Source of the DNA: Escherichia phage AV117
Length of the DNA stretch: 64,000 bases
Sequence record: OR352947.1
Reading direction: 5' to 3' (one strand)
Shown: positions 1 to 64,000 of the stretch, piece by piece
How the letters are laid out: each line of letters starts with the position of its first letter
Numbering within the stretch: position 1 is the stretch's first letter
Notes under the pieces: model-generated
The model's database searches: none
Seen by the model: the letters and a program-made list of their open reading frames with translations, nothing else
What the model was told of the DNA's origin: nothing
Translations under genes and position numbers: made by a program

Positions 1-2317
<2,317 letters not shown>

Positions 2318-2344
2318 AAATAAAGCAAATTAAGAGGAATTAAA

Positions 2345-4327
2345 ATGTCACTTCTCTCTCCGGGCGTTGAGCTCAAAGAAACTACCGTACAGAGTACTGT
2401 AGTTAATAACTCCACTGGTACTGCTGCCCTGGCTGGAAAATTCCAATGGGGACCTGCATTCCAGATTAAACAAATCACTGATGAAGTTGCATTAGTTGAT
2501 ATGTTTGGTACTCCTAATACAGATACAGCAGATTATTTCATGTCTGCTATGAACTTCCTTCAATATGGTAATGACCTTCGTGTTGTACGCGCAGTTGATC
2601 GTGATACCGCTAAGAACTCATCTCCTGTAGCAGGCAATATTGAATTCACAATCTCTGCTGCTGGTAGTAACTATGCGGTTGGTGATAAAATTATCGTTAA
2701 GTATTTGACCGAAACTGTTGAAGCAGATGGTTATGTCACTTCAGTTGATGTCGATGGTAAAATTCTTAACGTTTATATCCCAACCGGTAAAATTATTGCT
2801 CGTGCAAAAGAAATTAATGAATATCCTGCATTGGGTTCTAACTGGACCGCCGAAGTTGCCAGTTCTTCTTCTGGACTCTCCGGCGTTATTACAATTGGTT
2901 CTATCGTAACTGATTCTGGTATTCTGTTAACTGAAGTTGAAACTTCTGAAGAAGCTATTACTTCTGTAACTTTCCAAGAATCTATTAAAAAATATGGTGT
3001 CCCAGGTGTAGTTGCTCTTTATCCTGGTGAACTTGGCGACCAGCTCGAAATTGAAATCGTATCTAAAGCAGACTATGACAAAGGTGCTTCAGCCCAGTTA
3101 AAAATTTATCCTGATGGTGGTACTCGTGCATCTACGGCTAAAGCAATCTTTGGGTATGGCCCACAAACTGATGACCAATATGCAATTATCGTTCGTCGTA
3201 ACGATGCTGTAGTTCAGAGCGTAATTCTTTCTACTAAACGCGGTGAACGCGATATTTATGGTAGTAATATCTTTATTGATGATTTCTTTGCTAAAGGCGC
3301 AAGCAATTATATTTTCGCTACTGCACAAGGTTGGCCAAAAGGTTTCTCTGGCGTAATCAAACTGGGTGGTGGCTTATCATCCAATGAAACGGTTGACGCT
3401 GGTGATTTAATGGAAGCTTGGGATTTGTTTGCCGACCGCGAATCTGTTAATGCGCAGTTGTTTATTGCCGGTTCTTGTGCAGGTGAATCTTTAGAAGTTG
3501 CTTCTACAGTTCAGAAACATGTTGTAGCAATTGGTGATTCTCGCCAAGATTGCTTGGTTCTTTGCTCACCGCCACGTGCAACTATAGTCGGTATTCCTGT
3601 TAATCGTGCAGTTGATAATCTGGTTGATTGGCGTACTGCGTCAGGAACTTACACTGATAATAACTTTAATGTAAGTTCTACTTATGCTGCTATTGACGGC
3701 AACTATAAATATCAATATGACAAATATAATGATGTGAATCGTTGGGTTCCATTAGCTGCTGATATCGCTGGTCTTTGTGCTCGTACAGACAATATTTCTC
3801 AGCCTTGGATGTCTCCTGCTGGTTATAACCGTGGACAAATTCTTAACGTTATTAAGCTTGCAATTGAAACTCGCCAACCACAGCGTGATCGTTTGTATCA
3901 GGAAGCTATTAACCCTGTTACTGGTACCGGTGGTGATGGGTATGTTCTGTATGGTGATAAAACTGCTACTTCCGTTCCTTCACCATTTGACCGTATTAAC
4001 GTTCGTCGTTTGTTCAATATGGTTAAAACGAACATTGGTTCAGCATCTAAATATCGCCTGTTTGAATTGAACAACGCATTTACCCGTTCTTCTTTCCGTA
4101 CAGAGACTTCTCAGTATCTACAGGGTATTAAAGCTCTCGGTGGTGTATATAACTTTAAAGTTGTTTGTGATACTACCAATAACACACCAGCAGTTATCGA
4201 CCGTAATGAATTTGTAGCTACTTTCTACTTACAACCTGCCCGCTCGATAAATTATATTACGTTGAACTTTGTAGCAACAGCAACTGGTGCCGATTTCGAC
4301 GAACTAATTGGTGCTGTAGGTGGTTAA
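2345..4327 (+). CDS. 18: tail sheath protein
   Basis: 660 aa ORF after gene 17 with TATAAATA upstream; T4 gp18 length and position. Confidence 0.93.
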   Translation: MSLLSPGVELKETTVQSTVVNNSTGTAALAGKFQWGPAFQIKQITDEVALVDMFGTPNTDTADYFMSAMNFLQYGNDLRVVRAVDRDTAKNSSPVAGNIEFTISAAGSNYAVGDKIIVKYLTETVEADGYVTSVDVDGKILNVYIPTGKIIARAKEINEYPALGSNWTAEVASSSSGLSGVITIGSIVTDSGILLTEVETSEEAITSVTFQESIKKYGVPGVVALYPGELGDQLEIEIVSKADYDKGASAQLKIYPDGGTRASTAKAIFGYGPQTDDQYAIIVRRNDAVVQSVILSTKRGERDIYGSNIFIDDFFAKGASNYIFATAQGWPKGFSGVIKLGGGLSSNETVDAGDLMEAWDLFADRESVNAQLFIAGSCAGESLEVASTVQKHVVAIGDSRQDCLVLCSPPRATIVGIPVNRAVDNLVDWRTASGTYTDNNFNVSSTYAAIDGNYKYQYDKYNDVNRWVPLAADIAGLCARTDNISQPWMSPAGYNRGQILNVIKLAIETRQPQRDRLYQEAINPVTGTGGDGYVLYGDKTATSVPSPFDRINVRRLFNMVKTNIGSASKYRLFELNNAFTRSSFRTETSQYLQGIKALGGVYNFKVVCDTTNNTPAVIDRNEFVATFYLQPARSINYITLNFVATATGADFDELIGAVGG

Positions 4328-4338
4328 TAAGACACCTG

Positions 4339-4360
4339 ATGGGCTATTTCGGTAGCCCAT
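4339..4360 (+). terminator. stem-loop after gene 18
   Basis: ATGGGCTA-tttcgg-TAGCCCAT 8-bp stem, no clear U-run. Confidence 0.35.
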
Positions 4361-4367
4361 ATAAATA
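4360..4367 (+). promoter_or_regulatory. late promoter motif upstream of gene 19
   Basis: exact TATAAATA about 75 nt before the gene 19 ATG, just after a stem-loop. Confidence 0.6.
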
Positions 4368-4440
4368 TAGCTATATCGTTTAAAAATTAATTCTATGGGC
4401 ATCTGGTTAATCCTAAGCCCATATTACTACAGAGGCTAAT

Positions 4441-4932
4441 ATGTTTGTAGATGACGTAACTCGTGCCTTCGAATCAGGTGATTTCGCTCGCCCTAACCTG
4501 TTCGAAGTAGAAATCTCTTATCTTGGGCAAAACTTTAGCTTCCAGTGTCGTGCTACGGCTCTTCCTGCTGCGATCGTTGAAAAGGTTCCTGTTTCTTATA
4601 TGAACCGTAAAATTAACGTGGCTGGTGATCGTACATTCGATGATTGGACTATTACAGTAATGAACGATGATGCTCATAGCATTCGTCAGAAATTTGTTGA
4701 TTGGCAAGGTATTGCAGCAGGACAAGGTAATGAAATTACCGGTGGTAAACCTGCTGAATATAAAAAGACTGCTATCGTTCGTCAATTTGCTCGCGATGCT
4801 AAAACGGTCACTAAAGAAGTTGAAATTGTTGGCTTGTGGCCTACTAACGTTGGTGAAGTATCTCTTGACTGGGACAGCAATAACGAGATTGAAACGTTCG
4901 AAGTAACTCTTGCTCTTGATTGGTGGGAATAA
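4441..4932 (+). CDS. 19: tail tube protein
   Basis: 163 aa, T4 gp19 size and synteny, late promoter motif upstream. Confidence 0.9.
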   Translation: MFVDDVTRAFESGDFARPNLFEVEISYLGQNFSFQCRATALPAAIVEKVPVSYMNRKINVAGDRTFDDWTITVMNDDAHSIRQKFVDWQGIAAGQGNEITGGKPAEYKKTAIVRQFARDAKTVTKEVEIVGLWPTNVGEVSLDWDSNNEIETFEVTLALDWWE

Positions 4933-4938
4933 TCTGGT

Positions 4939-4954
4939 TGGGGAGAAATCCCCA
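4939..4954 (+). terminator. stem-loop after gene 19
   Basis: TGGGGA-GAAA-TCCCCA just after the gene 19 stop. Confidence 0.4.
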
Positions 4955-4980
4955 GCTTCCCGTGATGACGGAGAAGTCCA

Positions 4981-4988
4981 TATAAATA
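4981..4988 (+). promoter_or_regulatory. late promoter motif upstream of gene 20
   Basis: exact TATAAATA about 30 nt before the ATG. Confidence 0.6.
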
Positions 4989-5016
4989 TAACTATAATTC
5001 CCATTCGGAGAATACA

Positions 5017-6588
5017 ATGAAATTTAATATCTTAAGTTTGTTTGCTCCATGGGCAAAAATGGACGAACGTGATTACAAAGACCAAGAAAAAGAAAATTTA
5101 GAATCTATCACCACACCAAAATTGGACGATGGTGCTAAAGAATATGAAGTATCTGAAAATGAAGCACAGCAAACATATAATGCTATGTTTCAGAGAATGT
5201 TCGGTAGTCAAGAACCAGGGCTCAAATCAACCCGTGAATTAATCGATACGTATCGAAATTTGATGACGAACTATGAAGTGGATAACGCGGTCTCTGAAAT
5301 AGTTTCCGATGCTATCGTGTATGAAGATGATACAGAAGTCGTTTCTATAAATTTAGACAACACAAAATTTAGTCCAAATATCAAATCAATGATGTTGGAT
5401 GAATTTAACGAAGTGTTAAATCATTTATCTTTCCAACGTAAAGGTTCAGATCATTTTAGACGTTGGTATGTGGATTCTCGAATTTTCTTCCATAAAATTA
5501 TTGACCCTAAACGCCCTAAAGAAGGTATTAAAGAGCTTCGTCGTTTAGACCCACGTCAAGTTCAATATGTCCGTGAAGTTATTACAACCACTGAAGCCGG
5601 TGTTAAAATAGTCAAGGGTTATAAAGAATATTTCATTTATGACACATCACACGAATCTTATGCTTGTGATGGTCGCATATATGAAGCTGGCACAAAAATA
5701 AAAATCCCTAAAGCCGCGATTGTTTATGCCCATTCTGGTTTAGTTGATTGTTGTGGTAAAAATATCATCGGTTATTTGCATCGGGCTATTAAGCCAGCGA
5801 ACCAATTAAAACTTCTTGAAGATGCCGTTATAATTTATCGTATTACTCGTGCTCCCGATCGTCGTGTATGGTACGTTGATACAGGTAATATGCCTTCAAG
5901 AAAAGCAGCAGAACATATGCAACATGTTATGAATACGATGAAAAACCGTATTGCGTATGATGCTACTACAGGCAAGATTAAAAACCAGCAGCATATTATG
6001 TCGATGACCGAAGATTATTGGTTACAACGACGTGATGGTAAAGCAGTAACAGAAGTTGACACATTACCAGGTGCAGATAATACTGGAAACATGGAAGATG
6101 TACGTTGGTTCCGTAATGCGCTTTATATGGCTTTACGTATTCCTATTACCCGTATTCCAAGTGACCAAGGTGGTATACAGTTTGATGCTGGTACTTCTAT
6201 TACACGAGATGAATTGTCGTTTGGTAAATTTATTCGTGAGCTGCAACATAAATTTGAAGAGATATTCCTAGACCCGCTTAAAACTAATTTAATTCTTAAA
6301 GGAATTATTACAGAAGATGAGTGGAATGATGAAATAAATAATATTAAGATAAAATTTCATCGGGATAGTTATTTCTCGGAATTAAAGGATGCTGAGATTC
6401 TGGAGCGTCGCATTAATATGCTTCAGATGGCCGAACCATTTATTGGTAAATATATTTCTCACAGAACAGCTATGAAAGATATTCTTCAGATGTCTGACGA
6501 GGAAATTGAACAAGAGGCTAAGCAAATTGAAGAAGAGTCGAAAGAGGCTCGTTTCCAAGACCCCGACCAAGAACAAGAGGATTTTTAA
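5017..6588 (+). CDS. 20: portal vertex protein
   Basis: 523 aa; N-terminus [18 protein letters not shown] and acidic C-terminus as in T4 gp20. Confidence 0.93.
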
Positions 6589-6827
6589 TGGACGATTTAA
6601 TTCAAGCTATTAAATCAAACGACCTCGTTGCTACTCGAAAGTTTTTTGAAAGTGCAATGGCAGAAAAAACGGTTCGTTTGATTGAAGCACGCAAAGCAGA
6701 AATCGCTTCTCAATTTTTGATTGAAGGCGAAGAACCTGAAGAAGAAGAAAAGAAAGCTAAAGCTTCGGAAGACGACGCTGATGAAGGCGATGACGACGAA
6801 GACGACGCTGATGAGGACGATGAATAA
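6588..6827 (+). CDS. 67: prohead core protein with poly-acidic C-terminus
   Basis: 79 aa, D/E-rich tail, ATGA overlap with gene 20 stop; T4 gp67 position. Confidence 0.8.
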
Positions 6828-7252
6828 TGTATCTTATCCCTGAATCTTATGAATTGGTACTCGAAAATGTCGAAGCACTTATTCCTGAAGCACAGGGCCG
6901 AATCGATGCATTGTCTTCTGCTCTCGATATTGACGATATAAATACTATTATCGAGAACATGCTTGAAACTGAAACGGATTTAGCTGTTGCAATGGCTTCC
7001 ATTATTAATGAAGAACAGTTAAATGAGTTTATCGTTAAACATGTTTCTTCTCGTGGTGAAGTCACCCGCACTAAAGACCGTAAAACTCGTGAACGTAACG
7101 CGTTCCAAACAACTGGTCTTTCTAAAGCAAAACGTAGACAAATCGCTCGTAAGGTCGTTAAAGCTAAAAAAGCTAACCCTTCAGGCCAAGTTAAAGGCTT
7201 GCGTAAGCGTAAAAAAGCTCTTAAACGTCGTAAAGCATTAGGATTAAGCTAA
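6827..7252 (+). CDS. 68: prohead core protein
   Basis: 141 aa, basic C-terminus, synteny between 67 and 21. Confidence 0.8.
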
Positions 7253-7899
7253 TGAATAAACCCGAGTTACTTATTGAAACTTGGGGTCAACCCGGTGAGA
7301 TTATTGATGGCGTTCCAATGTTGGAATCTCATGATGGAAAAGATTCTGGCTTAAAACCAGGGCTTTATATAGAAGGTATTTTTCTTCAGGCAGAGGTTGT
7401 TAACCGAAATAAACGTTTATATCCTAAACGCGTTTTGGAAAAAGCAGTAAGTGACTATATTAAAGAACAAGTCGAAACCAAACAAGCCCTTGGAGAATTA
7501 AACCATCCACCTCGTGCAAATGTTGACCCTATGCAAGCCGCTATCATTATTGAAGATATGTGGTGGAAAGGAAACGATGTATATGGACGTGCTAGAATTA
7601 TTGAAGGCGACCATGGTCCCGGCGATAAATTAGCTGCTAATATACGAGCTGGTTGGATTCCAGGTGTTTCCTCTCGTGGTCTTGGTTCTTTAACCGACAC
7701 CAATAAAGGGTACCGTATCGTGAACGAAGGATTTAAATTAACCGTCGGCGTAGATGCCGTATGGGGACCTTCTGCTCCAGATGCTTGGGTTACTCCTAAA
7801 CAAATATCAGAATCAGAATCAGAAAATTCGGTGGAAACCACCAAAAACAGTGCTGATGAAGCATTTAAAGCTCTCGCAGAGAGTTTAAAAGCATTATAA
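7252..7899 (+). CDS. 21: prohead core scaffold protease
   Basis: 215 aa, position and size of T4 gp21. Confidence 0.88.
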   Translation: MNKPELLIETWGQPGEIIDGVPMLESHDGKDSGLKPGLYIEGIFLQAEVVNRNKRLYPKRVLEKAVSDYIKEQVETKQALGELNHPPRANVDPMQAAIIIEDMWWKGNDVYGRARIIEGDHGPGDKLAANIRAGWIPGVSSRGLGSLTDTNKGYRIVNEGFKLTVGVDAVWGPSAPDAWVTPKQISESESENSVETTKNSADEAFKALAESLKAL

Positions 7900-7902
7900 A
7901 TA
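7895..7902 (+). promoter_or_regulatory. late promoter motif upstream of gene 22
   Basis: exact TATAAATA overlapping the gene 21 stop. Confidence 0.6.
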
Positions 7903-7932
7903 ATAATGTAATCTAAACCACAGGACACTAAA

Positions 7933-8745
7933 ATGATCAAAGAACAACTTTTGAAAGAAGCTCAAAACATCGAGACTTCAGTTGCTCTTAATAGTGTTTT
8001 CGAATCAGTAGAACTGTCTCCGGACGTTAAAGCTAATTTCAGCACTGTATTCGAAGCCACCGTTAAGCAGGAAGCAGTCAAACTGGCTGAATCTCATATC
8101 AAAGCCATCGCCGAAAAGGCCGAAGAAGAAGTTGAAAAGGCCAAAGAAGATGCTGAAGAGAAAGCTGATAAAAAATTGGCTGAACAAGCTTCTAAATTCC
8201 TAGACCATCTTGCAAAAGAATGGCTCGCAGAAAACCAAATCGCAGTTGATAAAGGCATTAAAGCTGATTTGTTCGAATCCATGCTTGGTGGTCTGAAAGA
8301 ACTGTTTGTTGAACATAACGTTGTTGTTCCAGAAGAATCTGTAGATGTTGTAGCAGAAATGGAAGAAGAGCTGGCCGAACATAAAGAAGAAACCGCTCGT
8401 TTGTTCGAAGAAGTTACCAAACGTGATGCATATATCAATTACGTTCAGCGTGAAACCGCTATTAATGAAAGCGTAAAAGACCTGACTGAATCTCAGAAAG
8501 AAAAAGTTATTGGCCTGGTTGAAGGTATGGATTATTCTGACGCATTTGGTACTAAGTTAACTGCTATTGTAGAAATGGTTAAAGGTTCTACTAAAGAAGA
8601 AGCCGCTATTACCGAAAGTATAAATACAGTTGACAATGACGCTGCCGGTCTTAATTTTGTTGCCGAAGCAGTTGACACTACCACAACTCAGGTAGAACAG
8701 AATTCTAATGTAAGTTTATATGCGAAAGTCGCATCTCGTTTCTAA
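7933..8745 (+). CDS. 22: prohead core scaffold protein
   Basis: 270 aa, E/K-rich coiled-coil-like, T4 gp22 position. Confidence 0.88.
   Translation: MIKEQLLKEAQNIETSVALNSVFESVELSPDVKANFSTVFEATVKQEAVKLAESHIKAIAEKAEEEVEKAKEDAEEKADKKLAEQASKFLDHLAKEWLAENQIAVDKGIKADLFESMLGGLKELFVEHNVVVPEESVDVVAEMEEELAEHKEETARLFEEVTKRDAYINYVQRETAINESVKDLTESQKEKVIGLVEGMDYSDAFGTKLTAIVEMVKGSTKEEAAITESINTVDNDAAGLNFVAEAVDTTTTQVEQNSNVSLYAKVASRF
8619..8626 (+). promoter_or_regulatory. candidate late promoter for gene 23 inside the 3' end of gene 22
   Basis: exact TATAAATA about 140 nt upstream of the gene 23 ATG; none closer. Confidence 0.4.
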
Positions 8746-8762
8746 TTTAAAGGTTAACACAA

Positions 8763-10331
8763 ATGACTACTATCAAAACTAAAGCTCAGCTCGTAGACAA
8801 ATGGAAAGAACTGCTGGAAGGTGAAGGCCTGCCGGAAATCGCTAATAGCAAGCAGGCTATTATCGCTAAAATCTTCGAAAACCAGGAAAAAGATTTCGAA
8901 GTATCCCCTGAATATAAAGACGAGAAAATCGCTCAGGCATTTGGTTCTTTCTTGACCGAAGCTGAAATTGGTGGTGACCACGGTTATAATGCTCAGAACA
9001 TCGCAGCAGGTCAAACCTCTGGTGCAGTAACCCAGATCGGGCCGGCAGTTATGGGTATGGTTCGTCGTGCTATTCCTAATCTGATCGCTTTTGATATTTG
9101 TGGTGTTCAGCCTATGAACAGCCCTACCGGTCAGGTATTTGCTCTCCGTGCGGTATATGGTAAAGACCCTATCGCTGCTGGCGCTAAAGAAGCTTTCCAT
9201 CCGATGTATGCTCCAGATGCAATGTTCTCTGGTCAGGGTGCTGCTAAGAAATTCCCAGCTCTGGCTGCTGACACTACTACTGTTGTAGGTGATATCTATA
9301 CTCACTTCTTCCAAGAAACTGGTACTGTATATCTGCAAGCTTCTGCTGTCGTAACACTTGATTCTGGTGCAACCGATGCAGCTAAATTAGATGCAGAAGT
9401 TAAGAAACAAATGGAAGCTGGTGCACTGGTAGAAATCGCTGAAGGTATGGCTACTTCTATCGCTGAACTTCAGGAAGGTTTCAACGGTTCTACCGACAAC
9501 CCATGGAACGAAATGGGCTTCCGTATCGATAAACAAGTTATTGAAGCTAAATCTCGCCAGCTGAAAGCTGCTTACTCTATCGAATTAGCACAAGACCTCC
9601 GTGCAGTACACGGTATGGATGCTGATGCTGAACTGAGCGGTATTCTGGCTACAGAAATTATGCTAGAAATCAACCGTGAAGTTGTTGATTGGATTAACTA
9701 CTCAGCACAGGTTGGTAAATCTGGTATGACCCTGACTCCGGGTTCTAAAGCCGGTGTATTTGACTTCCAGGACCCGATTGATATCCGTGGTGCTCGTTGG
9801 GCCGGTGAAAGCTTTAAATCTCTGTTGTTCCAGATTGATAAAGAAGCAGTTGAAATTGCTCGTCAAACCGGTCGTGGTGAAGGTAACTTCATTATCGCTT
9901 CCCGTAACGTAGTTAACGTACTGGCTTCAGTTGATACTGGTATTTCTTACGCTGCACAGGGTCTGGCTTCTGGTTTTAATACCGACACTACTAAGTCTGT
10001 ATTTGCCGGTGTACTTGGTGGTAAATACCGTGTATACATCGACCAGTATGCTAAACAGGATTACTTCACCGTTGGTTACAAAGGCGCTAACGAAATGGAT
10101 GCAGGTATTTACTATGCTCCTTACGTTGCACTTACCCCACTGCGTGGTTCCGATCCTAAGAACTTCCAGCCGGTAATGGGCTTTAAAACTCGTTACGGTA
10201 TCGGTGTTAACCCGTTTGCTGAAAGTTCCCTGCAGGCTCCAGGTGCTCGCATCCAGTCCGGTATGCCGTCTATCCTGAACAGCCTTGGTAAGAACGCTTA
10301 CTTCCGCCGTGTATATGTAAAAGGCATCTAA
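8763..10331 (+). CDS. 23: major capsid protein
   Basis: 522 aa, T4 gp23 length and synteny; followed by strong hairpin terminator. Confidence 0.96.
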   Translation: MTTIKTKAQLVDKWKELLEGEGLPEIANSKQAIIAKIFENQEKDFEVSPEYKDEKIAQAFGSFLTEAEIGGDHGYNAQNIAAGQTSGAVTQIGPAVMGMVRRAIPNLIAFDICGVQPMNSPTGQVFALRAVYGKDPIAAGAKEAFHPMYAPDAMFSGQGAAKKFPALAADTTTVVGDIYTHFFQETGTVYLQASAVVTLDSGATDAAKLDAEVKKQMEAGALVEIAEGMATSIAELQEGFNGSTDNPWNEMGFRIDKQVIEAKSRQLKAAYSIELAQDLRAVHGMDADAELSGILATEIMLEINREVVDWINYSAQVGKSGMTLTPGSKAGVFDFQDPIDIRGARWAGESFKSLLFQIDKEAVEIARQTGRGEGNFIIASRNVVNVLASVDTGISYAAQGLASGFNTDTTKSVFAGVLGGKYRVYIDQYAKQDYFTVGYKGANEMDAGIYYAPYVALTPLRGSDPKNFQPVMGFKTRYGIGVNPFAESSLQAPGARIQSGMPSILNSLGKNAYFRRVYVKGI

Positions 10332-10355
10332 TCTTAATTGATTAAATCTTATTTT

Positions 10356-10379
10356 GGGAGACTTCGGTCTCCCATTTTT
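10356..10379 (+). terminator. rho-independent terminator after gene 23
   Basis: GGGAGAC-UUCG-GUCUCCC then AUUUUUG. Confidence 0.8.
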
Positions 10380-10383
10380 GGTT

Positions 10384-10653
10384 TTATTTCTGTGCAATTT
10401 CGATGTAAGTTTTCAAAATATTTTGCCAATTAGGCATACCTTCTTGGACATATGCCGGAGAACCATCTTTGTTTTTGAATGACGCAAGTTTATCAGTGGC
10501 CCAATAACCTTTAGCTCGAGCTTCGGAATCAACTTTCATCCATACTTTGTTGAAGGCATTACCATTAACTTTTGCACCATATTTTTCTACTAACTTAACT
10601 GCTTCAGCTTCCAGAACTTTTAAAGTATCTCGTAAGAAACGTGCTTTAGTCAT
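10384..10653 (-). CDS. hypothetical protein, early-type gene at the T4 segD locus
   Basis: 89 aa ORF antisense to the late genes; GAGGAG RBS; GTTTAC/TACTAT promoter-like motifs upstream; no GIY-YIG or HNH motif. Confidence 0.6.
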   Translation of the reverse strand: MTKARFLRDTLKVLEAEAVKLVEKYGAKVNGNAFNKVWMKVDSEARAKGYWATDKLASFKNKDGSPAYVQEGMPNWQNILKTYIEIAQK

Positions 10654-10683
10654 TTTGTTTACTCCTCTGTAGTTGATAAGTCT

Positions 10684-10713
10684 ATAGTATCACATACCAA
10701 ATACGTTGTAAAC
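10684..10713 (-). promoter_or_regulatory. sigma70/T4-early-like promoter for the 10384..10653 gene
   Basis: minus-strand GTTTAC, 18-nt spacer, TACTAT, about 30 nt upstream of the GAGGAG RBS. Confidence 0.45.
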
Positions 10714-10719
10714 AATCTT

Positions 10720-10727
10720 TATAAATA
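10720..10727 (+). promoter_or_regulatory. late promoter motif upstream of gene 24
   Basis: exact TATAAATA about 30 nt before the ATG. Confidence 0.6.
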
Positions 10728-10754
10728 ATCTATATCACATAAGGAAAAAATGCA

Positions 10755-12038
10755 ATGAGTAAAATCCAAAAATTATTGCGTGAATCTACAACGTCTACTA
10801 GCAACTCAATTGGTCGCCCAAATCTCGTTGCTTTGACTCGCGCTACGACTAAATTAATATATTCTGACATTGTAGCAACACAAAGAACTAATCAACCTGT
10901 TGCTGCTTTTTATGGTATCAAATATCTTAACCCAGATAATGAATTCACATTTAAAACTGGTGCTACTTATGCGGGTGAAGTTGGATATGTAGACCGAGAA
11001 AAAATTACTGAGCTCACAGAAGAATCAAAAGTCACACTAAATAAAGGCGATTTTTTCAAATATAATAATATCGTCTATAAAGTGTTAGAAGATACACCAT
11101 TTGCAGATATTCAAGAAAGTGATCTAGAATTAGCTCTTCAGATTGCAGTCGTTCATTTAAAGGTACGGTTATTTTCAGATGCAGCGGTAACAAGCAAATT
11201 TGAAAGCTCTGATAGCGAAATTTCTGATGCAAGATTCCAGATTAATAAATGGCAAACTTCAGTCAAATCTCGTAAACTTAAAACTGGTCTCACGGTTGAA
11301 TTAGCGCAAGATTTGGAAGCGAATGGATTTGATGCCCCTAACTTCTTAGAAGATTTGCTTGCTACTGAAATGGCTGATGAAATTAATAAAGATATTCTTC
11401 AGTCTTTAATTACTGTATCGAAACGTTATAAAGTTACTGGAATTACTGACACCGGATTTATTGACTTGAGCTATGCATCCGCTCCAGAAGCAGGTCGTTC
11501 ATTATATCGAATGGTGTGTGAAATGGTATCACACATTCAAAAAGAGACAACTTATACTGCAACGTTTTGTGTAGCCTCAGCTCGTGCAGCTGCTATTCTT
11601 GCTGCTTCTGGTTGGTTAAAACATAAGCCAGAAGATGACAAGTATCTTTCACAAAATGCTTATGGATTCTTGGCAAATGGATTACCTCTTTACTGCGATA
11701 CCAACAGTCCGTTAGATTATGTTATTGTGGGTGTTGTAGAAAATATCGGCGAAAAAGAAATTGTAGGGTCCATCTTTTATGCTCCATACACTGAAGGAGT
11801 AGATTTAGATGACCCAGAACACGTCGGTGCTTTTAAAGTTGTAGTTGATCCAGAAAGCTTGCAACCGTCTATCGGATTATTGGTTAGATATGCTTTATCA
11901 GCAAATCCTTACACAGTAGCAAAAGACGAAAAAGAAGCGAGAATAATTGATGGTGGGGACATGGATAAAATGGCAGGACGTTCAGACTTGTCTGTTTTAC
12001 TCGGTGTTAAATTGCCTAAAATTATTATAGATGAATAA
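10755..12038 (+). CDS. 24: capsid vertex protein
   Basis: 427 aa, T4 gp24 length, TATAAATA upstream. Confidence 0.93.
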   Translation: MSKIQKLLRESTTSTSNSIGRPNLVALTRATTKLIYSDIVATQRTNQPVAAFYGIKYLNPDNEFTFKTGATYAGEVGYVDREKITELTEESKVTLNKGDFFKYNNIVYKVLEDTPFADIQESDLELALQIAVVHLKVRLFSDAAVTSKFESSDSEISDARFQINKWQTSVKSRKLKTGLTVELAQDLEANGFDAPNFLEDLLATEMADEINKDILQSLITVSKRYKVTGITDTGFIDLSYASAPEAGRSLYRMVCEMVSHIQKETTYTATFCVASARAAAILAASGWLKHKPEDDKYLSQNAYGFLANGLPLYCDTNSPLDYVIVGVVENIGEKEIVGSIFYAPYTEGVDLDDPEHVGAFKVVVDPESLQPSIGLLVRYALSANPYTVAKDEKEARIIDGGDMDKMAGRSDLSVLLGVKLPKIIIDE

Positions 12039-12048
12039 ACAAAAAAAA

Positions 12049-12070
12049 GGGACCGTAAGGTCCCTTTTTT
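12049..12070. terminator. bidirectional terminator between gene 24 and rnlB
   Basis: GGGACC-GUAA-GGUCCC flanked by an A-run upstream and T-run downstream. Confidence 0.7.
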
Positions 12071-12072
12071 CG

Positions 12073-13071
12073 TTATGATGCTAATTCAATCCATGCTGGA
12101 CGCAGAACATCTTGCACCATTCGGACTAATTCTTTCTTAACAAGATTCGGATTATCAGATGACGTTAATACAATACCTTCACGAGAAGTTTCTTCCAGAA
12201 TATCTTGAACAGTCAATCCTACCACTTTGCCAAAATCTTTTGGCGTTACGGTCCCAATCTTAGAAATCACATTATTAACACGATTTAATGTAACATAACA
12301 AGCTAGAACATCAAGCAAGTTTTTGTCATTTTCGGTTAATGGAACCTGAGTTTTAATAGGCTTATCGGACTTTTTCTTTTCACTGAATTTAGAGTTCTTG
12401 CACTTAATAGCTACACGAGTACCGTTTGGCAACCATTTAGGGAAACAAGGCTTCAGAACATAACCTTCTGCTGTATTATCACCAATAACATTAGCATCAA
12501 ATACACAATTATTTGCTTCTACAAGATCTTCTGACGCAGTAGCATTATAAGCGGCTAAGACGGAATCAAGGTCGTTTGGAATCGTGATAAGAGCATCGAA
12601 TGTTCCACGACCGAGCATTGGTGCCATTTTAAAACCGAATTCATTACAGAAATCTTGCATTTCGTAATCGGTCAAATACGTATTATCACCACTTTCTGTA
12701 TTGATAAGGATATCGAACACATAAAAATCTTTTTCACCGTAGTCAACACCTTTCTGGATTCCACCACCAGCGAATTCACCGAATACTTGATATGATACGG
12801 CTCGAGCTGTGTACATGAATTCCTGAACGGCTTTAATAGCTTTATCATACTTCTTGAGTACGATTTCATAGCCATAAAAATCTTCTGCTGGAAGAATAGG
12901 GCCTGTGCGCTTGGCGCATGTGACGTTGTCACGTTCAATTATTAACGAGAAGTTAGTCCCATGGATTTTCTCACGTGCTACCCAAACACCAGTAGTCAAA
13001 CCATTAGTGTAGAGTTTTTCAATAAACTTAGAGTTGTAGTGGTTTTCAAGACTGTTGTATTTCTTAAACAT
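12073..13071 (-). CDS. rnlB: RNA ligase 2
   Basis: 332 aa; N-terminus [21 protein letters not shown] and adenylylation motif KIHGTN. Confidence 0.95.
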
Positions 13072-13190
13072 AAATCACCATTATAAATAATAATATCAAA
13101 ATAATTAGCAGAGACTCTGTCTCCGACCCGATGTTTAATTTGAATGGATAGAACCTAGATTCATTATACCATCAAAAAATGTAAAGCATA

Positions 13191-13442
13191 TTAGAACTTG
13201 ATTTCTATCCAGTGCCCATCACGCTGGTCGTGATTAATTTTATACTGAAAGCCATTATCACGTAACCACTGCCCGACTTGTTCAGTTATAGTTAAATCGT
13301 TCTTTGATGGATAGTACGTGAATTGTGTCTGACCTTTGTCAGCGGCTTTCTCTGCCATCACAGAGAAGTTAGTAATAAAATCTTTCAACAAATTGGCTTT
13401 AGTGGCCAGGGCCCTTTCTCTTAATTCCTGTGCAAAACTCAT
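13191..13442 (-). CDS. hypothetical protein (T4 24.2/24.3 position)
   Basis: 83 aa ORF between rnlB and hoc, ATGA-coupled with upstream ORF. Confidence 0.5.
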   Translation of the reverse strand: MSFAQELRERALATKANLLKDFITNFSVMAEKAADKGQTQFTYYPSKNDLTITEQVGQWLRDNGFQYKINHDQRDGHWIEIKF

Positions 13443-13645
13443 TTCTTCACCTTTTTGTTAATCAAACGTTTACGGTATACAACTTTTTCTTTTGCTTTAA
13501 ACTTTGTCCGAGCTGTCTCGGCTTTAGTCCATAGTAATCCAACTTCTTTAGGTTGTAAACCGATTTTTTGAGCAATTTCTACGAATGAAAATCCCGCCTC
13601 ATGTAATGTATAAACTTCAACTTCAGCTCTCATAATCAATCCCAT
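13439..13645 (-). CDS. hypothetical small basic protein, possible helix-turn-helix
   Basis: 68 aa; segment FSFVEIAQKIGLQPKEV resembles an HTH; lysine-rich C-terminus. Confidence 0.5.
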   Translation of the reverse strand: MGLIMRAEVEVYTLHEAGFSFVEIAQKIGLQPKEVGLLWTKAETARTKFKAKEKVVYRKRLINKKVKK

Positions 13646-13700
13646 ATTATTTGGTTTGTGCCATTATATACATCAATCTCAAGTTGTGTTTTGTATGCTT

Positions 13701-13728
13701 TAAAAACGAAGAAAGGGGCCGAAGCCCC
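13701..13728 (-). terminator. terminator after hoc
   Basis: minus-sense GGGGC-UUCG-GCCCC followed by a U-rich tract. Confidence 0.6.
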
Positions 13729-13734
13729 TTACGA

Positions 13735-14865
13735 TTATGGATATGTATAGATGATACCAGTTTCCAAAGCAGTTTTATGGATGATGTATCCATTACGTGA
13801 TTCTTGAACATCAACTTCCGGATAGTCTTTCAACATCTTCTGAAGAGTGTAACGATGCAGGTAGTATTTACTATCTGGATCTTCAGTTTTCCAATCTTTA
13901 CCTTCTTCAGTCATTTTTTGGATTTCATCCATAACCCACCAACCGCACCAGATATAAGCTGAAGTACGATGTGGAAGAGGATGAACATAAGGTAGTTCAC
14001 CTTCTGGTTCTGGAGCAACTTTATCAGTTACCTGAACTTGACCTTCTGCTGTAATAGTTTTGCTATCGTAATCAGTTGCAGTAATAGTTGCAGTAACTTC
14101 AATAGTTTGACTTCCAATAGATGAGGTATCAACAGTATATACATTAGTTGTCCCTTCTACTGGAGAAGAATCTTTCTTCCATGAATACGCAATTTGCGCT
14201 TCTTCTGGAGCATCCGTAACATTAGCCGTAAATGTAGCCGAAGCATCTTGTTGAACGTTAATAGAAGGAGGAGTCAGTGTAACCTGTGGATTCATTGTCT
14301 TCTTATTAACTGTCAATGATACTTCATTAGAAGTAACGCTCAGTGCATCATAATCTGTCGCTGTTACTTGAGCTACACACTTGATTTTTTTAACTCCGCT
14401 TGTAGTAGGAGTGTAATTGAATGTAGCACTAGTTGCTTCGCTCACAGGAGAACCATCTACATGCCACTGATATGTAGCAGATGCACCTGATGGTTGAGAA
14501 GCTAAGGCGGCAGTAAATTGAACTGGGGTTCCAATTACTCCAGCTGAAGGACTATTAGGAGTTACTGCCAACGTAGTTGACTGAGTTTTATTTTTAACCG
14601 TGATAGTCGTAGTAATTTCTGCTGTTTCAGCTTCAGAGTCAGGAATAGTATTTGTTGCAACAACTTTAATTGTTTTTGTTCCAGCAGGTCCTTTTAACAC
14701 ATAATCAAAAGTTTCTGCCGATCCTACTTGAGGAGCATCGTCTACACTCCATGCATAGGTAATAGTTCCACCTCCAGTTTCACCACTGGGAGTAGCAGTA
14801 AACTGCTTAGTCTCATCTATAACTCCAGTAGGTGTTTTAGGAGTTATATCAACTGTAAAAGCCAT
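13735..14865 (-). CDS. hoc: highly immunogenic outer capsid protein Hoc (Ig-like repeats)
   Basis: 376 aa as T4 Hoc; repeated T/S/V-rich Ig-like segments; synteny. Confidence 0.9.
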   Translation of the reverse strand: MAFTVDITPKTPTGVIDETKQFTATPSGETGGGTITYAWSVDDAPQVGSAETFDYVLKGPAGTKTIKVVATNTIPDSEAETAEITTTITVKNKTQSTTLAVTPNSPSAGVIGTPVQFTAALASQPSGASATYQWHVDGSPVSEATSATFNYTPTTSGVKKIKCVAQVTATDYDALSVTSNEVSLTVNKKTMNPQVTLTPPSINVQQDASATFTANVTDAPEEAQIAYSWKKDSSPVEGTTNVYTVDTSSIGSQTIEVTATITATDYDSKTITAEGQVQVTDKVAPEPEGELPYVHPLPHRTSAYIWCGWWVMDEIQKMTEEGKDWKTEDPDSKYYLHRYTLQKMLKDYPEVDVQESRNGYIIHKTALETGIIYTYP

Positions 14866-14874
14866 AAGTTATCC

Positions 14875-15543
14875 TTATTTTAATGTTACGAAAGAAGAAT
14901 TACGAGTTTCACGAATTAGAACTGATCCATCGCGATTAATATAATAAATTAAGCTAAATAATGTTTGGTGAGCAGAAGCATGCACAAAACTAGTTGGGCG
15001 AGATTTCCAATCTGGGGTTTCGGCTATCCATTGATAAATCCACCAAGGAACAGTAACATATCCTGGGCCTTTGCCTAATTTAATGAGTGTAGGACTAAAA
15101 TTTTCAGGCAGAACAAATTTTACTTCTTTATTTACCTCTGCCTCAGGCTCTTTTTCAGATTCAACAACCTGAGTAATTGCTTCTTCGAATTTATCATGGT
15201 CGAATTCTTTTTCTTGTTCGACAACTTCTAATACTTCAACTTGTTCTGTTGGAGAATCAAACAACAGAATAGCTTCTTCTTTAACTTCTTCGTTGGTGAA
15301 ATTAACACCGTCCACATCATCTGCGGCAGTAATTAAATCGGTGATAGATAATCCATCAGTTTCAGGTAATGGTTCATCAGCCAGTGCGTTAAGAGCTTCT
15401 TCGATATCAATAACAATATTATCGAATGATTTTGTTTTCTTAACACTAATGCCAAATTGTGCCGCGTATTCAAACAGTTTAGCTTTGGCTTCCTTTTTAT
15501 CAGAAAGAGCACGTAACTCTTCAATATAGTCTTTATCGATCAT
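14875..15543 (-). CDS. inh: inhibitor of prohead protease-like protein
   Basis: 222 aa acidic protein between hoc and uvsW, as T4 inh. Confidence 0.65.
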   Translation of the reverse strand: MIDKDYIEELRALSDKKEAKAKLFEYAAQFGISVKKTKSFDNIVIDIEEALNALADEPLPETDGLSITDLITAADDVDGVNFTNEEVKEEAILLFDSPTEQVEVLEVVEQEKEFDHDKFEEAITQVVESEKEPEAEVNKEVKFVLPENFSPTLIKLGKGPGYVTVPWWIYQWIAETPDWKSRPTSFVHASAHQTLFSLIYYINRDGSVLIRETRNSSFVTLK

Positions 15544-15556
15544 GATATTTCCTCAT

Positions 15557-15564
15557 TATAAATA
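15557..15564 (+). promoter_or_regulatory. late promoter motif upstream of uvsW
   Basis: exact TATAAATA 30 nt before the uvsW ATG. Confidence 0.55.
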
Positions 15565-15593
15565 TAACTATATTTATTACATGGTAATTTGAC

Positions 15594-17108
15594 ATGACTG
15601 ACATTAAAGTACATTTTTATGATTTTAGTCACGTGCGCATTGAATGCGACGAAAGTACGTTTTACGAACTTCGTGACTTTTTTAGCTTTGAAGCTGACGG
15701 GTATAAATTTAACCCAAAATATCGCTATGGGCAATGGGATGGTAGAATTCGACTTTTAGATTACAACCGTTTGTTACCATATGGACTTGTAGGACAAATA
15801 AAAAAGTTCTGTAACAATATGAGTTATTCTGTATGGATTGACCCTAAAATCTTTGAGACCGAAGACCTTACCAGGGAAGATTTTGACGCATGGCTTTCTA
15901 AACAAGAAATTTATTCAGGCAACTCCAAAATCGAACCACATTGGTATCAAAAAGATGCAGTATATGAAGGACTAGTTAATCGTCGTCGAATTTTAAACCT
16001 TCCGACATCAGCAGGTAAATCACTAATCCAAGCACTTTTAGCTCGATATTATCTAGAGAACTATGAAGGTAAAATTCTCATTATCGTCCCTACAACAGCA
16101 TTGACAACCCAGATGGCTAATGATTTTGTTGATTATCGCTTGTTTAGTCATTCGATGATTAAGAAAATTGGCGGTGGTGCTGATAAAGCGGACAGAGCTA
16201 AAAACGACGCTCCAATTATTGTTGGCACATGGCAAACGGTAGTTAAACAGCCTAAAGAATGGTTCTCTCAGTTCGGTATGATGATGAACGATGAATGCCA
16301 CTTAGCAACAGGCAAAAGTATTTCTTCAATCATCTCTGGATTAAATAATTGCATGTTTAAATTCGGTTTATCCGGCTCATTAAGAGACGGAAAAGCCAAC
16401 GTAATGCAGTACGTAGGTATGTTCGGCGAAATCTTCCGTCCTGTTAGCACGTCTAAATTAATGGAAGATGGACAGGTAACTGAGCTTAAGATTAATAGTA
16501 TTTTCCTTCGTTATCCGGACGAATTCGCCGTTAAATTAAAAGGTAAAACATACCAAGAAGAAGTTAAAATTATTACCGGACTAAAACGACGTACAAAGTG
16601 GATTGCTCAACTTTCAGTCAAATTGGCTAAGAAAGACGAGAACGCCTTTGTAATGTTTAAACACGTTACACACGGTAAAGAAATATTTGAAGCTATTAAA
16701 GAGCTTGGATACGAAAAAGTTTATTACGTATCAGGTGAAGTTGATACTGAAACACGTAACGCGCTTAAAGTCATGGCAGAAAATGGTAAAGGCATTATTA
16801 TTGTCGCATCATATGGAGTATTCTCTACTGGTATTTCGGTCAAGAATCTTCATCATGTTATTTTTGCCCATGGTGTTAAATCAAAAATTATCGTACTTCA
16901 AACCGTAGGTCGCGTGCTTCGTAAGCATGGTTCTAAAGCTGTTGCTACAGTTTGGGATCTCATCGATGACGCAGGTGTAAAACCTAAATCATTAAATACT
17001 AAAAAGAAGTATACTCATCTTAATTACTTGTTAAAACACGGTATTGATCGTATCCAACGTTACGCCGATGAGAAATTTAACTATGTAATGAAAACAATTA
17101 ATTTATAA
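15594..17108 (+). CDS. uvsW: UvsW DNA/RNA helicase (SF2)
   Basis: 504 aa; Walker A PTSAGKS, DECH box, T4 UvsW size and position. Confidence 0.95.
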   Translation: MTDIKVHFYDFSHVRIECDESTFYELRDFFSFEADGYKFNPKYRYGQWDGRIRLLDYNRLLPYGLVGQIKKFCNNMSYSVWIDPKIFETEDLTREDFDAWLSKQEIYSGNSKIEPHWYQKDAVYEGLVNRRRILNLPTSAGKSLIQALLARYYLENYEGKILIIVPTTALTTQMANDFVDYRLFSHSMIKKIGGGADKADRAKNDAPIIVGTWQTVVKQPKEWFSQFGMMMNDECHLATGKSISSIISGLNNCMFKFGLSGSLRDGKANVMQYVGMFGEIFRPVSTSKLMEDGQVTELKINSIFLRYPDEFAVKLKGKTYQEEVKIITGLKRRTKWIAQLSVKLAKKDENAFVMFKHVTHGKEIFEAIKELGYEKVYYVSGEVDTETRNALKVMAENGKGIIIVASYGVFSTGISVKNLHHVIFAHGVKSKIIVLQTVGRVLRKHGSKAVATVWDLIDDAGVKPKSLNTKKKYTHLNYLLKHGIDRIQRYADEKFNYVMKTINL

Positions 17109-17133
17109 GGGCTTCGGCCCTTAGGAGATAAAA

Positions 17134-17367
17134 ATGGTACTTGAATTTAAACAATTTTTATACGAAGCATCTATTGACGAATTCATGGGTAAAATTGCTA
17201 GTTGTCACACCTTAGAAGGGCTTGAAGAATTGGAAGCTTATTATAAGAAACGTATAAAAGAAACGGAATTAAAAGATACAGATGATATTTCTGTCAGGGA
17301 TGCCTTAGCAGGTAAGCGTGCCGAACTTGAAGGCGACGATGATGAGGATGAGGAAGAAGACTTCTAA
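17134..17367 (+). CDS. uvsW.1: UvsW.1 small acidic protein
   Basis: 77 aa with D/E-rich C-terminus directly downstream of uvsW. Confidence 0.75.
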   Translation: MVLEFKQFLYEASIDEFMGKIASCHTLEGLEELEAYYKKRIKETELKDTDDISVRDALAGKRAELEGDDDEDEEEDF

Positions 17368-17423
17368 TTAAAAAAGGCCCGACCTTTTTGGAAGGGCCAA
17401 AACCATAGGCAAAAAAGGTAACA

Positions 17424-17591
17424 CTATAGTAAAAGTTGGGTTTCGTTCAATTGCTCTTCTGAACTTTCTGAAACCGGCATTTGTTGGACATAATTATAAC
17501 AAGGTCCAGGATGTGCTGGACCTTTGTCTGTTTCAACAACCAATGCAGAATCGATTGGAGTTTTACAGACAACACAAATCTTATCTGACAT
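17424..17591 (-). CDS. hypothetical small Cys-containing protein (not in ORF track, 55 aa)
   Basis: ATG preceded by AGGAGG RBS at 5 nt spacing; translation MSDKICVVCKTPIDSALVVETDKGPAHPGPCYNYVQQMPVSESSEEQLNETQLLL; T4 uvsY.-1/-2 position. Confidence 0.55.
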   Translation of the reverse strand: MSDKICVVCKTPIDSALVVETDKGPAHPGPCYNYVQQMPVSESSEEQLNETQLLL

Positions 17592-17623
17592 GATTGCCTC
17601 CTAAGTTGAAATTACATATCTAT

Positions 17624-17848
17624 TTATACAACTCGCATGCACATATCGATACCCATATCTTTTGTATAAAAATACTCGTCGATGTACCCAGCAAACTTCC
17701 CTTTAATATAAAGGACGTCTTCGCCACAAGGGTGGTCTGCCAGAATACGAATATCCCGGCGACGTAGACGATACTTTTCCATTAAGAATTTAATTTCAGT
17801 TTCAAATTCTTCATCATTGTTAAAGGCATCTTCAATTGAATAACGCAT
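17624..17848 (-). CDS. hypothetical protein downstream of uvsY
   Basis: 74 aa ORF, ATGA-coupled to uvsY stop. Confidence 0.6.
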   Translation of the reverse strand: MRYSIEDAFNNDEEFETEIKFLMEKYRLRRRDIRILADHPCGEDVLYIKGKFAGYIDEYFYTKDMGIDMCMRVV

Positions 17849-18261
17849 TATTGCCCCGCTTCAAATTCTCGCATATCCTGGATATGTTTAAGTGCAAAAC
17901 TACGAGACTTAACTGCGTCAAGTGCACCACTACAGAACTCAAGTAAAATTCCCCAGTATTGTAAAGTAGTCTCTATTTTAAGTACATCTTTATCTGCAGC
18001 CAGGACAGTTTTCATTTCAGACTTCTCGTATCGGTCCATACTGAATTCATCACCGTCACCTCGTCCCGAGTAGTAGTCTAATCTTGCTTTTAGAGCAGTT
18101 TTCTTCTGAGTCTCTATACGCAACATTTCTTTACGAATAAATGAGTGCTTACGTAGCCATTTGCTGTATAACTTAACATTATTCGCCGTCTCATATTGCA
18201 ACTTTGTCATATCAATAGCTAAGTCTGCGTCTAACTCTTCCTGTAAATCTTCCAGCTTCAT
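17848..18261 (-). CDS. uvsY: UvsY recombination mediator
   Basis: 137 aa, exactly T4 UvsY length; MotA-box middle promoter motif upstream. Confidence 0.9.
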   Translation of the reverse strand: MKLEDLQEELDADLAIDMTKLQYETANNVKLYSKWLRKHSFIRKEMLRIETQKKTALKARLDYYSGRGDGDEFSMDRYEKSEMKTVLAADKDVLKIETTLQYWGILLEFCSGALDAVKSRSFALKHIQDMREFEAGQ

Positions 18262-18314
18262 AATGTTCTCTCTTAACTAATAATCTCCCGGCTGTATCGG
18301 AAGGACCTAAAACC

Positions 18315-18341
18315 ATTATACATAGGTTGCCTTGAAGCATT
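18315..18341 (-). promoter_or_regulatory. MotA-dependent middle promoter for uvsY
   Basis: minus-strand AATGCTTCA (MotA box) 12 nt upstream of TATAAT, about 55 nt upstream of the uvsY ATG. Confidence 0.6.
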
Positions 18342-18738
18342 ACACTCTATTGCTTGACGCTAACTGAAGTTTAATTTGTTCAATATCGTCAGGGTTGTCT
18401 ACGACCGAAAATCTAATCTCTACTATAACCGTATAGTCATCATATACTGGCGTTACACTCACAGAAAGTTTGTCGATGCGTGGCTCATAGTTACGAACAG
18501 CTGCCTGGATATTACGCTCAATCGTGTCGGCTGTAAGTGGTGTCATGTTCTCGAAAAGTTCGTCGACCAAATCACATCCAAATTCAGGGTCGAAGGGGCG
18601 TGAGCCTTTTCTAGTTGTCACTATGCCAAGAAGACTATTTTTAATAGAACGAAGTCCTACAGAACGAGCAACGTCCTTGTTCCAATCCATACGCATTTCT
18701 GGGTCGATATCTGAATAAAGTTTATTGATATTAGACAT
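18340..18738 (-). CDS. 25: baseplate wedge protein gp25
   Basis: 132 aa, T4 gp25 length, coupled to gene 26. Confidence 0.9.
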   Translation of the reverse strand: MSNINKLYSDIDPEMRMDWNKDVARSVGLRSIKNSLLGIVTTRKGSRPFDPEFGCDLVDELFENMTPLTADTIERNIQAAVRNYEPRIDKLSVSVTPVYDDYTVIVEIRFSVVDNPDDIEQIKLQLASSNRV

Positions 18739-19364
18739 TATAGTAACTCAAAGAATTCTTTGAGGCCTCGTATTGTGTGAACGTGTGACGCCCCACATTT
18801 GGGACATTTAATAGGGGTTGCCAGATAAATTGATGGCGATACTAAAAGATTTTTAATATTGATCATGTCATCTTCTGTTATAAGGCCGTAAAGGTCGTTT
18901 ATTTCTGCTTCAGTTAAATCTTCAACAGGGATGGACTCTCCATTGACAAAAACAGCCTCAATACATGAAGCAATCATTAATGCGATATTTTTATCGTCAA
19001 ATAATTTAGGTTGACGGAACTTAATTTTAATACCACTGAACGAATACCAGGGATCGGCCTGTTCATCTAATTGAGTGTGCAATAAATTCATATAGACTTG
19101 AAATGAATGCCCACAGGAACAATTCCAGGTGTGTTCTTGATTCACTTCACCTAATGAATGTGCCCACAGATTTACCAACAATAACTCGGCTTCTTGTTTA
19201 GTCAAGTTTTTAGCGTTAGAACAATTAGTGATAATATCGTTCACTGCTGATTCAATAGTACCGGTAGCCCGCGCACCTATGAGTCCTAAATATTCTTTTA
19301 AAGTAAAGGCTCTACAATTCACTTCTTTATCGCCTAAACGTACGGTAAACGTATATTTGTACAT
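18738..19364 (-). CDS. 26: baseplate hub protein gp26
   Basis: 208 aa, T4 gp26 length; divergent from gene 51. Confidence 0.85.
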   Translation of the reverse strand: MYKYTFTVRLGDKEVNCRAFTLKEYLGLIGARATGTIESAVNDIITNCSNAKNLTKQEAELLLVNLWAHSLGEVNQEHTWNCSCGHSFQVYMNLLHTQLDEQADPWYSFSGIKIKFRQPKLFDDKNIALMIASCIEAVFVNGESIPVEDLTEAEINDLYGLITEDDMINIKNLLVSPSIYLATPIKCPKCGASHVHTIRGLKEFFELL

Positions 19365-19383
19365 GTTAACTCCTTTATTGTGT

Positions 19384-19391
19384 ATTTATAA
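19384..19391 (-). promoter_or_regulatory. divergent late promoter motif for genes 26/25
   Basis: reverse complement reads TATAAATA, about 20 nt upstream of the gene 26 ATG. Confidence 0.5.
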
Positions 19392-19394
19392 ATA
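19387..19394 (+). promoter_or_regulatory. late promoter motif upstream of gene 51
   Basis: TATAAATA 18 nt before the gene 51 ATG; part of palindrome TATTTATAAATA. Confidence 0.6.
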
Positions 19395-19411
19395 ATAGAA
19401 AAGGAGTAATT

Positions 19412-20164
19412 ATGGCTAATATAATTCGTTGTAAATTACCGGATGGTGTTCATCGTTTTAAGCCGTTCACTGTGGCGGATTATAGAGACTTTTTACTAGT
19501 TAGAAATGATATCGAACATCGTTCGCCGCAAGAACAAAAAGAAATAATTGCCGATCTGATTGATGATTATTTTGGCGAGTACCCTAAAACATGGCAACCA
19601 TTTATATTCCTGCAAGTTTTTGCAGGCTCTATAGGCAAAACAAAAGTTCCCGTTATTTTCACTTGCCCTAAATGCTCTAAAGAAAAAACTGCACCATTTG
19701 AGATATATCAAAAAGAACTAGTCGAACCTGAACTTGATGTTGCTGGTATAAAAATACGTTTTTCTTTCCCTGAAAAGTTTTATGACAATAAAGCATTAAT
19801 GATAAGTGAAAACATAAAAGAAATATATTATAATGATGAATGGTACCCATGGAATGATTTGACTGAAGAGAACCAAATCCAAGTAATAGAAGCAATAGAC
19901 ATTGACTCTCTCGAGAAGGTTATTGCTTCTATGAACCCTATTAATTTGACCCTTAGATTAGGTTGTTGTGAACGTCATGTTAAAACATATACTGATATCT
20001 TAGAGGTTTTTAAATTGTTAGTTAACCCTGATGAGATTTTTACATTCTATCAGATAAACCATTCACTAGTAAAGAGTCAATACACATTGGATTCTATTAT
20101 GCAAATGATTCCTGTTGAACGTGGTATTGCTTTAACATTAGTAGAAAAGGACCATAAAAAATGA
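19412..20164 (+). CDS. 51: baseplate hub assembly catalyst gp51
   Basis: 250 aa, synteny, TATAAATA upstream. Confidence 0.85.
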
Positions 20165-21333
20165 CAGTATTCCAACGTCCAGGATATCCTAACTTAAGCG
20201 TTAAATTATATCAAGATTATTCGGCTTGGCAAGAAAATAGATACGTTGAACTCGCAGCAACAATAACAACTTTAACCATGCGAGATTCGCTATATGGAAG
20301 AAATGAAGGGATTCTTCAATTTTATGACACTAAAAACATCCACACTAAAATGGATGGTAGACAGATAGTCCAAATCTCTGTTTCAAATTCAAACACACCT
20401 CTCCAAGTTAGAACTCGAATTTACGGATGTAGGCATTATTCTGTGTCTGTGGACTCAAAAGGTGACAATATTATTGCAATTGAGCTTGGAACAATACATT
20501 CTATAGAGAACCTTAAATTTGGGCGACCATTCTTCTCAGACGCAGGAGAATCTATACATGAAATGTTAGGTGTCATATATAAAGACCGTACGTTAATTAC
20601 TCCGCCAATAAACACTATTAATGCTTATGTTCCTGATATTCCTTGGACAAGCACATTTGATGATTATTTGGCATATGTCAGAGAATTAGGACTTGCTACA
20701 GCGAGTGATAAGTTCGTATTCGTATGGCAAGATATTTTAGGCGTAAACATGATTGACTATGATACTCTTATTGGTCAGGAAGGCATTAAGATGATTGTAG
20801 GCGAGCCAAATACTGTAGGTCAGTATATTCAAGAGCTTGAGTATCCATTAGTATGGGATTTCACCTGGATGACTAAAGCTAACCAATTTACAAGAGACCC
20901 TATTAAAAACGCCACGATATTTGCTCATTCATTTTTAGATACATCTATTCCGGTTATTGTTACAGGTGATGGTGATAATGCTATTCTTGTGTCAAGATCA
21001 GGTGGATATTCCGAAATGACCTATCGTAATGGATTTGAAGAAGCAAGTCGTCTTCAGACAATGGCTCAATATGACGGATATGCTAAATGCACTACTACAG
21101 GTAATTTTAACATAACGCCTGCTACTAAAATTATATTTGTTGACCAAAAGAACCAATTCAAATCCGAATTTTACGTGGATGAAGTTATTCATGAGTTATC
21201 AAATAACAACTCACAAACTCATCTGTACATGTTTACCAACTCAATGGTGTTAGAACCTGTTAACCCAGTTAAGGTTAAAAATGAACTTAAATCTGATTCT
21301 ACCTCTAAAGAAAATAATTCTACCACAGTCTAA
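20161..21333 (+). CDS. 27: baseplate hub protein gp27
   Basis: 390 aa, T4 gp27 size and position. Confidence 0.9.
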
Positions 21334-21814
21334 TAAAAAGGTAATGATTCCTAAATTAGGGCTCAAACATTATAATCTTTTAAAGGACGTTAAAGGTCCT
21401 GACGAAAACATGAAAATCTTAGCTGATTCTATTTGTAAAAATATGAGTCCAGCAGATTTTGATTTTGCATGTCTACACATATTGGAATTTAATAACAAAC
21501 TTAAGTCTGAAGTTGAAAAAGATGGATTCACTTATAAACTAGATGACGTCTATGTATGCCAACGAACAGAATTCCAATTTCAAGGTAATACTTTTTATTT
21601 TAGACCCCCAGGCAAATTTGAACAATTCGCTACAATCAGTGAAATGCTATCAAATTGCTTAATAAAAGTTAATGACGAAGAGAAAGAAATTTCTTTCCTT
21701 GAGATGCCTGCTTTTGTAATCAAATGGGCAGAAGACCTTTCGACAACTATTGCTATTCCAGGCCCTAATGGCCCTATTAAGGGTATAGCGGAAATTATTG
21801 GATTGCTTGAATGA
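21281..21814 (+). CDS. 28: baseplate hub distal protein gp28
   Basis: 177 aa, overlaps gene 27 end as in T4. Confidence 0.85.
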
Positions 21815-23586
21815 AACCTGAAGAAATGAAATCCATGCGTAGAAATAAGGTCATTGCCGATAATAAACCACAAAAAGTAGCTGCAACAGCAGCTACTGAT
21901 TCATTAGAAGCATTGAATAACATTTCATCAAAACTAGACGATGTCCAAGCCGCGTCTGAACTCACATCACAAAGTGTAGAAGATAAAGGCAATGGAATTA
22001 TTGAATCAATTGGAGACTTAAAGAATTCGACAGATAATACTGCTGAAGGCACAGAGCTTATCGCAGAAGTTATTGAAAAACAAACTGAAGTCACTAAAAG
22101 TATAAACGAAGTTTCTAGTGCAATAAGCTCCAAGTTAGACCGATTAGCTACATTATTAGAGCAAAAATTACAAACATCTACCGCTATTCAAAATACAGGA
22201 GGCACCTCTCTTGAAGTAATTGAGAACGCAATACCTGTTAAAGTGGTTGATAACGAAACTTATGATGAGTTGTTTAAAGCATTACCTACACCTGAAAAGA
22301 TTGATAATAAGCCAGACGAAGATTTCTTCCCAGCCCCGGTTCAAGAAAGTGCTAATTCTACTTCTTCTGATTCTAAAGGCGGAATTAGCTTTAAATTGAG
22401 CGATAAAATTGCAATGCTCACCAAAACAGTTCAAGCCGGGTTTAATAAATCAATATCAATTTCAGACAGAATTGCTGGAATGCTTTTCAAATACACTATA
22501 ACGGCTGCTATTGAAGCAGCAAAAATGGCAGCACTTATTCTTGGTATTGTTATCGGTATTGATTTATTGATAGTCCATTTCAAATATTGGACAGACAAGT
22601 TCACTTCTGCCTGGGATTTATTTGATGAAAACTTTACTAAATTCTCAGATGAAGCTAAAGAGTGGGGTAAATTCTTAAGTGATATATTCACTTCTATTGA
22701 CTCTATAAAACAATTGTGGGAAGCTGGAGACTGGGGTGGTTTAACCGTTGCTATTGTCAAAGGTGTAGGAACAGCGTTAATGAACTTAGGTGAACTAATT
22801 CAATTAGGAATGGCTAAACTCTCTGCGTCTATATTGCGTGCTATAGGTTTTGGTGATACCGCGGACGAAATAGAAGGACGTGCTTTGGAAGGATTCCAAG
22901 AAACTACTGGGAACACATTAAAGAAAGAAGACCAAGAGAAAGTCGCTAAATATCAAATGAAGCGTGACGACGGGGAATTAGGAACCGTTTCTAAAGGTCT
23001 TGATATGTTACAACGCGGCAAAACATTTGTTACTAACTGGGTTCGTGGTAATGACAATAAAGAAGAGTTTAGTACAAGCGATGAACGTGCTGCGGAATCG
23101 GCAAAATTAAAAGAGTTACCTGAAGAGGAGCGTAAAGAGGCATATATAAAAGCTAATGAAACTCGTGCGGCACTAGTTAGATTTGAGGATTATATCGATA
23201 AAATCGATATGACTAATCCGGAAAATGCTAAAAACGTCGAGAAGTCTTATGCTGATTTAAGTAAACTTATTAAAGACCCTGAACTTAATAAAACTCCTGT
23301 TGTTAAAAAGGAATTAGATGCTAGATTTGAAAAGCTAAATAATAAAATGGCTGAAGCCAAAAAGGCTCAGACGACAGTTAAGCCTGAATCTTCGACTAAA
23401 TCTCCTGAAGCAAAACAAGTTCAGTCAATAGAGAAAGGACGTGCTTCTGAATCTAAACAACAGCAACCGGTAGCGGCGATTAGTAACACAAATAATGTCG
23501 TCAAAAAGAATACCGTAGTCCAGAATATGACCCCTGTAACAAGTACAACGGCTCCTGGAATTTTCCATGCCACCGGTGTTAATTAA
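21811..23586 (+). CDS. 29: baseplate hub / tail length determinator gp29
   Basis: 591 aa, coiled-coil-rich, T4 gp29 size and position. Confidence 0.9.
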   Translation: MKPEEMKSMRRNKVIADNKPQKVAATAATDSLEALNNISSKLDDVQAASELTSQSVEDKGNGIIESIGDLKNSTDNTAEGTELIAEVIEKQTEVTKSINEVSSAISSKLDRLATLLEQKLQTSTAIQNTGGTSLEVIENAIPVKVVDNETYDELFKALPTPEKIDNKPDEDFFPAPVQESANSTSSDSKGGISFKLSDKIAMLTKTVQAGFNKSISISDRIAGMLFKYTITAAIEAAKMAALILGIVIGIDLLIVHFKYWTDKFTSAWDLFDENFTKFSDEAKEWGKFLSDIFTSIDSIKQLWEAGDWGGLTVAIVKGVGTALMNLGELIQLGMAKLSASILRAIGFGDTADEIEGRALEGFQETTGNTLKKEDQEKVAKYQMKRDDGELGTVSKGLDMLQRGKTFVTNWVRGNDNKEEFSTSDERAAESAKLKELPEEERKEAYIKANETRAALVRFEDYIDKIDMTNPENAKNVEKSYADLSKLIKDPELNKTPVVKKELDARFEKLNNKMAEAKKAQTTVKPESSTKSPEAKQVQSIEKGRASESKQQQPVAAISNTNNVVKKNTVVQNMTPVTSTTAPGIFHATGVN

Positions 23587-23594
23587 GGATTATT

Positions 23595-24704
23595 ATGATT
23601 AGTGTAAAAGAAATAGTAGTAGATGCAAAGGATTTAAATAAAGCAATCCCAGTCTCAGAAAGTGCTGGGCAAAGCACTAAAACCGAAACAACTACTAAAA
23701 CTTATGTTGCTCAATTTCCTACAGGAAGAGCAGCCGGAAATGACTCCACAGGAGACTTCCAGGTAACAGATCTTTATAAGAATGGATTATTATTTACCGC
23801 GTACAATATGTCTGCACGCGATTCAGGATCCCTCAGGAATTTACGTCCGGCATACGCCGGCACTTCATCTAACGGTATCATATCAGATTTAACTGATAAT
23901 GTGAAAGATGCAGTGACTAAATTCTCTAATGGGTTGCTTCCTGCCGGAGCTAATAAACCTACTATAAATAAAACTCCTGTCGCTAATATACTTTTGCCAC
24001 GTTCCAAATCTGACGTTGATACAACTTCACATCGTTTTAATGATATTGGCGATAGCCTTATTACTAAAGGTGGAGGTACTGCTACGGGTGTTTTAAGTAA
24101 CATTGCTTCTACTGCAGTTTTTGGTGCATTAGATTCTATTACTCAAGGGCTTATGGCTGATAATAACGAACAGATTTATACGACTTCTCGTAGTATGTAT
24201 GGCGGTGCTGAGAACCGTACTAAAGTCTTTACATGGGATTTAACTCCACGTTCAACTGAAGACCTTATGGCTATTATAAACATTTACCAGTATTTTAACT
24301 ATTTCTCATATGGTGAGACCGGTAAATCACAATACGCCCAAGAGATTAAAAGTTATTTAGACGAATGGTACCGTTCAACGTTTATTGAGCCTATGACGCC
24401 TGATGATGCAGTAAAAAATAAGACATTGTTTGAAAAGATTACTGCGTCATTAACAAATGTATTAGTTGTAAGCAACCCTACAATTTGGATGGTTAAAAAC
24501 TTTGGTTATACATCTAAATTTGATGGATTAACTGACGTATTTGGCCCATGTCAAATTCAAAGCGTACGTTTTGATAAAACTCCAAATGGACAATTTAATG
24601 GTCTTGCTGTTGCTCCTAACTTACCGTCAACATTTACGTTAGAGATAACAATGCGAGAAATTATTACATTAAACCGTTCTTCACTTTATGCGGGGACTTT
24701 CTAA
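23595..24704 (+). CDS. 48: baseplate tail tube junction protein gp48
   Basis: 369 aa, synteny. Confidence 0.88.
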   Translation: MISVKEIVVDAKDLNKAIPVSESAGQSTKTETTTKTYVAQFPTGRAAGNDSTGDFQVTDLYKNGLLFTAYNMSARDSGSLRNLRPAYAGTSSNGIISDLTDNVKDAVTKFSNGLLPAGANKPTINKTPVANILLPRSKSDVDTTSHRFNDIGDSLITKGGGTATGVLSNIASTAVFGALDSITQGLMADNNEQIYTTSRSMYGGAENRTKVFTWDLTPRSTEDLMAIINIYQYFNYFSYGETGKSQYAQEIKSYLDEWYRSTFIEPMTPDDAVKNKTLFEKITASLTNVLVVSNPTIWMVKNFGYTSKFDGLTDVFGPCQIQSVRFDKTPNGQFNGLAVAPNLPSTFTLEITMREIITLNRSSLYAGTF

Positions 24705-25666
24705 TGTACTCTTTAGAAGAATTTAATAACCAAGCTATAAATGCAGATTTCCAACGAAACAATATGTTTAGTTGTGTATTTGCTACTACACCATCAACCA
24801 AATCGTCTTCACTAATTTCGTCAATTGGTAGTTTTGCTTATAATAACTTAGGGTTGGATTCTGATTGGTTAGGATTAACTCAAGGTGACATCAATCAGGG
24901 CGTAACAACCCTGATTACAGCAGGAACACAGAAATTAATTCGAAAATCAGGTGTAAGTAAATATCTGATTGGAGCAATGAGTCAACGTACGGTACAAAGC
25001 TTGTTGGGTGAGTTCACGGTAGGAGCTTATCTGATAGACTTCTTCAATATGGCATATAATAATACAGGTTTAATGATTTATTCTGTAAAAATGCCTGAGA
25101 ACCGATTATCTTATGAAACGGATTTCAACCATAACTCCCCGAACATCCGAATTACCGGCCGTGAAATGGACCCGTTAGTAATAAGCTTTAGAATGGATTC
25201 CGAAGCATCTAACTTTAGAGCAATGCAAGACTGGGTAAACTCAGTCCAAGACCCTGTAACAGGTCTTCGTGCTTTACCACAAGACGTCGAAGCAGATATT
25301 CAGGTTAATTTACATGCACGAAATGGTTTACCACATACCGCTGTCATGTTCACCGGATGTATTCCTGTTAGTGTCTCTTCTCCTGAGTTAACGTATGATG
25401 GTGATAATCAGATAACAGTTTTTGATGTAACATTTGCTTATCGCGTTATGCAATCAGGTGCTGTAAATAGACAGGCTGCTTTAGAATGGCTGGAATCAGG
25501 ACTTATTAGTAGTGTTTCAGGAATGTTTGGAAATAATCAGAATGATTCTGGCCTAGGAAGTGCAGTATCAAGACTTTCTAGATTAGGTGGGACTGCTGGA
25601 GGTGTGTCTAATATAAACACGTTGACAGGTGTGGTGAATTCTGCGTCAAGAGTTTTAGGACTATAA
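24704..25666 (+). CDS. 54: baseplate tail tube initiator gp54
   Basis: 320 aa, ATGA-coupled to gene 48, T4 gp54 length. Confidence 0.88.
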   Translation: MYSLEEFNNQAINADFQRNNMFSCVFATTPSTKSSSLISSIGSFAYNNLGLDSDWLGLTQGDINQGVTTLITAGTQKLIRKSGVSKYLIGAMSQRTVQSLLGEFTVGAYLIDFFNMAYNNTGLMIYSVKMPENRLSYETDFNHNSPNIRITGREMDPLVISFRMDSEASNFRAMQDWVNSVQDPVTGLRALPQDVEADIQVNLHARNGLPHTAVMFTGCIPVSVSSPELTYDGDNQITVFDVTFAYRVMQSGAVNRQAALEWLESGLISSVSGMFGNNQNDSGLGSAVSRLSRLGGTAGGVSNINTLTGVVNSASRVLGL

Positions 25667-25673
25667 GAAAAAA

Positions 25674-25693
25674 GGGAGACAACGTCTCCCTTT
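25674..25693 (+). terminator. terminator after gene 54
   Basis: GGGAGAC-AAC-GUCUCCC then UUU. Confidence 0.6.
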
Positions 25694-25699
25694 AGGGGT

Positions 25700-26065
25700 T
25701 TATTTACGGAATGAAAGGAATGCTGGTGCTCTGAATGGAGTATCATCTTTAGAGTATTTAACTAATACGACCATTGGTACCTCTGTTTCTAAATGACCTG
25801 TCACTACACCGACAAAAATTTGATCAGTGTGCTCAGGGTCACGAAAGTTTTTAAGAGGTTCCATAGCAATATGGAATGCACCTGGGAATACTCGATTCAA
25901 TTCGTCAATCACGGCTTCGTTAAAAACATCATCCGCTGGGATAACATCTTCAACTACTAGTTCTTGACCATTAAAGCGAAGCATAGATTTCATAACGTTT
26001 TCCTCATGTTGTTGATGGGATGATAGTATCACACATCCATGTGTTTGTAAACTATCCTTGGACAA
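25700..26065 (-). CDS. hypothetical protein downstream of alt
   Basis: 121 aa ORF overlapping the alt stop; T4 alt.-1 position. Confidence 0.5.
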   Translation of the reverse strand: MSKDSLQTHGCVILSSHQQHEENVMKSMLRFNGQELVVEDVIPADDVFNEAVIDELNRVFPGAFHIAMEPLKNFRDPEHTDQIFVGVVTGHLETEVPMVVLVKYSKDDTPFRAPAFLSFRK

Positions 26066-28139
26066 ATTTAAACGGAACCGATTCTAAATCCATTAAAGAT
26101 GCTAACAATTTCAATCCTTTAGGAGCACTAGTTTTTTCTACAAATGAGGAGAACGATACCAGCTCATCTGATTCGATTTCACCCGTCATAGCAACCACCT
26201 CGCCTGTTTCCATGAGAACATCACCATCGTAAATGACAGCTTCGTCCAACTGGTCTGAGGACATGACTTCAGCTTGAATAAATTTAAGGTTGGATTCTAA
26301 ACCTGCACCAGTGTCAGATGACGCATCTGTAATTTTATTTATCTGTAAGAGAATGCCTCTAGGCAAAATAATTTCTTGCTCATTAGGGTGATTACTCAAC
26401 TGGCCTGGATAAATCACGTTAACTTTATGAGCGCCATCAATAGCCCATCCAACGTTAACACGGATTTGGTCTGGTGCATGCATAGCTGTTCTTACTTGAC
26501 TAGGAGAAATAGTAACACCTTCGTCATTATTGTCAATGTTAAGCTCTTTGCGAACTTCTTCAGGAGCAAGTCCAAGGGCAACGTTCTCTTTAAACCCACC
26601 GAAAATAATAGGAGCTAGTGAAGTGGAAACATAGTTTCTGAAGTAGAATACCTTATTTTTAACCATTGCTTCGTAAATAGGCATTCTGATAGACTGAGCT
26701 CTATATAACGTTAGTCCTTCAGGTAAACGGTCTCCATTTAAAAACGCCGAATCAAGACCATCAATAGCGCGTTTAACTTCATCTTCATCTGCAACATCGT
26801 AAAAATCTGGTTTATAACGACCTAACAACATATTATTGATATCGGTATACGCAGAAGAGGCATATTCACGAATAGCTCGTTTTTCAGCAACAGAGTATTG
26901 TTTAGGGTCCCGATTCATTGTTATATTAAAGGTGCCTCTAGCCGATTCTCGTGCATAAGTATACATCACATTAGACAAGAACGCTGATTTACGTTGTTTC
27001 CAAGTTCTTTCAGATACTTCAGCTAAAACATCGTCAGGCAGTTGGAAATTATCACGTCTAAAATCTTCAAACCATTCGTCTCTAATAGAGTCTGCAATTT
27101 CGTTTGCAGCTTCAACAAAAGCGGCTAATGCTTTAACAGATGTTGTTTTTTCAGTTTTAATTTTCTTAGCAAACTTTTCTAAAGTCGGCTTAATAACACT
27201 ACCATAAGAAACTTCATCAGCAAATTTAAAGGATTCATCAATACGATTATAAATCTTATTTTCGATATCAGCAACTAAAGTGCCTTTTGCTGTGGACGAT
27301 GCTTGGGCTAGTACAATTTCATATGCTTCAGGAAGTAATTCGGCTGTAGCTGGGCCGCTAACTTCTTTAGCAGAATTTTCGTATTTCTGGAATAACTCAC
27401 CTTCTTGACGGTCAGCTTCTAAAGATTGACTTGCTGCAATAGCACGACGAGAAATTTTAGTACGAGCAATAACAGGCTTATCTTTACGTTTTTCTTCTAC
27501 AGCAGCAATAGAACCAGCGATAGCTGTTTCTTTGGTGACCGTTTCGCCAGTCTTTTTACTCACATAAACTTCGCCAACATCAGAATCTACTTTCGTGTAC
27601 AACTCTGTGTTAATGTTAGGGATGCCTTTAATATCTTCAATGTTGGCATTTTTACGAACCATCATCACATAGGTATGTTTACCTGTGAATTGATACATTG
27701 CCGACAATACTTTAAAACGACCACCGGTTTTAGTAGAAACTAAACGAGCAAGAAGAGTTTGAAGTTGTTGTCCACGTCCTTTCAATTTCTTGGTAGGGAA
27801 TCGGAACAGAACTGCATCCATACGAAGAGCTTTAACCTGTTCATATACTGTATTGAAAATGGTGTTGATTGCATCAATAGGAGCAGGACCAAGGCCGTTT
27901 TTCAATTCAGCGAGATTACCCTTTTCAGACAGACTCATAATAACAACATGAGCGTATTTGTCGCCAAGTTTAACTTGTTTTACAGCATCGCCTTCAGAAA
28001 GGTAAGAGAATAAGCGAACTACGATGTTTGTATCGATATCACCAATTTTCCAGACTTGTGGAACTTTAGCTTTAGGGTTCAAATTGACGACAGGAAGACT
28101 GCCTTCAGATTCAAACACTTCATTTAATTGTTCAGACAT
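26052..28139 (-). CDS. alt: Alt ADP-ribosyltransferase (packaged, modifies host RNA polymerase)
   Basis: 695 aa; C-terminal ART signature R (LYRAQSIRMP), STS (YVSTSLAP) and EQE (NEQEIILP); synteny next to gene 30. Confidence 0.9.
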   Translation of the reverse strand: MSEQLNEVFESEGSLPVVNLNPKAKVPQVWKIGDIDTNIVVRLFSYLSEGDAVKQVKLGDKYAHVVIMSLSEKGNLAELKNGLGPAPIDAINTIFNTVYEQVKALRMDAVLFRFPTKKLKGRGQQLQTLLARLVSTKTGGRFKVLSAMYQFTGKHTYVMMVRKNANIEDIKGIPNINTELYTKVDSDVGEVYVSKKTGETVTKETAIAGSIAAVEEKRKDKPVIARTKISRRAIAASQSLEADRQEGELFQKYENSAKEVSGPATAELLPEAYEIVLAQASSTAKGTLVADIENKIYNRIDESFKFADEVSYGSVIKPTLEKFAKKIKTEKTTSVKALAAFVEAANEIADSIRDEWFEDFRRDNFQLPDDVLAEVSERTWKQRKSAFLSNVMYTYARESARGTFNITMNRDPKQYSVAEKRAIREYASSAYTDINNMLLGRYKPDFYDVADEDEVKRAIDGLDSAFLNGDRLPEGLTLYRAQSIRMPIYEAMVKNKVFYFRNYVSTSLAPIIFGGFKENVALGLAPEEVRKELNIDNNDEGVTISPSQVRTAMHAPDQIRVNVGWAIDGAHKVNVIYPGQLSNHPNEQEIILPRGILLQINKITDASSDTGAGLESNLKFIQAEVMSSDQLDEAVIYDGDVLMETGEVVAMTGEIESDELVSFSSFVEKTSAPKGLKLLASLMDLESVPFKFVQG

Positions 28140-28171
28140 AGTGTTTTCCTTTTAGTAATAATTTATATTTA

Positions 28172-28196
28172 TGCCAAAAAGAGCCCGAAGGCTCTT
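28172..28196 (-). terminator. terminator upstream of the alt promoter region
   Basis: minus-sense AAGAGCC-UUCG-GGCUCUU then UUUUU. Confidence 0.55.
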
Positions 28197-28404
28197 AATC
28201 CACAATCGGGAGCAAAGTACGATAAACTTCAAAATTAGGGCCTTTTTCGTACTTATCAAAATTGTCCATAAAAATACGATAGGAATCGTTATTAGGAAAA
28301 TCTAATATAATCTGAGAGCAAGAGGTGGAAACATCTCCACCATCCTTCTTAGCTACAATAACTGTTTCTAAATAAGCTTTCATTATAAACCTGTCTGGGA
28401 CCAC
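28195..28404 (-). CDS. hypothetical protein
   Basis: 69 aa ORF overlapping the ligase stop; hairpin terminator at its 3' end. Confidence 0.45.
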   Translation of the reverse strand: MVPDRFIMKAYLETVIVAKKDGGDVSTSCSQIILDFPNNDSYRIFMDNFDKYEKGPNFEVYRTLLPIVD

Positions 28405-29876
28405 GGTCCAAATACGTCTTCAAATGAATCCGCTTCTGTTTTATCAAAACGGAACCCTTTAATAATTGGAAGGAAAATACCTACAGTGCCTTCACGGCCT
28501 TTAGAATGAACCCAACCATTACATTCACAATCAGCGATACGTCCAATTAATTTACCTTCACGAGCTTCGGCCATTAATCGTTCACGGTCTAAATCATGAC
28601 GCTCGTCTAAAGGAATAAGAACCTTTACACCATCAACTGTTTTATGAGTTGTATCTTTAAAACCTGAACCACAATCGGTTGTAATACGTCGACAACGTGA
28701 TACGAGTTCGACACCACCTAATTTGTTAGGGTCTTTAGAGTGTTCATAGTATCCTACAACTTCTAAAGCGATATCAATAACTTCTTTAAATTTAATTAGG
28801 TTCTTAGATCGTTTGTTTTCCCAATATGAATCACGGTTTTTAAGGATAATACCTTCAAGACCTTGGTCAACATATTTTTTATAAACCACTTTAGCTTCGT
28901 CAAGATTACGAACTAACTGATTTTCAATTGGTTCAATTCGCTTAAAGCCTTCAGCCATATTTTCAAGAGCGGCAAAACGAACATCGTATTTCTGACCTTT
29001 AATTTTGCCATCAGAATAGACTTCATCTAAAGGAACATAGTCCCAGGCTTGAAGAACCATACCTTCCGCTTCTTTAGGAGAAATAGTCCCTTGAAGAGAT
29101 TTATTTGCTAAACCATTTGAAGTGCTACGGTCTGCAACTTGTACTTCTTCTGATTCTTCATTATCACCAAATAAGAACGACAGGTCATTTCCTGAGCTCA
29201 CAGCCTTTTTAATATCAAATGAATGATAAACTAATTCACCGTCGATTAAAACCCCATTAGGGTGTCTTTCACGAGCTTCTTTAGTCATTTCCATTAGTTC
29301 ATCCGCTAATAGAGTAAGACCATGGTATTCGTTACCGGCACGAGAAAAGAATTGAACACCATCATCGCGAACTTCAGCGAAACAACGAGCACCATCTGCT
29401 TTTAATTGGGCAAATGCGGGCCATTTAATATTTTTAGTAATCAATTTCTCATCATATGCAGATGCTAACATCTGTGGTTGCAATTGAATAAGTCCAGGCC
29501 ACACCTTATTCGCGATAGACACTGAAGCACCTACTTCAAGGTCGCGCATCATTACACGACGAAGGACTTCTACATCATCAGGTTTACCGTCCGCGATATA
29601 ACCCATGAGCTCTTTAATTGCAGCATTACCAGTGAGTTTACGAGTGGCTAATGTGAACTCAATAAAATCCAACATGTCGTCTAATTCAAGAAGTCCATAT
29701 GCTTGAGACCTTTCACCCGGTCCTGGCCATTTCTTAATATAATACTGGATACCACGTGCATATGTTAAACGATACACACGTTCAAGTAATTTGTTGTCCT
29801 TATTTTTCTTAAGGATTTCTTGTTTTGTTTTAGTAGAACCGATCGCAGCTATTTGGTTTAAAATATCTAAAATCAT
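28383..29876 (-). CDS. 30: ATP-dependent DNA ligase
   Basis: 497 aa; adenylation motif KADGAR; T4 ligase size and position. Confidence 0.95.
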   Translation of the reverse strand: MILDILNQIAAIGSTKTKQEILKKNKDNKLLERVYRLTYARGIQYYIKKWPGPGERSQAYGLLELDDMLDFIEFTLATRKLTGNAAIKELMGYIADGKPDDVEVLRRVMMRDLEVGASVSIANKVWPGLIQLQPQMLASAYDEKLITKNIKWPAFAQLKADGARCFAEVRDDGVQFFSRAGNEYHGLTLLADELMEMTKEARERHPNGVLIDGELVYHSFDIKKAVSSGNDLSFLFGDNEESEEVQVADRSTSNGLANKSLQGTISPKEAEGMVLQAWDYVPLDEVYSDGKIKGQKYDVRFAALENMAEGFKRIEPIENQLVRNLDEAKVVYKKYVDQGLEGIILKNRDSYWENKRSKNLIKFKEVIDIALEVVGYYEHSKDPNKLGGVELVSRCRRITTDCGSGFKDTTHKTVDGVKVLIPLDERHDLDRERLMAEAREGKLIGRIADCECNGWVHSKGREGTVGIFLPIIKGFRFDKTEADSFEDVFGPWSQTGL

Positions 29877-30142
29877 TTGATGTCCTCGATTTTGGTTACG
29901 GTTCTATTATAAGCCACTTCATCTAGAAGCGATTTCAGCGTTTTCTGATAAGTGGTAATCCATTTACCGAGACCTTCAACATAATATTCTGAGATGTAGA
30001 TGAACCCTTGTTCAACACACTCTTTAAATATTTCTGCGTCTTTTACTGAACGAAACAATGGCCAGTCTCGAAAGAACATGTTAACGTGACCGTAGTCACG
30101 CGTTGTGTTTTTGCCATCTGTAATATCATGAACTACAAACAT
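29873..30142 (-). CDS. hypothetical protein (30.1 position)
   Basis: 89 aa, ATGA-coupled to ligase. Confidence 0.6.
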   Translation of the reverse strand: MFVVHDITDGKNTTRDYGHVNMFFRDWPLFRSVKDAEIFKECVEQGFIYISEYYVEGLGKWITTYQKTLKSLLDEVAYNRTVTKIEDIK

Positions 30143-30151
30143 AATTAACCC

Positions 30152-30967
30152 TTAACAATTTGTAGACCAAGTCCATTTGGACGAATCTAAAGGAAAGTTT
30201 TGAATCGTCCACCATGGCTGCATATTGGTTGGTCCTGGGGTTCGCCAGGTATACGGATTCGACGGAGTGCCAATTTGATTAGGCCATGCACCTGGACTTG
30301 TTGCACCAGATTCTTTAAGCAAATCCGCCAATCGTTTTAAAAGGTCTTCACGATCTGAATTTGAATTATGCTCTGGTGGAACCAAACGAGATTCAATATC
30401 ATCCCATGTGTGTACACGTTGTGCAGTACGAGGAATATCATCACGTTCACCACGAGCCAACCAATAAATCGGTACATTAAGAATTTCTGCTGCATGGTCA
30501 CAGTGATGAGCTAAATCGTCAACGTAACAAATCACATTATATTTTGTTTTAGCTAGTTCGAATAATTGTTCCTTTGAAGAATCATGTCCACACATCATTA
30601 CTTCAGAAAAGGCGCCTGGGAACAAAGCATTCAAATTAAATTGTCTATTCAATCGAGCATCAATTGAATCACCTAGCGCCGTCACGGCTACAAAATTATA
30701 GTCTTCTTTTAGTTTATTGATAACTCGAAGAGCATCCGAATAAGGCGCTAAGTAACGAATAAAATCAGAGCGATTATATTTTTCTATTAATTGTTTACCG
30801 AGGTTATCGTCGGTATTGAATAGTTTACCAGGAGAAATAAATTTTTCGTCCTGAATCATTTTTAAAATATGTTCTAATGGAAGATTATATTTTTGGGCAA
30901 AATAAGGAAGTCCAGATTGCCAGCTTAAACATACACCATCAATATCAGTCAAAATAGTAGGTTTCAT
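30152..30967 (-). CDS. HAD-like hydrolase domain protein (30.2 position)
   Basis: 271 aa; N-terminal ILTDIDGV resembles HAD motif I (DxDG); Trp/Pro-rich C-terminus. Confidence 0.6.
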   Translation of the reverse strand: MKPTILTDIDGVCLSWQSGLPYFAQKYNLPLEHILKMIQDEKFISPGKLFNTDDNLGKQLIEKYNRSDFIRYLAPYSDALRVINKLKEDYNFVAVTALGDSIDARLNRQFNLNALFPGAFSEVMMCGHDSSKEQLFELAKTKYNVICYVDDLAHHCDHAAEILNVPIYWLARGERDDIPRTAQRVHTWDDIESRLVPPEHNSNSDREDLLKRLADLLKESGATSPGAWPNQIGTPSNPYTWRTPGPTNMQPWWTIQNFPLDSSKWTWSTNC

Positions 30968-31431
30968 AAAGAGTCTCTTAATAGGTTTAACACATCAATA
31001 AATTCAGCTTCGGTTAGTATTGTATCATCTTTTGTTAGACCGCTAGCCATGCTGTGCTTCAAAACTTTTCCTTTCGAGGCTTGTAATGCATCGCGAAAGC
31101 CCTTGTTTTGGATCGCTGCTTCAAAATATGCATTTGTATACAACTCTTTCCATGCTGCAGAGTATCTTGAAAAGGGAACTCCAATCCAGAAGAGGGTCCC
31201 ACGGTCCTGAGCTCTAGCATAAGCTCGTCCAGCTTGTTGGGCGGCAAGCCCGGATAACCCAAATATACGTCTTTGCTGTTCAACATTTTTCACCTTACAT
31301 CCTTGAAGGAATCCTTCGAGACCTCCGAATTGAATACCATCCATAACAAAAGGCCATTGGGCGAAATTACTTAATGCGCATGACGGCCATTTGAAATTGC
31401 TTCTTATTTCTAATTCAGACATCTTTAACAC
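30964..31431 (-). CDS. NADAR/YbiA-like (DUF1768) protein, 30.3 position
   Basis: 155 aa; LSNFAQWPF matches the YbiA SNFAAWP signature; coupled to the upstream ORF. Confidence 0.65.
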   Translation of the reverse strand: MLKMSELEIRSNFKWPSCALSNFAQWPFVMDGIQFGGLEGFLQGCKVKNVEQQRRIFGLSGLAAQQAGRAYARAQDRGTLFWIGVPFSRYSAAWKELYTNAYFEAAIQNKGFRDALQASKGKVLKHSMASGLTKDDTILTEAEFIDVLNLLRDSL

Positions 31432-31633
31432 TTATAATTTCAACATCAGCCCAATGGCCGTATCCAGGTATACGGTCTTCGATAGATAAATTTCCGTCAT
31501 TTTTAGGCATTTTAATTGACGTAACGTATGGTTCTAAACGGTTTTCTGCATAATATGGAAAAACGTCTGTTACACGATAAGTAACTTCGATCATTTCCAT
31601 ACCAAACAATTTCTGGATTAATTTATTCAACAT
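31415..31633 (-). CDS. hypothetical protein
   Basis: 72 aa ORF in the early 30.x block. Confidence 0.5.
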   Translation of the reverse strand: MLNKLIQKLFGMEMIEVTYRVTDVFPYYAENRLEPYVTSIKMPKNDGNLSIEDRIPGYGHWADVEIISVKDV

Positions 31634-31820
31634 GTTTCAACCCTTTAATAGGAGATAACTCTTTACCCATACGTATGTCAGAAGTCCAATCAACCCATTG
31701 AACAGCATACGCTTCATTGATAATTCCAGCGGCGGTTTTAAATTCAGGGAGAACTTTAAAAATCACCCCAGGAATTCCAACACCTTTTAATTGGACTGTT
31801 TGTGCTATTAAAAATTTCAT
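31623..31820 (-). CDS. hypothetical protein
   Basis: 65 aa ORF in the early 30.x block. Confidence 0.45.
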   Translation of the reverse strand: MKFLIAQTVQLKGVGIPGVIFKVLPEFKTAAGIINEAYAVQWVDWTSDIRMGKELSPIKGLKHVE

Positions 31821-31874
31821 ATTTTTCCACTTACTAAAGAAATCATTATACTCTAATCCGTCCTTGGATGTAAA

Positions 31875-32489
31875 CTACTTAATGAAATTAATTTCTACCG
31901 GATGAACAACAGGTTGAGCAGTGATATATTGAGTAACTGCTTTCATGACTAGAGCTTCAGAACCAGGATTTTTCTCAACGAATTCACGTGCTTGGTTATG
32001 AGCTTCAAGTTCACTTAGTAAACCACTTCTTTGGCATCCACGGTCTTGAGTACCCTGTTCAGATAAAAAGGCGACGATGTATTTTTCATCGTCATACGGT
32101 TTAGGCAGTTGAGCAAATGTTCCTTTACTTCCAAAAGGAGAGTTATGACGCCACATCACACCGTGAGGAGTTTCAACCTTCGTATATTCATGTGGGCCAT
32201 TTTTCTTAGTTTCTTGATGTGGAACTTCGTAGACCTTAGTGTTAGGACATTCAATAAAATGCTCATCTAAATCGGTCGAGAATATTAAAGTAAAACAATG
32301 CCTGAATTTACCAACACCTGCCTGATAAATTTTACCTTCAGAAGTTCTAATTTCACAAACCGAGCCGGCATCAGTAACTTCTAAAACTTCAAAAGGCTCG
32401 ATAAGGTCATATGAGAACATGTTTTTAAGGCGTGGAGTAATATCCCCATTTTTAAAATTCATTTTATAAAAAGTATTAACTTTAAACAT
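31875..32489 (-). CDS. hypothetical protein
   Basis: 204 aa ORF, no recognisable motif. Confidence 0.6.
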   Translation of the reverse strand: MFKVNTFYKMNFKNGDITPRLKNMFSYDLIEPFEVLEVTDAGSVCEIRTSEGKIYQAGVGKFRHCFTLIFSTDLDEHFIECPNTKVYEVPHQETKKNGPHEYTKVETPHGVMWRHNSPFGSKGTFAQLPKPYDDEKYIVAFLSEQGTQDRGCQRSGLLSELEAHNQAREFVEKNPGSEALVMKAVTQYITAQPVVHPVEINFIK

Positions 32490-32524
32490 AATTTCCTCAG
32501 TGGGAGCCGAAGCTCCCAGTTAAA

Positions 32525-32890
32525 TTAGATATCAAATTCGTTAAGAACTACATCAAAGATTGCTTCGAGATGTTCAGGTTTAGCTCGGTTACTCAGGATA
32601 TGACGAATCCAAGTTTTAACCAGAAGTTTACGATTAACACCGTTCCAGCAAGGATGAGTACCTAAATCACGTTGACGGAAATCGTCATCTAATGCAATTT
32701 TGAAGTTGGAACCTTCCATCGTGATTGAAACCGTGATACCATTTTCAAATCGCATATAAACGTAATTAGGAGTCATATACTGCTCAATTTCACATACTGA
32801 ACCGTTATTATGCTTCCATAAGCAAATCGTATCAATAGAACCAGCAATACCGTTAGAAACATATTTACGTTCGAAGTTGATGTAGTTCAT
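32525..32890 (-). CDS. hypothetical protein
   Basis: 121 aa ORF, hairpin downstream. Confidence 0.6.
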   Translation of the reverse strand: MNYINFERKYVSNGIAGSIDTICLWKHNNGSVCEIEQYMTPNYVYMRFENGITVSITMEGSNFKIALDDDFRQRDLGTHPCWNGVNRKLLVKTWIRHILSNRAKPEHLEAIFDVVLNEFDI

Positions 32891-32964
32891 TTTATTCTCC
32901 AGATGTTTAAGTTGTTTGTTGGTACAGGACTATAATAACAAAACCTGTACCAAAGTAAACTGTT

Positions 32965-33333
32965 TTATGCAACTTTAATCCAATTGTCTAAATTTAAAAC
33001 ACCTTTGGCTTTCATTTTTTCGATCAGGTTATCTGCTGTAATGCGTCCATTTTGATACCATGTAACATCTTCAGAGTAACCAGTTTCTTCGTCAACATAT
33101 GTTTCTGAACGAATTTTACCGGTAATAATAGTTTTTAATTCGTATGTGTCACCTGTGAAAAAGTTTGCTAACACAATTTTCCAAGAGAAATCATCTGAAG
33201 GACCTTCAGGGGTCATACAACCTACGAACTCAAATTGCTCTTTGTATAACATCCACTGGAATTCTTTAATTTCGATAGCTTTATAACCGTCGTGGTCTTT
33301 ACATTTGATGTATGAGTTCAGATTGATTTTCAT
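32965..33333 (-). CDS. hypothetical protein
   Basis: 122 aa ORF. Confidence 0.6.
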   Translation of the reverse strand: MKINLNSYIKCKDHDGYKAIEIKEFQWMLYKEQFEFVGCMTPEGPSDDFSWKIVLANFFTGDTYELKTIITGKIRSETYVDEETGYSEDVTWYQNGRITADNLIEKMKAKGVLNLDNWIKVA

Positions 33334-33436
33334 TTTATTCTCCGATTGTTTTATTGATTAGGTGGTACAAGTCTATAGTAACACATCCTACAGGAGAGTA
33401 AACATCTTTTTTTTAAACTTTTTCTGCCCTAAACGC

Positions 33437-33460
33437 ACAAAAGGGAGACCGAAGTCTCCC
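33437..33460 (-). terminator. terminator after the 59-aa small gene
   Basis: minus-sense GGGAGAC-UUCG-GUCUCCC then UUUUG. Confidence 0.65.
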
Positions 33461-33465
33461 TAAAA

Positions 33466-33645
33466 TTATGCAACAACCTTTCCAAAACGAGAAGCATCAT
33501 CTCGAAGAACTGCACGTGCTCTGCGCATGATCTTCTCAACTGTTTGATTAATACGAGAGTTCGACCCACGCTTGTATCCAGCGCGTTTAGAGGTACCATC
33601 AACTTTCTTTTCAACTGCTTTCTTTGCTTTAGCTTGTTTTGCCAT
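33466..33645 (-). CDS. hypothetical small basic protein (not in ORF track, 59 aa)
   Basis: ATG-initiated frame giving MAKQAKAKKAVEKKVDGTSKRAGYKRGSNSRINQTVEKIMRRARAVLRDDASRFGKVVA, followed by a GGGAGAC-UUCG-GUCUCCC terminator; the ORF-track entry 33429..33614 is a different frame. Confidence 0.5.
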   Translation of the reverse strand: MAKQAKAKKAVEKKVDGTSKRAGYKRGSNSRINQTVEKIMRRARAVLRDDASRFGKVVA

Positions 33646-33808
33646 TATAAATTCTCTTTAAATGAAAATGCAGGACTTATTGACATTGCCTGCGCAAGCC
33701 CTCAAGGGGAACATAGGTTTTGGATATTTAACGACAGGATAACCATAAACCCGTCATCATACCTACCATGACTTACACAGCTAACATTTTGCTGACGCAT
33801 GATAGTAA

Positions 33809-34057
33809 TTATTTCAAAGTAATAACAAAATGACGAACTGCTTTACGTGCTGCAGAAGCCAGAGGCTTAGCATATTTCAATTCATCTTTAGCTTCCAGTT
33901 CAGAAGCCAGAGTAGCCTGAGCAGGATTCAGATGTTTGAAATATCGCAGGATTTCCAGTGCTTCGGCTTCAACATCAATAGATGCGCCGTAATTGTCATG
34001 GCCATTATTCCATGCATGGCGTTGCAGTTCAAGAGCGTGTTGTAATTGTTTAGTCAT
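33809..34057 (-). CDS. rIII: rIII lysis inhibition accessory protein
   Basis: 82 aa, exactly T4 RIII length, adjacent to gene 31. Confidence 0.85.
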   Translation of the reverse strand: MTKQLQHALELQRHAWNNGHDNYGASIDVEAEALEILRYFKHLNPAQATLASELEAKDELKYAKPLASAARKAVRHFVITLK

Positions 34058-34181
34058 TTTAAATTCTCAATTCGAGATAATATTTAGTAGCCACGTTCGT
34101 CTGAATTTCACCTTCTTTCGACAAGTCTCTCAGTTGTAGGCTACCGCTTAGAAGAGTGTTCTCTTCATATAGTTATTTATA

Positions 34182-34514
34182 TCACTTATAAAGACACGGA
34201 ATAGCTTTATAGTGGCATGTTACGAATTTCTGTTTAATTTCTTTAGGTTGTTTAAGTCCCAAAGCCACAAATGGATGCGGAACATTTCGAATTTGTCCAA
34301 CTGGTAGTGGAGTCAAATCACCGACTTCAACAAAACCTTCAGGAACATCAGGACCTACAGAATGAACTACACATAGTTCAGGAACTTCACCTTGAACACG
34401 TTTACCAATCACAAGTCCTGATTCTGTAACTTCTTCATCACCTGCTTGTGCGGGTTCAGAAACCAGAATGACATATTCACCAACAGCACGAATTGGGAGT
34501 TGTACTTCAGACAT
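34182..34514 (-). CDS. 31: co-chaperonin gp31 (GroES analogue)
   Basis: 110 aa; near-identical to recalled T4 gp31 sequence ([21 protein letters not shown]...). Confidence 0.95.
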
Positions 34515-34571
34515 CTTATTTCCTTGTTGTTTGACGATAGATTAATAATACCATACTATTCGTAAAGCATA

Positions 34572-34880
34572 TTACATAAGAAGCAAACGTTCTACCGGAG
34601 TGCCATCAACCGAAATTACTTTATCAAGGCGGAAAGAACGCCACTGACCTAACTTGGTATCGAATGCTCGAACTGATTCACGAGGTTCATAACGAACTTC
34701 TGTTGCTGGATTGTTATTTTCGTATTTGACTTCAAGTTCATCGCGCGAAGCAAACATAGTGCGTACCTCGCCGTTAGCCTTTTCAAATACAACACAATGA
34801 ACGCCTACAGACAGAATAGTTTTAATACGTTCACGAAGAACCATAGTTTCTTGTTCAGTTAAAATCATATTATTCACCAC
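34572..34880 (-). CDS. hypothetical protein (31.1 position)
   Basis: 102 aa ORF between cd and gene 31. Confidence 0.6.
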   Translation of the reverse strand: MVNNMILTEQETMVLRERIKTILSVGVHCVVFEKANGEVRTMFASRDELEVKYENNNPATEVRYEPRESVRAFDTKLGQWRSFRLDKVISVDGTPVERLLLM

Positions 34881-35451
34881 AAAAGTTTCGGATTTGTTCC
34901 CAATTCAGAGAACGAAGATTATTACGAGAGTACTGAATTACTTCAATACCAGCTTGTTTTAGAATGTCTGCCCAATTTTCAGGAGATCGGTCATATAATT
35001 CTGCATATACAACCTTTTTAATACCTGACTGTGTAATAGCTTTAGTGCAATCAGGACATGGAGAAAGTGTCGTATACAACGTAGCACCTTCAATAGAATT
35101 ACCTTTACGAGCTGCAAACAAAATTGCATTCAGTTCCGCATGGATTTCGTTATTAGCGGACCATGCACTATGAGCAGCCCGATGTTCTTTAGCCAAAACA
35201 AAATTATCGGCCCGTCCAAATGCTGTAGTGCCTTCTTTATGCCCAGCAACGATGACTGGGATTGGTTTATTCTTCAACCAACCATTTTCAGATGCATGTT
35301 CGCAACAGTTAACGCCACCTGCAGGTGAACCGTTATACCCAGTAGAAATAATGCGCCCATCTTTTTCAATGACTGCGCCAACTTTCCATGAACAACATTT
35401 TGATTCTTGAGAAATCAGATATGCAATCTGAAGGTATGTGCTAGCTTTCAT
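34870..35451 (-). CDS. cd: dCMP deaminase
   Basis: 193 aa; zinc motifs HAELNAI and PCPDC; T4 Cd length. Confidence 0.95.
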   Translation of the reverse strand: MKASTYLQIAYLISQESKCCSWKVGAVIEKDGRIISTGYNGSPAGGVNCCEHASENGWLKNKPIPVIVAGHKEGTTAFGRADNFVLAKEHRAAHSAWSANNEIHAELNAILFAARKGNSIEGATLYTTLSPCPDCTKAITQSGIKKVVYAELYDRSPENWADILKQAGIEVIQYSRNNLRSLNWEQIRNFCGE

Positions 35452-36443
35452 TATTGAACCTTATTAATATAAGTTAACAGCTCTTTAGTTTGTTCCCAAC
35501 TGATGCACGCATCGGTAACGGAAACGCCATAGGACATATTATCAGAAATTTTTTGATTTCCTTCATGTAGGAATGATTCTATCATAATTCCTTTGACCAA
35601 ATCATTAGCTGCTAAATTTTTACCAATACCAATTTGATTGCTATAATGACCATCAGCGTTTGCATGGCTACAGTCAACCATTACATAATGATTCAGACCT
35701 ACTGCCCTTGCTTTGTTAGAAGCTTCTTGAATATCAGAAGAATGATAGTTCGGGCCGTTGGTCCCGCCACGCAATACGATATGCGTATTCTGATTACCTT
35801 CAGCTTCAACAATGCCTACAGTACCATCGACGTCCATACCCATATACCGATGAGGCCAGGCGGCACTATACATCGCGTCTGTAGCTACTTTAATAGAACC
35901 ATTGGTTGCGTTCTTGAAGCCTACGCACATCGGTAGACCTGAAGCAATTTCACGATGTGTCTGACTTTCAGTCGTACGGGCGCCAATAGCAACCCATGAG
36001 AAAATACCAGAAAGATACTTAATCGTGAATGGGTCTAATACTTCAGTTGCTAATGGAAGTCCCATACGTAGAAGTTTACGACACAATGTTCGTGCAACTA
36101 TAAGACCGTGGTTCATATCAAAACTTCCGTCAAGATATGGATCATTTACAAGACCTTTCCAACCTACGGTAGTTCGAGGCTTTTCAAAATAAACGCGCAT
36201 CACTAACAGAACATTAGGAAGACGAGTTTGAAGTTCAGCCAGACGTTTGCCGTATTCAACAGCAGCAATAGGGTCATGAATTGAACAAGGACCTACAACA
36301 ATAAGTTTGCGTGGGTCTTCACCGTTCATAATCGAATTAACTTGTTCGCGATGAGAAGCCACTTGTGATGCGTAAGCTTCCGACAAAGGAATAATCTCAG
36401 CCAGTTCTTTTGGAGAAATAAGTTTTCTGATGACAGGTAACAT
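35451..36443 (-). CDS. 3-deoxy-7-phosphoheptulonate (DAHP) synthase, class I (AroG/AroF/AroH-like)
   Basis: 330 aa; blocks GPCSIHD, KPRTTVGWKGL, IGARTTESQ, DCSHANA, IESFLHEGNQ, VTDACI match class I DAHP synthase; stop overlaps cd start (TAATG). Confidence 0.88.
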   Translation of the reverse strand: MLPVIRKLISPKELAEIIPLSEAYASQVASHREQVNSIMNGEDPRKLIVVGPCSIHDPIAAVEYGKRLAELQTRLPNVLLVMRVYFEKPRTTVGWKGLVNDPYLDGSFDMNHGLIVARTLCRKLLRMGLPLATEVLDPFTIKYLSGIFSWVAIGARTTESQTHREIASGLPMCVGFKNATNGSIKVATDAMYSAAWPHRYMGMDVDGTVGIVEAEGNQNTHIVLRGGTNGPNYHSSDIQEASNKARAVGLNHYVMVDCSHANADGHYSNQIGIGKNLAANDLVKGIMIESFLHEGNQKISDNMSYGVSVTDACISWEQTKELLTYINKVQ

Positions 36444-36563
36444 AACAATCCTTAGGAGATATAAACAGATTCTGATTCAACAATACCTTTAACCGGATTA
36501 GACAGGCTAAGTTAGTAGTGCTCAGATTTATGACCATTCTCGATAGTAATTAGATAACTCTCA

Positions 36564-36800
36564 TTATAGTGTTCCATATACTCGAGTTGCTTCAACGAGA
36601 CCATCACTGCCTAATTTAAGATTAGTAATTTGGTCACCATCTTTAGGATTAACGATTATGAGAAAAGAACGAGGAGATTCTTGAATAACTCGTAATGTTG
36701 CATCCTGGAAACGTTCAGACACTTTATTGATGAGTGTTTGAGCGAATTCTTTTACTTTAATCTGAAATTCGTGTACTGTAATTGGATTTTCACTTAGCAT
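36564..36800 (-). CDS. hypothetical protein
   Basis: 78 aa ORF in the cd-pseT interval. Confidence 0.5.
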   Translation of the reverse strand: MLSENPITVHEFQIKVKEFAQTLINKVSERFQDATLRVIQESPRSFLIIVNPKDGDQITNLKLGSDGLVEATRVYGTL

Positions 36801-36857
36801 TTCGATTTCCTCATTTTGGTAGAGTTAATCATATCACAACTCTACTGTGTTGTAAAC

Positions 36858-37133
36858 TTAAATTGCAAAACATTTAATTTCTTGTGAATCGAAATCAACT
36901 TCACATTGAATTACTAGATCAGCGTCAAGTCCAAACACAACAATCACATGAGCCGAACTTGGCAACAGTGTAACAGACACAGAATCCACTTGGTCTGGCA
37001 CCAGCGTATTCAAAACGTAGAGTAGTTCAGAGTGGATCTTAAGCTCGGTGGCCGTATCCGGCTTATCAAAGAAATGATTTGCGATAATCTGACTAAAAAC
37101 TACCTTTACAATTTCAGAATATTTAGGGAACAT
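36858..37133 (-). CDS. hypothetical protein
   Basis: 91 aa ORF. Confidence 0.5.
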   Translation of the reverse strand: MFPKYSEIVKVVFSQIIANHFFDKPDTATELKIHSELLYVLNTLVPDQVDSVSVTLLPSSAHVIVVFGLDADLVIQCEVDFDSQEIKCFAI

Positions 37134-37140
37134 AATTACC

Positions 37141-37365
37141 TCAGTGCACAGTATTTACTTTAACTCGAACAACAAATCGCTCGGTTGGTTCACCTACAGG
37201 AACAAACTCTACATGATATTCACCTTTGTAACGAGTATTCAGATCATTACGAATTCCTGCGAGTTTGTTGATTAATGTAGGACTCATATTAAGTCCCACT
37301 AGTTTACGAAGCATTTTGTATGCTTCATCTTCGATTTCATGATGTTTATCGTACATAGTTTTCAT
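37141..37365 (-). CDS. hypothetical protein
   Basis: 74 aa ORF. Confidence 0.5.
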   Translation of the reverse strand: MKTMYDKHHEIEDEAYKMLRKLVGLNMSPTLINKLAGIRNDLNTRYKGEYHVEFVPVGEPTERFVVRVKVNTVH

Positions 37366-37536
37366 TTAACCATTCAATTGCCTGGTCGACGTTATCAAAT
37401 ATACTGCCGTCCAACCATTCTTCATGTTCATAGTCCAGCACATCAATACCGAACCGTCCATTTACTAAAGGCCATACTACAAACAAATATTCTTTATGCT
37501 GTTCGATGGCCTCAATCACTTCATATAATCGTTTCA

Positions 37537-37537
<1 letters not shown>
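37346..37537 (-). CDS. hypothetical protein
   Basis: 63 aa ORF coupled to the pseT start. Confidence 0.45.
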
Positions 37538-38623
<1,086 letters not shown>

Positions 38624-38624
<1 letters not shown>

Positions 38625-38923
38625 TATTTTATTCCTAAGAAAATTTCAAGAATACGAATGTTATGCTCGCGCCGGTCTTTATTAATTTCAGCAACGTTTT
38701 TATTAATTGACGTACTTCTAACGTTTGAAGAAATAAATTTAATCATATGACTTTTGAGTTGTTGCAAATCCAACCCTTTTTCTTTAGCAGCTTTACGAAG
38801 AGCTTTACCTGCTTCATCTAGTGCCTTTGCTGCATCTTTGTCATAATTGCCAAGTGACATTCCACGACAGATATCAATATACTCATCAGACCGTTTGATG
38901 TAATTCTCTAGTAATGTTTTCAT
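38624..38923 (-). CDS. hypothetical protein
   Basis: 99 aa ORF. Confidence 0.5.
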
Positions 38924-38980
38924 TTAGATTTCCTCAATTATCCATAGGAGCATTATACTCTGCTCCTGAGAGTTTGTAAA

Positions 38981-39205
38981 CTATTTTACTAAAGATTCAA
39001 TATACTCGTGAAGAGCTTTAGTCGCTACTGCCCACTTATTCTGATATTCATTTTTCAGATTAGCACGAGACTGAACTAACAATCGGTCATTAGTCGGAGG
39101 CAAAGATTCTAATCGTTGAATCTGGCGCCCATAAATCATAGCCGCCATTTCAGATTCATAGATAAGCCCTTTAATGTATTCATGCTGTTCTTTAGTCATT
39201 GGCAT
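38981..39205 (-). CDS. hypothetical protein
   Basis: 74 aa ORF. Confidence 0.5.
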   Translation of the reverse strand: MPMTKEQHEYIKGLIYESEMAAMIYGRQIQRLESLPPTNDRLLVQSRANLKNEYQNKWAVATKALHEYIESLVK

Positions 39206-39486
39206 TTTTCCTCTTTTAAACCACTACGATAATAACATATCATAGTCTTCTGGTCATGTACATATCTTTTTACGTCGTTTAACCAGATACGAAATTCTTG
39301 AGAGTCTTCAAACGGCATTCCAACCCACGGATTACCATCAATAACCTTTACTTGCCATTTCTGGTTATATTCAACAATAGATTCAGGCCATGGCGGATGT
39401 AAAGTTTCTTTAGGGCTTAAGGGCACATCCTGGGCACATCCGGCCAAAATGCCAATAGATAATACAACTGCGGTTAATTTAATCAT
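39196..39486 (-). CDS. pseT.2: outer-membrane spanin lipoprotein (o-spanin)
   Basis: 96 aa; signal peptide with lipobox LAGC; follows and overlaps the TM/coiled-coil partner. Confidence 0.65.
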   Translation of the reverse strand: MIKLTAVVLSIGILAGCAQDVPLSPKETLHPPWPESIVEYNQKWQVKVIDGNPWVGMPFEDSQEFRIWLNDVKRYVHDQKTMICYYRSGLKEEKCQ

Positions 39487-39839
39487 TCTGAGAGCTTCCT
39501 GAGGTCTTCTGCAAAGGAATCGAAGGACCTGTTGATTTGTTTTTCGACCAATCCTGGTTTACTTGCCACCACGTTCTTCTTCTTCGAATCCTTACGGAGC
39601 TTTTCATTTTCGGCCTTAAGTTGGTCAACTAAAACACGGTTCTTATAAGTCATTTCTTCGATTGACTGATATTGAACCTTGAAGTCGTCTAATACTTTAG
39701 CATTGTTTTTAGCGGTCTCTTTGACAGAAGCTAATTCAGTATTCAACGAATCAACTTTGTTGTTTAAGACAACTATTGTTGCCGTAGAAACTAGAGCAAA
39801 AGCTGTTACTATAGCATAAATCGGATTTACTTTAAGCAT
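39483..39839 (-). CDS. pseT.3: inner-membrane spanin (i-spanin)
   Basis: 118 aa; N-terminal TM helix then coiled-coil-like region; 4-nt overlap with lipoprotein ORF. Confidence 0.65.
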   Translation of the reverse strand: MLKVNPIYAIVTAFALVSTATIVVLNNKVDSLNTELASVKETAKNNAKVLDDFKVQYQSIEEMTYKNRVLVDQLKAENEKLRKDSKKKNVVASKPGLVEKQINRSFDSFAEDLRKLSE

Positions 39840-40389
39840 GTTTTAATAATCTCAATGATTTCATCTCGGGATAATCCATTGATAAGAACGGTTTTCGGAC
39901 CATCACACTGGATTTTGTACGATTCAAACAATACACACAACTCTTCTGCTGTATGATATGGACTTGAAATTCCGAGGCGGTTGAATTTGTCGGTAAGAGG
40001 GTCGCAAATAATGTAGAATTTTATACCTGAGATATGTACGTTTGGTTGACTAATATTAATGAACACATTAGCATCATATTTAGTCAAATTGTTTTGAAGA
40101 AATTCTACCATGGCATTAACTGCTTCTGGCATCGCTTCACGTTTCTCTTCGGTGTAACGTGTTGAATATTCCTTTTGCTTTAACTTCTTTTTAGCATTTT
40201 TCGCTAGAGTAGTACGAAGGTCCGTAAGATAACCAACGGCACGGCCTTTCTTAAAGACCCGGATTCCATCTGTAGAATCACCAAATGCTGCCACAACCAT
40301 ATCGTTAGTAATCAATTGCATATTCATAATTTTCTCCTCGTGATGTTGATAAAAGCCATAGTAACACCTTCCTTGGTGTTTGTAAACCA

Positions 40390-40390
<1 letters not shown>
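39827..40390 (-). CDS. hypothetical protein at the T4 alc position (Alc-like candidate); true start may be internal Met
   Basis: 187 aa ORF between rnlA and the spanins; internal MNMQLITND start would give about 166 aa. Confidence 0.45.
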
Positions 40391-41523
<1,133 letters not shown>

Positions 41524-41569
41524 TCAGTTAGTTTTTTTAAATTGTACCACAATCCTTGTGGCATGTAAA

Positions 41570-41980
41570 CTACTTTTTCTTATGTTGGATATTCCAAGGC
41601 GGGTTGAACTTTTTGATAAAAAGCGGTTCTTCAAGGTCCATTGTTGCGATGGTCATTGAACCAAGTTCATTGGTGACTGAAAGGTCAAAACATTGGCGGG
41701 CCCAGAATTCAACCTTTTTGCCTTGCATTAAGGCATCCAAAATCATAAGTGATTTTCTTGAATCTGAAGTCTGGTCTTTTCGATTTATGGCTGTTCGATA
41801 ATAGTTAATGCGTTTCTTTAAATTCTTGGTTTTACCAATATACACAAGCTCGTCATCTATAGCAATAGCGTATATGACATTTTTCTTATTAGGGACGTCA
41901 ACTGTTTTAATTGTTGCATCTTCTAATAGCTCCAATTCTGTATATTTAATAAAGGAATATTCGGCGGCAATATCTTTCAT
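41570..41980 (-). CDS. denA: endonuclease II (GIY-YIG family)
   Basis: 136 aa, T4 EndoII length; GIY-YIG-like VIYAIAIDDELVYIGKT; between rnlA and nrdB. Confidence 0.85.
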   Translation of the reverse strand: MKDIAAEYSFIKYTELELLEDATIKTVDVPNKKNVIYAIAIDDELVYIGKTKNLKKRINYYRTAINRKDQTSDSRKSLMILDALMQGKKVEFWARQCFDLSVTNELGSMTIATMDLEEPLFIKKFNPPWNIQHKKK

Positions 41981-42002
41981 AATAAAGTGGGACCGAAGTC
42001 CC
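41981..42002 (-). terminator. hairpin between nrdB and denA
   Basis: minus-sense GGGAC-UUCG-GUCCC followed by a U-rich tract, immediately before the denA ATG. Confidence 0.45.
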
Positions 42003-42006
42003 GTCC

Positions 42007-43185
42007 TTAGAAATATTTTTTGTATGAATTGATTACATTTTGGTCTACATCATTATCAATTTGTGCGACAAGATAAGAACTGATTTCAACTTCCTGAGGA
42101 GCTGATTGAACTAAATCAGAGTTCAGATATTCACGAATCCAAGGATACGGATGCTTGGTCGGAGCATCAGTGATTGGACATGGCAAACCGCACTGTTTCA
42201 TACGAGACACAGTCAAGTAATCAACAAAAGCACACATACTCTGCGTATTGATACCTGGACATGTACCATCTTTAAAGAGGTGTGCAGCCCATTCCTTCTC
42301 TTGTCTATTTACTTCCATAAAAATGTCAACTGCTTCTTGTTCACATTCTTTAGCAATTTGAACCCACTCATCACCATCAGTACCAGATTGAAGTTGACGG
42401 ATAATGTACTGAGTACCCTTAAGGTGGAGTTGTTCGTCACGAGCAATGAACTTCATAATCTTTGCATTACCTTCCATAATTTCCATATTTTTATGGAAGT
42501 TGAAAGTACATGCAAATGATACGTAAAAACGAATAGCTTCTAAGGCATTGATAACATGCAAACAGAGATAAAGAGACTTCATTAAATCACGCTTAGCAGC
42601 GGCTTCTTGCTTAATAGCACGTTCTAATTGAAGGTCTGCATTAATTGACGCTTTGGCTAGTTCCGTGAATTCTTTCTGGTTTTCCCAATGACGAGTCTTG
42701 ACTAGAACATCATCGTAATATTTACCTATTGATTCAGCTCGTTTCATGATTGCTTCGTCTAATACAATTTCATCAAATACCTTAGATGGGTCTGTATAAA
42801 GATTTCGCATAATATGTGTATACGAACGAGAGTGAATAGTTTCACTGAATGTCCATGTTGCAACCCACGTATCTAATGAAGGGTCAGAAATCAGTGCCAT
42901 AAGTACCGCAGATGGGGCCCTGCCTTGGATAGAATCTAATAATGATTGATACTTAAGATTGTTTGTAAAGATGTCCTGTTGGAACTGAGGAAGCTTATTG
43001 AACTGCGCAGAGTCCAACATCAAGTTTACCTCTTCTGGGCGCCAAAAAAATGATAATTGCTTTTCGGTCAAATCTTCAAAAACTTTATGGCGTTGAATAT
43101 CATAACGCGCAATACCAAGTCCAGAACCAAAGAACATCGGTTCATTCAAAACATCGACTTGTTGTGTGTTAAAAACTGTACTCAT
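42007..43185 (-). CDS. nrdB: ribonucleotide reductase small subunit, intronless
   Basis: 392 aa uninterrupted ORF; diiron ligand motif ETIHSRSY; synteny. Confidence 0.93.
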   Translation of the reverse strand: MSTVFNTQQVDVLNEPMFFGSGLGIARYDIQRHKVFEDLTEKQLSFFWRPEEVNLMLDSAQFNKLPQFQQDIFTNNLKYQSLLDSIQGRAPSAVLMALISDPSLDTWVATWTFSETIHSRSYTHIMRNLYTDPSKVFDEIVLDEAIMKRAESIGKYYDDVLVKTRHWENQKEFTELAKASINADLQLERAIKQEAAAKRDLMKSLYLCLHVINALEAIRFYVSFACTFNFHKNMEIMEGNAKIMKFIARDEQLHLKGTQYIIRQLQSGTDGDEWVQIAKECEQEAVDIFMEVNRQEKEWAAHLFKDGTCPGINTQSMCAFVDYLTVSRMKQCGLPCPITDAPTKHPYPWIREYLNSDLVQSAPQEVEISSYLVAQIDNDVDQNVINSYKKYF

Positions 43186-43238
43186 TATATTTTCTCACTT
43201 AGTTTAACTCATCCATGAGTAAATTATAATCAAAAGTC

Positions 43239-45494
43239 TTAAAGCTTACAAGCAGAACAATCTTCAGCTTTAGGTGTTTCTAATTCATAGTCATCTGTAC
43301 CTGACCCATCACGAGTGTTATGATAGTAGAGATTTTTTCCACCAAAGTACCAGAAGTAAAGCAGATCGTCAAGCATTACTGACATTGGCACTTTACCTTT
43401 CTCAAATACTGCAGGGTCATAGTAAGTATTAGCAGAAGCAGATTGGCACACCCATTTCAACATGATAGCAACTTGGGTCAAATAAGGTTTATTACCTTTC
43501 TTAGCAAGTTTCCACGCGTAGTCATAAAGACCCATGTTATGTTCTATATTAGGAACAACCTGACGGAAGTTGCCTTCTTTAGATTCTTTAATACTTACCG
43601 GACCGCGCGGGGGCTCAATCCCGTTTGTAGAGTTTGATACTTGACTGCTTGACTCACAAGGCATGAGTGCAGACAACGTTGAGTTACGAATTCCATGTTC
43701 TTTGAGTTCAGCTCGAAGTTCTTCCCAGTCACAGACGTAGTTCGGGGCTGCGATTTGGTCAATCTTTTTATTGTACCAGTCGATAGGTAATTCGCCTCTA
43801 GACCATTTAGTGTCTGAATAATACTCGCAACATCCTTTTTCTTTGGCGAGTTTGATTGAAGCTTTGATAAGGCCATATTGCAATCTCTCAAACAATTCAT
43901 GAGTCAAATCGTTAGCGTCTTCATATGAAGCAAAGTTGGAAGCTAACCATGCAGCATAGTTCGTAACACCAACACCAAGATTACGACGCTTTTTAGCTTT
44001 TAAAGCTTCTGGAACCGGATAATCTTGATAGTCTAACAGGTTATCAAGTGCACGTACTTGTACTTCGGCAAGTTCATTAATTTTGTCTTGGTCTTGCCAA
44101 TCAAATTTATCTAATACAAAAGCAGATAATGTGCATAAACCAATTTCAGCATCGGGACCATTCACATCATTAGTTGGAATAGCGATTTCACAACATAAGT
44201 TACTCTGACGAATTGGAGCTTTTTCACGAATAAATGGAGTATAGTTATTAGTGTTATCAACAAACTGTGGATAAATTCGAGCAGTACCAGAACGTTCAGT
44301 CATGAACAATTCAAAGAGTTCTAGTGCTTTGATTCTTTTCTTTCTGATTGTCGGGTCTTTTTCAGCTTTCTCATAAAGCTCACGGAATTTATCTTGATCT
44401 TCAAAGAACGAGTAGTATAGTTCGCCTGACATTTCGTGAGGGCTAAATAAAGTAATATAATCATTTTTACCAAGGCGTTCCATCATGAGGTCATTAATCT
44501 GAATTCCGTAGTCCATATGTCGAATACGGTTTTCATCCACGCCTTTGTTATTTTTCAGAACTAATAGGTTCTCTACTTCTAAGTGCCACATCGGATAATA
44601 CGCTGTAGCAGCACCACCACGAATACCACCTTGAGAACAAGATTTTACTGCAGTTTGGAAATGTTTCCAGAATGGAATAACACCTGTATGTCGAACTTCA
44701 CCCATACCGATCTTAGAACCTTCTGCACGAAGCATACCAACGTTGATACCGATACCAGCTCGTTTAGAAATATATTCAATAATTGATGCTGAAGTTTTGT
44801 TAATAGATTTTAACGAATCACCGGCTTCAATAACTACACAACTAGAGAACTGGCGAGTCGGAGTACGAGCACCTGCCATAATTGGGGTTGGCAATGAAAC
44901 TTGATGAGTAGAAACGGCATCATAAAAACGAATAATATGTTTCAAACGGTCATGAGTTTCGTCTTGGTGTAAGGCCATACCAATAGCCATGATAGCAAAC
45001 TGTGGAGTTTCATAAATCTTCCCAGTTGTTTTATCTTTAACTAGATATTTTTCTTTAAGCTGCATAGCACCAGCATAAGTCAGGTCAAAGTCTCGTTCAT
45101 GTTTAATCTGTGAATCGAGATAAATGATTTCTTCTGCTGAATATTGAGACAACAGCTCAGGGTCATATTTGCCTTCATTAACACAGTAAGAAATATGGTC
45201 GATAAAAGCAGGCGGTTCAAACTGCCCGTATACATCTTTACGAAGTGCAAACATTAATCCTTTAGCGGCGACATACTGATAATCAGGGTCTTCGACAGAA
45301 ATCAAGTTAGCTGCAACTTTAATACAAATCTTCTGAATATCTTTGGTGCTCATCCCATCGACAAGATGGGTCTTAATTTCTTCGTATAATTCATATGGGT
45401 CAATTTGTGTTCCTTCACATTGCCAAGTTAAAACTTGAATAATTTTCTGTGCATCAAAATTTTGAGATACACCACTGCTCTTAGTTACTTGCAT
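43239..45494 (-). CDS. nrdA: ribonucleotide reductase large subunit
   Basis: 751 aa; C-terminal CSAC redox pair; synteny. Confidence 0.95.
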   Translation of the reverse strand: MQVTKSSGVSQNFDAQKIIQVLTWQCEGTQIDPYELYEEIKTHLVDGMSTKDIQKICIKVAANLISVEDPDYQYVAAKGLMFALRKDVYGQFEPPAFIDHISYCVNEGKYDPELLSQYSAEEIIYLDSQIKHERDFDLTYAGAMQLKEKYLVKDKTTGKIYETPQFAIMAIGMALHQDETHDRLKHIIRFYDAVSTHQVSLPTPIMAGARTPTRQFSSCVVIEAGDSLKSINKTSASIIEYISKRAGIGINVGMLRAEGSKIGMGEVRHTGVIPFWKHFQTAVKSCSQGGIRGGAATAYYPMWHLEVENLLVLKNNKGVDENRIRHMDYGIQINDLMMERLGKNDYITLFSPHEMSGELYYSFFEDQDKFRELYEKAEKDPTIRKKRIKALELFELFMTERSGTARIYPQFVDNTNNYTPFIREKAPIRQSNLCCEIAIPTNDVNGPDAEIGLCTLSAFVLDKFDWQDQDKINELAEVQVRALDNLLDYQDYPVPEALKAKKRRNLGVGVTNYAAWLASNFASYEDANDLTHELFERLQYGLIKASIKLAKEKGCCEYYSDTKWSRGELPIDWYNKKIDQIAAPNYVCDWEELRAELKEHGIRNSTLSALMPCESSSQVSNSTNGIEPPRGPVSIKESKEGNFRQVVPNIEHNMGLYDYAWKLAKKGNKPYLTQVAIMLKWVCQSASANTYYDPAVFEKGKVPMSVMLDDLLYFWYFGGKNLYYHNTRDGSGTDDYELETPKAEDCSACKL

Positions 45495-45790
45495 ATGTCC
45501 TCTATATTAAATTCATCTTTAAAAAGTTTATTAACCACTAGAGCTATTATATCACCATGACAGGCTTTTGGTTTACATGTGCATCCTAATCGCATCCCAC
45601 GTAAAGGTTCAAGATGAGCTTTTGTGATTTCTCCGCTTCTAATTCTTTTAATAAAATCCTTTTTGAAAAGCTCAATAGCTTCTTCTCGAGAAGAGGCCTC
45701 CTTGCCTACATAATTTCCCCAGAATGTGCCACGATGAATATTAACATCAAAATCTGATTTGTATTTATTCACTACGCGGCATATTTTCAT
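45485..45790 (-). CDS. hypothetical protein with C-x-C...C-H-G-D motif
   Basis: 101 aa; LGCTCKPKACHGD cluster suggests metal binding. Confidence 0.5.
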   Translation of the reverse strand: MKICRVVNKYKSDFDVNIHRGTFWGNYVGKEASSREEAIELFKKDFIKRIRSGEITKAHLEPLRGMRLGCTCKPKACHGDIIALVVNKLFKDEFNIEDICK

Positions 45791-46008
45791 GTTACGTCAA
45801 CCTCAAACCAACAGTCATAAACATTATCCAAAAGATTATGCTTATTATATTCATACACCTTTGTAACAGAGAGAACTCTCTCTTCAAAGCCGTCGACATT
45901 AATTGTCTCAGTTTTAATAGGGAGCTCAAGAGGATTAGCATTATAAAGTTCAGCTAACACCTTTTTACTACCATGTCCTTTACGAACAATACGAATATTG
46001 ATACCCAT
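45787..46008 (-). CDS. hypothetical protein
   Basis: 73 aa ORF coupled to neighbours. Confidence 0.5.
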   Translation of the reverse strand: MGINIRIVRKGHGSKKVLAELYNANPLELPIKTETINVDGFEERVLSVTKVYEYNKHNLLDNVYDCWFEVDVT

Positions 46009-46256
46009 TAGTTATGTTCCAATTCTTCATATTCTTTAGGTGTCAAGACTGTGATATCAAAATAAACCAACGGTTCTTTTTCTATACCGTAACCACCACA
46101 AAATTCACGATATTCATAAATTCGTTCGTGTGAATAACAAATGAATCGTTCACCTTTAACTGTGATTTCACTATTCGGTGAAGGGATATCCAGTTCACTT
46201 GGATTTTTCATTTCAAAAATTGTGGTGCCATATGAATTAATAAAACGTAAAATCAT
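46008..46256 (-). CDS. hypothetical protein
   Basis: 82 aa ORF directly downstream of td. Confidence 0.5.
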   Translation of the reverse strand: MILRFINSYGTTIFEMKNPSELDIPSPNSEITVKGERFICYSHERIYEYREFCGGYGIEKEPLVYFDITVLTPKEYEELEHN

Positions 46257-47952
<1,696 letters not shown>

Positions 47953-48015
47953 TTTATTCTCCTCTTCACTTTTATTTGATAGGACTACTATAACATAGCC
48001 CTATCTTGTTGTAAA

Positions 48016-48420
48016 CTACTTTTTAAAAGTTTTTTGCAAAAGTTTGATGATTTCGTCGACGTTGGTTTCATCTACGATACAATGGATTTTTGTTACACCT
48101 AAAGTTATACCTTCGTTAGTAGGTTGAGGTTTTACTAAATCTACCTCAGTAAAGTACTCAATAAAGTATTTGAACTCGTCAGGATAAATCTCAAAATAAG
48201 TTTCAATTTCACCACCAGCGGAACATACAGTACCGTCTTCCATGGTTACACTTACTACGTTTGGCGTATCGCCATCATAATCAGGTTCCATTCCATTTAC
48301 AACAAAACTAGGTCCGTGGAGTTCAATCAATTTTAACATCTTAGCGTTATTGTGTGGTGCTTCTTGAACAAAGTCGTCTTTAAACAAAGGGTTAATGATA
48401 TAAGATTTTCCGATTTCCAT
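48016..48420 (-). CDS. hypothetical protein (frd.2 position)
   Basis: 134 aa ORF. Confidence 0.55.
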   Translation of the reverse strand: MEIGKSYIINPLFKDDFVQEAPHNNAKMLKLIELHGPSFVVNGMEPDYDGDTPNVVSVTMEDGTVCSAGGEIETYFEIYPDEFKYFIEYFTEVDLVKPQPTNEGITLGVTKIHCIVDETNVDEIIKLLQKTFKK

Positions 48421-48504
48421 TTTGATTTCCTCATGTTGTTGATAGAACTATAATATCACATCTAGTGAAGAAGTAAACAACTTTTTTGGCAATTTACAGA
48501 TACT

Positions 48505-48527
48505 CAAAAGGGAGACCGAAGTCTCCC
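48505..48527 (-). terminator. gene 32 terminator (C(UUCG)G tetraloop hairpin)
   Basis: minus-sense GGGAGAC-UUCG-GUCUCCC then UUUUG, directly after the gene 32 stop. Confidence 0.85.
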
Positions 48528-48533
48528 AATTTA

Positions 48534-49433
48534 TTATAGACCAGCTAACAGGTCATCGAGGTCGCCATCGTCAGAAGACGAGGAACTCATGAAGTCATCT
48601 TCAGTTTTTGCAGAACTAAAGGCTTCCATGTCTTTATCAAAATCGTCAAGGTCAGAAGCAACTTTATCTGCAACAGAAGCTGCTGCGGCTGCTGCACCAC
48701 CAAGAGCGGCAGTACCAAGAACTTGATTAAATTTAGTATTCAATTCTTCAAACGATTTGAACTTATCTTTAGAAGTCATTTCAGAAAGGTCAACCATTTG
48801 TTCGAACAATTCTTTCTGGAAAGATTCATCATCAATGTTTGGAATCGCAGATTGATTCAGGAATTTAGATTCGTCGTAGTTACTGAAACCAGAAACCTGT
48901 TTAACTTTCAGCACAAAGTTAGCACCTTCCCATGGGCAAGTTACATCAACAGGAGTTTCACCCATTTCAGTATCGACTGCAATCATTGCATTGATTTTGT
49001 CCCAAATCTTTTTACCAAAACGGTATTTGAATACTTTACCTTCGTTATCTGGAGCTTGTGGGTCTTTAACAACCAGGATATTAGCCCAATAAGAAGTTTT
49101 ACGTTTCAGTTGAGAATATTCTGTTTTGTTTGTATTGTACAGATCATTTTTACTAATGTACTGACATACTGGACAAGAGTCGTAATCGCCGTGTGTAGAT
49201 GAACAGGTTTCAATATACCATTTGCCGTTTTTCTTGAACCCGTGGTTAACAAGAATTGCAAACGGAAGTGCATCATCTGTTTTTGCCGGCAGGAAACGAA
49301 TTACCGCTTGACCATTACCGGATGCATCGAGTTTCAGCTTCCATTCACCTTTATCTTCTGAAGAGAAACCTTTGTTACCATTCAGTTTAGCCATCTGAGC
49401 TGCGAGGTCTGCGGTACTTTTACGTTTAAACAT
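48534..49433 (-). CDS. 32: single-stranded DNA-binding protein gp32
   Basis: 299 aa; near-identical to recalled T4 gp32 including zinc site [11 protein letters not shown] and acidic C-terminus; classic UUCG terminator downstream. Confidence 0.97.
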
Positions 49434-49550
49434 TTTATTTGCCTTTATTTAGATTATTAATTAAATTTTACAGTTGGTTGCTACGACACTTATACCTCGT
49501 AGCTGGTATGTTTTATTTATACGGTAATTCTAACACAGATAAAATAAAGC

Positions 49551-50204
49551 TTAATACTTACATGATTTGATTGTTTCTATGAACAATTTCTTAGCGGCAT
49601 TTCCATCGATTTGAAGTATTTTTCGATATGCCTTTAATTTGGTAGAATAATTTTGCCAGACTAAGTTATCGGTGAGTTCGTCGTGCTTATCTATAATATT
49701 CAAAAATGAGTCCAACAATAAGAAAGTCTCAAATGAGATTATATTGCTTTGTAGCAATTTGAATATGTAGCTCGACTGAACGTTGTTATTATAATCAAAT
49801 ATCTCTTGAAGCGCACTAACTTCAACTTTCTTACTGAAATAGTAGATGTTACGTACGTCTTCAGCAAACGTCTCCTTGGCTTGTTTGAGACGTCCAATAT
49901 ATTCCCTATAGAAAACTAATGCATCAGCGTCTGATATCTCACCAATCCATGCGTCTTGGTTAGCAACTAAGTTGCTTATGAATATCAAGGTGAGTTCCTT
50001 CAATTTATATTTCTCTGCTAGTTTTTCAAAGAAATATTTATCTCGGCGTTTTTGATACGCATTATCCGAAACACGCATGCACCAGTTATATTTGATTACG
50101 TCATACCGACCATTAAAATGTTGTTTGCACATCAAGTATAGTTTGTATACCGATTTTCCGTTAATATAACGTTCTCCATCAGGAGGCATGCGTATTTTAA
50201 TCAT
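49551..50204 (-). CDS. 59: helicase loader gp59
   Basis: 217 aa, exactly T4 gp59 length, next to gene 32. Confidence 0.88.
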   Translation of the reverse strand: MIKIRMPPDGERYINGKSVYKLYLMCKQHFNGRYDVIKYNWCMRVSDNAYQKRRDKYFFEKLAEKYKLKELTLIFISNLVANQDAWIGEISDADALVFYREYIGRLKQAKETFAEDVRNIYYFSKKVEVSALQEIFDYNNNVQSSYIFKLLQSNIISFETFLLLDSFLNIIDKHDELTDNLVWQNYSTKLKAYRKILQIDGNAAKKLFIETIKSCKY

Positions 50205-50539
50205 AATAAGAAATCTAACGTATTAGTTTTTTCACCACGAGCAACTGATGGGCGAAGCATGTTTTCGTCAATTGCTTCGCTTGTAATTTTTTCAACAATT
50301 CCTGTAGGAATAAATTTAGCAAATTGTGTTTCTGGAATAGAATTTTCTTCCAAGAAAGCAGTTGTTGCTTCTAAATAAGACATACCAAATTGTTCAACCA
50401 TGGATTCGATAATGAATCCGTTTTCTTGTCGGTCAAGCAATTTAGCGATATCATCTTTATCGTGTTTTACTGCTAATTCTTGTTCAGATAAACCGGCCTC
50501 ATCAACCGGTTTAATATCACTTAGTGAAAACTGTGTCAT
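50201..50539 (-). CDS. 33: late transcription co-activator gp33
   Basis: 112 aa, T4 gp33 length and position. Confidence 0.85.
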   Translation of the reverse strand: MTQFSLSDIKPVDEAGLSEQELAVKHDKDDIAKLLDRQENGFIIESMVEQFGMSYLEATTAFLEENSIPETQFAKFIPTGIVEKITSEAIDENMLRPSVARGEKTNTLDFLL

Positions 50540-50804
50540 AAAGCTCGACTACCTCTTCGTTTTCAGCTTCAAATTGGTCACGAGCGTCTTTATGATAAAG
50601 AGCTAACAAACGATTAAACATTTTTCCATCGACGCCAAGCTCTTCTTTAGCACGAGTACGAATGTCTTTAATCAGTTCATTATAACCAGAAATTTTAAGT
50701 TTGTTATCGGAAGCTTCCTTGACTAGTTTAGCCAGTTCTTCACCATGCACATCTTGATTAAATTCAACTGCTTCTTTCTTAGCCATGTTTACCTCAGAAT
50801 TCAT
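50517..50804 (-). CDS. dsbA: dsDNA-binding protein DsbA
   Basis: 95 aa ORF between 33 and rnh. Confidence 0.75.
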   Translation of the reverse strand: MNSEVNMAKKEAVEFNQDVHGEELAKLVKEASDNKLKISGYNELIKDIRTRAKEELGVDGKMFNRLLALYHKDARDQFEAENEEVVELYDTVFTK

Positions 50805-51711
50805 TAATTACACTTGTTAATTTAGAAAGACCAGATTTTACAAAGTATGAATAAATCTTGCCTTTAGGTTGTGGTTTATATGAGTTATAATACTCTATAA
50901 TGGTTGAAGCAATATTATCAGGGATATAATCAAAATCAATGAGAACCAAATTTTCTTGATACCGTTTATATTCTTCTGCACTTAATAATACTTCAGCTTG
51001 AGAACGGTCATTGGCAATTGCTTCAATAATCGTTGTTTTCATGCTCGGAGTTCGTTCACCATCAACTCTGGTAAACCAGAAGTCGCCACGAACTCGAACA
51101 GATGCAACGCCATCTTTACGGTCGCCTTTAAGAATTTTAGTCATGCAATCAATTTCAGCAGAGCCGTTCTTAATTTTAACCCATTTTTTCTGTGGCGGCG
51201 ACCACTGTTTAACGTTAGGATATTTGTGTAATTGTGTAAAGTCACCATCTGATGCAACAATACATACCTTATGTCCAGCTAATGACAAATATTTAGTTAA
51301 TACACCGATATGGTCATCCGCTTCATATTTGTCAATATCCATTACAACGTATGGCATGTATTTCTTAATCTCATCAACAACTTGACGGAGCGCAGTAAAA
51401 TATCCTTCCCAATCCCACTTTGAAGCTTCACGATCGGTTTTACGATTTTTCTTGTAATAGTAAGCAAAGTCACGACGCCAATAACCTGAAGTAGCATTAT
51501 CCATACACAATACAAATTTTGTATAGCCTTGCTTACGGAACATCACTACGTTTTTACGAATTGAATTCAAGATTACATGGCGAACCATCGGAACAGTAAT
51601 TTTATCGCCGTCTTCAAAGTTGTTTAATGCAGCTGCTAATGCAATATTACTAAAGTCGGCAAGTGCAATACCTTCTTTGTAATCTTCATCCAACATCATT
51701 TCTAAATCCAT
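50794..51711 (-). CDS. rnh: RNase H / 5'-3' exonuclease (FEN family)
   Basis: 305 aa, exactly T4 Rnh length, adjacent to gene 34. Confidence 0.88.
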   Translation of the reverse strand: MDLEMMLDEDYKEGIALADFSNIALAAALNNFEDGDKITVPMVRHVILNSIRKNVVMFRKQGYTKFVLCMDNATSGYWRRDFAYYYKKNRKTDREASKWDWEGYFTALRQVVDEIKKYMPYVVMDIDKYEADDHIGVLTKYLSLAGHKVCIVASDGDFTQLHKYPNVKQWSPPQKKWVKIKNGSAEIDCMTKILKGDRKDGVASVRVRGDFWFTRVDGERTPSMKTTIIEAIANDRSQAEVLLSAEEYKRYQENLVLIDFDYIPDNIASTIIEYYNSYKPQPKGKIYSYFVKSGLSKLTSVINEF

Positions 51712-51776
51712 ATGAACCTCTTGTTCAGTTAGTCAACTTGACTATAGTAACATACTCATTTGAAAGCGTAAACTGG

Positions 51777-51784
51777 TATAAATA
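51777..51784 (+). promoter_or_regulatory. late promoter motif upstream of gene 34
   Basis: exact TATAAATA about 30 nt before the ATG. Confidence 0.6.
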
Positions 51785-51814
51785 AGTATTATTGAAACAA
51801 TAAAGGAAAAACGA

Positions 51815-54800
51815 ATGGCCGACATCAAACGTAAGTTCAGAGCCGAAGACGGTCTGGACGCCGGTGGCGACAAGATTGTTAACGTAGCATTAGCCGACCG
51901 TACAGTAGGTACTGATGGCGTAAACGTTGACTTCCTGGTACAAGAAAACACCGTTCAAGTATATGATTCTACGCGTGGATATAACAAAGGATTTGTTGTT
52001 CTTTATGACAACCGTTTATATCAAGCAATAAATGATATCGTGTCTCCTTCCGGGGCATTTAACCTTTTACAATGGCGTGCAGTTCGTACCGATGCACAAT
52101 GGATAACTGTCTCTTCTGGGACTTATCAACTTTCTTCAGGTGATTCTATTTCGGTTAACACTGGGGCCGGCAATGATATGGTTTTCACGTTGCCAAATGC
52201 GCCGGTTGATGGTGATACTGTTGTTTTGGCTGATATTGGTGGAAGAACCGGGACAGTTAAAGTACAGATTAACGCGTCTGTGCAGAGTATTTTAAACTTT
52301 AGAGGTGAACAAGTTCGTACAGTTTTAATGACGCGTCCACGTTCACAACTATTGTTTGTGTTTAGTAATCGTTTGTGGCAGATGTATATCATTGATTACG
52401 GTAAAGAATCAATCACTGTTACACCTGCGACACCATATCAAGCACAAGCAAATGATTTTATCGTTCGTCGTTTTACTAGTGCAGCACCAATCAACATTAC
52501 ACTTCCACGTAATGCTAACAATGGCGATATAATCAGCCTAGTCGATTTAGATAAATTAAACCCACTGTATCATACAATTGTTAAAACATTTGATGATACA
52601 ACGTCTATTGGTGAAGTCGGGACTCATATTGCCGAAGGCAGAAATGACTCTGACGCGTTTTTTGTTTTTGATGCTTCAAATAGTTTATGGCGTATATGGG
52701 AAGGCGACCAGAAATCGCGTCTTCGTATTATCCGTGCTGATTCAAATATTCGTCCAAATGAAGAAGTTCTTATTTTTGGCACAAATAACGCTACAACCGG
52801 AACTATTAATCTTACGCTGCCTACTGGAATTTTGAGTGGTGACACTGTTAAAATTTCAATGAACTACATGCGTAAAGGCCAAACAGTAAAAATTAAAGCT
52901 GCCGAAGGTGATACAATTGCTTCTTCTGTTGCGTTGCTTCAGTTCCCTAAACGTTCTGAATATCCACCTGATGCTCAATGGGTCTCTGTTACTGAACTAG
53001 AATTCAATGGCACTACTTCATATGTTCCTGTATTAGAATTATCGTATATCGAAGACACCGTTGCTGGTACACGTTATTGGGTTGTTCAACAAAACGTCCC
53101 AACTGTAGAACGTGTTGATGCTGGATCTGATGCCACACGAGCTCGTTTAGGTGTTATTGCTCTTGCTACTCAAGCGCAAGCAAATGTTGATTTAGAGAAT
53201 ACTCCAGCTAAAGAAGTTGCTATTACTCCTGAAACGTTGGCAAATCGTACAGCAACTGAAGCTCGACGTGGTATCGCTAAAATTGCTACAACAGCACAAG
53301 TTAACCAGAATTCCACAGCATCATTTGTGGACGATACTATTGTTACGCCTAAAAAACTAAATGAGCGTACAGCAACTGAAACTCGCCGCGGTCTTGCTGA
53401 AATTGCTACTCAGACTGAAACCGATGCTGGTCTTGATGACACAACGATTATTACACCTAAGAAATTGCAGGCACGTCAGGGCTCTGAAACGCTGTCTGGT
53501 ATAGTTAAATATGTATCGACTACTTCTGCTACTCCTGCTGAAACTCGTGGGGCCGCAGGCACTAACGTTTATAATAAAACCGTAAATAATTTAACTATTT
53601 CTCCTAAAGCCCTTGACCAATATAAAGCAACTTATGCTCAACAAGGTGCAGTAATTTTAGCTGTTGATAGTGAAGTAATTGCTGGTCAATCCCAAGCAGG
53701 TTATTCTCACGCTGTAGTAACTCCTGAAACACTACATAAGAAAACTTCTACTGATGGACGTATTGGTTTAATTGAAATTGCTACGCAAGCAGAAACTAAT
53801 GCTGGGACTGATTATACACGTGCAGTAACGCCTAAGACGTTAAATGATAGGAGAGCGACGGAAGGATTATCCGGCATAGCCGAAATTGCTACGCAAGTTG
53901 AATTTGATACTGGAACTGATGATACTCGTATCTCAACTCCACTGAAAATTAAAACTCATTTTGATTCTTCTGACCGTACCAGTGTTAATTCTGATTCCGG
54001 ACTTATTGAAGAAGGAACCTTGTGGAACCATTATACTCTTGATATTTCTAAAGCAAATGAAACACAACGTGGTACACTTCGCGTAGCGACACAGGCAGAA
54101 TCTAATGCAGGAACTTTAGATGATGTTCTTATTACTCCTAAAAAGCTTTTAGGGACTAAGTCCACTGAAACGTCTGAAGGTGTAATCAAGGTTGCTACTC
54201 AGGCTGAAACTGTAACAGGAACTTCTGCTAATACTGCTGTATCTCCTAAGAATTTAAAATGGATTGTGCAGAGTGAACCAGCATGGGCTGCTACTACAGC
54301 AATTCGCGGATTCGTTAAAACTTCATCCGGTTCTATTACATTCGTTGGTAATGATACGGTTGGTTCTACACAGAACTTAGAGCTATACGAGAAAAATAGC
54401 TATGCAGTATCACCATATGAATTAAACCGTGTACTTGCTAACTATTTGCCATTAAAAGCAAAAGCTGCTGACACGAATTTATTAGATGGTCTAGATTCAT
54501 CTCAGTTCATTCGTAGGGACATTGCACAGACGGTTAATGGTTCACTAACCTTAACTCAACAAACGAATCTGAGTGCCCCTCTTGTATCATCTAGTACGGC
54601 TACGTTTGGTGGTTCGGTATCTGCTAATAGTACATTAACTATTTCTAATACAGGTGCTTCAACTCGCTTAATATTTGAAAAAGGTCCACAAACTGGAAAC
54701 AACCCTGCTCAGGCGATGAATATCCGTGTATGGGGTAACCAATTCGCCGGCGGTTCTGATACATCTCGTGCTACGATATTTGAAGTTGGTGATGAAACAT

Positions 54801-55690
54801 CTAACCACTTTTATTCACAACGGGATAACCTTGGTAATATTACTTTCAGCATCAACGGTACAGTTCGGCCGATAAATGTCAATGCTTCGGGTTCTTTGAA
54901 CGCGAACGGCGTTGCAACATTTGGTAGTTCAGTTACTGCTAATGGTGAATTCATCAGCAAATCGTCGAATGCTTTTAGAGCTATTAGTGGTAATTACGGA
55001 TTCTTTATTCGTAATGATGGTGCTAATGTCTATTTTATGCTCACTGCATCCGGTGATCAGACTGGCGGATTTAATGGATTACGTCCTTTAGCTATTAATA
55101 ATGCATCTGGTCAAGTAACGATTGGTGAAGGGCTTGTTATTGCTAAAGGAGTCACTATTAACTCTGGCGGATTAACGGTTTATCCAGGAATTCGTTCACA
55201 AGGTTCTAAAACTGCTGACCTATACACCCGTGCACCAACATCTGATACTGTAGGATTCTGGTCAATTGATATTAACGATTCAGCCACTTATAACCAGTTC
55301 CCAGGTTATTTTAAAATGGTTGAAAAAACTAATGAGGTGACTGGACTTCCATACTTAGAACGTGGCGAAGAAGTTAAATCTCCTGGTACTTTGACTCAGT
55401 TTGGTAATACGCTTGATTCTCTTTACCAAGATTGGATTACTTATCCAACAACTCCAGAAGCACGTACAACCCGTTGGACACGTACATGGCAGAAAACTAA
55501 AAATTCTTGGTCGAGTTTTGTTCAGGTATTTGATGGTGGAAACCCTCCTCAACCTTCTGATATTGGCGCTTTACCTTCTGATAATGCAACAATAGGAAAC
55601 TTGACAATAAGAGATTTCTTAAGGATTGGTAACGTCCGCATTATTCCAGACCCTGTGAATAAATCTGTTAAATTCGAGTGGATTGAATAA
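51815..55690 (+). CDS. 34: long tail fibre proximal subunit gp34
   Basis: 1291 aa, TATAAATA upstream, T4 gp34 size and position. Confidence 0.95.
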   Translation: MADIKRKFRAEDGLDAGGDKIVNVALADRTVGTDGVNVDFLVQENTVQVYDSTRGYNKGFVVLYDNRLYQAINDIVSPSGAFNLLQWRAVRTDAQWITVSSGTYQLSSGDSISVNTGAGNDMVFTLPNAPVDGDTVVLADIGGRTGTVKVQINASVQSILNFRGEQVRTVLMTRPRSQLLFVFSNRLWQMYIIDYGKESITVTPATPYQAQANDFIVRRFTSAAPINITLPRNANNGDIISLVDLDKLNPLYHTIVKTFDDTTSIGEVGTHIAEGRNDSDAFFVFDASNSLWRIWEGDQKSRLRIIRADSNIRPNEEVLIFGTNNATTGTINLTLPTGILSGDTVKISMNYMRKGQTVKIKAAEGDTIASSVALLQFPKRSEYPPDAQWVSVTELEFNGTTSYVPVLELSYIEDTVAGTRYWVVQQNVPTVERVDAGSDATRARLGVIALATQAQANVDLENTPAKEVAITPETLANRTATEARRGIAKIATTAQVNQNSTASFVDDTIVTPKKLNERTATETRRGLAEIATQTETDAGLDDTTIITPKKLQARQGSETLSGIVKYVSTTSATPAETRGAAGTNVYNKTVNNLTISPKALDQYKATYAQQGAVILAVDSEVIAGQSQAGYSHAVVTPETLHKKTSTDGRIGLIEIATQAETNAGTDYTRAVTPKTLNDRRATEGLSGIAEIATQVEFDTGTDDTRISTPLKIKTHFDSSDRTSVNSDSGLIEEGTLWNHYTLDISKANETQRGTLRVATQAESNAGTLDDVLITPKKLLGTKSTETSEGVIKVATQAETVTGTSANTAVSPKNLKWIVQSEPAWAATTAIRGFVKTSSGSITFVGNDTVGSTQNLELYEKNSYAVSPYELNRVLANYLPLKAKAADTNLLDGLDSSQFIRRDIAQTVNGSLTLTQQTNLSAPLVSSSTATFGGSVSANSTLTISNTGASTRLIFEKGPQTGNNPAQAMNIRVWGNQFAGGSDTSRATIFEVGDETSNHFYSQRDNLGNITFSINGTVRPINVNASGSLNANGVATFGSSVTANGEFISKSSNAFRAISGNYGFFIRNDGANVYFMLTASGDQTGGFNGLRPLAINNASGQVTIGEGLVIAKGVTINSGGLTVYPGIRSQGSKTADLYTRAPTSDTVGFWSIDINDSATYNQFPGYFKMVEKTNEVTGLPYLERGEEVKSPGTLTQFGNTLDSLYQDWITYPTTPEARTTRWTRTWQKTKNSWSSFVQVFDGGNPPQPSDIGALPSDNATIGNLTIRDFLRIGNVRIIPDPVNKSVKFEWIE

Positions 55691-55698
55691 GAGGTATT

Positions 55699-56826
55699 AT
55701 GGAAAAATTTATGGCTAAGTTTGGACAAGGATACGTCCAAACGCCATTTTTATCGGAAAGCAATTCAGTACGATTTAAATTAAGCATAGCGGGCTCTTGC
55801 CCGCTATCAACATCTCCTGCTTATATTAAGTTCCAAGATAATCCACTTGGGTCCCAGGTTTTTTCTGTTGGATTAAACGTTCGTGTAATAAATCCTACAA
55901 CAGGTGCAGTAGTTGAATCTAAGTCATATAATTTCTCTACTGAAAACGACGCCACGTCAAGTGCATTTGTTACTTACATGGACACATATGCACCAAATTT
56001 TATATTTGCTCTTGTTACTAACGCTAAAACAAACTTTCCGCCCGAAGTTCTTGCATGGTTTACTAAAGCCGGGAGTTCTGTTATTCCATTAGCTCAACAA
56101 GTTTTAAATATAGTGGACATTTCTTATTCGGCATTTTATATTTCTGGTAAGAATGCTATAGCACTAGAACATATTAAGTATAGTAATAAGAAAACTTCAA
56201 CCGACTATAGTACACCACTTGATGTTGTGTACGACACGATTGATGATATTGGTGCTACCGGCTTCCCTAGTCGTACGTACGAATCATCAGACACATTTTT
56301 ATCTGCTGTTGGAGGTACTAATAATGAAATTAAAAGGATGCCTACAACATCCCTTATTACACCTCTCGCTGGGTATAAATTGAAGGCTGGAGATTTCCTT
56401 TATATGAAATTCCAACTAATGGCTGATGCTGATTTGTTAGCACAAGGGACGACACGACTTTCTATTCGGTTCTTTAAATCTCCTTCTACTTCACCTATTT
56501 CATTTAAGGATATAAACTTTGATGGGGGTGCAGGTGAATGGAAGATATATGAAGACTACGTAGAAATTCCTGCTGGTGCTGACGGGTTCACGATTTATTG
56601 TTATCGTACAGCTCCAGTCGGGCAGGGTGGATTAAGAAACGTTATATTCACTGAAGTATCATGTAATGGAAGCGTTTCAAAACCTGCTGAGTTTGGTATA
56701 AATGGTATTCGTGTAAATTATGTTTCAGAATCTTTAAGTGCCCCAGACATAATGACATTACCTACTCAATCTTCAACTGATACTGGTAAGGTATTTGGAC
56801 AAGAATTTAAAGAAGCATCAGAATAA
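55699..56826 (+). CDS. 35: long tail fibre hinge connector gp35
   Basis: 375 aa, synteny. Confidence 0.9.
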   Translation: MEKFMAKFGQGYVQTPFLSESNSVRFKLSIAGSCPLSTSPAYIKFQDNPLGSQVFSVGLNVRVINPTTGAVVESKSYNFSTENDATSSAFVTYMDTYAPNFIFALVTNAKTNFPPEVLAWFTKAGSSVIPLAQQVLNIVDISYSAFYISGKNAIALEHIKYSNKKTSTDYSTPLDVVYDTIDDIGATGFPSRTYESSDTFLSAVGGTNNEIKRMPTTSLITPLAGYKLKAGDFLYMKFQLMADADLLAQGTTRLSIRFFKSPSTSPISFKDINFDGGAGEWKIYEDYVEIPAGADGFTIYCYRTAPVGQGGLRNVIFTEVSCNGSVSKPAEFGINGIRVNYVSESLSAPDIMTLPTQSSTDTGKVFGQEFKEASE

Positions 56827-56831
56827 ATTTA

Positions 56832-56855
56832 GGGAGACTTCGGTCTCCCATTTTT
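56832..56855 (+). terminator. terminator after gene 35
   Basis: GGGAGAC-UUCG-GUCUCCC then AUUUUUG; same 25-nt sequence as after gene 23. Confidence 0.8.
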
Positions 56856-56856
56856 G

Positions 56857-56864
56857 TATAAATA
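56857..56864 (+). promoter_or_regulatory. late promoter motif upstream of gene 36
   Basis: exact TATAAATA immediately after the gene 35 terminator. Confidence 0.6.
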
Positions 56865-56888
56865 TGGTATACATATAAGGAGACAACT

Positions 56889-57551
56889 ATGGCCGATTTA
56901 AAAGCTGGTAGTACAACTGGTGGTGCCGTTATATGGCATCAAGGTAATTTCCCTTTAATGCCAGCAGGTGATGACGTCCTGTATAAAACGTTTAAACTCT
57001 ATTCAGAATATAATAAACCACAAGCGGCTGATAACGATTTCGTTTCTAAAGCTAATGGCGGTACTTACGCTGCAACTGTTCGATTTAATGGAGGCGTACA
57101 TGTTCCTACTGTAGGTAGTAGTCAACAATGTGGTGTTTATCCAGGTAACGGAGACGCATCTACTTTTGCTATGGCAAATATTGACATCGTTTCGTGGAAT
57201 GGTATTGGTTTTAAATCATCACAAGGTTCAGCAGACCGAACTGTTGTAATTAATGCACGTAATGGTGATATTAGTACAAAAGGCGTTGTGACAGCAGTAG
57301 GTCAAATAAGAAGTAATGCAGTTGCTCCAGTTGCAGCAAATGATCTCACAAGAAAAGATTATGTTGATGGACGAATAAATATTGTTACGGATAACGCAAA
57401 TTCCCGTGTATTGCGTTCTGGCGATACTATGGCTGGTACTTTAACAGCACCAAACTTTTTCTCACAGAATCCGGCATCTGAGGCTAATCATGTTCCTCGT
57501 TTCGACCAGATTGTAATTAAAGATTCTGTTCAAGATTTCGGCTATTATTAA
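56889..57551 (+). CDS. 36: long tail fibre distal connector gp36
   Basis: 220 aa, late promoter upstream. Confidence 0.9.
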
Positions 57552-57559
57552 GAGGACTT

Positions 57560-60500
57560 ATGGCTACATTAAAACAGATACAATTTAAAAGAAGCAAAGT
57601 GGCAGGAGTTAATCCTACTGCAGCACAATTAGCCGAAGGCGAATTAGCGATAAACTTAAAAGATCGAACTCTTTTTACTAAAGATGACCTCGGTAATATT
57701 ATTAGCCTAGGCTTTGCTAAGGGCGGGGATATTAACGGTAATGTAACTCAAAATGGAGATTATTTACAGAACGGTGCATATAATCTCAATGGAAACCAGT
57801 TTGTTTATGCAGGAAAGTATATTGAATTCTTGCCAAAAACTGCTGGAAATGGCGCTTGGGCTAACCAACACACAAATAAAGCCCCTATCTTTACAGATTT
57901 GAGTTCAACTACTTCAACTTCTGAATACCACCCTTTGATTAAGCAACGTTATAAAGACGGTACTTTTTCAGTAGGTACATTAGTAAGCGAAGGCTCATTT
58001 AGAGTTCATTATATTGATTCTACAGCTCCAGACAATTCTAAACACTGGGCCTTTAACCGTAATGGTAATTTTATTGTAGATTCTGGTAGTATTGAGGTCC
58101 GCGCAGGTAATATTTCTGCGTCAGGCAATATTAACTCCGCTAATGGTATAGTTTCTGCTCCACAAGTTAATACGAAAACCATTGTTTTAGACACAAAAGC
58201 ATTCGGACAATATGATTCACAATCATTAGTTCAATATGTTTATCCTGGAACAGGTGAAGAAAATGGTATAAACTATCTTCGTAAAGTTCGAGCTAAATCA
58301 GGCGGAACTATTTACCATGAAATCGCTTCAGCTCAAACTGGTAAGAATGATGAAATTTCTTGGTGGACCGGAAACTCACTTACCACTAAATTAATGGGTC
58401 TTCGTAATGATGGCGCAATGGTATTACGTCGTTCACTTGCTATTGGCACAATTACCACTGACGAAAATACTAACAACTACGGTTCTCCTACTCCAATGGG
58501 AGAAAGATATATTGCTTTGGGCGATGCTGCAACCGGTTTAAAATATATTAAGCAAGGTGTTTATGATTTAGTAGGTAATTGGAATTCTGTTGCTTCTATT
58601 ACTCCTGATAGTTTCCGTAGTACTCGTAAAGCATTATTTGGACGTTCAGAAGACCAAGGCGGAACCTGGACAATGCCTGGCACTAATGCCGCTTTCTTGT
58701 CTGTTCAAACACAAGCTGATAATAACAATGCTGGAGACGGCCGGACACATATTGGTTATAACTCCGGTGGAAAAATGTCGCACTATTTCCGTGGTACAGG
58801 TCAGATGAATATCAATACCCAACAAGGTATGGAAATTAACCCGGGTATTTTGAAATTGGTAACCGGTGCAAATAATGTGATGTTTTATGCTGATGGCGGT
58901 ATTACATCCACTAAGCAGCTTTCAATATATAATGGTGTATATTTAGCAGCTAATAATTCTACTGCTGGGCTAACATTCGCTCCAACTACTACAATTGATG
59001 GCACTAAGCAAATTTTGTGGGAAGGTGGTAAGCGCGCTGGACAGAATAAAAGCTATGTAACTGTTAAAGCGTGGGGTAATTCATTTAACGCATCTGGCGA
59101 TCGTAATCGCGAAACAGTTTTTGAAGTAGCTGACGGACAAGGTTATTATTTTTATTCCCAACGCGTAGCCCCAAGCGGCTCCGAAACTACTGGTCCTGTT
59201 GTAACCCAGTTTGCTGGAGCTGTTAATGCTAGAGGAAGTATTATTACTGACGGAAGTTTTAAAGTTAATGGATTAAGCACTTTAGTCGGTAATGTTACAA
59301 TGAGCAATGGTCTTAATTTAACTGGGGGTTCTTCTATTACAGGCCAAGTAAAAATTGGTGGAACTGCCGATGCATTAAGAATTTGGAATGCTGAATATGG
59401 TGCAATTTTCCGTCGTTCTGAAGATAAGCTTTATATTATTCCAACTCCGCAGAATGCTGGTGAAACAGGCGGTATTTCTAATTTACGTCCATTCTATATT
59501 GCATTAAGTAATGGTAAAGTCAGCATGGATCATGATGTTGATATCGGTGGTGGAAGATTTAAAGTAGAAACTAGTGGAACAACATCGGGGCAACGTATTA
59601 CAGTTAATACTGCCTCCGATGCTATTAGAATAAATGCTCCAACACAAGAGTCTTCTAACTTCATCCAAGGACGTAAAGCAGATGTCACAAAATGGTATTT
59701 GGGTATTGGCGATGGCGGCAACATCGTTCGTATGCACAGTTACACCTATTCCCATGGTATTGCATTAAACTCTGATACGGTTGATATAGCTAAACCTCTT
59801 AGAATAGGTTCAACCCAGATTGGAACCGATGGTAACATCACAGGTGGTTCTAGTAATTTTGCTAACCTGAACACAACTTTAGAACGTAGAGTTAAGGTCG
59901 GAACTTGGTCCGGTAGTTCAACTGCAGGATGGTATAAATTTGCTACTGTAACTATGCCACAATCAGTTTCTACCGTCCAATTTAAGATTATAGGTGGTAA
60001 TGGATATAATGCCAATTCACCAGAACAGGCTACAATTACTGAAGTAGTTCTTCGTACCAGTAATAACAATCCTAAAGGTATTAACGCCACTTTATGGGGG
60101 CGCACGGGTAATGGATTTACTAATATAGCAACAATTAATACCTCCGGTGATGATTATGACGTTTATCTGTATGCTGGGACTTATGCAGACAAACTTATAG
60201 TTGAATATGACGCCACAGAAAATACACGTTATATTTCGGTAATTGGTCTTAATGGTGGATATCAAACACCAGTAACAGAATTACCCGCTGGTCATCTCGT
60301 TGGTCAAGTGTATATGATGTATTCTGATGCTCAAATACCTTATCCGGTCGGTGCTCCGATTCCATGGCCAAGTGATTCAGTTCCTGACGGGTTTGCTTTA
60401 ATGGAAGGTCAGACTTTTGATAAGTCTGCATATCCTAAGCTCGCTATCGCATATCCTACAGGTACTATTCCTGATATGCGTGGACAAACTATCAAGGGTA

Positions 60501-61042
60501 AACCAAGTGGTCGTGCTGTTTTGAGCGCTGAGGCAGATGGTGTTAAGGCTCATAGTCATAGTGCAAGTGCATCAAGCACAGATTTAGGTACTAAAACCAC
60601 ATCAAGCTTTGACTATGGTACTAAGACGACAAGTAGTTTCGACTATGGTACTAAGACCAGTAATAATACTGGTGCTCATACGCATAGTTTGAGCGGTTCC
60701 ACAAACACCGCCGGTGCGCACAGCCACACAAGCGCTCTTTATGCGGGCGATAGAAACTCTCCTGGTGGTAGTTCTGCAAGAGGATCCGCCGGTGGTGGTA
60801 ATACGCTTGGAACTTCTTCTTCTGGGGCACATTCGCACTCTATATCTGGTACTGCTGCAAGCGCAGGCGCTCACGCACATACTGTTGGTATTGGTGCTCA
60901 TACCCATACAGTTGGTATTGGTGCTCACACCCATTCAGTAGCAATTGGTTCACATGGGCATACAATAACTGTAAATAGTACAGGTAATACAGAAAACACG
61001 GTTAAAAACATTGCTTTTAACTATATCGTTCGTTTAGCATAA
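57560..61042 (+). CDS. 37: long tail fibre distal subunit gp37 (receptor-binding tip with His-x-His repeats)
   Basis: 1160 aa; C-terminus ...[17 protein letters not shown] as T4 gp37; HxH-rich needle region. Confidence 0.95.
60586..60660 (+). repeat. in-frame tandem 30-bp repeats in gene 37 ([10 protein letters not shown] x2.5)
   Basis: copies at 60586, 60616 and partial at 60646; identical peptide, about 8 synonymous differences including a TCA to AGT serine codon switch. Confidence 0.8.
60881..60934 (+). repeat. in-frame tandem 27-bp repeats in gene 37 His-x-His region (TVGIGAHTH x2)
   Basis: two adjacent 27-nt units differing at 2 positions. Confidence 0.8.
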
Positions 61043-61072
61043 GGAGAGGGGCTTCGGCCCCTTCTAAATATG
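61041..61072 (+). promoter_or_regulatory. structured translation initiation region of gene 38 (split RBS)
   Basis: AAGGAG, then hairpin GGGGC-UUCG-GCCCC (61048..61061), then ATG at 61070; the hairpin would bring SD and AUG together. Confidence 0.55.
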
Positions 61073-61621
61073 AAAATATATCATTATTATTTTGACACTA
61101 AAGAATTTTACAAAGAAGAAAATTACAAACTGGTTAAAGGTCTTGGTCTTCCCGCTCATTCAACAATTAAAAAACCTTTAGACCCTAAAGAAGGCTATGC
61201 TGTTGTATTTGATGAACGCGAACAAGAATGGGTATATGTTGAAGACCATCGTGGAAAAACAGTATGGACATATGATAAGCAAAAAATTGTTATTGACACT
61301 CCAGGTGCTCTTCAAAATGTTACTACAGAAGAACCTGGTGAATTTGACATTTGGACTGGCGACGGGTGGAAGGAAGATGAAGCATATAAACGCGTAGTTC
61401 AACGTGATAAGAAAATTCATGAACTCTATAAATTATTCAGTGTTTTAAGTTCTCTTATTGACGCAGAGGTTGCTAATAGAGAAGAAAAACGAAAATTTAA
61501 AGAGCTCAAAAAATTCTTTGCCCTTTTAGAAAAACATGAACATCTTGGCGGTGAATTCCCTAAATTCCCTGACCTTGAAAACAAATCTATTATCAAAGCG
61601 ATTATAAATATCTTTAAGTAA
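61070..61621 (+). CDS. 38: tail fibre assembly chaperone gp38 (T4-type, not T2-type adhesin)
   Basis: 183 aa, exactly T4 gp38 length; no Gly-rich adhesin motifs. Confidence 0.85.
   Translation: MKIYHYYFDTKEFYKEENYKLVKGLGLPAHSTIKKPLDPKEGYAVVFDEREQEWVYVEDHRGKTVWTYDKQKIVIDTPGALQNVTTEEPGEFDIWTGDGWKEDEAYKRVVQRDKKIHELYKLFSVLSSLIDAEVANREEKRKFKELKKFFALLEKHEHLGGEFPKFPDLENKSIIKAIINIFK
61603..61610 (+). promoter_or_regulatory. late promoter motif upstream of holin t
   Basis: exact TATAAATA within the 3' end of gene 38, about 20 nt before the t ATG. Confidence 0.6.
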
Positions 61622-61630
61622 GGAGGTATT

Positions 61631-62290
61631 ATGGCAACACCAAAAGTATCATTTTCACTTAGTGATATTCTATTTGGGTTGCTAGATCGTATTTTCAAAG
61701 ATAACGCTACTGGAAAGGTTTTAATGTCCCGAGTAGCGGTAATTGTTCTTTTGTTCCTAATGGCACTAATATGGTACAAAGGAAGTATTTTGCTGGATTA
61801 TTACGTAAGAGCTAAGTATGATACTTATACTGAAATAATCCAAAAAGAACGAGCTTTACGTTTTGAATCTGCGGCTCTAGAACAACTGCAAATAGTTCAT
61901 ATCTCATCTGGTGCAGATTTTAGTGCTGTGTATTCTTTCAGACCTAAAAACTTAAATTATTTTGTCGACCTTATAGCTTATGAAGGCAAACTACCTAGCA
62001 CAATTTCTGAAAAGTCCCTTGGCGGATTCCCGGTGGATAAAACGGCTAATGAATATATAATTCATTTAAGTGGCCGTCATTTCTCATCTAAATCAGAATT
62101 TGCATTTTTGCCTACAAAATCTAAGACTGCCGAACTTTCTTATATGTATAGTTGTCCATACTTTAATTTGGATAACATCTATGCCGGAACTGTGACGATG
62201 TATTGGTATAAGGGGAGTAATATACTTGAGGAAGACCGCTTAGCGGCTATATGCAACCAAGCGGTCCGAATACTAGGAAGGGCTAAATAA
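61631..62290 (+). CDS. t: holin T
   Basis: 219 aa; strong similarity to recalled T4 holin (SDILFGLLDRIFKDNATGKV...ARILGRAK). Confidence 0.95.
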   Translation: MATPKVSFSLSDILFGLLDRIFKDNATGKVLMSRVAVIVLLFLMALIWYKGSILLDYYVRAKYDTYTEIIQKERALRFESAALEQLQIVHISSGADFSAVYSFRPKNLNYFVDLIAYEGKLPSTISEKSLGGFPVDKTANEYIIHLSGRHFSSKSEFAFLPTKSKTAELSYMYSCPYFNLDNIYAGTVTMYWYKGSNILEEDRLAAICNQAVRILGRAK

Positions 62291-62563
62291 TTAGTTGTTA
62301 GAATACATCGCTAAATGACGATAAATATTTTCAAAACCTTCATTGAATTCACTAATCAGTGTTTTCTTTTCTTCGGCAGTTAAATTTGTAATTAGTTTTC
62401 TAAACGAATTCTGATTTAGCTGCCGACCATCTTTTTTAATTCCAATCTCATTCAAGAATCCGATGAAACTTGCTCGGTCTTCAACAATATCTTCCCTAGA
62501 GAATTTAATCAAAATAGAAGCAATAGTAATAATTTCACGTACGATTTCAATGTCTTTATTCAT
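62291..62563 (-). CDS. asiA: anti-sigma70 factor AsiA
   Basis: 90 aa; MNK.I..VREIIT.ASILIKFSREDIVE matches recalled T4 AsiA. Confidence 0.95.
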   Translation of the reverse strand: MNKDIEIVREIITIASILIKFSREDIVEDRASFIGFLNEIGIKKDGRQLNQNSFRKLITNLTAEEKKTLISEFNEGFENIYRHLAMYSNN

Positions 62564-62609
62564 ATCGTTTTATTCATTCCACTTAGTTGATATGGATATA
62601 GTACCAATA

Positions 62610-62825
62610 TCAGTGTTGATTGTAAACGGCTTTTTCTACGCTTTTAACGTAATTGGTATAGTCTTCCTGTTCGTACGAGTGTAAGGCCAAGAACTGAACT
62701 AATAGTTCATTATAGACTAAAGCCTCACGCTCACGTTCGGCCTCTACTACGTTCTGAAGATTATGACTCATATCGTTCCTTATAACTATCAATGTAGTCC
62801 TGTATGTCGAAGAATGACATTTCAT
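62610..62825 (-). CDS. hypothetical protein (start probably at internal Met)
   Basis: 71 aa ORF; overlaps the upstream ORF by 65 nt unless the internal Met is used. Confidence 0.4.
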   Translation of the reverse strand: MKCHSSTYRTTLIVIRNDMSHNLQNVVEAEREREALVYNELLVQFLALHSYEQEDYTNYVKSVEKAVYNQH

Positions 62826-63060
62826 ATTCTAGGGCATTAAGAGCCCGTTCTTCAGTATAGTCAGAACCAAAGACGATAGTGATTTCACCAGGCTTCATGT
62901 GATTGAAATCAACACTAAAAGGAATACGAGAACATACTTCGTCTGCCATATCTGCAACAACACTACGATATACTTCTCGGTTAACCTGATAAAGCTCTGC
63001 GAGTTCTTCGCATAGAATAACAAGTTCAGTTGCAGGATTTTCTTTGATTTTAGTAAGCAT
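62761..63060 (-). CDS. acidic hypothetical protein, Arn-like candidate
   Basis: 99 aa, about 21 D/E versus about 10 K/R; T4 arn position next to asiA. Confidence 0.45.
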   Translation of the reverse strand: MLTKIKENPATELVILCEELAELYQVNREVYRSVVADMADEVCSRIPFSVDFNHMKPGEITIVFGSDYTEERALNALEYEMSFFDIQDYIDSYKERYES

Positions 63061-63134
63061 AGTCTTTACCCTTATGTTTTTGTTTACGTTTAGATTGAAG
63101 TTCTGATTTCTTCTTGTCCTTATGAACAGAAGCC

Positions 63135-63362
63135 TTATTGAAATCGTGTTTTGCTACAAGATTGTTCATAATGATTTATAACCTCATTTAAACATTTATC
63201 GGTAAAAGAAAACTTTTTAGCCACAGAACATTCGATAATGTGCTCTTTCAAATCTTTAGAGTCAGTATATCCCATCTCAGTAATAAAGTGGCGAATTAAA
63301 GCTTTATTCTTATCATTAACAGAATTAAAATAATCTACTTTAGAATCAATTATTCTCATCAT
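63135..63362 (-). CDS. hypothetical protein
   Basis: 75 aa ORF. Confidence 0.5.
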   Translation of the reverse strand: MMRIIDSKVDYFNSVNDKNKALIRHFITEMGYTDSKDLKEHIIECSVAKKFSFTDKCLNEVINHYEQSCSKTRFQ

Positions 63363-63627
63363 CTAATTTCCTTAATTGATATTGCAACGAGCTAATAATT
63401 TCTTCGTTCATTTTAATATACATGTCACGCAAGAAAGGTTTTAACCCATCACGAATAATTGCTAACGTATCACCTTTACATAAATTAACCAAATAAGGAT
63501 GGTCTAAAGCGTCCCAACCAGGCTGATTAGCATACATACCATAGTTTTCTTCCATCATATGATTAAGACGTTTGATATCTTGGATACGTGATTCAATAGC
63601 ATCTTTCTGGAGTTGTTTAATATTCAT
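63346..63627 (-). CDS. hypothetical protein
   Basis: 93 aa ORF. Confidence 0.5.
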   Translation of the reverse strand: MNIKQLQKDAIESRIQDIKRLNHMMEENYGMYANQPGWDALDHPYLVNLCKGDTLAIIRDGLKPFLRDMYIKMNEEIISSLQYQLRKLDDENN

Positions 63628-63971
63628 TAATAAAGGTCCTCTGAATAAAGTTCTTTCTCACTTCCGCCACGTTCAATACGTACCTGTCCAGCATACGTTG
63701 CAATAATCATTGCTTCTTCACGAGTCCAGTAATTAGAGTATTGGTCGATAAAGCCTTGGTCGTCGCCACAAACTTGTTGCGAGACTAATTGAGGACCAAC
63801 TATATCAAGTACTTCAGCCATATCTTTAGAGTAATGACGAACTCCAGGAATAACCAGAGTTCCACCACTCTTCAATTTAAACCTATTAGCTGCACATACT
63901 ATAACACGTTGAACTTTTTGGTCATTATTCCAATAGCACGTTTGCCAACAGATTTCAGGAACTTCATTCAT
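63627..63971 (-). CDS. hypothetical protein
   Basis: 114 aa ORF, ATGA-coupled to the downstream ORF. Confidence 0.5.
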
Positions 63972-64000
63972 TATGTCATCAGCAGAATAATTATAACCGT

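Follow-up and report, generated by a model that had tools for sequence, protein, structure and literature searches.

Phage T4 carries the homing endonuclease gene segD between its two major late capsid genes, 23 and 24. The corresponding interval of Escherichia phage AV117 holds a different and much smaller open reading frame (ORF) on the strand opposite to the capsid genes, which raises the questions of whether this ORF is a real gene, how it is expressed from within a late structural block, and what its product does. The window, i.e., the whole 64,000-nt stretch of AV117 DNA that was analyzed (OR352947.1), belongs to a Mosigvirus, an RB69-like T-even phage. Positions 10300-10760 share 99.3-99.8% identity with the best 30 of the 144 records matched by megablast; matching records include GADS24, SF, APCEc01 and the BASEL phage ChristianSchoenbein.

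The gene order at the locus is given in Table 1. An earlier note, made from the DNA letters alone, had placed an 89-aa ORF on the opposite strand between genes 23 and 24, and this ORF is indeed present. Inspection of the T4 locus likewise agreed with the note's statement that the T4 slot is filled by segD, which also lies antisense. The AV117 cassette is bounded on the left by the terminator hairpin of gene 23 and on the right by the late promoter box of gene 24. One hairpin is common to the ORF and gene 23 and forms the converging end of the cassette. Downstream of the ORF stop codon, this hairpin has no U-tract on the minus strand in AV117; in phage VR20, a hairpin followed by a T-run terminator is present on the ORF strand.

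Table 1. Features of the gene 23-24 region of AV117 (positions refer to the 64,000-nt window).
Feature	Positions	Strand	Remarks
Gene 22	7933-8745	plus	
Gene 23	8763-10331	plus	
Intrinsic terminator hairpin of gene 23, TGGGAGAC-TTCG-GTCTCCCA then T-run	10355-10374	plus	Terminator scan; annotated terminator in phage G53
89-aa ORF	10384-10653	minus	ATG start at 10653
Shine-Dalgarno sequence GAGGAG	10662-10667	minus	8 nt before ATG; GGAG kept in all homologous loci
Extended -10 element TGa-TACTAT	10684-10692	minus	TACTAT 10689..10684, TGa 10692..10690; conserved as TGnTAYTAT
-35 element GTTTACA	10707-10713	minus	GTTTAC 10713..10708
Late promoter box TATAAATA of gene 24	10720-10727	plus	27 nt before gene 24 ATG (10755); invariant in nine-locus alignment
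Gene 24	10755-12038	plus	
rnlB	12073-13071	minus	

Two observations concern the elements that flank the ORF. The gene 23 hairpin (GGGAGAC-TTCG-GTCTCCC plus flanks; original at 10351-10380) has near-exact copies at 56827-56856, 48510-48529 (inverted) and 33443-33460, and many megablast matches show a second place because this hairpin recurs in the window. In addition, two tandem gene 24 paralogs are present in Gaprivervirus, Dhakavirus and related metagenomic loci (L002, L003, L009, L015), as compared with one in the window, T4 and RB69.

The small ORF is a genuine protein-coding gene, and there is hardly any room for doubt on this point. It matches the phrog_6003 HMM over its full length (residues 1-89 against profile positions 1-90 of 90, E 2.1e-45) and is a member of this family with no difference noted; phrog_6003 has no assigned function, and membership therefore gives no mechanism. 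With tblastn, about 120 Mosigvirus records were seen to encode the protein at 95% identity or higher, labeled as hypothetical, and the gene is already annotated in this way in more than 200 GenBank phage genomes. The BASEL phages Bas46 and Bas47 are both carriers. At only 30-38% identity, homologs in Gaprivervirus VR20, Dhakavirus QL01 and phage 04086 are found at the same place on the same antisense strand, and synteny is also kept in three metagenomic T-even lineages, at 62-70% and 34% identity. Purifying selection on the ORF is demonstrated, at the level of codon substitution, by dN/dS values of 0.07-0.14 (Nei-Gojobori, pairs with unsaturated synonymous sites); for the saturated pair of the window and the P0005 contig, pN is 0.21 and pS 0.78.

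The 89-aa product has a computed mass of 10.1 kDa, in agreement with the figure of about 10 kDa in the earlier note. The description of the protein as mixed-charge did not hold, since it is net basic (net charge +6, pI 9.6). This basic character extends across the family, with a pI of 9.2-9.9 in 17 of 18 members despite identities of about 30%.

The gene is in all likelihood transcribed from an early promoter. Both the GAGGAG ribosome-binding site and the T4-early-like promoter (GTTTAC, 18-nt spacer, TACTAT) that had been proposed were found, the former 8 nt upstream of the ATG. The 18-nt spacer is counted from GTTTAC, and the promoter can equally be written as TTTACA, 17 nt and TACTAT with the extended -10 element TGa. 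A transcription start is predicted near position 10677, which would give a 5' UTR of about 24 nt. T4 early promoters have been described as composites of UP, -35, TGn and -10 elements (PMC2988021), and the ORF promoter matches this T4-type definition, including the A/T-rich upstream region.

A search of the 64-kb window for GTTTAC-N17-19-TANNAT returned 13 sites, every one on the minus strand, against a chance expectation of 0.68; none of 100 shuffled sequences reached this number. All 13 sites precede an ATG-initiated ORF of 65-374 aa, and an SD-like motif is present at 12 of them. The distance from site to ATG is 24-41 nt in 12 cases and 88 nt in the remaining one, and the 30 nt of the ORF studied here is typical. 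These sites, which run from 10684 to 62627 and of which many combine TGn with TACTAT, also amount to a ready-made early-promoter map of AV117.

Alignment of the upstream region from nine loci provides further evidence. Little or no variation is seen in the -35 element, the G of TGn or the -10 element, while the spacer and the 5' UTR are free to diverge. This conservation of promoter elements amid divergent spacers is a phylogenetic footprint. A middle promoter was considered and ruled out by the absence of a MotA box, there being no TGCTT at -30 in the upstream sequence. A promoter scan of the copy in Acinetobacter phage ABPH49 returned nothing informative. We infer early timing in AV117 from the promoter class and from homology with T4 segD. 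Literature searches found no transcriptome of a Mosigvirus and, for the small ORF in any phage of this genus, no transcript, protein, essentiality, function or phenotype data.

The gene 24 late promoter lies directly beside this early promoter. Its TATAAATA box stands at the distance expected of a T4 late promoter, about 20-30 nt ahead of the late gene. The earlier note had described the two promoters as overlapping in opposite orientation, and this claim stands in part. The polymerase binding sites share DNA, because the UP-element zone of the early promoter (-40 to -60) contains the late box, but the core elements do not overlap: six bp separate the end of the early -35 element (10713) from the start of the late box (10720). 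The further statement that transcripts of the two classes would converge within one 60-bp stretch has to be abandoned, as the promoters are back-to-back and divergent. The two promoters would be used at different times of infection. A second back-to-back late/early pair occurs at 51744-51784, with TATAAATA on the plus strand at 51777 and GTTTAC-18-TACTAT on the minus strand (51773..51744), and a 305-aa minus-strand ORF lies downstream of the latter.

The 23-24 intergenic locus was then compared across T4-like genomes, a check that the note itself had suggested; the comparison found a real, conserved ORF and a cargo that varies by phage. In T2, the gap measures 83 bp, the TATAAATA box is 17 bp from the gene 23 hairpin, and there is neither an early promoter nor an ORF; promoter and ORF thus come and go as one cassette. 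Among the sampled rows, coverage of the T4 23-24 region is only about 35% for T2, for many other Tequatroviruses and for Klebsiella phages, which corresponds to the empty site. Only 53 of 921 matching phage records cover at least 80% of this region, and it is this coverage that marks them as carriers of segD. The slot is therefore seen in several states: empty (T2), with the ORF (Mosigvirus, Dhakavirus, Gaprivervirus), with the ORF plus segD in some of these, and with segD alone (T4). What the comparison reveals is a conserved early-promoter slot with variable cargo inside the late capsid operon.

The T4 segD locus resembles that of AV117 in its slot, its antisense orientation and its dispensable cargo, and also in its promoter arrangement, with a late TATAAATA box back-to-back with (G/A)TTTACA-17-TGnTAYTAT. 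Upstream of T4 segD, the homologous module reads TATTTATAAA-gtt-ATTTACA-17-TGaTATTAT. The two loci differ in that the AV117 cargo is unrelated, being 89 aa long and without GIY-YIG, and the two genes stand in tandem in some relatives. T4 segD has been classed as 'early-RNA_middle-Protein', and mass spectrometry picks up SegD from the earliest time points onward (PMC9697503, supplements), whereas a 2010 review of T4 mobile elements could identify no segD-specific promoter and held segD transcripts to be probably vanishingly low (PMC2988022). The conserved module is probably the missing promoter for early segD expression in T4, and the promoter slot would offer a simple account of why segD RNA and protein are both detected early though no promoter had been found. 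A minor point concerns the annotated start of T4 SegD (L005 6222-6233), which precedes by three codons the start that the Dhakavirus-type ortholog shares (M4 of T4). Use of this second ATG would place the GGAG 11 nt instead of 2 nt upstream, and would thus remove the RBS-spacing oddity noted in PMC2988022.

Phages with both genes are informative about the history of the slot. LF82-7 and 04086 both have, 3 nt after the small ORF, the gene for a SegD ortholog of 57% identity to T4 SegD, and this gene has no SD sequence of its own. SegD of this Dhakavirus type was present in at least 8 sampled records, with matches of at least 80% identity in 38 records. LF82-7 is 95-98% identical to the window except for one stretch (L008 2994-3926) that begins at the RBS and includes all of segD; this stretch is foreign and of Dhakavirus type. 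The cassette junctions fall exactly at the RBS and after segD, so that the part exchanged lies between the RBS and the terminator. In sequence, this block looks like the pattern expected of flanking-allele replacement driven by a homing endonuclease. In 04086 (L004 2771-3442), the 223-aa SegD ortholog is unannotated in GenBank, and the adjoining major head protein CDS is annotated in truncated form.

Because segD lies behind the same module in T4, and the ORF plus segD lie behind it in some Dhakaviruses and Mosigviruses, the slot can be viewed as an early-expression site in which the small ORF is the resident. The simplest history that these alignments suggest has the small ORF and its promoter as residents and segD as the later insertion: segD would have inserted behind the ORF and borrowed its promoter, and T4 would have kept only the promoter and segD.

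The reverse relationship, in which the small ORF is part of the segD element or serves it, was also weighed. The ORF would then be a landing pad with a promoter, or a partner or regulator of the nuclease, and in AV117 a remnant left after segD loss. The tandem arrangement in LF82-7 and 04086, where segD follows at 3 nt without its own SD, would fit such a role, as would the exchange of ORF and segD as one block in LF82-7, the position of T4 segD behind the same promoter, and the joint lack of promoter, ORF and segD in T2. However, most carriers have no segD (about 120 Mosigvirus records, VR20, QL01 and the metagenomic lineages), and in them the ORF is under strong purifying selection. The V5-like homologs have no adjoining nuclease, and the ORF has no sequence relation to SegD. 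A role in the service of segD is therefore improbable, although it is the alternative that survives best.

The ORF is not a fragment of a homing endonuclease. The claim that it lacks any GIY-YIG or HNH signature was upheld in Pfam, where neither was matched up to E 10, while T4 SegD itself, used as a positive control, matches SegE_GIY-YIG. The family profile aligned to T4 SegD with an hhalign probability of 2%. Since there is no GIY-YIG or HNH match and the hhalign value against SegD is this low, a degenerate homing endonuclease was rejected.

By its distribution, the small ORF is very probably an accessory gene. None of the tblastn matches listed is a Tequatrovirus record, and the ORF is missing from the Tequatroviruses examined, of which T4 holds segD only in the slot and T2 nothing. 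In the RB69 reference genome, two frameshifts (+1 and -1) break the ORF, which is annotated there as the tiny ORF188c and ORF189c, and the copies in mogra and 310Ecol104PP are truncated. The moron-like accessory character suggested earlier thus gains support, with an empty 83-bp gap in T2 and most Tequatroviruses and broken copies in RB69 and a few others. Mismatches are also clustered around codons 19-24 of the RB69 reference copy (L006 9292-9532), which represents either a real pseudogene or old sequencing errors.

Like morons, the cassette has its own promoter, is inserted between a terminator and the promoter of the next gene, and is present or absent with a clean empty site. Unlike morons, it is found in a virulent phage, and it appears to have no dedicated terminator in AV117, where the hairpin after the stop codon carries no U-tract on the ORF strand. 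As AV117 is virulent, the ORF would be expressed in lytic infection, not from a prophage. T4-type early genes (PMC2988021) provide a second comparison. The ORF shares with them promoter architecture, strand, SD spacing, small size and dispensability, but it is isolated in a late structural block instead of an early cluster, and it has no T4 ortholog.

The sensitive profile search and the structure prediction that had been recommended were both performed; the former gave no informative match and the latter a confident model. There was no significant match in Pfam, only a sub-threshold one to DUF4859 (PF16151), which was rejected because it scored 17.9 bits against a gathering cut-off of 22.6 and appeared in only 3 of 15 family members. 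NCBIfam gave no match, PADLOC, searched for defense systems, gave none either, and a sequence profile search of the PDB returned nothing below E = 0.06. Rfam, searched over 10200-10900, produced only sub-threshold chance matches. Scans of viral contigs with the two most distant family members found nothing.

The AlphaFold2 model, built from a 15-sequence alignment, has a mean pLDDT of 93. It predicts a helix at residues 3-25, a second helix at 31-48, a beta hairpin at 52-60 and 66-70, and a final helix at 76-88. The BFVD model of a family member of 31% identity superposes on it with a TM score of 0.85. Every lineage keeps, with few or no exceptions, N30-G31-N32 in the loop that joins the first two helices, as well as N35, A45 and Q70; A33, W51 and K62 are invariant among T-even members only. 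No informative structural neighbor of the predicted fold was found among Pfam, PDB and BFVD matches. In the model, the product of the ORF is thus a compact, confidently predicted fold without neighbors. This fold and the family-wide basic charge make the protein a reasonable candidate for host-takeover and anti-defense screens.

The best explanation for the locus, and a reasonably likely one, is that of a self-contained early cassette, placed antisense between the gene 23 terminator and the gene 24 late promoter, that would encode a dispensable, non-catalytic host binder. Transcription would start near 10677 from a strong sigma-70 promoter with the T4 early architecture (A/T-rich upstream, GTTTACA, TGn, TACTAT), and GAGGAG would drive translation of the 89-aa, 10-kDa basic protein. 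The small basic protein may then bind a host macromolecule, either nucleic acid or an acidic protein, early in infection and without catalysis, from which a function in host takeover or counter-defense would follow. This mechanistic step, from an early accessory protein to a non-catalytic host binder active in takeover or counter-defense, is put forward tentatively. The anti-defense role raised in the note may apply, in so far as the protein has the generic profile of one that is small, early, dispensable and restricted to phages.

We infer such a binder from the size of the protein, its conserved basic charge, the lack of catalytic motifs and its genomic context. Its small size and its shortage of conserved polar residues speak against an obvious enzyme, and the conserved basic charge is a weak pointer to nucleic-acid binding. 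The most distant homologs come from V5-like phages, namely Acinetobacter phage ABPH49 and two contigs from metagenomes, where they are embedded in long runs of small, uncharacterized ORFs on one strand, far from capsid genes. Such small-ORF arrays are a typical setting of early host-takeover and accessory genes. It is the combination of small size with few conserved polar residues, of basic charge throughout the family and of this V5-like array context that suggests the binder reading.

A role linked to the capsid is somewhat less credible than one linked to segD, although three genera and several metagenomic lineages keep the ORF at this one position between genes 23 and 24, which points toward such a role. 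The protein would in this case be a regulator or chaperone of gp23 and gp24, or would control the flanking late genes; the early promoter and the late promoter of gene 24 occupy some of the same DNA, and a basic protein could bind DNA or RNA. Its early-type promoter and opposite strand argue otherwise, and the same capsid is built in T2 and most Tequatroviruses, where the slot is empty, and in T4, where it holds only segD. Moreover, RB69 is viable with a broken copy, and the distant V5-like homologs are far from capsid genes. The weakest proposal, in which an early antisense transcript into gene 23 would act on late mRNA or on the occupancy of promoters, with the ORF a mere bystander, draws on the missing minus-strand U-tract in AV117, which makes read-through antisense to gene 23 possible, and on the DNA shared by the early and late promoters, but is highly improbable against the protein-level selection (dN/dS 0.07-0.14, with SD, start codon and frame kept at 30% identity, and a confident fold), the hairpin and T-run terminator on the ORF strand of VR20, and the lack of any Rfam match.

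A broader reading has two separate parts. In the first, the neighborless fold would be a new early counter-defense or host-takeover factor that binds host nucleic acid or an immune protein. In the second, its promoter would be the missing segD promoter, and segD would have invaded the slot and, in T4, replaced the resident gene. Taken as a whole, this reading is unlikely, but the promoter part by itself is probable. Overall, the ORF is an ordinary, annotated, uncharacterized T-even early accessory gene, and what is modestly new is only the account of the segD promoter.

When 1.84 billion representative proteins were searched exhaustively with HMMER, there were 10 matches, namely seven phage family members or fragments, two large repeat proteins and one probable chimeric contig. 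The two repeat proteins, P0022 with Big_2-type repeats and P0024 (metagenomic; bacterial repeat proteins), were matched at profile positions 28-74 and 20-80, respectively. They score only through the sum of 8-11 near-identical repeats that match the hairpin region, some 45 residues long, and a relation to Big_2 or other Ig-like domains was judged spurious. A Big_2 fold was also rejected on the grounds that Pfam gave no Big_2 match and that the AlphaFold2 model is mainly helical, not all-beta. The common pattern of P0022 and P0024, roughly G-x-x-F...W-x-T/S-D...G...V-x-E-G, bears a curious likeness to the hairpin motif that was judged an artifact. Finally, the 90-aa phage protein P0006 carries the JGI name 'NADPH-dependent curcumin reductase CurA', an evident misannotation.

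Follow-up and report, generated by a model that had tools for sequence, protein, structure and literature searches.

Predicted AdfN and HAD phosphatase genes lie side by side in a Mosigvirus-type phage, very probably as independent early functions rather than a counter-defence module

A T4-like, Mosigvirus-type phage (Escherichia phage AV117, sequence record OR352947.1, of which a stretch of 64,000 nucleotides, hereafter the window, was analysed) carries, upstream of its DNA ligase gene, two adjacent open reading frames that correspond as orthologues to genes 30.2 and 30.3 of T4. It is very probable, mainly by analogy with T4, that they are independent early genes, with 30.3 encoding AdfN, which would de-ADP-ribosylate DNA, and 30.2 encoding a HAD phosphatase that is dispensable on hosts carrying DarTG1. 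The two T-even-type genes would thus be co-transcribed neighbours that came to be adjacent by chance. AdfN would act as a stand-alone NADAR N-glycosidase that severs the link of ADP-ribose to guanine bases, and by removing the ADP-ribose that DarT1 puts on phage DNA it would allow replication to proceed in DarTG1 hosts; gp30.2 would be a HAD phosphatase that depends on Mg and carries a helical C1 cap. The original prediction had treated the pair as a candidate counter-defence module against DarTG-like toxins, which is not borne out, considering that 30.2 carries no fitness cost on DarTG1 in T4 and that the two genes are neighbours in only 5 of 22 NADAR lineages. Its proposal for the NADAR gene is not new because the anti-DarT function of gp30.3 was already known, having been published in 2024-2025. 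The main claim is therefore one already established for T4, to which the window adds a near-identical and apparently functional copy of adfN.

T4 gp30.3 was renamed AdfN (anti-DarT factor NADAR) by Johannesman et al. [quoted passage not shown] In the same study, the natural DarTG1 sensitivity of phage RB69 was traced to the insertion of a T at nucleotide 411, which truncates the last 15 residues of gp30.3, and RB69 x T2/T4 chimeras were selected on DarTG1 in the laboratory. Protection by AdfN did not extend to uninfected cells or to phages outside the T-even group, and the authors postulated an unidentified T-even factor (PMC11825919). An independent study found that gp30.3 hydrolyses guanine-ADP-ribose but not thymine-ADP-ribose on single-stranded DNA, and that the residue in the last strand differs among NADAR types, being His in phage gp30.3, Glu in YbiA and Asp in DarT1-linked proteins (Toxins 2024, PMC11125620). 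Loss of 30.3 insertions on DarTG1 has also been reported in a T4 transposon-sequencing preprint (bioRxiv 10.1101/2025.11.20.689424).

Over the region 29800-31700, the window shares 98.7% identity with Escherichia phage GADS24 and 96-97% with many Mosigvirus records. The genes of the locus are all encoded on the minus strand and follow the order that is standard for T4, alt-alt.1-30-30.1-30.2-30.3(-30.4). Both members of the ORF pair were confirmed at the positions previously described, and homologues are recorded in phages about 1,500 times for 30.3 and about 1,440 times for 30.2, which shows that they are not chance ORFs. The features of the locus are listed in Table 1. The 155-aa ORF (30964..31431) given in the original prediction is a mechanical ORF that begins at a GTG at 31431; the gene is real, and its length should probably be corrected to 152 aa. 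The ATG at 31422 is likely to be the true start because the gene is annotated in this way in T4 and in phage S143_2, and because the published numbering of E36 and K43 fits only then. Translational coupling of 30.3 and 30.2 had also been proposed, in agreement with which the junction is a 4-nt overlap (TCTTTATGAAACC) with the stop codon TGA contained within ATGA. Most of the Mosigvirus records examined carry these genes under the label "hypothetical protein", which could be replaced by adfN for 30.3 and by HAD phosphatase for 30.2.

Table 1. Positions in the window of the genes and sequence features of the 30.2-30.3 locus
Feature	Coordinates	Strand	Evidence or remarks
alt	26052..28139	-	ADPrib_exo_Tox E 7e-28
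gene 30, ATP-dependent DNA ligase	28383..29876	-	Pfam
gene 30.1 (DUF3045)	29873..30142	-	Pfam
gene 30.2, predicted HAD-superfamily phosphatase, 271 aa	30152..30967	-	residues 1-222 folded core plus helical C1 cap; residues 223-271 disordered Trp/Pro-rich tail
HAD motif IV, D150-D151	30515..30520	-	alignment and translation
HAD motif III, K132	30572..30574	-	alignment and translation
HAD motif II, T96	30680..30682	-	alignment and translation
HAD motif I ILTDIDGV, residues 5-12 (D8 predicted nucleophile, D10 predicted general acid/base)	30932..30955	-	invariant Asp pair
ATGA stop/start overlap of 30.3 and 30.2	30964..30967	-	same junction in T4
gene 30.3/adfN, predicted NADAR-family DNA ADP-ribosylglycohydrolase, 152 aa	30964..31422	-	PF08010, T4 identity, AF2 model, Foldseek; function predicted from sequence and by analogy
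C-terminal helix of 30.3, last 15 residues	30967..31011	-	protein and DNA alignments
His123, last strand, marker of the phage gp30.3 NADAR clade	31054..31056	-	invariant; translated
predicted catalytic Lys43	31294..31296	-	invariant; translated
predicted catalytic Glu36	31315..31317	-	invariant; translated
SNFAQWP motif, NADAR N-terminal strand/loop, residues 18-24	31351..31371	-	translation; homologue alignment
gene 30.4, function unassigned, 72 aa	31415..31633	-	PHROG 2042 E 5e-35; 8-nt overlap with 30.3 start, as in T4
promoter-like (G)TTTACA-18-TATAAT	31845..31874	-	11/12 consensus positions; consensus match only; upstream of 30.5-like ORF

Sequence profiles and structure prediction indicate that 30.3 encodes a NADAR-superfamily enzyme of the gp30.3 (AdfN) clade. 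The protein is matched by the full-length Pfam family PF08010 (Phage_30_3; profile positions 1-138, 230.8 bits against a cut-off of 36, E 5e-69), and the Pfam NADAR family PF08719 was matched by 21 of 59 diverse homologues (best E 1.5e-7). A search of PDB sequences with the single 30.3 sequence gave no match, and NCBIfam contained no usable match for the 30.3 or the 30.2 protein. The profile built from the 59 homologues had one significant match among PDB sequences, E. coli YbiA (2b3w, E 0.005), in which the SNFA motif, the Glu and the Lys were aligned. SNFAQWP aligns with FSNFAAWP of YbiA, and S18, N19 and F20 are invariant among the 59 homologues, as are E36, K43 and H123, the last of which lies in strand 120-123 of the model. 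The AF2 model itself is of high confidence (pLDDT 93.8, pTM 0.89), and its top three Foldseek matches in the PDB are NADARs, namely YbiA (2b3w, E 7e-5, TM 0.68), PnNADAR of Phytophthora with ADP-ribose (8bau) and the NADAR of Geobacter lovleyi (8bat), with no other fold found at E < 1. The earlier reading of SNFAxWP as a YbiA/NADAR signature thus agrees with the HMM searches, the predicted fold and the catalytic residues, and both the NADAR fold and E36, K43 and H123 are present in the window protein.

The closest characterized relative is T4 AdfN, which is 97% identical over all 152 residues and for which the proposed reversal of DarT-type guanine ADP-ribosylation has been published. The two share E36, K43 and H123, the C-terminal helix, the gene order 30.4-30.3-30.2-30.1-30 and the gene overlaps, whereas the window protein differs by five substitutions and is encoded on a Mosigvirus-type rather than a Tequatrovirus backbone. 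RB69 has the same genus-level backbone as the window phage, and its gp30.3 represents a natural loss-of-function allele, in which the extra T after nucleotide 411 leads to a stop and the last 15 residues are missing. This insertion is absent from the window in both protein and DNA alignments, and the C-terminal 15 residues are identical to those of T4. Because of the 97% identity to the T4 orthologue, the conserved catalytic residues and the intact C-terminus, we infer that the window phage carries a working AdfN and that, unlike RB69, it would be resistant to DarTG1. The DarT1-associated NADAR of G. lovleyi (8bat) and PnNADAR (8bau) resemble the window protein in fold (Foldseek probability 0.97-1.00) and in the catalytic Glu and Lys, and the reaction that they carry out on guanine-ADP-ribose is the same as that of AdfN and, by analogy, probably that of the window protein. 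Compared with DarT1-linked NADARs, however, the window protein has no N-terminal extension and no paired toxin, and its last strand bears His where theirs has Asp; moreover, AdfN has been reported not to serve as an antitoxin in uninfected cells. YbiA is the best structural match, but proteins of its type carry Glu at the last-strand position and serve a housekeeping function in riboflavin metabolism.

The DNA around adfN has an uneven relationship to the two reference phages. An island of approximately 620 bp, extending from about 31450 to about 30825 and spanning 30.3 entirely, together with the 3' end of 30.4 and about 140 nt at the start of 30.2, is about 92% identical to T4 (85-98% within the island), whereas its flanks are only about 65% identical (range 52-80%; 64% for 30.4, 63% for 30.1 and 65% for the ligase gene). 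The pattern is reversed in comparison with RB69, to which the flanking genes are 97-98% identical and 30.3 is 89% identical (92.6% to T4), the identity falling to 72-83% over 31303-31184, a segment that is still 92% identical to T4. Such an island suggests that adfN alleles have been exchanged in nature by recombination between T-even genera, which would parallel, in the field, the laboratory selection of RB69 x T2/T4 chimeras on DarTG1. An exact-match scan of IMG/VR detected the RB69-type frameshift allele in no case and the intact allele in four, the T-even contigs being too few for an estimate of allele frequency.

Gene 30.2 encodes a predicted HAD-superfamily phosphatase, whose membership in this superfamily rests on motifs and fold because no curated HAD model passes its cut-off (HAD_2 15.5 bits against 23.8; NCBIfam E 0.09). 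The protein belongs to PHROG 420, a family of unknown function (E 8e-79). Among 53 homologues, D8 and D10 of motif I, T/S96 of motif II and K132 of motif III are each present in all 53, and D150 and D151 of motif IV are each present in 52. In the HAD family, the second Asp at position +2 marks phosphatases and not dehalogenases. The AF2 model is confident for residues 1-222, in which a helix bundle (16-72) directly after motif I forms a C1-type cap, and residues 223-271 are disordered. The earlier identification of ILTDIDGV as HAD motif I was therefore sound, with an intact DxD, four conserved motifs, and a predicted HAD core with a cap. Helical C1 caps are typical of small-molecule phosphatases, DNA-end phosphatases being capless, and the substrate of gp30.2 is most likely a small phosphorylated molecule, our best guess being a (deoxy)nucleoside monophosphate.

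A search with the gp30.2 model by Foldseek retrieved 105 HAD structures at E <= 1e-3, and the top matches included 5'(3')-deoxyribonucleotidases of mouse and human as well as a deoxyribonucleotidase-like protein of S. epidermidis, 3bwv (best target-normalised TM 0.62-0.70), although nucleotidases were not separated from dehalogenase-type and other HAD enzymes in this respect. The Pfam family NT5C was weakly matched by 10 of 53 relatives (best E 0.002) and not by the window protein itself. Searches of PDB sequences with the gp30.2 family profile yielded no significant match, and those with the single sequence only non-significant ones, one of which (mouse 5'(3')-deoxyribonucleotidase 2jao, D12N variant, E 0.8) aligns its NMDGV with motif I. 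Compared with the 5'(3')-deoxyribonucleotidases (cdN/mdN 2jao, 2i7d and 1mh9; S. epidermidis 3bwv; NT5C), gp30.2 is 13-17% identical and has an additional disordered tail of ~50 residues. The resemblance of gp30.2 to these enzymes is thus not decisive, and a literature search on gp30.2 returned nothing relevant.

Published transposon data for T4 allow for an assessment of which genes of this region are needed on DarTG1. The sheet for this system was recognized by its position (after the RnlAB sheet, in which dmd is depleted, and before that of S8) and by the depletion of 30.3, and not by a header. Insertions in 30.3 fell from a count of 261.0 to 0.7 (log2FC -7.25, adjusted p 0), while those in 30.2, spread over 71 TA sites, were essentially unchanged (mean counts 271.5 and 249.8, log2FC -0.12, p 0.61) and also gave a log2FC of -0.10 in M9 versus LB. 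By analogy with T4, 30.2 is thus dispensable for DarTG1 counter-defence, with the reservation that in a pooled screen of this kind redundancy could mask a role, and an anti-defence annotation of the HAD gene is unwarranted. Insertions in 30.4 were partly depleted (log2FC -1.79, adjusted p 0.014), those in 30.5 gave a noisy and non-significant value of -3.0, and those in 30.6 one of -0.30. The depletion in 30.4 and 30.5 is most simply read as polarity on 30.3, and gp30.4 may also contribute in its own right. For DarTG2, a single gene, tk.4, has been reported.

The alt gene had been brought into the same picture by the original prediction, which placed ADP-ribose-handling functions on both sides of the ligase gene with Alt about 3 kb away. 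The position is correct, with the ligase gene and alt both lying on one side of the 30.2/30.3 pair; a functional link is not supported, the arrangement being one of synteny. Alt was rejected as a functional partner considering that it is an arginine-specific protein ADP-ribosyltransferase, that its location follows standard T4 synteny and that it has no DarTG1 phenotype in T4 (log2FC -0.01). Nothing was found to connect Alt, which modifies arginines of host proteins, with guanine de-ADP-ribosylation.

Gene linkage across phage lineages was analysed from both sides. The NADAR-centred set comprised 80 IMG/VR loci around gp30.3 homologues, in which grouping of the NADARs at 70% identity gave 22 lineages. 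A 30.2 homologue was located directly downstream of the NADAR gene in 14 of the 80 loci, and 59 of the 79 loci with at least 900 nt of downstream room lacked a 30.2 homologue in the 6 kb to each side. At the level of lineages, the NADAR gene had a HAD gene as neighbour in 5 of 22 and a ligase gene in 6, and 17 of 22 had no HAD gene within 2.5 kb; 30.2-30.3 adjacency was limited to T-even-like lineages. When a conserved neighbour that might represent a potentiating factor was sought, no family was adjacent in more than 6 of the 22 lineages, and the top cluster of neighbours was rejected as an antisense artefact inside the NADAR gene. These counts imply that the NADAR gene is a stand-alone, movable gene. 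The HAD-centred set comprised 77 loci around 30.2 homologues, representing 27 HAD lineages. A ligase gene was present within 6 kb of the HAD gene in 71 loci and started within 700 nt downstream of it in 21 lineages; in several lineages, the end of the HAD gene and the start of the ligase gene abut or overlap (offsets -4 to +3 nt, based on alignments). A NADAR gene was adjacent in 8 of the 27 lineages. The HAD gene has its conserved genomic partner in the DNA ligase gene and not in adfN.

Several alternatives to independent genes should be considered. Cooperation between gp30.2 and AdfN, in which gp30.2 would be the missing T-even factor, for which its position makes it an obvious candidate, or would dispose of the released ADP-ribose or a phosphorylated derivative of it, could account for the ATGA overlap within a common transcription unit, for the full activity of AdfN only during T-even infection, for which its discoverers postulated a phage factor, and for the intact gp30.2 (99% identity to the window's) of RB69, a phage in which AdfN supplied ectopically is functional; in addition, the first 51 residues of gp30.2 are encoded within the same conserved DNA island as adfN. 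Nevertheless, a gene whose product was needed by AdfN would hardly remain undepleted on DarTG1 over 71 TA sites when 30.3 is lost, and both the absence of adjacency in 17 of 22 lineages (2.5 kb) and 59 loci (6 kb) and the lack of any conserved neighbour of the NADAR gene among the 22 lineages argue in the same direction, so that we regard cooperation as highly improbable. An equally faint prospect is that the NADAR protein acts mainly on soluble substrates, such as ADP-ribose-derived immune signals or, like YbiA, riboflavin intermediates. YbiA is its best fold match, and ADP-ribose derivatives of low molecular weight were argued to be the main targets of phage NADARs in a survey by comparative genomics (PMC9503650); on the other hand, the T4 orthologue is active in vitro on ADP-ribosylated DNA and has a DarTG1-specific phenotype, and its clade has His where the YbiA type has Glu.

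The linkage data raise another possibility, namely that gp30.2 is a dedicated partner of the DNA ligase, either as a DNA-end 3'-phosphatase that readies nicks or as an enzyme acting on a ligation-related nucleotide such as AMP. Consistent with such a role, the HAD gene is linked to a ligase gene in 71 of 77 loci and, by lineage, in 21 of 27, several of which have stop and start codons that abut or overlap; T4 Pnk and mammalian PNKP, through their HAD domains, provide a precedent. However, the HAD-ligase order may be inherited T4-core synteny, the predicted C1 cap fits small-molecule phosphatases and not capless DNA-end phosphatases, Pnk is already present in T4, and there are better fold matches to gp30.2 than 1ltq. 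Furthermore, the ligase is essential on K-12, whereas 30.2, like 30.3, is non-essential in that host. A role as ligase partner therefore appears unlikely, and less likely still is the idea that the T-even factor required by AdfN is gp30.2, or else gp30.4, the small protein encoded upstream.

For the independent early genes favoured here, a common origin of transcription can be proposed. The promoter-like site listed in Table 1, whose -35 element resembles that of T4 early promoters, is a candidate for the early promoter that would drive the run 30.5-30.4-30.3-30.2-30.1-30.

A DNA island of approximately 620 bp surrounding adfN (30.3, the NADAR-family gene; window 30825-31450) shares 85-98% identity with T4, whereas the genes flanking the island are only 52-80% identical to their T4 counterparts. 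Within 30.3 itself, the segment at 31184-31303 is 92% identical to T4 vs 72-83% to RB69, the backbone relative of this phage. Because a T4-like island lies within diverged flanks and this segment is nearer to T4 than to RB69, the sequence comparison suggests that adfN alleles have been swapped between T-even genera by natural recombinational exchange. In addition, adfN contains an ORF in another frame corresponding to T4 30.3', which is a product of internal translation in a different frame, and this ORF may have been retained solely through the strong conservation of adfN DNA.

Upstream of adfN, the gene for the 72-aa gp30.4 overlaps it by 8 nt. In published transposon data for T4 on DarTG1, the bacterial defence countered by AdfN, insertions in 30.4 showed partial depletion, with a log2FC of -1.79 at an adjusted p of 0.014; the log2FC of -3.0 for 30.5 was not significant. 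Depletion of 30.4 and 30.5 is likely to be caused by polarity on 30.3; a cofactor role of gp30.4 is a conceivable alternative. Judged from its sequence, a promoter-like site, GTTTACA-18-TATAAT (see the table), may act as an early promoter driving the gene run from 30.5 to the ligase.

Coordinates of features in the window
Feature	Position	Strand	Remarks
Trp/Pro-rich C-terminal tail of gp30.2, residues 223-271	30152-30300		predicted disordered
75-aa ORF in another frame within adfN	31059-31286	-	counterpart of T4 annotated 30.3'
30.4 and 30.5-like ORF	31415-31820		
Promoter-like site GTTTACA-18-TATAAT	31845-31874	-	near-consensus, 11/12 matches; just upstream of 30.5-like ORF
204-aa ORF	31875-32489	-	PHROG 17531, E 1.5e-144
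Class I DAHP synthase, full-length	35451-36443	-	NCBIfam aroFGH, E 1.4e-128

On the other side of adfN, an ATP-dependent DNA ligase gene is nearly always found directly downstream of the 30.2-type HAD gene (window 28383-30967): among the 77 IMG/VR loci centred on 30.2 homologues (L084-L160), 71 have a ligase gene within 6 kb, and in 21 of the 27 lineages it starts no more than 700 nt downstream, the HAD stop and ligase start codons abutting or overlapping in some of them. This adjacency may reflect either synteny by inheritance or a functional link. The C-terminal tail of gp30.2 is hypervariable across lineages and missing from many homologues (176-230 aa long), and a GIGTGIEYLNRQPT-like motif is common to some tails of the family. 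One metagenomic homologue of 302 aa (P0016; three member sequences, with the representative recorded on a single 1.4-kb contig) combines the 30.2 HAD core and the DUF3045 domain of 30.1 in one protein, which is either a true fusion of these neighbours or an artefact arising from assembly or from a frameshift.

T4 and RB69 carry a 30.6 gene between 30.5 and 30.7; in the window, this slot holds the PHROG 17531 ORF. Elsewhere in the window, a dCMP deaminase gene adjoins the gene for DAHP synthase, an enzyme of aromatic amino-acid biosynthesis, and the same DAHP synthase annotation is present in phage S143_2.

Follow-up and report, generated by a model that had tools for sequence, protein, structure and literature searches.

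Why does a lytic T4-like phage carry the entry enzyme of the shikimate pathway, and what would that enzyme do in a host with three isozymes of its own? The question is raised by a 3-deoxy-7-phosphoheptulonate (DAHP) synthase gene in Escherichia phage AV117 (record OR352947.1), of which a stretch of 64,000 nucleotides, the window, was analysed. An earlier note, made from the sequence alone, proposed that the gene encodes an AroF/AroG/AroH-type enzyme, is built into the early nucleotide-metabolism transcription unit, and may have lost feedback inhibition. The gene and the features around it are as follows.

34870..35451, minus strand: cd, dCMP deaminase, 193 aa (PF00383, E 1.5e-26)
35448..35454, minus strand: right copy of ATAATGA, where the DAHP synthase TAA overlaps the cd ATG; downstream cassette boundary
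35451..36443, minus strand: DAHP synthase gene, type I-alpha, 330 aa (ORF, profile matches and AF2 model)
36444..36563, minus strand: spacer of 120 nt from the cd.2-like gene to the DAHP synthase gene, part of a 1113-bp cassette
36450..36455, minus strand: putative Shine-Dalgarno-like TAAGGA, read from the sequence, 6 nt from its end to the ATG
36561..36567, minus strand: left copy of ATAATGA, formed by the cd.2 stop TAA plus TGA; upstream cassette boundary
36564..36800, minus strand: cd.2-like small gene, 78 aa, DUF7320 (PF24005, 120 bits); conserved upstream neighbour
36828..36856, minus strand: sigma-70-like site TTTACA-17-TATGAT (with TG) upstream of cd.2; weak match from a motif scan
37537..38436, minus strand: pseT, polynucleotide kinase/phosphatase (PF25109, 197.9 bits; PF13671); upstream anchor of the conserved interval

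The identity of the gene product is clear. Translation bears out the 330-residue reading frame, and all four motifs named for it (GPCSIHD, DCSHANA, IESFLHEGNQ and VTDACI) are present. The protein scores 252.3 bits against PF00793 (cutoff 25.5) in a profile-HMM search, 428.5 bits against the aroFGH equivalog TIGR00034 (cutoff 173.2), 455.9 bits against PRK12755 (cutoff 343) and 606 bits against PHROG 5045. Its best solved relative by sequence is E. coli AroF (E 4e-105 among PDB sequences). The AF2 model (pLDDT 90.9) superposes on the N. meningitidis and E. coli DAH7PS structures with a TM of 0.94-0.96 and an rmsd of about 1.6 A. It contains the (beta/alpha)8 barrel, an N-terminal extension that is 8-9 residues shorter, and, at full length, the I-alpha-specific beta6a/beta6b hairpin (strands 198-203 and 209-214). 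Profiles, alignment and fold thus agree on a type I-alpha enzyme, as E. coli AroF (Tyr-sensitive; PDB 6AGL/6AGM), AroG and AroH are, with the same barrel and beta6a/b insertion. KdsA or another PEP-aldolase was considered and rejected: no KdsA occurs among the NCBIfam matches, nor is it the best match in the PDB or fold searches, and DAHP synthases make up all 21 PDB sequence matches with E <= 1e-10 as well as the 50 best fold matches.

The active site is complete. The metal ligands C53, H260, E289 and D311 align with AroG C61, H268, E302 and D326, as expected from the Cys, His, Glu and Asp that had been picked out as catalytic, and they show no variation in the phage clade (24/24 sequences) or in the comparison set (99/99). 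A KPRTT motif lies at 88-92. Equivalents of AroG R92, K97, P98, R99, T100, E143, A164, R165, K186 and R234, which we take from AroG structures to bind PEP and E4P, are conserved in the whole phage clade (24/24). In total, 15 metal, PEP and E4P positions were checked; every one is intact, and none varies among the same 24 sequences; metal ligands and PEP/E4P residues are identical to those of AroF, AroG and AroH. The protein is best read as an active, metal-dependent enzyme. No enzyme assay, expression, transcriptomic, proteomic or mutant phenotype data for any member were found in the literature searched.

Which host isozyme the protein corresponds to is a separate matter. It is 51.1% identical to AroF, 47.4% to AroG and 44.1% to AroH, and it falls below the cutoffs of both the AroG-specific profile (NF006723, 364.5 bits; cutoff 568) and the AroH-specific one (NF009396, 386.7 bits; cutoff 463). 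Its sequence does not place it with any one host isozyme.

The neighbouring genes share one strand and are tightly packed with overlapping stops and starts, and a sequence scan shows no minus-strand terminator-like site between them. Around the DAHP synthase gene are the nucleotide-metabolism genes frd, td, nrdA/B and cd. The proposed early transcription unit therefore stands as a gene arrangement, but not beyond that. The sigma-70-like site upstream of cd.2 is a weak candidate for an early promoter that may serve cd.2, DAHP synthase and cd; the scan that found it is at chance level, with 23 promoter-like matches in the region vs 20.8 +/- 4.6 in shuffles. The search for a dedicated T4-type middle or late promoter found none, both the MotA box and the late-promoter motif being absent from the spacer, and nothing indicates a regulatory RNA in these 120 nt (folding z = 0.78, no Rfam match). 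No further shikimate-pathway genes occur among the 48 annotated features in a 32-kb stretch around the gene. The phage provides only the first of seven shikimate steps, and any extra flux relies on host enzymes whose synthesis has stopped.

The DAHP synthase stop does overlap the cd start (TAATG), and the downstream ORF is a dCMP deaminase by its PF00383 match; it is annotated as such in phage F2. The suggested coupling to dCMP deaminase holds as adjacency but not as a functional link. One or two small ORFs lie between DAHP synthase and cd in Winklervirus, Kagamiyamavirus and Bragavirus, so the overlap is not a conserved functional link and conserved coupling to cd is rejected.

The gene itself is already known, contrary to the novelty implied at first. 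Of 212 phage records, most carry an annotation for it, and PHROG 5045 is categorised as 'moron, auxiliary metabolic gene and host takeover'. That family and the GenBank entries of F2, JS09, Shf125875, phiC120 (ORF64), Marfa, CHI14, PM2 and KLB31 represent the same gene. The AV117 copy is 100% identical to those of phages F2 and NBG1, and a gene at least 99% identical is present in about 140 E. coli and Shigella phage genomes, mostly correctly annotated. Homologues are found in T4-like phages of Klebsiella, Enterobacter, Edwardsiella, Serratia, Erwinia, Proteus and Providencia. A match in an Acinetobacter 'phage' (MD-2021a) is not counted: it has cobS and ribazole-phosphatase neighbours and a cellular pocket, and looks like bacterial DNA. 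Two genome papers mention the gene in passing (PMC8022965, PMC11845039), giving at most a domain annotation or a generic auxiliary-metabolic-gene hypothesis. In the latter, the Kanagawavirus homologue is read as an auxiliary metabolic gene; the nucleotide and NAD genes which that paper treats alongside it serve other pathways than DAHP synthase. The new part is a signature of seven columns, at least five of them in or beside the inhibitor pocket, described below.

The gene occupies the same cd.2-cd position in the six genera inspected (Mosigvirus, Kanagawavirus, Marfavirus, Winklervirus, Kagamiyamavirus and Bragavirus). In T4, the interval from pseT to cd holds five small ORFs but no DAHP synthase, as had been noted. 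The gene is cleanly absent from RB69 and mar008P4, where a single ATAATGA joins cd.2 to cd (the cd.2-like gene is annotated as Cd.2 in mar008P4, RB69 and PEi26). What is missing from RB69-type genomes is the 1113-bp cassette, whose boundaries were taken from blastn blocks and junctions against mar008P4. The cassette is dispensable, and since these two phages do without it, any benefit must be conditional. There is also no support for a link to arabinosyl-hmC DNA modification in Mosigvirus, which is suggested by DAHP being an arabino-heptulosonate: RB69, where the gene is absent, is the phage in which arabinosylation was discovered, and the RB69 paper does not mention it.

The gene is not a recent arrival. 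Its GC content is 0.410, and its GC3 of 0.293 nearly equals the average of the phage genes (0.292), E. coli aroF/G/H having values of 0.50-0.57; its codon usage (z = -0.33) ranks 21 of 68. The phage-like codon usage reported earlier is thus confirmed. All bootstraps of a neighbour-joining (NJ) tree (200/200) recover the phage clade as monophyletic. Divergence reaches 0.73 inside the clade, vs 0.75 to the nearest cellular sequences, and the closest cellular protein shares at most 55% identity. Recent host capture and assembly contamination are rejected on the phage-like GC3 and codons, the low cellular identity and the monophyly. An enterobacterial AroF donor is suggested by the NJ topology, but the AroF-sister grouping has only 26/200 bootstraps and the proposal is not adopted. 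The gene belongs to an old phage lineage of DAHP synthases that probably descends from one acquisition. By its codons, monophyly, synteny in six genera and membership of PHROG 5045, it qualifies as a stably resident phage auxiliary metabolic gene.

The protein differs from the host enzymes at its ends, in internal deletions and in the inhibitor pocket, among other positions. The N-terminus had been put at about 20 residues shorter than that of AroG; alignment with authentic K-12 AroG, AroF and AroH gives 8-9, with the phage M1 opposite AroG R9 and AroF H10. The remainder of the 20-residue length difference from AroG comprises a 1-residue deletion and a 1-residue insertion (net 0), internal deletions of 5 and 2 residues near the C-terminus (5 and 2-3 against AroF, AroG and AroH taken together), and a C-terminal tail that is 5 residues shorter. 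Equivalents of AroG residues 1-8, which include D6/D7, are missing in 24/24 phage sequences, and 46-50 residues precede GPCS in phage proteins vs 56-93 in cellular ones. N-terminal deletions of Aro3 and Aro4 were reportedly studied by Helmstaedt et al. (PNAS, 2005), and are not counted as evidence here. Deletion of Ile11 in AroF leads to feedback resistance (PMC10729320).

The pocket changes emerge from an unbiased scan of the alignment. Across 330 columns, it picks out only 7 at which the phage and the cellular enzymes are fixed for different residues: 150, 151, 155, 156, 180, 209 and 223 in AroG numbering. At least five of these are in or beside the amino-acid inhibitor pocket. The pocket replacements are P150I, Q151K, D155G, S180P, F209Y and T223A, together with L156I (phage residues I141, K142, G146, P171, Y200, A214 and I147). 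At position 151, 24/25 phage sequences have K and 98/98 cellular sequences have Q; at 180, the counts are 25/25 for P and 97/98 for S; at 150, 24/25 for I and 91/98 for P; at 209, 25/25 for Y and 97/98 for F. The canonical inhibitor pocket (AroG P150, Q151, S180, F209 and D6/D7) is not found in the phage clade. The new lining is itself conserved: 18 pocket sites average 0.913 within the clade, vs 0.744 for the protein as a whole (P about 0.0015 against random 18-column sets). D146, G178 and L179 are kept, and the position which discriminates between Tyr and Phe (AroG S211, AroF G212, Aro4 G226) is Gly in the phage protein. The enzyme of Aeromonas phage HJ05, which was acquired independently, carries Q151H, S180P and F209V, a hint that re-lining of the pocket may be recurrent in phage-borne copies. 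We take this pocket to be located at the AroG tight-dimer interface.

The roles of five of the replaced residues (P150I, Q151K, D155G, S180P and F209Y) are documented. AroG Q151 and S180 (AroF Q152 and S181) contact the bound inhibitor; D155 forms a salt bridge, and the counterpart of this bridge in the C. glutamicum enzyme keeps that part of the pocket stable; P150L, S180F and F209A/S each make the enzyme feedback-resistant (PMC9529685). ARO4-Q166K is a feedback-resistant yeast allele (PMC7513737), and Q166 of yeast ARO4 aligns with AroG Q151 and phage K142, so the phage clade has the identical Q-to-K change. The clade is thus naturally altered at the sites of the feedback-resistant AroG, AroF delta-Ile11 and ARO4 alleles. 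Its other changes are not the exact engineered ones: at 180 the phage has P where the mutant has F, at 150 I in place of L, and at 209 Y in place of A or S. Unlike the laboratory single mutants, the phage changes arose naturally, are fixed and occur together in a single protein, where their effect is probably a loss of inhibition.

As the feedback-inhibition pocket is consistently rebuilt, the phage enzyme is probably insensitive to the host off-switch. The possibility of deregulation raised in the earlier note is therefore supported, although its main ground is now the clade-wide exchange of inhibitor-contact residues, the truncation being only 8-9 residues. The explanation that we favour, and consider reasonably probable, is a catalytically competent DAHP synthase, acquired once, which is not inhibited by Tyr, Phe or Trp and opens the entry to the shikimate pathway during infection. 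A T4-like phage lineage would have made a single ancient acquisition and kept the gene between cd.2 and cd, in the orientation of pseT and cd. The enzyme would convert PEP and erythrose-4-phosphate to DAHP, the first committed shikimate step. With the catalytic barrel unaltered, the pocket for switching off by Tyr, Phe and Trp would have been re-lined, and the N-terminal residues that close it from the neighbouring subunit lost. The enzyme would in this way escape inhibition by aromatic amino acids, and carbon entry to the shikimate pathway in the infected cell would be uncoupled from host feedback control. Downstream host enzymes would take DAHP on to chorismate, aromatic amino acids and chorismate-derived cofactors.

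A pocket without function should drift, and this one is conserved, so it may accommodate some other ligand, or contacts between subunits may keep it unchanged. The former idea would make the enzyme still allosteric, responding through Lys142, Tyr200 and Pro171 to some other small-molecule effector, for example a phage-relevant metabolite. The near invariance of the replaced residues (24-25/25) despite clade divergence of up to 0.73 speaks for it, as do the conservation of the 18 sites above random columns and the full-length regulatory beta6a/beta6b hairpin; as context, the neighbouring dCMP deaminase is annotated as allosteric in RB69, where HM-dCTP and dCTP activate it. However, the results point to no candidate ligand, packing at the dimer interface could by itself explain the conservation, and loss of the N-terminal lid residues takes away part of any binding site. 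Such re-tuning is unlikely in our judgement. With it goes the idea, equally doubtful, that the pocket was converted and not merely broken, and that a new allosteric use of its conserved Lys, Pro, Tyr and Ile lining places shikimate entry under phage control.

Two further readings were weighed. The enzyme could be an extra AroF-like isozyme, still sensitive to Tyr and with regulation essentially unchanged, which maintains DAHP synthase levels after host transcription is shut off. AroF is indeed the nearest host isozyme, the Gly at the Tyr/Phe-discriminating position is that of Tyr-sensitive enzymes, and D146, G178, L179 and the hairpin are retained. But Q151 and S180, the two side chains through which AroG and AroF touch the inhibitor, are both replaced, and Q-to-K alone confers feedback resistance on yeast ARO4; P150 and D155 are replaced as well, the N-terminal segment is absent, and the changed positions are the very columns which divide phage from cellular enzymes. 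Retained Tyr sensitivity is accordingly judged improbable. It is very improbable that an unregulated enzyme serves as a sink which drains PEP and/or erythrose-4-phosphate, with DAHP as a by-product, and which either redirects central carbon and pentose-phosphate flux or starves host PEP-dependent processes. A sink requires lack of regulation, the first pathway enzyme is carried alone, and the gene sits among frd, td, nrdA/B and cd. Nevertheless, the argument is conjectural throughout, position in a T4-type genome is a poor guide to function, and the full product-forming chemistry has been kept where cheaper sinks would be possible.

Other phage auxiliary metabolic genes likewise place one host-derived enzyme of a pathway control point in a lytic phage, and their presumed role is to sustain a host pathway while infection proceeds. 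Phage DAHP synthase is marked out among them by the apparent loss of its allosteric off-switch. If Tyr, Phe and Trp do not affect it, nature has provided a feedback-resistant DAHP synthase of long evolution; metabolic engineers obtain such resistance by mutagenesis, and among their substitutions is one that the phage shares. In that case it would also illustrate clearly how a phage can override a host pathway: an allosteric off-switch is taken away, and no extra enzyme is needed. Natural relatives with the cassette (F2/JS09-type) and without it (RB69, mar008P4) make the question directly testable.

The gene beside cd encodes a type I-alpha DAHP synthase. A Shine-Dalgarno-like TAAGGA, read from the sequence, ends 6 nt before its start codon.

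35451..36443, minus strand: DAHP synthase ORF, ATG start, 330 aa

All four motif strings quoted in the earlier note occur in the translation, and profile HMMs bear out its class I assignment: TIGR00034 (the aroFGH equivalog) scores 428.5 bits (cut-off 173), PRK12755 455.9 bits (cut-off 343) and Pfam DAHP_synth_1 252 bits. The AroG- and AroH-specific NCBIfam models fall under their cut-offs (364.5 vs 568 and 386.7 vs 463). KdsA is ruled out, with zero KdsA model matches and a DAHP synthase as the best solved relative; E. coli AroF is nearest by sequence (6AGL/6AGM, E 4e-105), with N. meningitidis DAH7PS and AroG next. The AlphaFold2 model, built from an alignment of 41 sequences, is confident (pLDDT 90.9, pTM 0.91) and superimposes on solved type I-alpha enzymes with TM 0.94-0.96 and rmsd about 1.6 A.

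Residues were mapped by aligning authentic K-12 aroG, aroF and aroH with 119 database homologues. The metal ligands are present as claimed: C53, H260, E289 and D311 correspond to AroG C61, H268, E302 and D326 and are invariant in the clade of T4-like phage homologues, as are all eleven PEP/E4P-site positions checked, including KPRTT. With these intact, the protein would have all that catalysis needs; neither loss of catalytic residues nor a best match to KdsA was found. The N-terminus had been described as about 20 residues shorter than that of AroG. The real gap is 8 residues relative to AroG and 9 relative to AroF, phage M1 lying opposite AroG R9 and AroF H10; the rest of the length loss relative to AroG is at the other end, where 5 and 2-3 residues are deleted internally close to the C-terminus and the tail is shorter.

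Feedback inhibitors contact AroG Q151 and S180 (AroF Q152 and S181), and feedback resistance results from P150L, S180F, F209A/S, L175D, L179A, V221A and D146N; the C. glutamicum counterpart of the D155 salt bridge stabilises that pocket region (PMC9529685). Deletion of AroF Ile11 also gives feedback resistance (PMC10729320). Several of these positions are substituted throughout the phage clade.

Inhibitor-pocket residues (AroG numbering) in phage and cellular sequences
Q151: phage clade K in 24/25 (R in the remaining one); cellular Q in 98/98
S180: phage clade P in 25/25; cellular S in 97/98
P150: phage clade I in 24/25; cellular P in 91/98
F209: phage clade Y in 25/25; cellular F in 97/98
D155: phage clade G in 24/25; cellular D in 95/98

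Counterparts of AroG residues 1-8, D6 and D7 included, are missing in all 24 of 24 phage sequences. The pocket positions were not picked to suit the idea, since a blind scan for fixed phage-cellular differences returned only 7 of 330 columns: AroG 150, 151, 155, 156, 180, 209 and 223. By alignment, phage K142 and AroG Q151 correspond to yeast Aro4 Q166 (Aro4 sequence verified against PDB 1HFB); the phage clade thus bears the same Q-to-K substitution as ARO4-Q166K, a standard feedback-resistant allele (PMC7513737). The best-supported reading is that the phage protein is probably an active DAHP synthase no longer switched off by aromatic amino acids. During infection, entry to the shikimate pathway would then be released from host feedback. 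The added value here is a specific, testable prediction, natural feedback resistance. Behind it stand the seven clade-defining substitutions, which cluster on the inhibitor pocket, and phages with and without the cassette exist in nature for comparison.

The pocket is undecayed: it has been rebuilt and then held fixed. The AlphaFold2 model keeps the beta6a/b hairpin, and the 18 pocket sites are more conserved in the phage clade than random 18-column sets (0.913 vs 0.744, P about 0.0015). Such fixity fits a constrained subunit interface and also fits the binding of something else; an allosteric site re-tuned to another ligand is accordingly conceivable, if rather unlikely. At the position which discriminates Tyr from Phe (AroG S211, AroF G212) the phage protein has Gly, like Tyr-type enzymes; an ordinary extra isozyme, still Tyr-sensitive, is nevertheless improbable given the substituted pocket. 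That the enzyme acts as a PEP/E4P sink is very improbable. What the phage might gain is a supply of aromatic amino acids for its proteins, or of cofactors derived from chorismate, folate among them. The phage's frd and td products, encoded about 10 kb upstream, use folate; a link to them is only an idea. A link to the arabinosyl-hmC DNA modification of Mosigvirus was dropped because RB69, its discovery phage, lacks the gene.

The gene is not new. Novelty fails on its wide and mostly annotated deposition: with megablast the gene turns up in 145 phage records, in 137 of these at 99% identity or more (phage F2 at 100%), and tblastn finds homologues in 212. Usual annotations are 'phospho-2-dehydro-3-deoxyheptonate aldolase', 'DAHP synthase' and 'AroG/aroF', and the gene is PHROG 5045 (606 bits), classed as 'moron, auxiliary metabolic gene and host takeover'. 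A full-text literature search returned passing mentions only, namely a domain note on ORF 64 of phiC120 (PMC8022965) and a generic AMG hypothesis for the homologue in Klebsiella phage KLB31, a Kanagawavirus (PMC11845039); enzymology, expression data or a mutant were not found. The finding is thus real and rightly identified, yet already known through annotation, and of modest interest.

Identity falls in steps, from about 99% in Escherichia and Shigella phages to 77% in Enterobacter and Edwardsiella phages, 67-69% in Klebsiella, Serratia and Erwinia phages and EcS1, and 56-58% in Proteus and Providencia phages and Shigella SdyM_006. Inspected carriers are T4-like genomes of 160-177 kb. In a search of 5.8 billion proteins, phage proteins (319-343 aa) rank first and cellular enzymes (341-388 aa) begin at 55% identity or less. 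The phage clade (25 sequences) is monophyletic in 200/200 NJ bootstraps, and divergence within it reaches 0.73, close to the 0.75 separating it from the nearest cellular sequences. Enterobacterial AroF, a candidate donor, adjoins it in the tree, a split backed by only 26/200 bootstraps. GC is 0.410, GC3 (0.293) is close to the phage gene mean (0.292) and the codon-usage z is -0.33, unlike E. coli aroF/G/H (GC3 0.50-0.57), which bears out the view that this is not a recent raw acquisition.

In T4 the pseT-cd interval holds five small ORFs and no DAHP synthase, as had been noted. The order pseT ... cd.3 - cd.2 - DAHP synthase - (0-2 small ORFs) - cd - 31.x - 31 - rIII was read in the window's lineage, Kanagawavirus (Entb_45, PEi26), Marfavirus (Marfa), Winklervirus (CHI14), Kagamiyamavirus (EcS1) and Bragavirus (PM2). 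In the window the last A of the TAA stop is also the first base of the following ATG; the gene that starts there is indeed dCMP deaminase (PF00383, E 1.5e-26). The proposed coupling holds for this TAATG overlap and does not extend across genera: because 0-2 small ORFs intervene, the overlap is specific to some of them.

The gene is also polymorphic within Mosigvirus. RB69 and vB_Eco_mar008P4 have cd.2 joined straight to cd; relative to mar008P4 (flanks 94-97% identical) the window has 1113 bp extra, a 120-nt spacer plus the 993-nt gene.

36567-36561 and 35454-35448, minus strand: ATAATGA copies bounding this cassette, from the comparison with mar008P4

Cassette-minus genomes have a single copy of this 7-nt stop/start overlap motif. 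With the same motif on both sides, excision or insertion restores a perfect TAATG junction, as in RB69 and mar008P4. Since synteny holds across genera, we infer that the more parsimonious history is a secondary loss in RB69-type genomes. Flanks at 90% identity or more occur in 154 records, and in 139 of these the match extends over 80% or more of a 5-kb query spanning the gene (two of those below 80% were inspected); together with the cassette-minus genomes, this makes the gene common but dispensable. Phage F2 (MN864145 / NC_054913), the best-matching record, is filed by NCBI taxonomy under Tequatrovirus; it nevertheless shares 94-97% identity with Mosigvirus mar008P4 across pseT-cd and has RB69-type ORFs there, so its genus assignment looks doubtful.

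From pseT to cd the genes lie on one strand, mostly with overlaps of 1-20 nt, and no terminator-like sites occur on the coding strand between them. Co-transcription of the DAHP synthase gene with the pseT-cd block is therefore plausible. An early transcription unit had been proposed; the shared strand, tight packing and terminator-free run bear it out as an arrangement only, early expression being a prediction. Neither a MotA box nor a TATAAATA motif was found directly upstream of the gene, and promoter-like matches in the region are no more frequent than expected by chance (23 vs 20.8 +/- 4.6). Clear examples of both motifs stand before gene 31 and rIII, consistent with T4-like regulation of these two genes.

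36856-36828: sigma-70-like site TTTACA-17-TATGAT, upstream of cd.2
34572-34880, minus strand: 31.1-like ORF after cd, 102 aa, GTG start, WYL_2 PF10902 (E 2.3e-9)
34563-34571, minus strand: good T4-type middle promoter just upstream of gene 31 (MotA box TATGCTTTA, 12 nt, TATTAT)
34174-34181, minus strand: late-promoter TATAAATA between gene 31 and rIII

RNA folding of the 120-nt spacer is unremarkable (z = 0.78), and Rfam gives zero matches in the window. Phage F2 annotates a 41-aa ORF, 'HX01_0229', over the cd.2 end and the spacer (window 36452-36577, minus strand); the window's ORF list instead has a 46-aa ORF (36397..36537) running into the DAHP synthase gene. Neither is supported as a gene. 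The start of the 31.1-like ORF overlaps the cd end by 11 nt, and its WYL_2 match is to an Sm-like SH3 beta-barrel fold.

Two other phage-filed DAHP synthases were seen. Aeromonas phage HJ05 (OQ594355.1, 2899-4062 of the retrieved segment), a 79-kb genome unrelated to T4, has an independently acquired one (38% identity, 387 aa, annotated 'hypothetical') with intact catalytic residues and a non-canonical pocket (Q151H, S180P, F209V, D155P); this may mean that the amino-acid site was lost by convergence, or that the enzyme descends from a subfamily that was unregulated. The other, on a 13-kb contig in a phage collection ('Acinetobacter phage MD-2021a', CAKLQH020000056.1), retains the cellular pocket and lies beside cobS, a histidine-phosphatase-family gene and an alpha-ribazole-phosphatase gene; from these neighbours and that pocket it looks like misfiled bacterial DNA and was set aside as a phage example.

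Elsewhere in the window, the gene for the large subunit of ribonucleotide reductase is seemingly split (~46361-43202, minus strand, mapped from F2 86718-89877, or 17640-20799 of an F2 segment). A 'NrdA-like large subunit' CDS of 1425 nt is followed by a homing endonuclease of 711 nt and a 'ribonucleotide reductase' CDS of 990 nt, with an 11-nt overlap between these latter two.

Follow-up and report, generated by a model that had tools for sequence, protein, structure and literature searches.

The two tandem repeats near the C-terminus of gp37 in Escherichia phage AV117 are best explained together. The second FDY decapeptide and the second TVGIGAHTH unit would be the two halves of a fourth rung in an inherited needle stem of four rungs, and we put the probability of this explanation as a whole at roughly 0.8. 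The repeats belong to a long form of a known structure, one that is ordinary and inherited, and the window (the whole stretch of 64,000 nt that was analysed) is itself of small import, as its exact needle sequence is already present in public phage genomes. The result has a corrective value: T4, the standard reference, is the short variant. The sole point worth following up is a pairing rule for the whole family, according to which the numbers of units on the two strands of the needle stem would change only together.

Position of the repeats in the gp37 needle

Gene 37 (57560–61042, plus strand) encodes the distal subunit of the long tail fibre of a T-even phage. Its open reading frame comprises 1160 aa, compared with 1026 aa for gp37 of T4. 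Pfam matches were found to Collar (PF07484), gp37_trimer (PF20744), Gp34_trimer (PF21446) and Phage_fiber (PF03335, a repeat family; 22.5 bits at a cut-off of 20). [quoted passage not shown] A phmmer comparison with the T4 tip 2xgf_A gave E = 2.9e-89, with query residues 90–333 placed on chain residues 18–242, so that collar, stem, tip and C-terminus were all covered. Over the last 241 aa, the identity to T4 was 69%. By every sequence criterion tested, the protein falls into the T4 gp37/lambda Stf needle family. That the gene is of the T4 type and longer than its T4 counterpart, as the preliminary description had it, was thus borne out by the lengths and by the similarity to the T4 tip.

The repeat region lies within the last 160 codons of the open reading frame. 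Tandem Repeats Finder reported two arrays there: 60587–60659 (period 30, 2.4 copies, 81% matches) and 60869–60949 (period 27, 3.0 copies, 83%). In the first, the FDY decapeptide occurs at 60587–60616 (aa 1010–1019) and again at 60617–60646 (aa 1020–1029), both on the plus strand. Copy 1 is identical to the single copy of T4 at 30 of 30 nt; copy 2 has no equivalent in T4 and shares 28 of 30 nt with copy 2 of a viral contig (L012). A degenerate third decapeptide follows at 60647–60676 (plus strand) and runs into the second HxH motif. The peptides of the two FDY copies are identical, and their DNA agrees at 23 of 30 nt, with the serines written TCA AGC in one copy and AGT AGT in the other. The second array is part of a run of four 9-residue HxH units of the form AHxHxVxIG (36 residues; 60869–60976, plus strand), where T4 has three. 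TVGIGAHTH is exactly duplicated within it, at 60881–60907 and 60908–60934, and the DNA of these two copies is identical at 25 of 27 nt. Both in-frame repeats are therefore real, each with an exactly duplicated peptide. The preliminary description had placed them correctly overall, with the start off by one base.

Both repeats lie in the needle stem. In T4, the stem consists of residues 882–931 and 960–1009 and the tip of residues 932–959 (PMC6957217). With these limits and the 2xgf alignment, the outward strand of the stem, carrying HxH 1–3, corresponds to 60548–60727 (plus strand; aa 997–1056, equal to T4 882–931 plus 10 aa). The tip or head subdomain follows at 60728–60811 (plus strand; aa 1057–1084), with the same length as T4 932–959 and a different sequence. 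The return strand, carrying HxH 4–8, corresponds to 60812–60988 (plus strand; aa 1085–1143, equal to T4 960–1009 plus 9 aa). The first repeat is on the outward strand, and the second is on the return strand. The additional 10 and 9 aa were the only clean insertions relative to the T4 tip outside the variable tip subdomain, and phmmer and MAFFT agreed on this.

The eight HxH motifs of the window start at aa 998, 1040, 1054, 1091, 1105, 1114, 1123 and 1132, and the seven of T4 at 883, 915, 929, 966, 980, 989 and 998. The resulting spacings were 42, 14, 37, 14, 9, 9 and 9 in the window and 32, 14, 37, 14, 9 and 9 in T4. The distance of 37 between the third and the fourth motif in both proteins means equal tip length. 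An alignment with T4 had been proposed as a check of the repeat number, and T4 turned out to have fewer copies: one decapeptide and one HxH unit less, both in the metal-binding stem.

Otherwise, the likeness to the T4 gp37 tip (PDB 2XGF; Bartual et al. 2010, via PMC6957217 and PMC9603124) is close. It extends to the collar, the outward and return strands of the stem, the small tip, a 15-residue C-terminal segment, the order and spacing pattern of the HxH motifs and a gp38 chaperone gene downstream. The differences are the additional unit on each strand (a decapeptide outward, an HxH nonapeptide on the way back), the tip sequence and a shaft segment of 144 aa before the collar. The tip sequence is unlike that of T4; the closest is that of ECO07P2 (96–100% nucleotide identity), and those of F2, GiZh and JQD51 are near. 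The tip subdomain is likely the part in contact with the receptor. Among the residues tested in T4, those critical for function sit in the tip subdomain and not in the stem (PMC6957217). If host recognition differs from that of T4, the tip is a likelier cause than the extra rung.

An AlphaFold2 monomer prediction of aa 920–1160 from an alignment of 25 sequences left the needle almost without secondary structure (mean pLDDT 48.4, pTM 0.22), a monomer being unable to represent an intertwined trimer stapled by metal ions.

Coupling of the two repeat counts

The extra units are extra solely in comparison with T4. The long form (spacings 42 then 14 on the outward side, and 14 then 9, 9, 9 on the return side) was found in 13 of 15 other T-even phages: F2, GiZh, ECO07P2, JQD51, vB_EQ1, moha, AV116, PNJ-6, AV122, slur03, JS09, Aplg8 and vB_Eco_F31. 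Only T4 and GRNsp7 had the short form. The long form thus prevails in this sample of T-even phages.

The two repeat counts were compared across the family with measures that do not depend on a unit motif. The outward strand was measured by the distance between the first and the second HxH (H1–H2), and the return strand by counting the HxH motifs of the terminal run with a spacing of 9. A regular expression for the FDY unit had been tried as a counter and was given up for the H1–H2 spacing, as it undercounted diverged units (0 or 1). The sample comprised 174 distinct tips, drawn from 95 loci and 270 proteins. Part of it came from an exhaustive search of 1.8 billion representative sequences, in which about 1800 homologues were found and 150 of them were taken. 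A word-indexed protein search returned almost only near-identical fibres of E. coli prophages; the diversity came from the exhaustive search.

The H1–H2 spacing followed 10n+2, where n counts the HxH motifs of the return run and ranges from 2 to 7. A spacing of 22 went with a run of 2 in two tips, 32 with a run of 3 in 88 tips, and 41 or 42 with a run of 4 in 74 tips. The longer stems were rarer: 52 with a run of 5 (six tips), 62 with a run of 6 (one tip) and 73 with a run of 7 (one tip). In total, 173 of the 174 tips agreed, a figure that overstates the number of independent events, since the sequences are related and mostly come from E. coli prophage fibres. Two of the agreeing proteins needed a closer reading: P0232 is without the second HxH and agrees by unit count (one FDY unit, a run of 3), and in P0209 an outward unit contains an additional HxH, the real spacing being 52 with a run of 5. 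Four apparent exceptions (P0215, P0236, P0250 and P0252) were frameshifted or truncated.

The only true mismatch was an intact-looking gene in a metagenomic viral contig (L038; IMGVR_UViG_3300030021_000020, locus 1501–2226), which combines two FDY units with a return run of three HxH. The return unit of this gene shares 26 of 27 nt with that of T4. The gene probably arose as a hybrid by one crossover, or else a repeat was collapsed in the metagenome assembly.

The 174 tips fell into 75 clusters of tip sequences. Four clusters contained more than one stem length, and the two strands were matched every time; one type of tip was combined with stem lengths of n = 3, 4 and 6. Moreover, the distal HxH units of 14 residues were matched across the strands as well: (0,0) in 73, (1,1) in 99 and (2,2) in one. 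The preliminary description had taken the two repeats as separate events. With counts that co-vary almost perfectly over the 174 tips, this view gave way, and the two repeats appear to form one structural module.

The same kind of needle is found outside the T-even phages. Lambda-type Stf proteins of E. coli prophages, which come with a Tfa chaperone, are homologous over their last ~230 aa (about 60–70% identity). They share the collar, the FDY units, the HxH pattern and the C-terminus, and they too occur with n = 3 or n = 4 as alternatives. They differ in the N-terminal shaft, in the siphovirus side-fibre context (PF08400/PF03406 regions) and in the tip sequences.

Two further observations were made in this sample. 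In AV122 (OR352952, locus about 700–1100), adjacent HxH nonapeptide units are identical at 27 of 27 nt and the two FDY units at 26 of 30, which points to a matched duplication of recent date, or to conversion, in both strands of this T4-like needle. A representative protein of 938 aa (P0121) has two needle-like regions, with HxH spacings of 32, 14, 324, 32, 14, 51, 14, 9 and 9; it may be a fusion or a read-through of two fibre genes.

A proposed fourth rung and the alternatives to it

The proposed arrangement starts from the T4 trimer, an intertwined beta needle of six strands with metal ions in octahedral coordination. There, each chain runs from the collar to the tip and then folds back, and the HxH motifs of the three chains coordinate an axial line of irons (PMC6957217, PMC9603124). 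The trimer has seven irons, and inter-strand contacts are given between G921 and F970 and between G964 and H929 (PMC6957217). These contacts set a hairpin register of i+j about 1892. Extrapolated by about 25 residues, this register would bring the decapeptide at T4 895–904 level with 988–997 (AHTHTVAIG). T4 905–914 would then lie level with the preceding HxH unit, and 886–894 (SASASSTDL, a degenerate unit) level with the last one.

The proximal stem would thus be a ladder of n rungs. Each rung would consist of one outward unit of ~10 residues (GTKxxSxFDY or degenerate) beside one return unit of 9 residues (AHxHxVxIG), presumably with one metal site. T4 would have n = 3, with three units facing three, and the phage of the window n = 4, with four facing four. 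The fourth rung would make the stem one rung longer and raise the predicted number of metal sites to eight, as against the seven irons of T4. The physical pairing of the units is inferred from the sequences together with the two published contacts, and occupancy of the eighth site by a metal is assumed from the conservation of HxH. Mismatched stems are rare although recombination is frequent in this region, which we read as selection against the mismatch. The ladder leaves the difference between 10 and 9 residues per rung on the two strands without an explanation, and the mismatched metagenomic gene, which indicates that an assembly can at least contain such a gene, counts against it.

A wider claim would be that in all tips of the T4/lambda type the proximal stem is a modular ladder. 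Its length would be altered only by matched gain or loss of units on both antiparallel strands (10 residues of the GTKxxSxFDY type and 9 residues of AHxHxVxIG), with one putative metal ion per rung and 2 to 7 rungs, and the distal module of 14 residues would behave likewise. We hold this generalisation only tentatively and would put it at slightly below even odds. HxH motifs, iron ions and mosaic exchange are already established for these tips. No statement of a matched-rung rule was found in the literature searched, a search that left the primary paper on the T4 tip structure outside. If real and undescribed, the rule would make it simple to design longer or shorter tips, and it would show cleanly how duplications in a fibrous protein can come in pairs that compensate for each other. 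It would also fix the number of metal ions per fibre. As a change on one strand only is predicted to misfold the needle, the pairing rule could guide the engineering of tail-fibre tips for host range.

Common descent together with linkage might account for the matching counts by itself. Long and short needles would then be ancient lineages, each passed on as a block, and the structure would not require the counts to match. Only about 250 nt separate the two sites, most sequences have n = 3 or n = 4, and many proteins in the sample come from E. coli prophages and are closely related, all of which would suit this explanation. However, six different values of n occurred, all of them matched, and related tips sat on stems of different n. 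The region is mosaic, with breakpoints inside it (in JQD51 even within the FDY units), and yet it yielded a single mismatched gene, seemingly a hybrid of one crossover. Moreover, AV122 has young duplications at both sites, and the hairpin geometry of T4 sets the two units at one level. Taken together, we consider descent and linkage alone an unlikely explanation and prefer the matched fourth rung.

Fainter still are the chances of two separate events, the reading of the preliminary description. In the form weighed here, it holds that the FDY pair is the older one and was recoded in a way that kept the peptide and cut the DNA identity, which would avoid recombinational loss, and that the TVGIGAHTH pair arose by recent slippage, adding a metal layer and shifting receptor specificity. 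The FDY peptides, identical at only 23 of 30 nt and with the switch between TCA and AGT serine codons, are what had pointed this way, and a perfect tandem duplicate of the HxH unit is known from AV122. The codons were compared with an expectation of independent synonymous encodings, for which codon usage was taken from the window's four tail-fibre genes. The FDY pair shared 5 of 10 codons, where 4.30 were expected (P of 5 or fewer = 0.80). Codon sharing was thus at the level of chance. In relatives, it was above chance: 21 distinct DNA pairs had 107 identical codons at 184 positions with the same residue, compared with 79.9 expected (ratio 1.34). Family-wide, the FDY copies are more alike than chance, which is the opposite of avoidance.

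Among lineages, the codon of the switching serine varies between TCN and AGY, and the position can also hold Thr, Gly or Asn. As these residues are tolerated there, the switch between serine codon families needs no special selection. Copy 1 is that of T4 and copy 2 is close to copy 2 of a distant contig, whose tip protein is only about 70% identical; hence, the codon difference was inherited. Selection for the peptide at lowered DNA identity was accordingly abandoned as an explanation, and codon differences between repeats of ten codons are no evidence of recoding.

The TVGIGAHTH pair shared 7 of 9 codons, where 3.79 were expected (P = 0.03, in a register picked post hoc). This is weak evidence that the pair is younger or that adjacent units underwent conversion. 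Through both repeats, the needle DNA is 100% identical to that of F2 and ECO07P2, and it is mostly identical to that of JQD51. With the same needle DNA in F2 and ECO07P2, nothing about it is recent or private to the phage of the window. The run of four HxH units was present in 74 distinct homologues. Recent slippage in this phage does not agree with these findings, and neither do separate origins agree with two repeat counts that co-vary family-wide. The reading as separate events with recoding is largely refuted. What stands of the preliminary description is the T4-type gp37, its greater length and the extra stem units; the recoding, the recent slippage, the separate events and the source of the extra length do not.

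An artefact of assembly or sequencing in a low-complexity region can be practically dismissed: short tandem repeats are prone to mis-assembly, and the mismatched metagenomic gene might be a collapsed repeat, but the same sequence was found base for base in the independently sequenced F2 and ECO07P2, and the reading frame of gp37 is intact through the conserved C-terminus (a motif of 11 residues).

Duplication of a small C-terminal segment of gp37 as a source of variation is not new. Laboratory host-range mutants of T4 reportedly carry duplications in the gp37 adhesin (Tetart et al. 1996, J Mol Biol 258:726); the duplications are said to have been selected for new hosts and to lie in the specificity region bounded by His motifs. 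The tandem duplication is what these mutants have in common with the window. The extra units of the window differ from them: they belong to the proximal part of the stem, occur in matching numbers on the two strands and were inherited.

Mosaic make-up of gene 37 and its neighbour, gene 38

The extra length of gp37 had been tied to the needle repeats. This did not hold: the needle accounts for only 19 of the 134 extra residues, and needle expansion was dropped as the source in favour of, mostly, a segment of the shaft. In a BLASTP comparison with T4 gp37, aa 1–775 of the window aligned with T4 1–803 and aa 920–1160 with T4 805–1026, and nothing aligned in between. The segment without a T4 counterpart lies before the collar at 59885–60316 on the plus strand (aa 776–919, 144 aa) and is the bulk of the extra length. 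It matches the tail-fibre PHROGs 21552, 3299 and 6722.

A similar shaft segment (GW.K.ATVTMPQ...) is part of the consensus for side tail fibres from E. coli prophages. A secondary BLASTP match was seen between aa 93–204 of the window protein and aa 682–808 of T4 gp37 (34% identity, E = 1.7e-13), which suggests that a shaft module was reused at different positions.

In its backbone, the window shares ~96% identity with Mosigvirus-like phages, for example WFbE185 and JN02. The best full-length DNA matches of gene 37 were vB_EQ1 and moha (88–89% identity over 89–94% of the gene), and no phage record matched the whole gene above about 89%. The block-wise identity was far higher. The segment before the collar (the last ~65 aa) was 95–100% identical to moha, a Mosigvirus, and the DNA of collar and needle was 100% identical to F2 and ECO07P2, both of Tequatrovirus. 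Gene 37 is therefore an inter-genus mosaic and, as a combination, a new mosaic allele. ECO07P2 (OP172785) has the same HxH spacings as the window, and the identity to it collapses upstream of the collar. F2 (NC_054913) shares the needle DNA and has a tip of 83–87% nucleotide identity. It differs in the spacings (42, 14, 38, 14, 9, 9, 9, owing to one extra Ser in its tip) and in the shaft, and the full-length proteins are 63.5% identical.

Downstream, on the plus strand, lies gene 38 (61070–61621), which encodes a T4-type tail fibre assembly chaperone (gp38/Tfa) of 183 aa, with matches to Pfam Caudo_TAP (PF02413) and to phrog_105, tail fiber assembly (E = 5e-50). This chaperone is the partner expected for a T4-type tip. 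The order 37–38 is likewise annotated in T4, F2, GiZh and ECO07P2, and a holin gene comes next after gene 38. In the T2/T6 type, gp37 is without a needle of its own and is capped by a separate gp38 adhesin of ~260 aa with glycine-rich motifs (PMC3157838). This system was ruled out for the window, where the downstream protein is a Tfa-type chaperone of 183 aa and gp37 has a complete T4-type needle.

A scan of the junction between genes 37 and 38 for terminators and promoters gave nothing above background. A hairpin (GGGGC-UUCG-GCCCC) lies at 61045–61064, between the stop of gene 37 and the start of gene 38, with a folding energy of -15.6 kcal/mol (z = -2.8). As it is without a T-run, it is no classical terminator. 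The hairpin is kept in T4, F2 and moha, with a difference of one base in T4.
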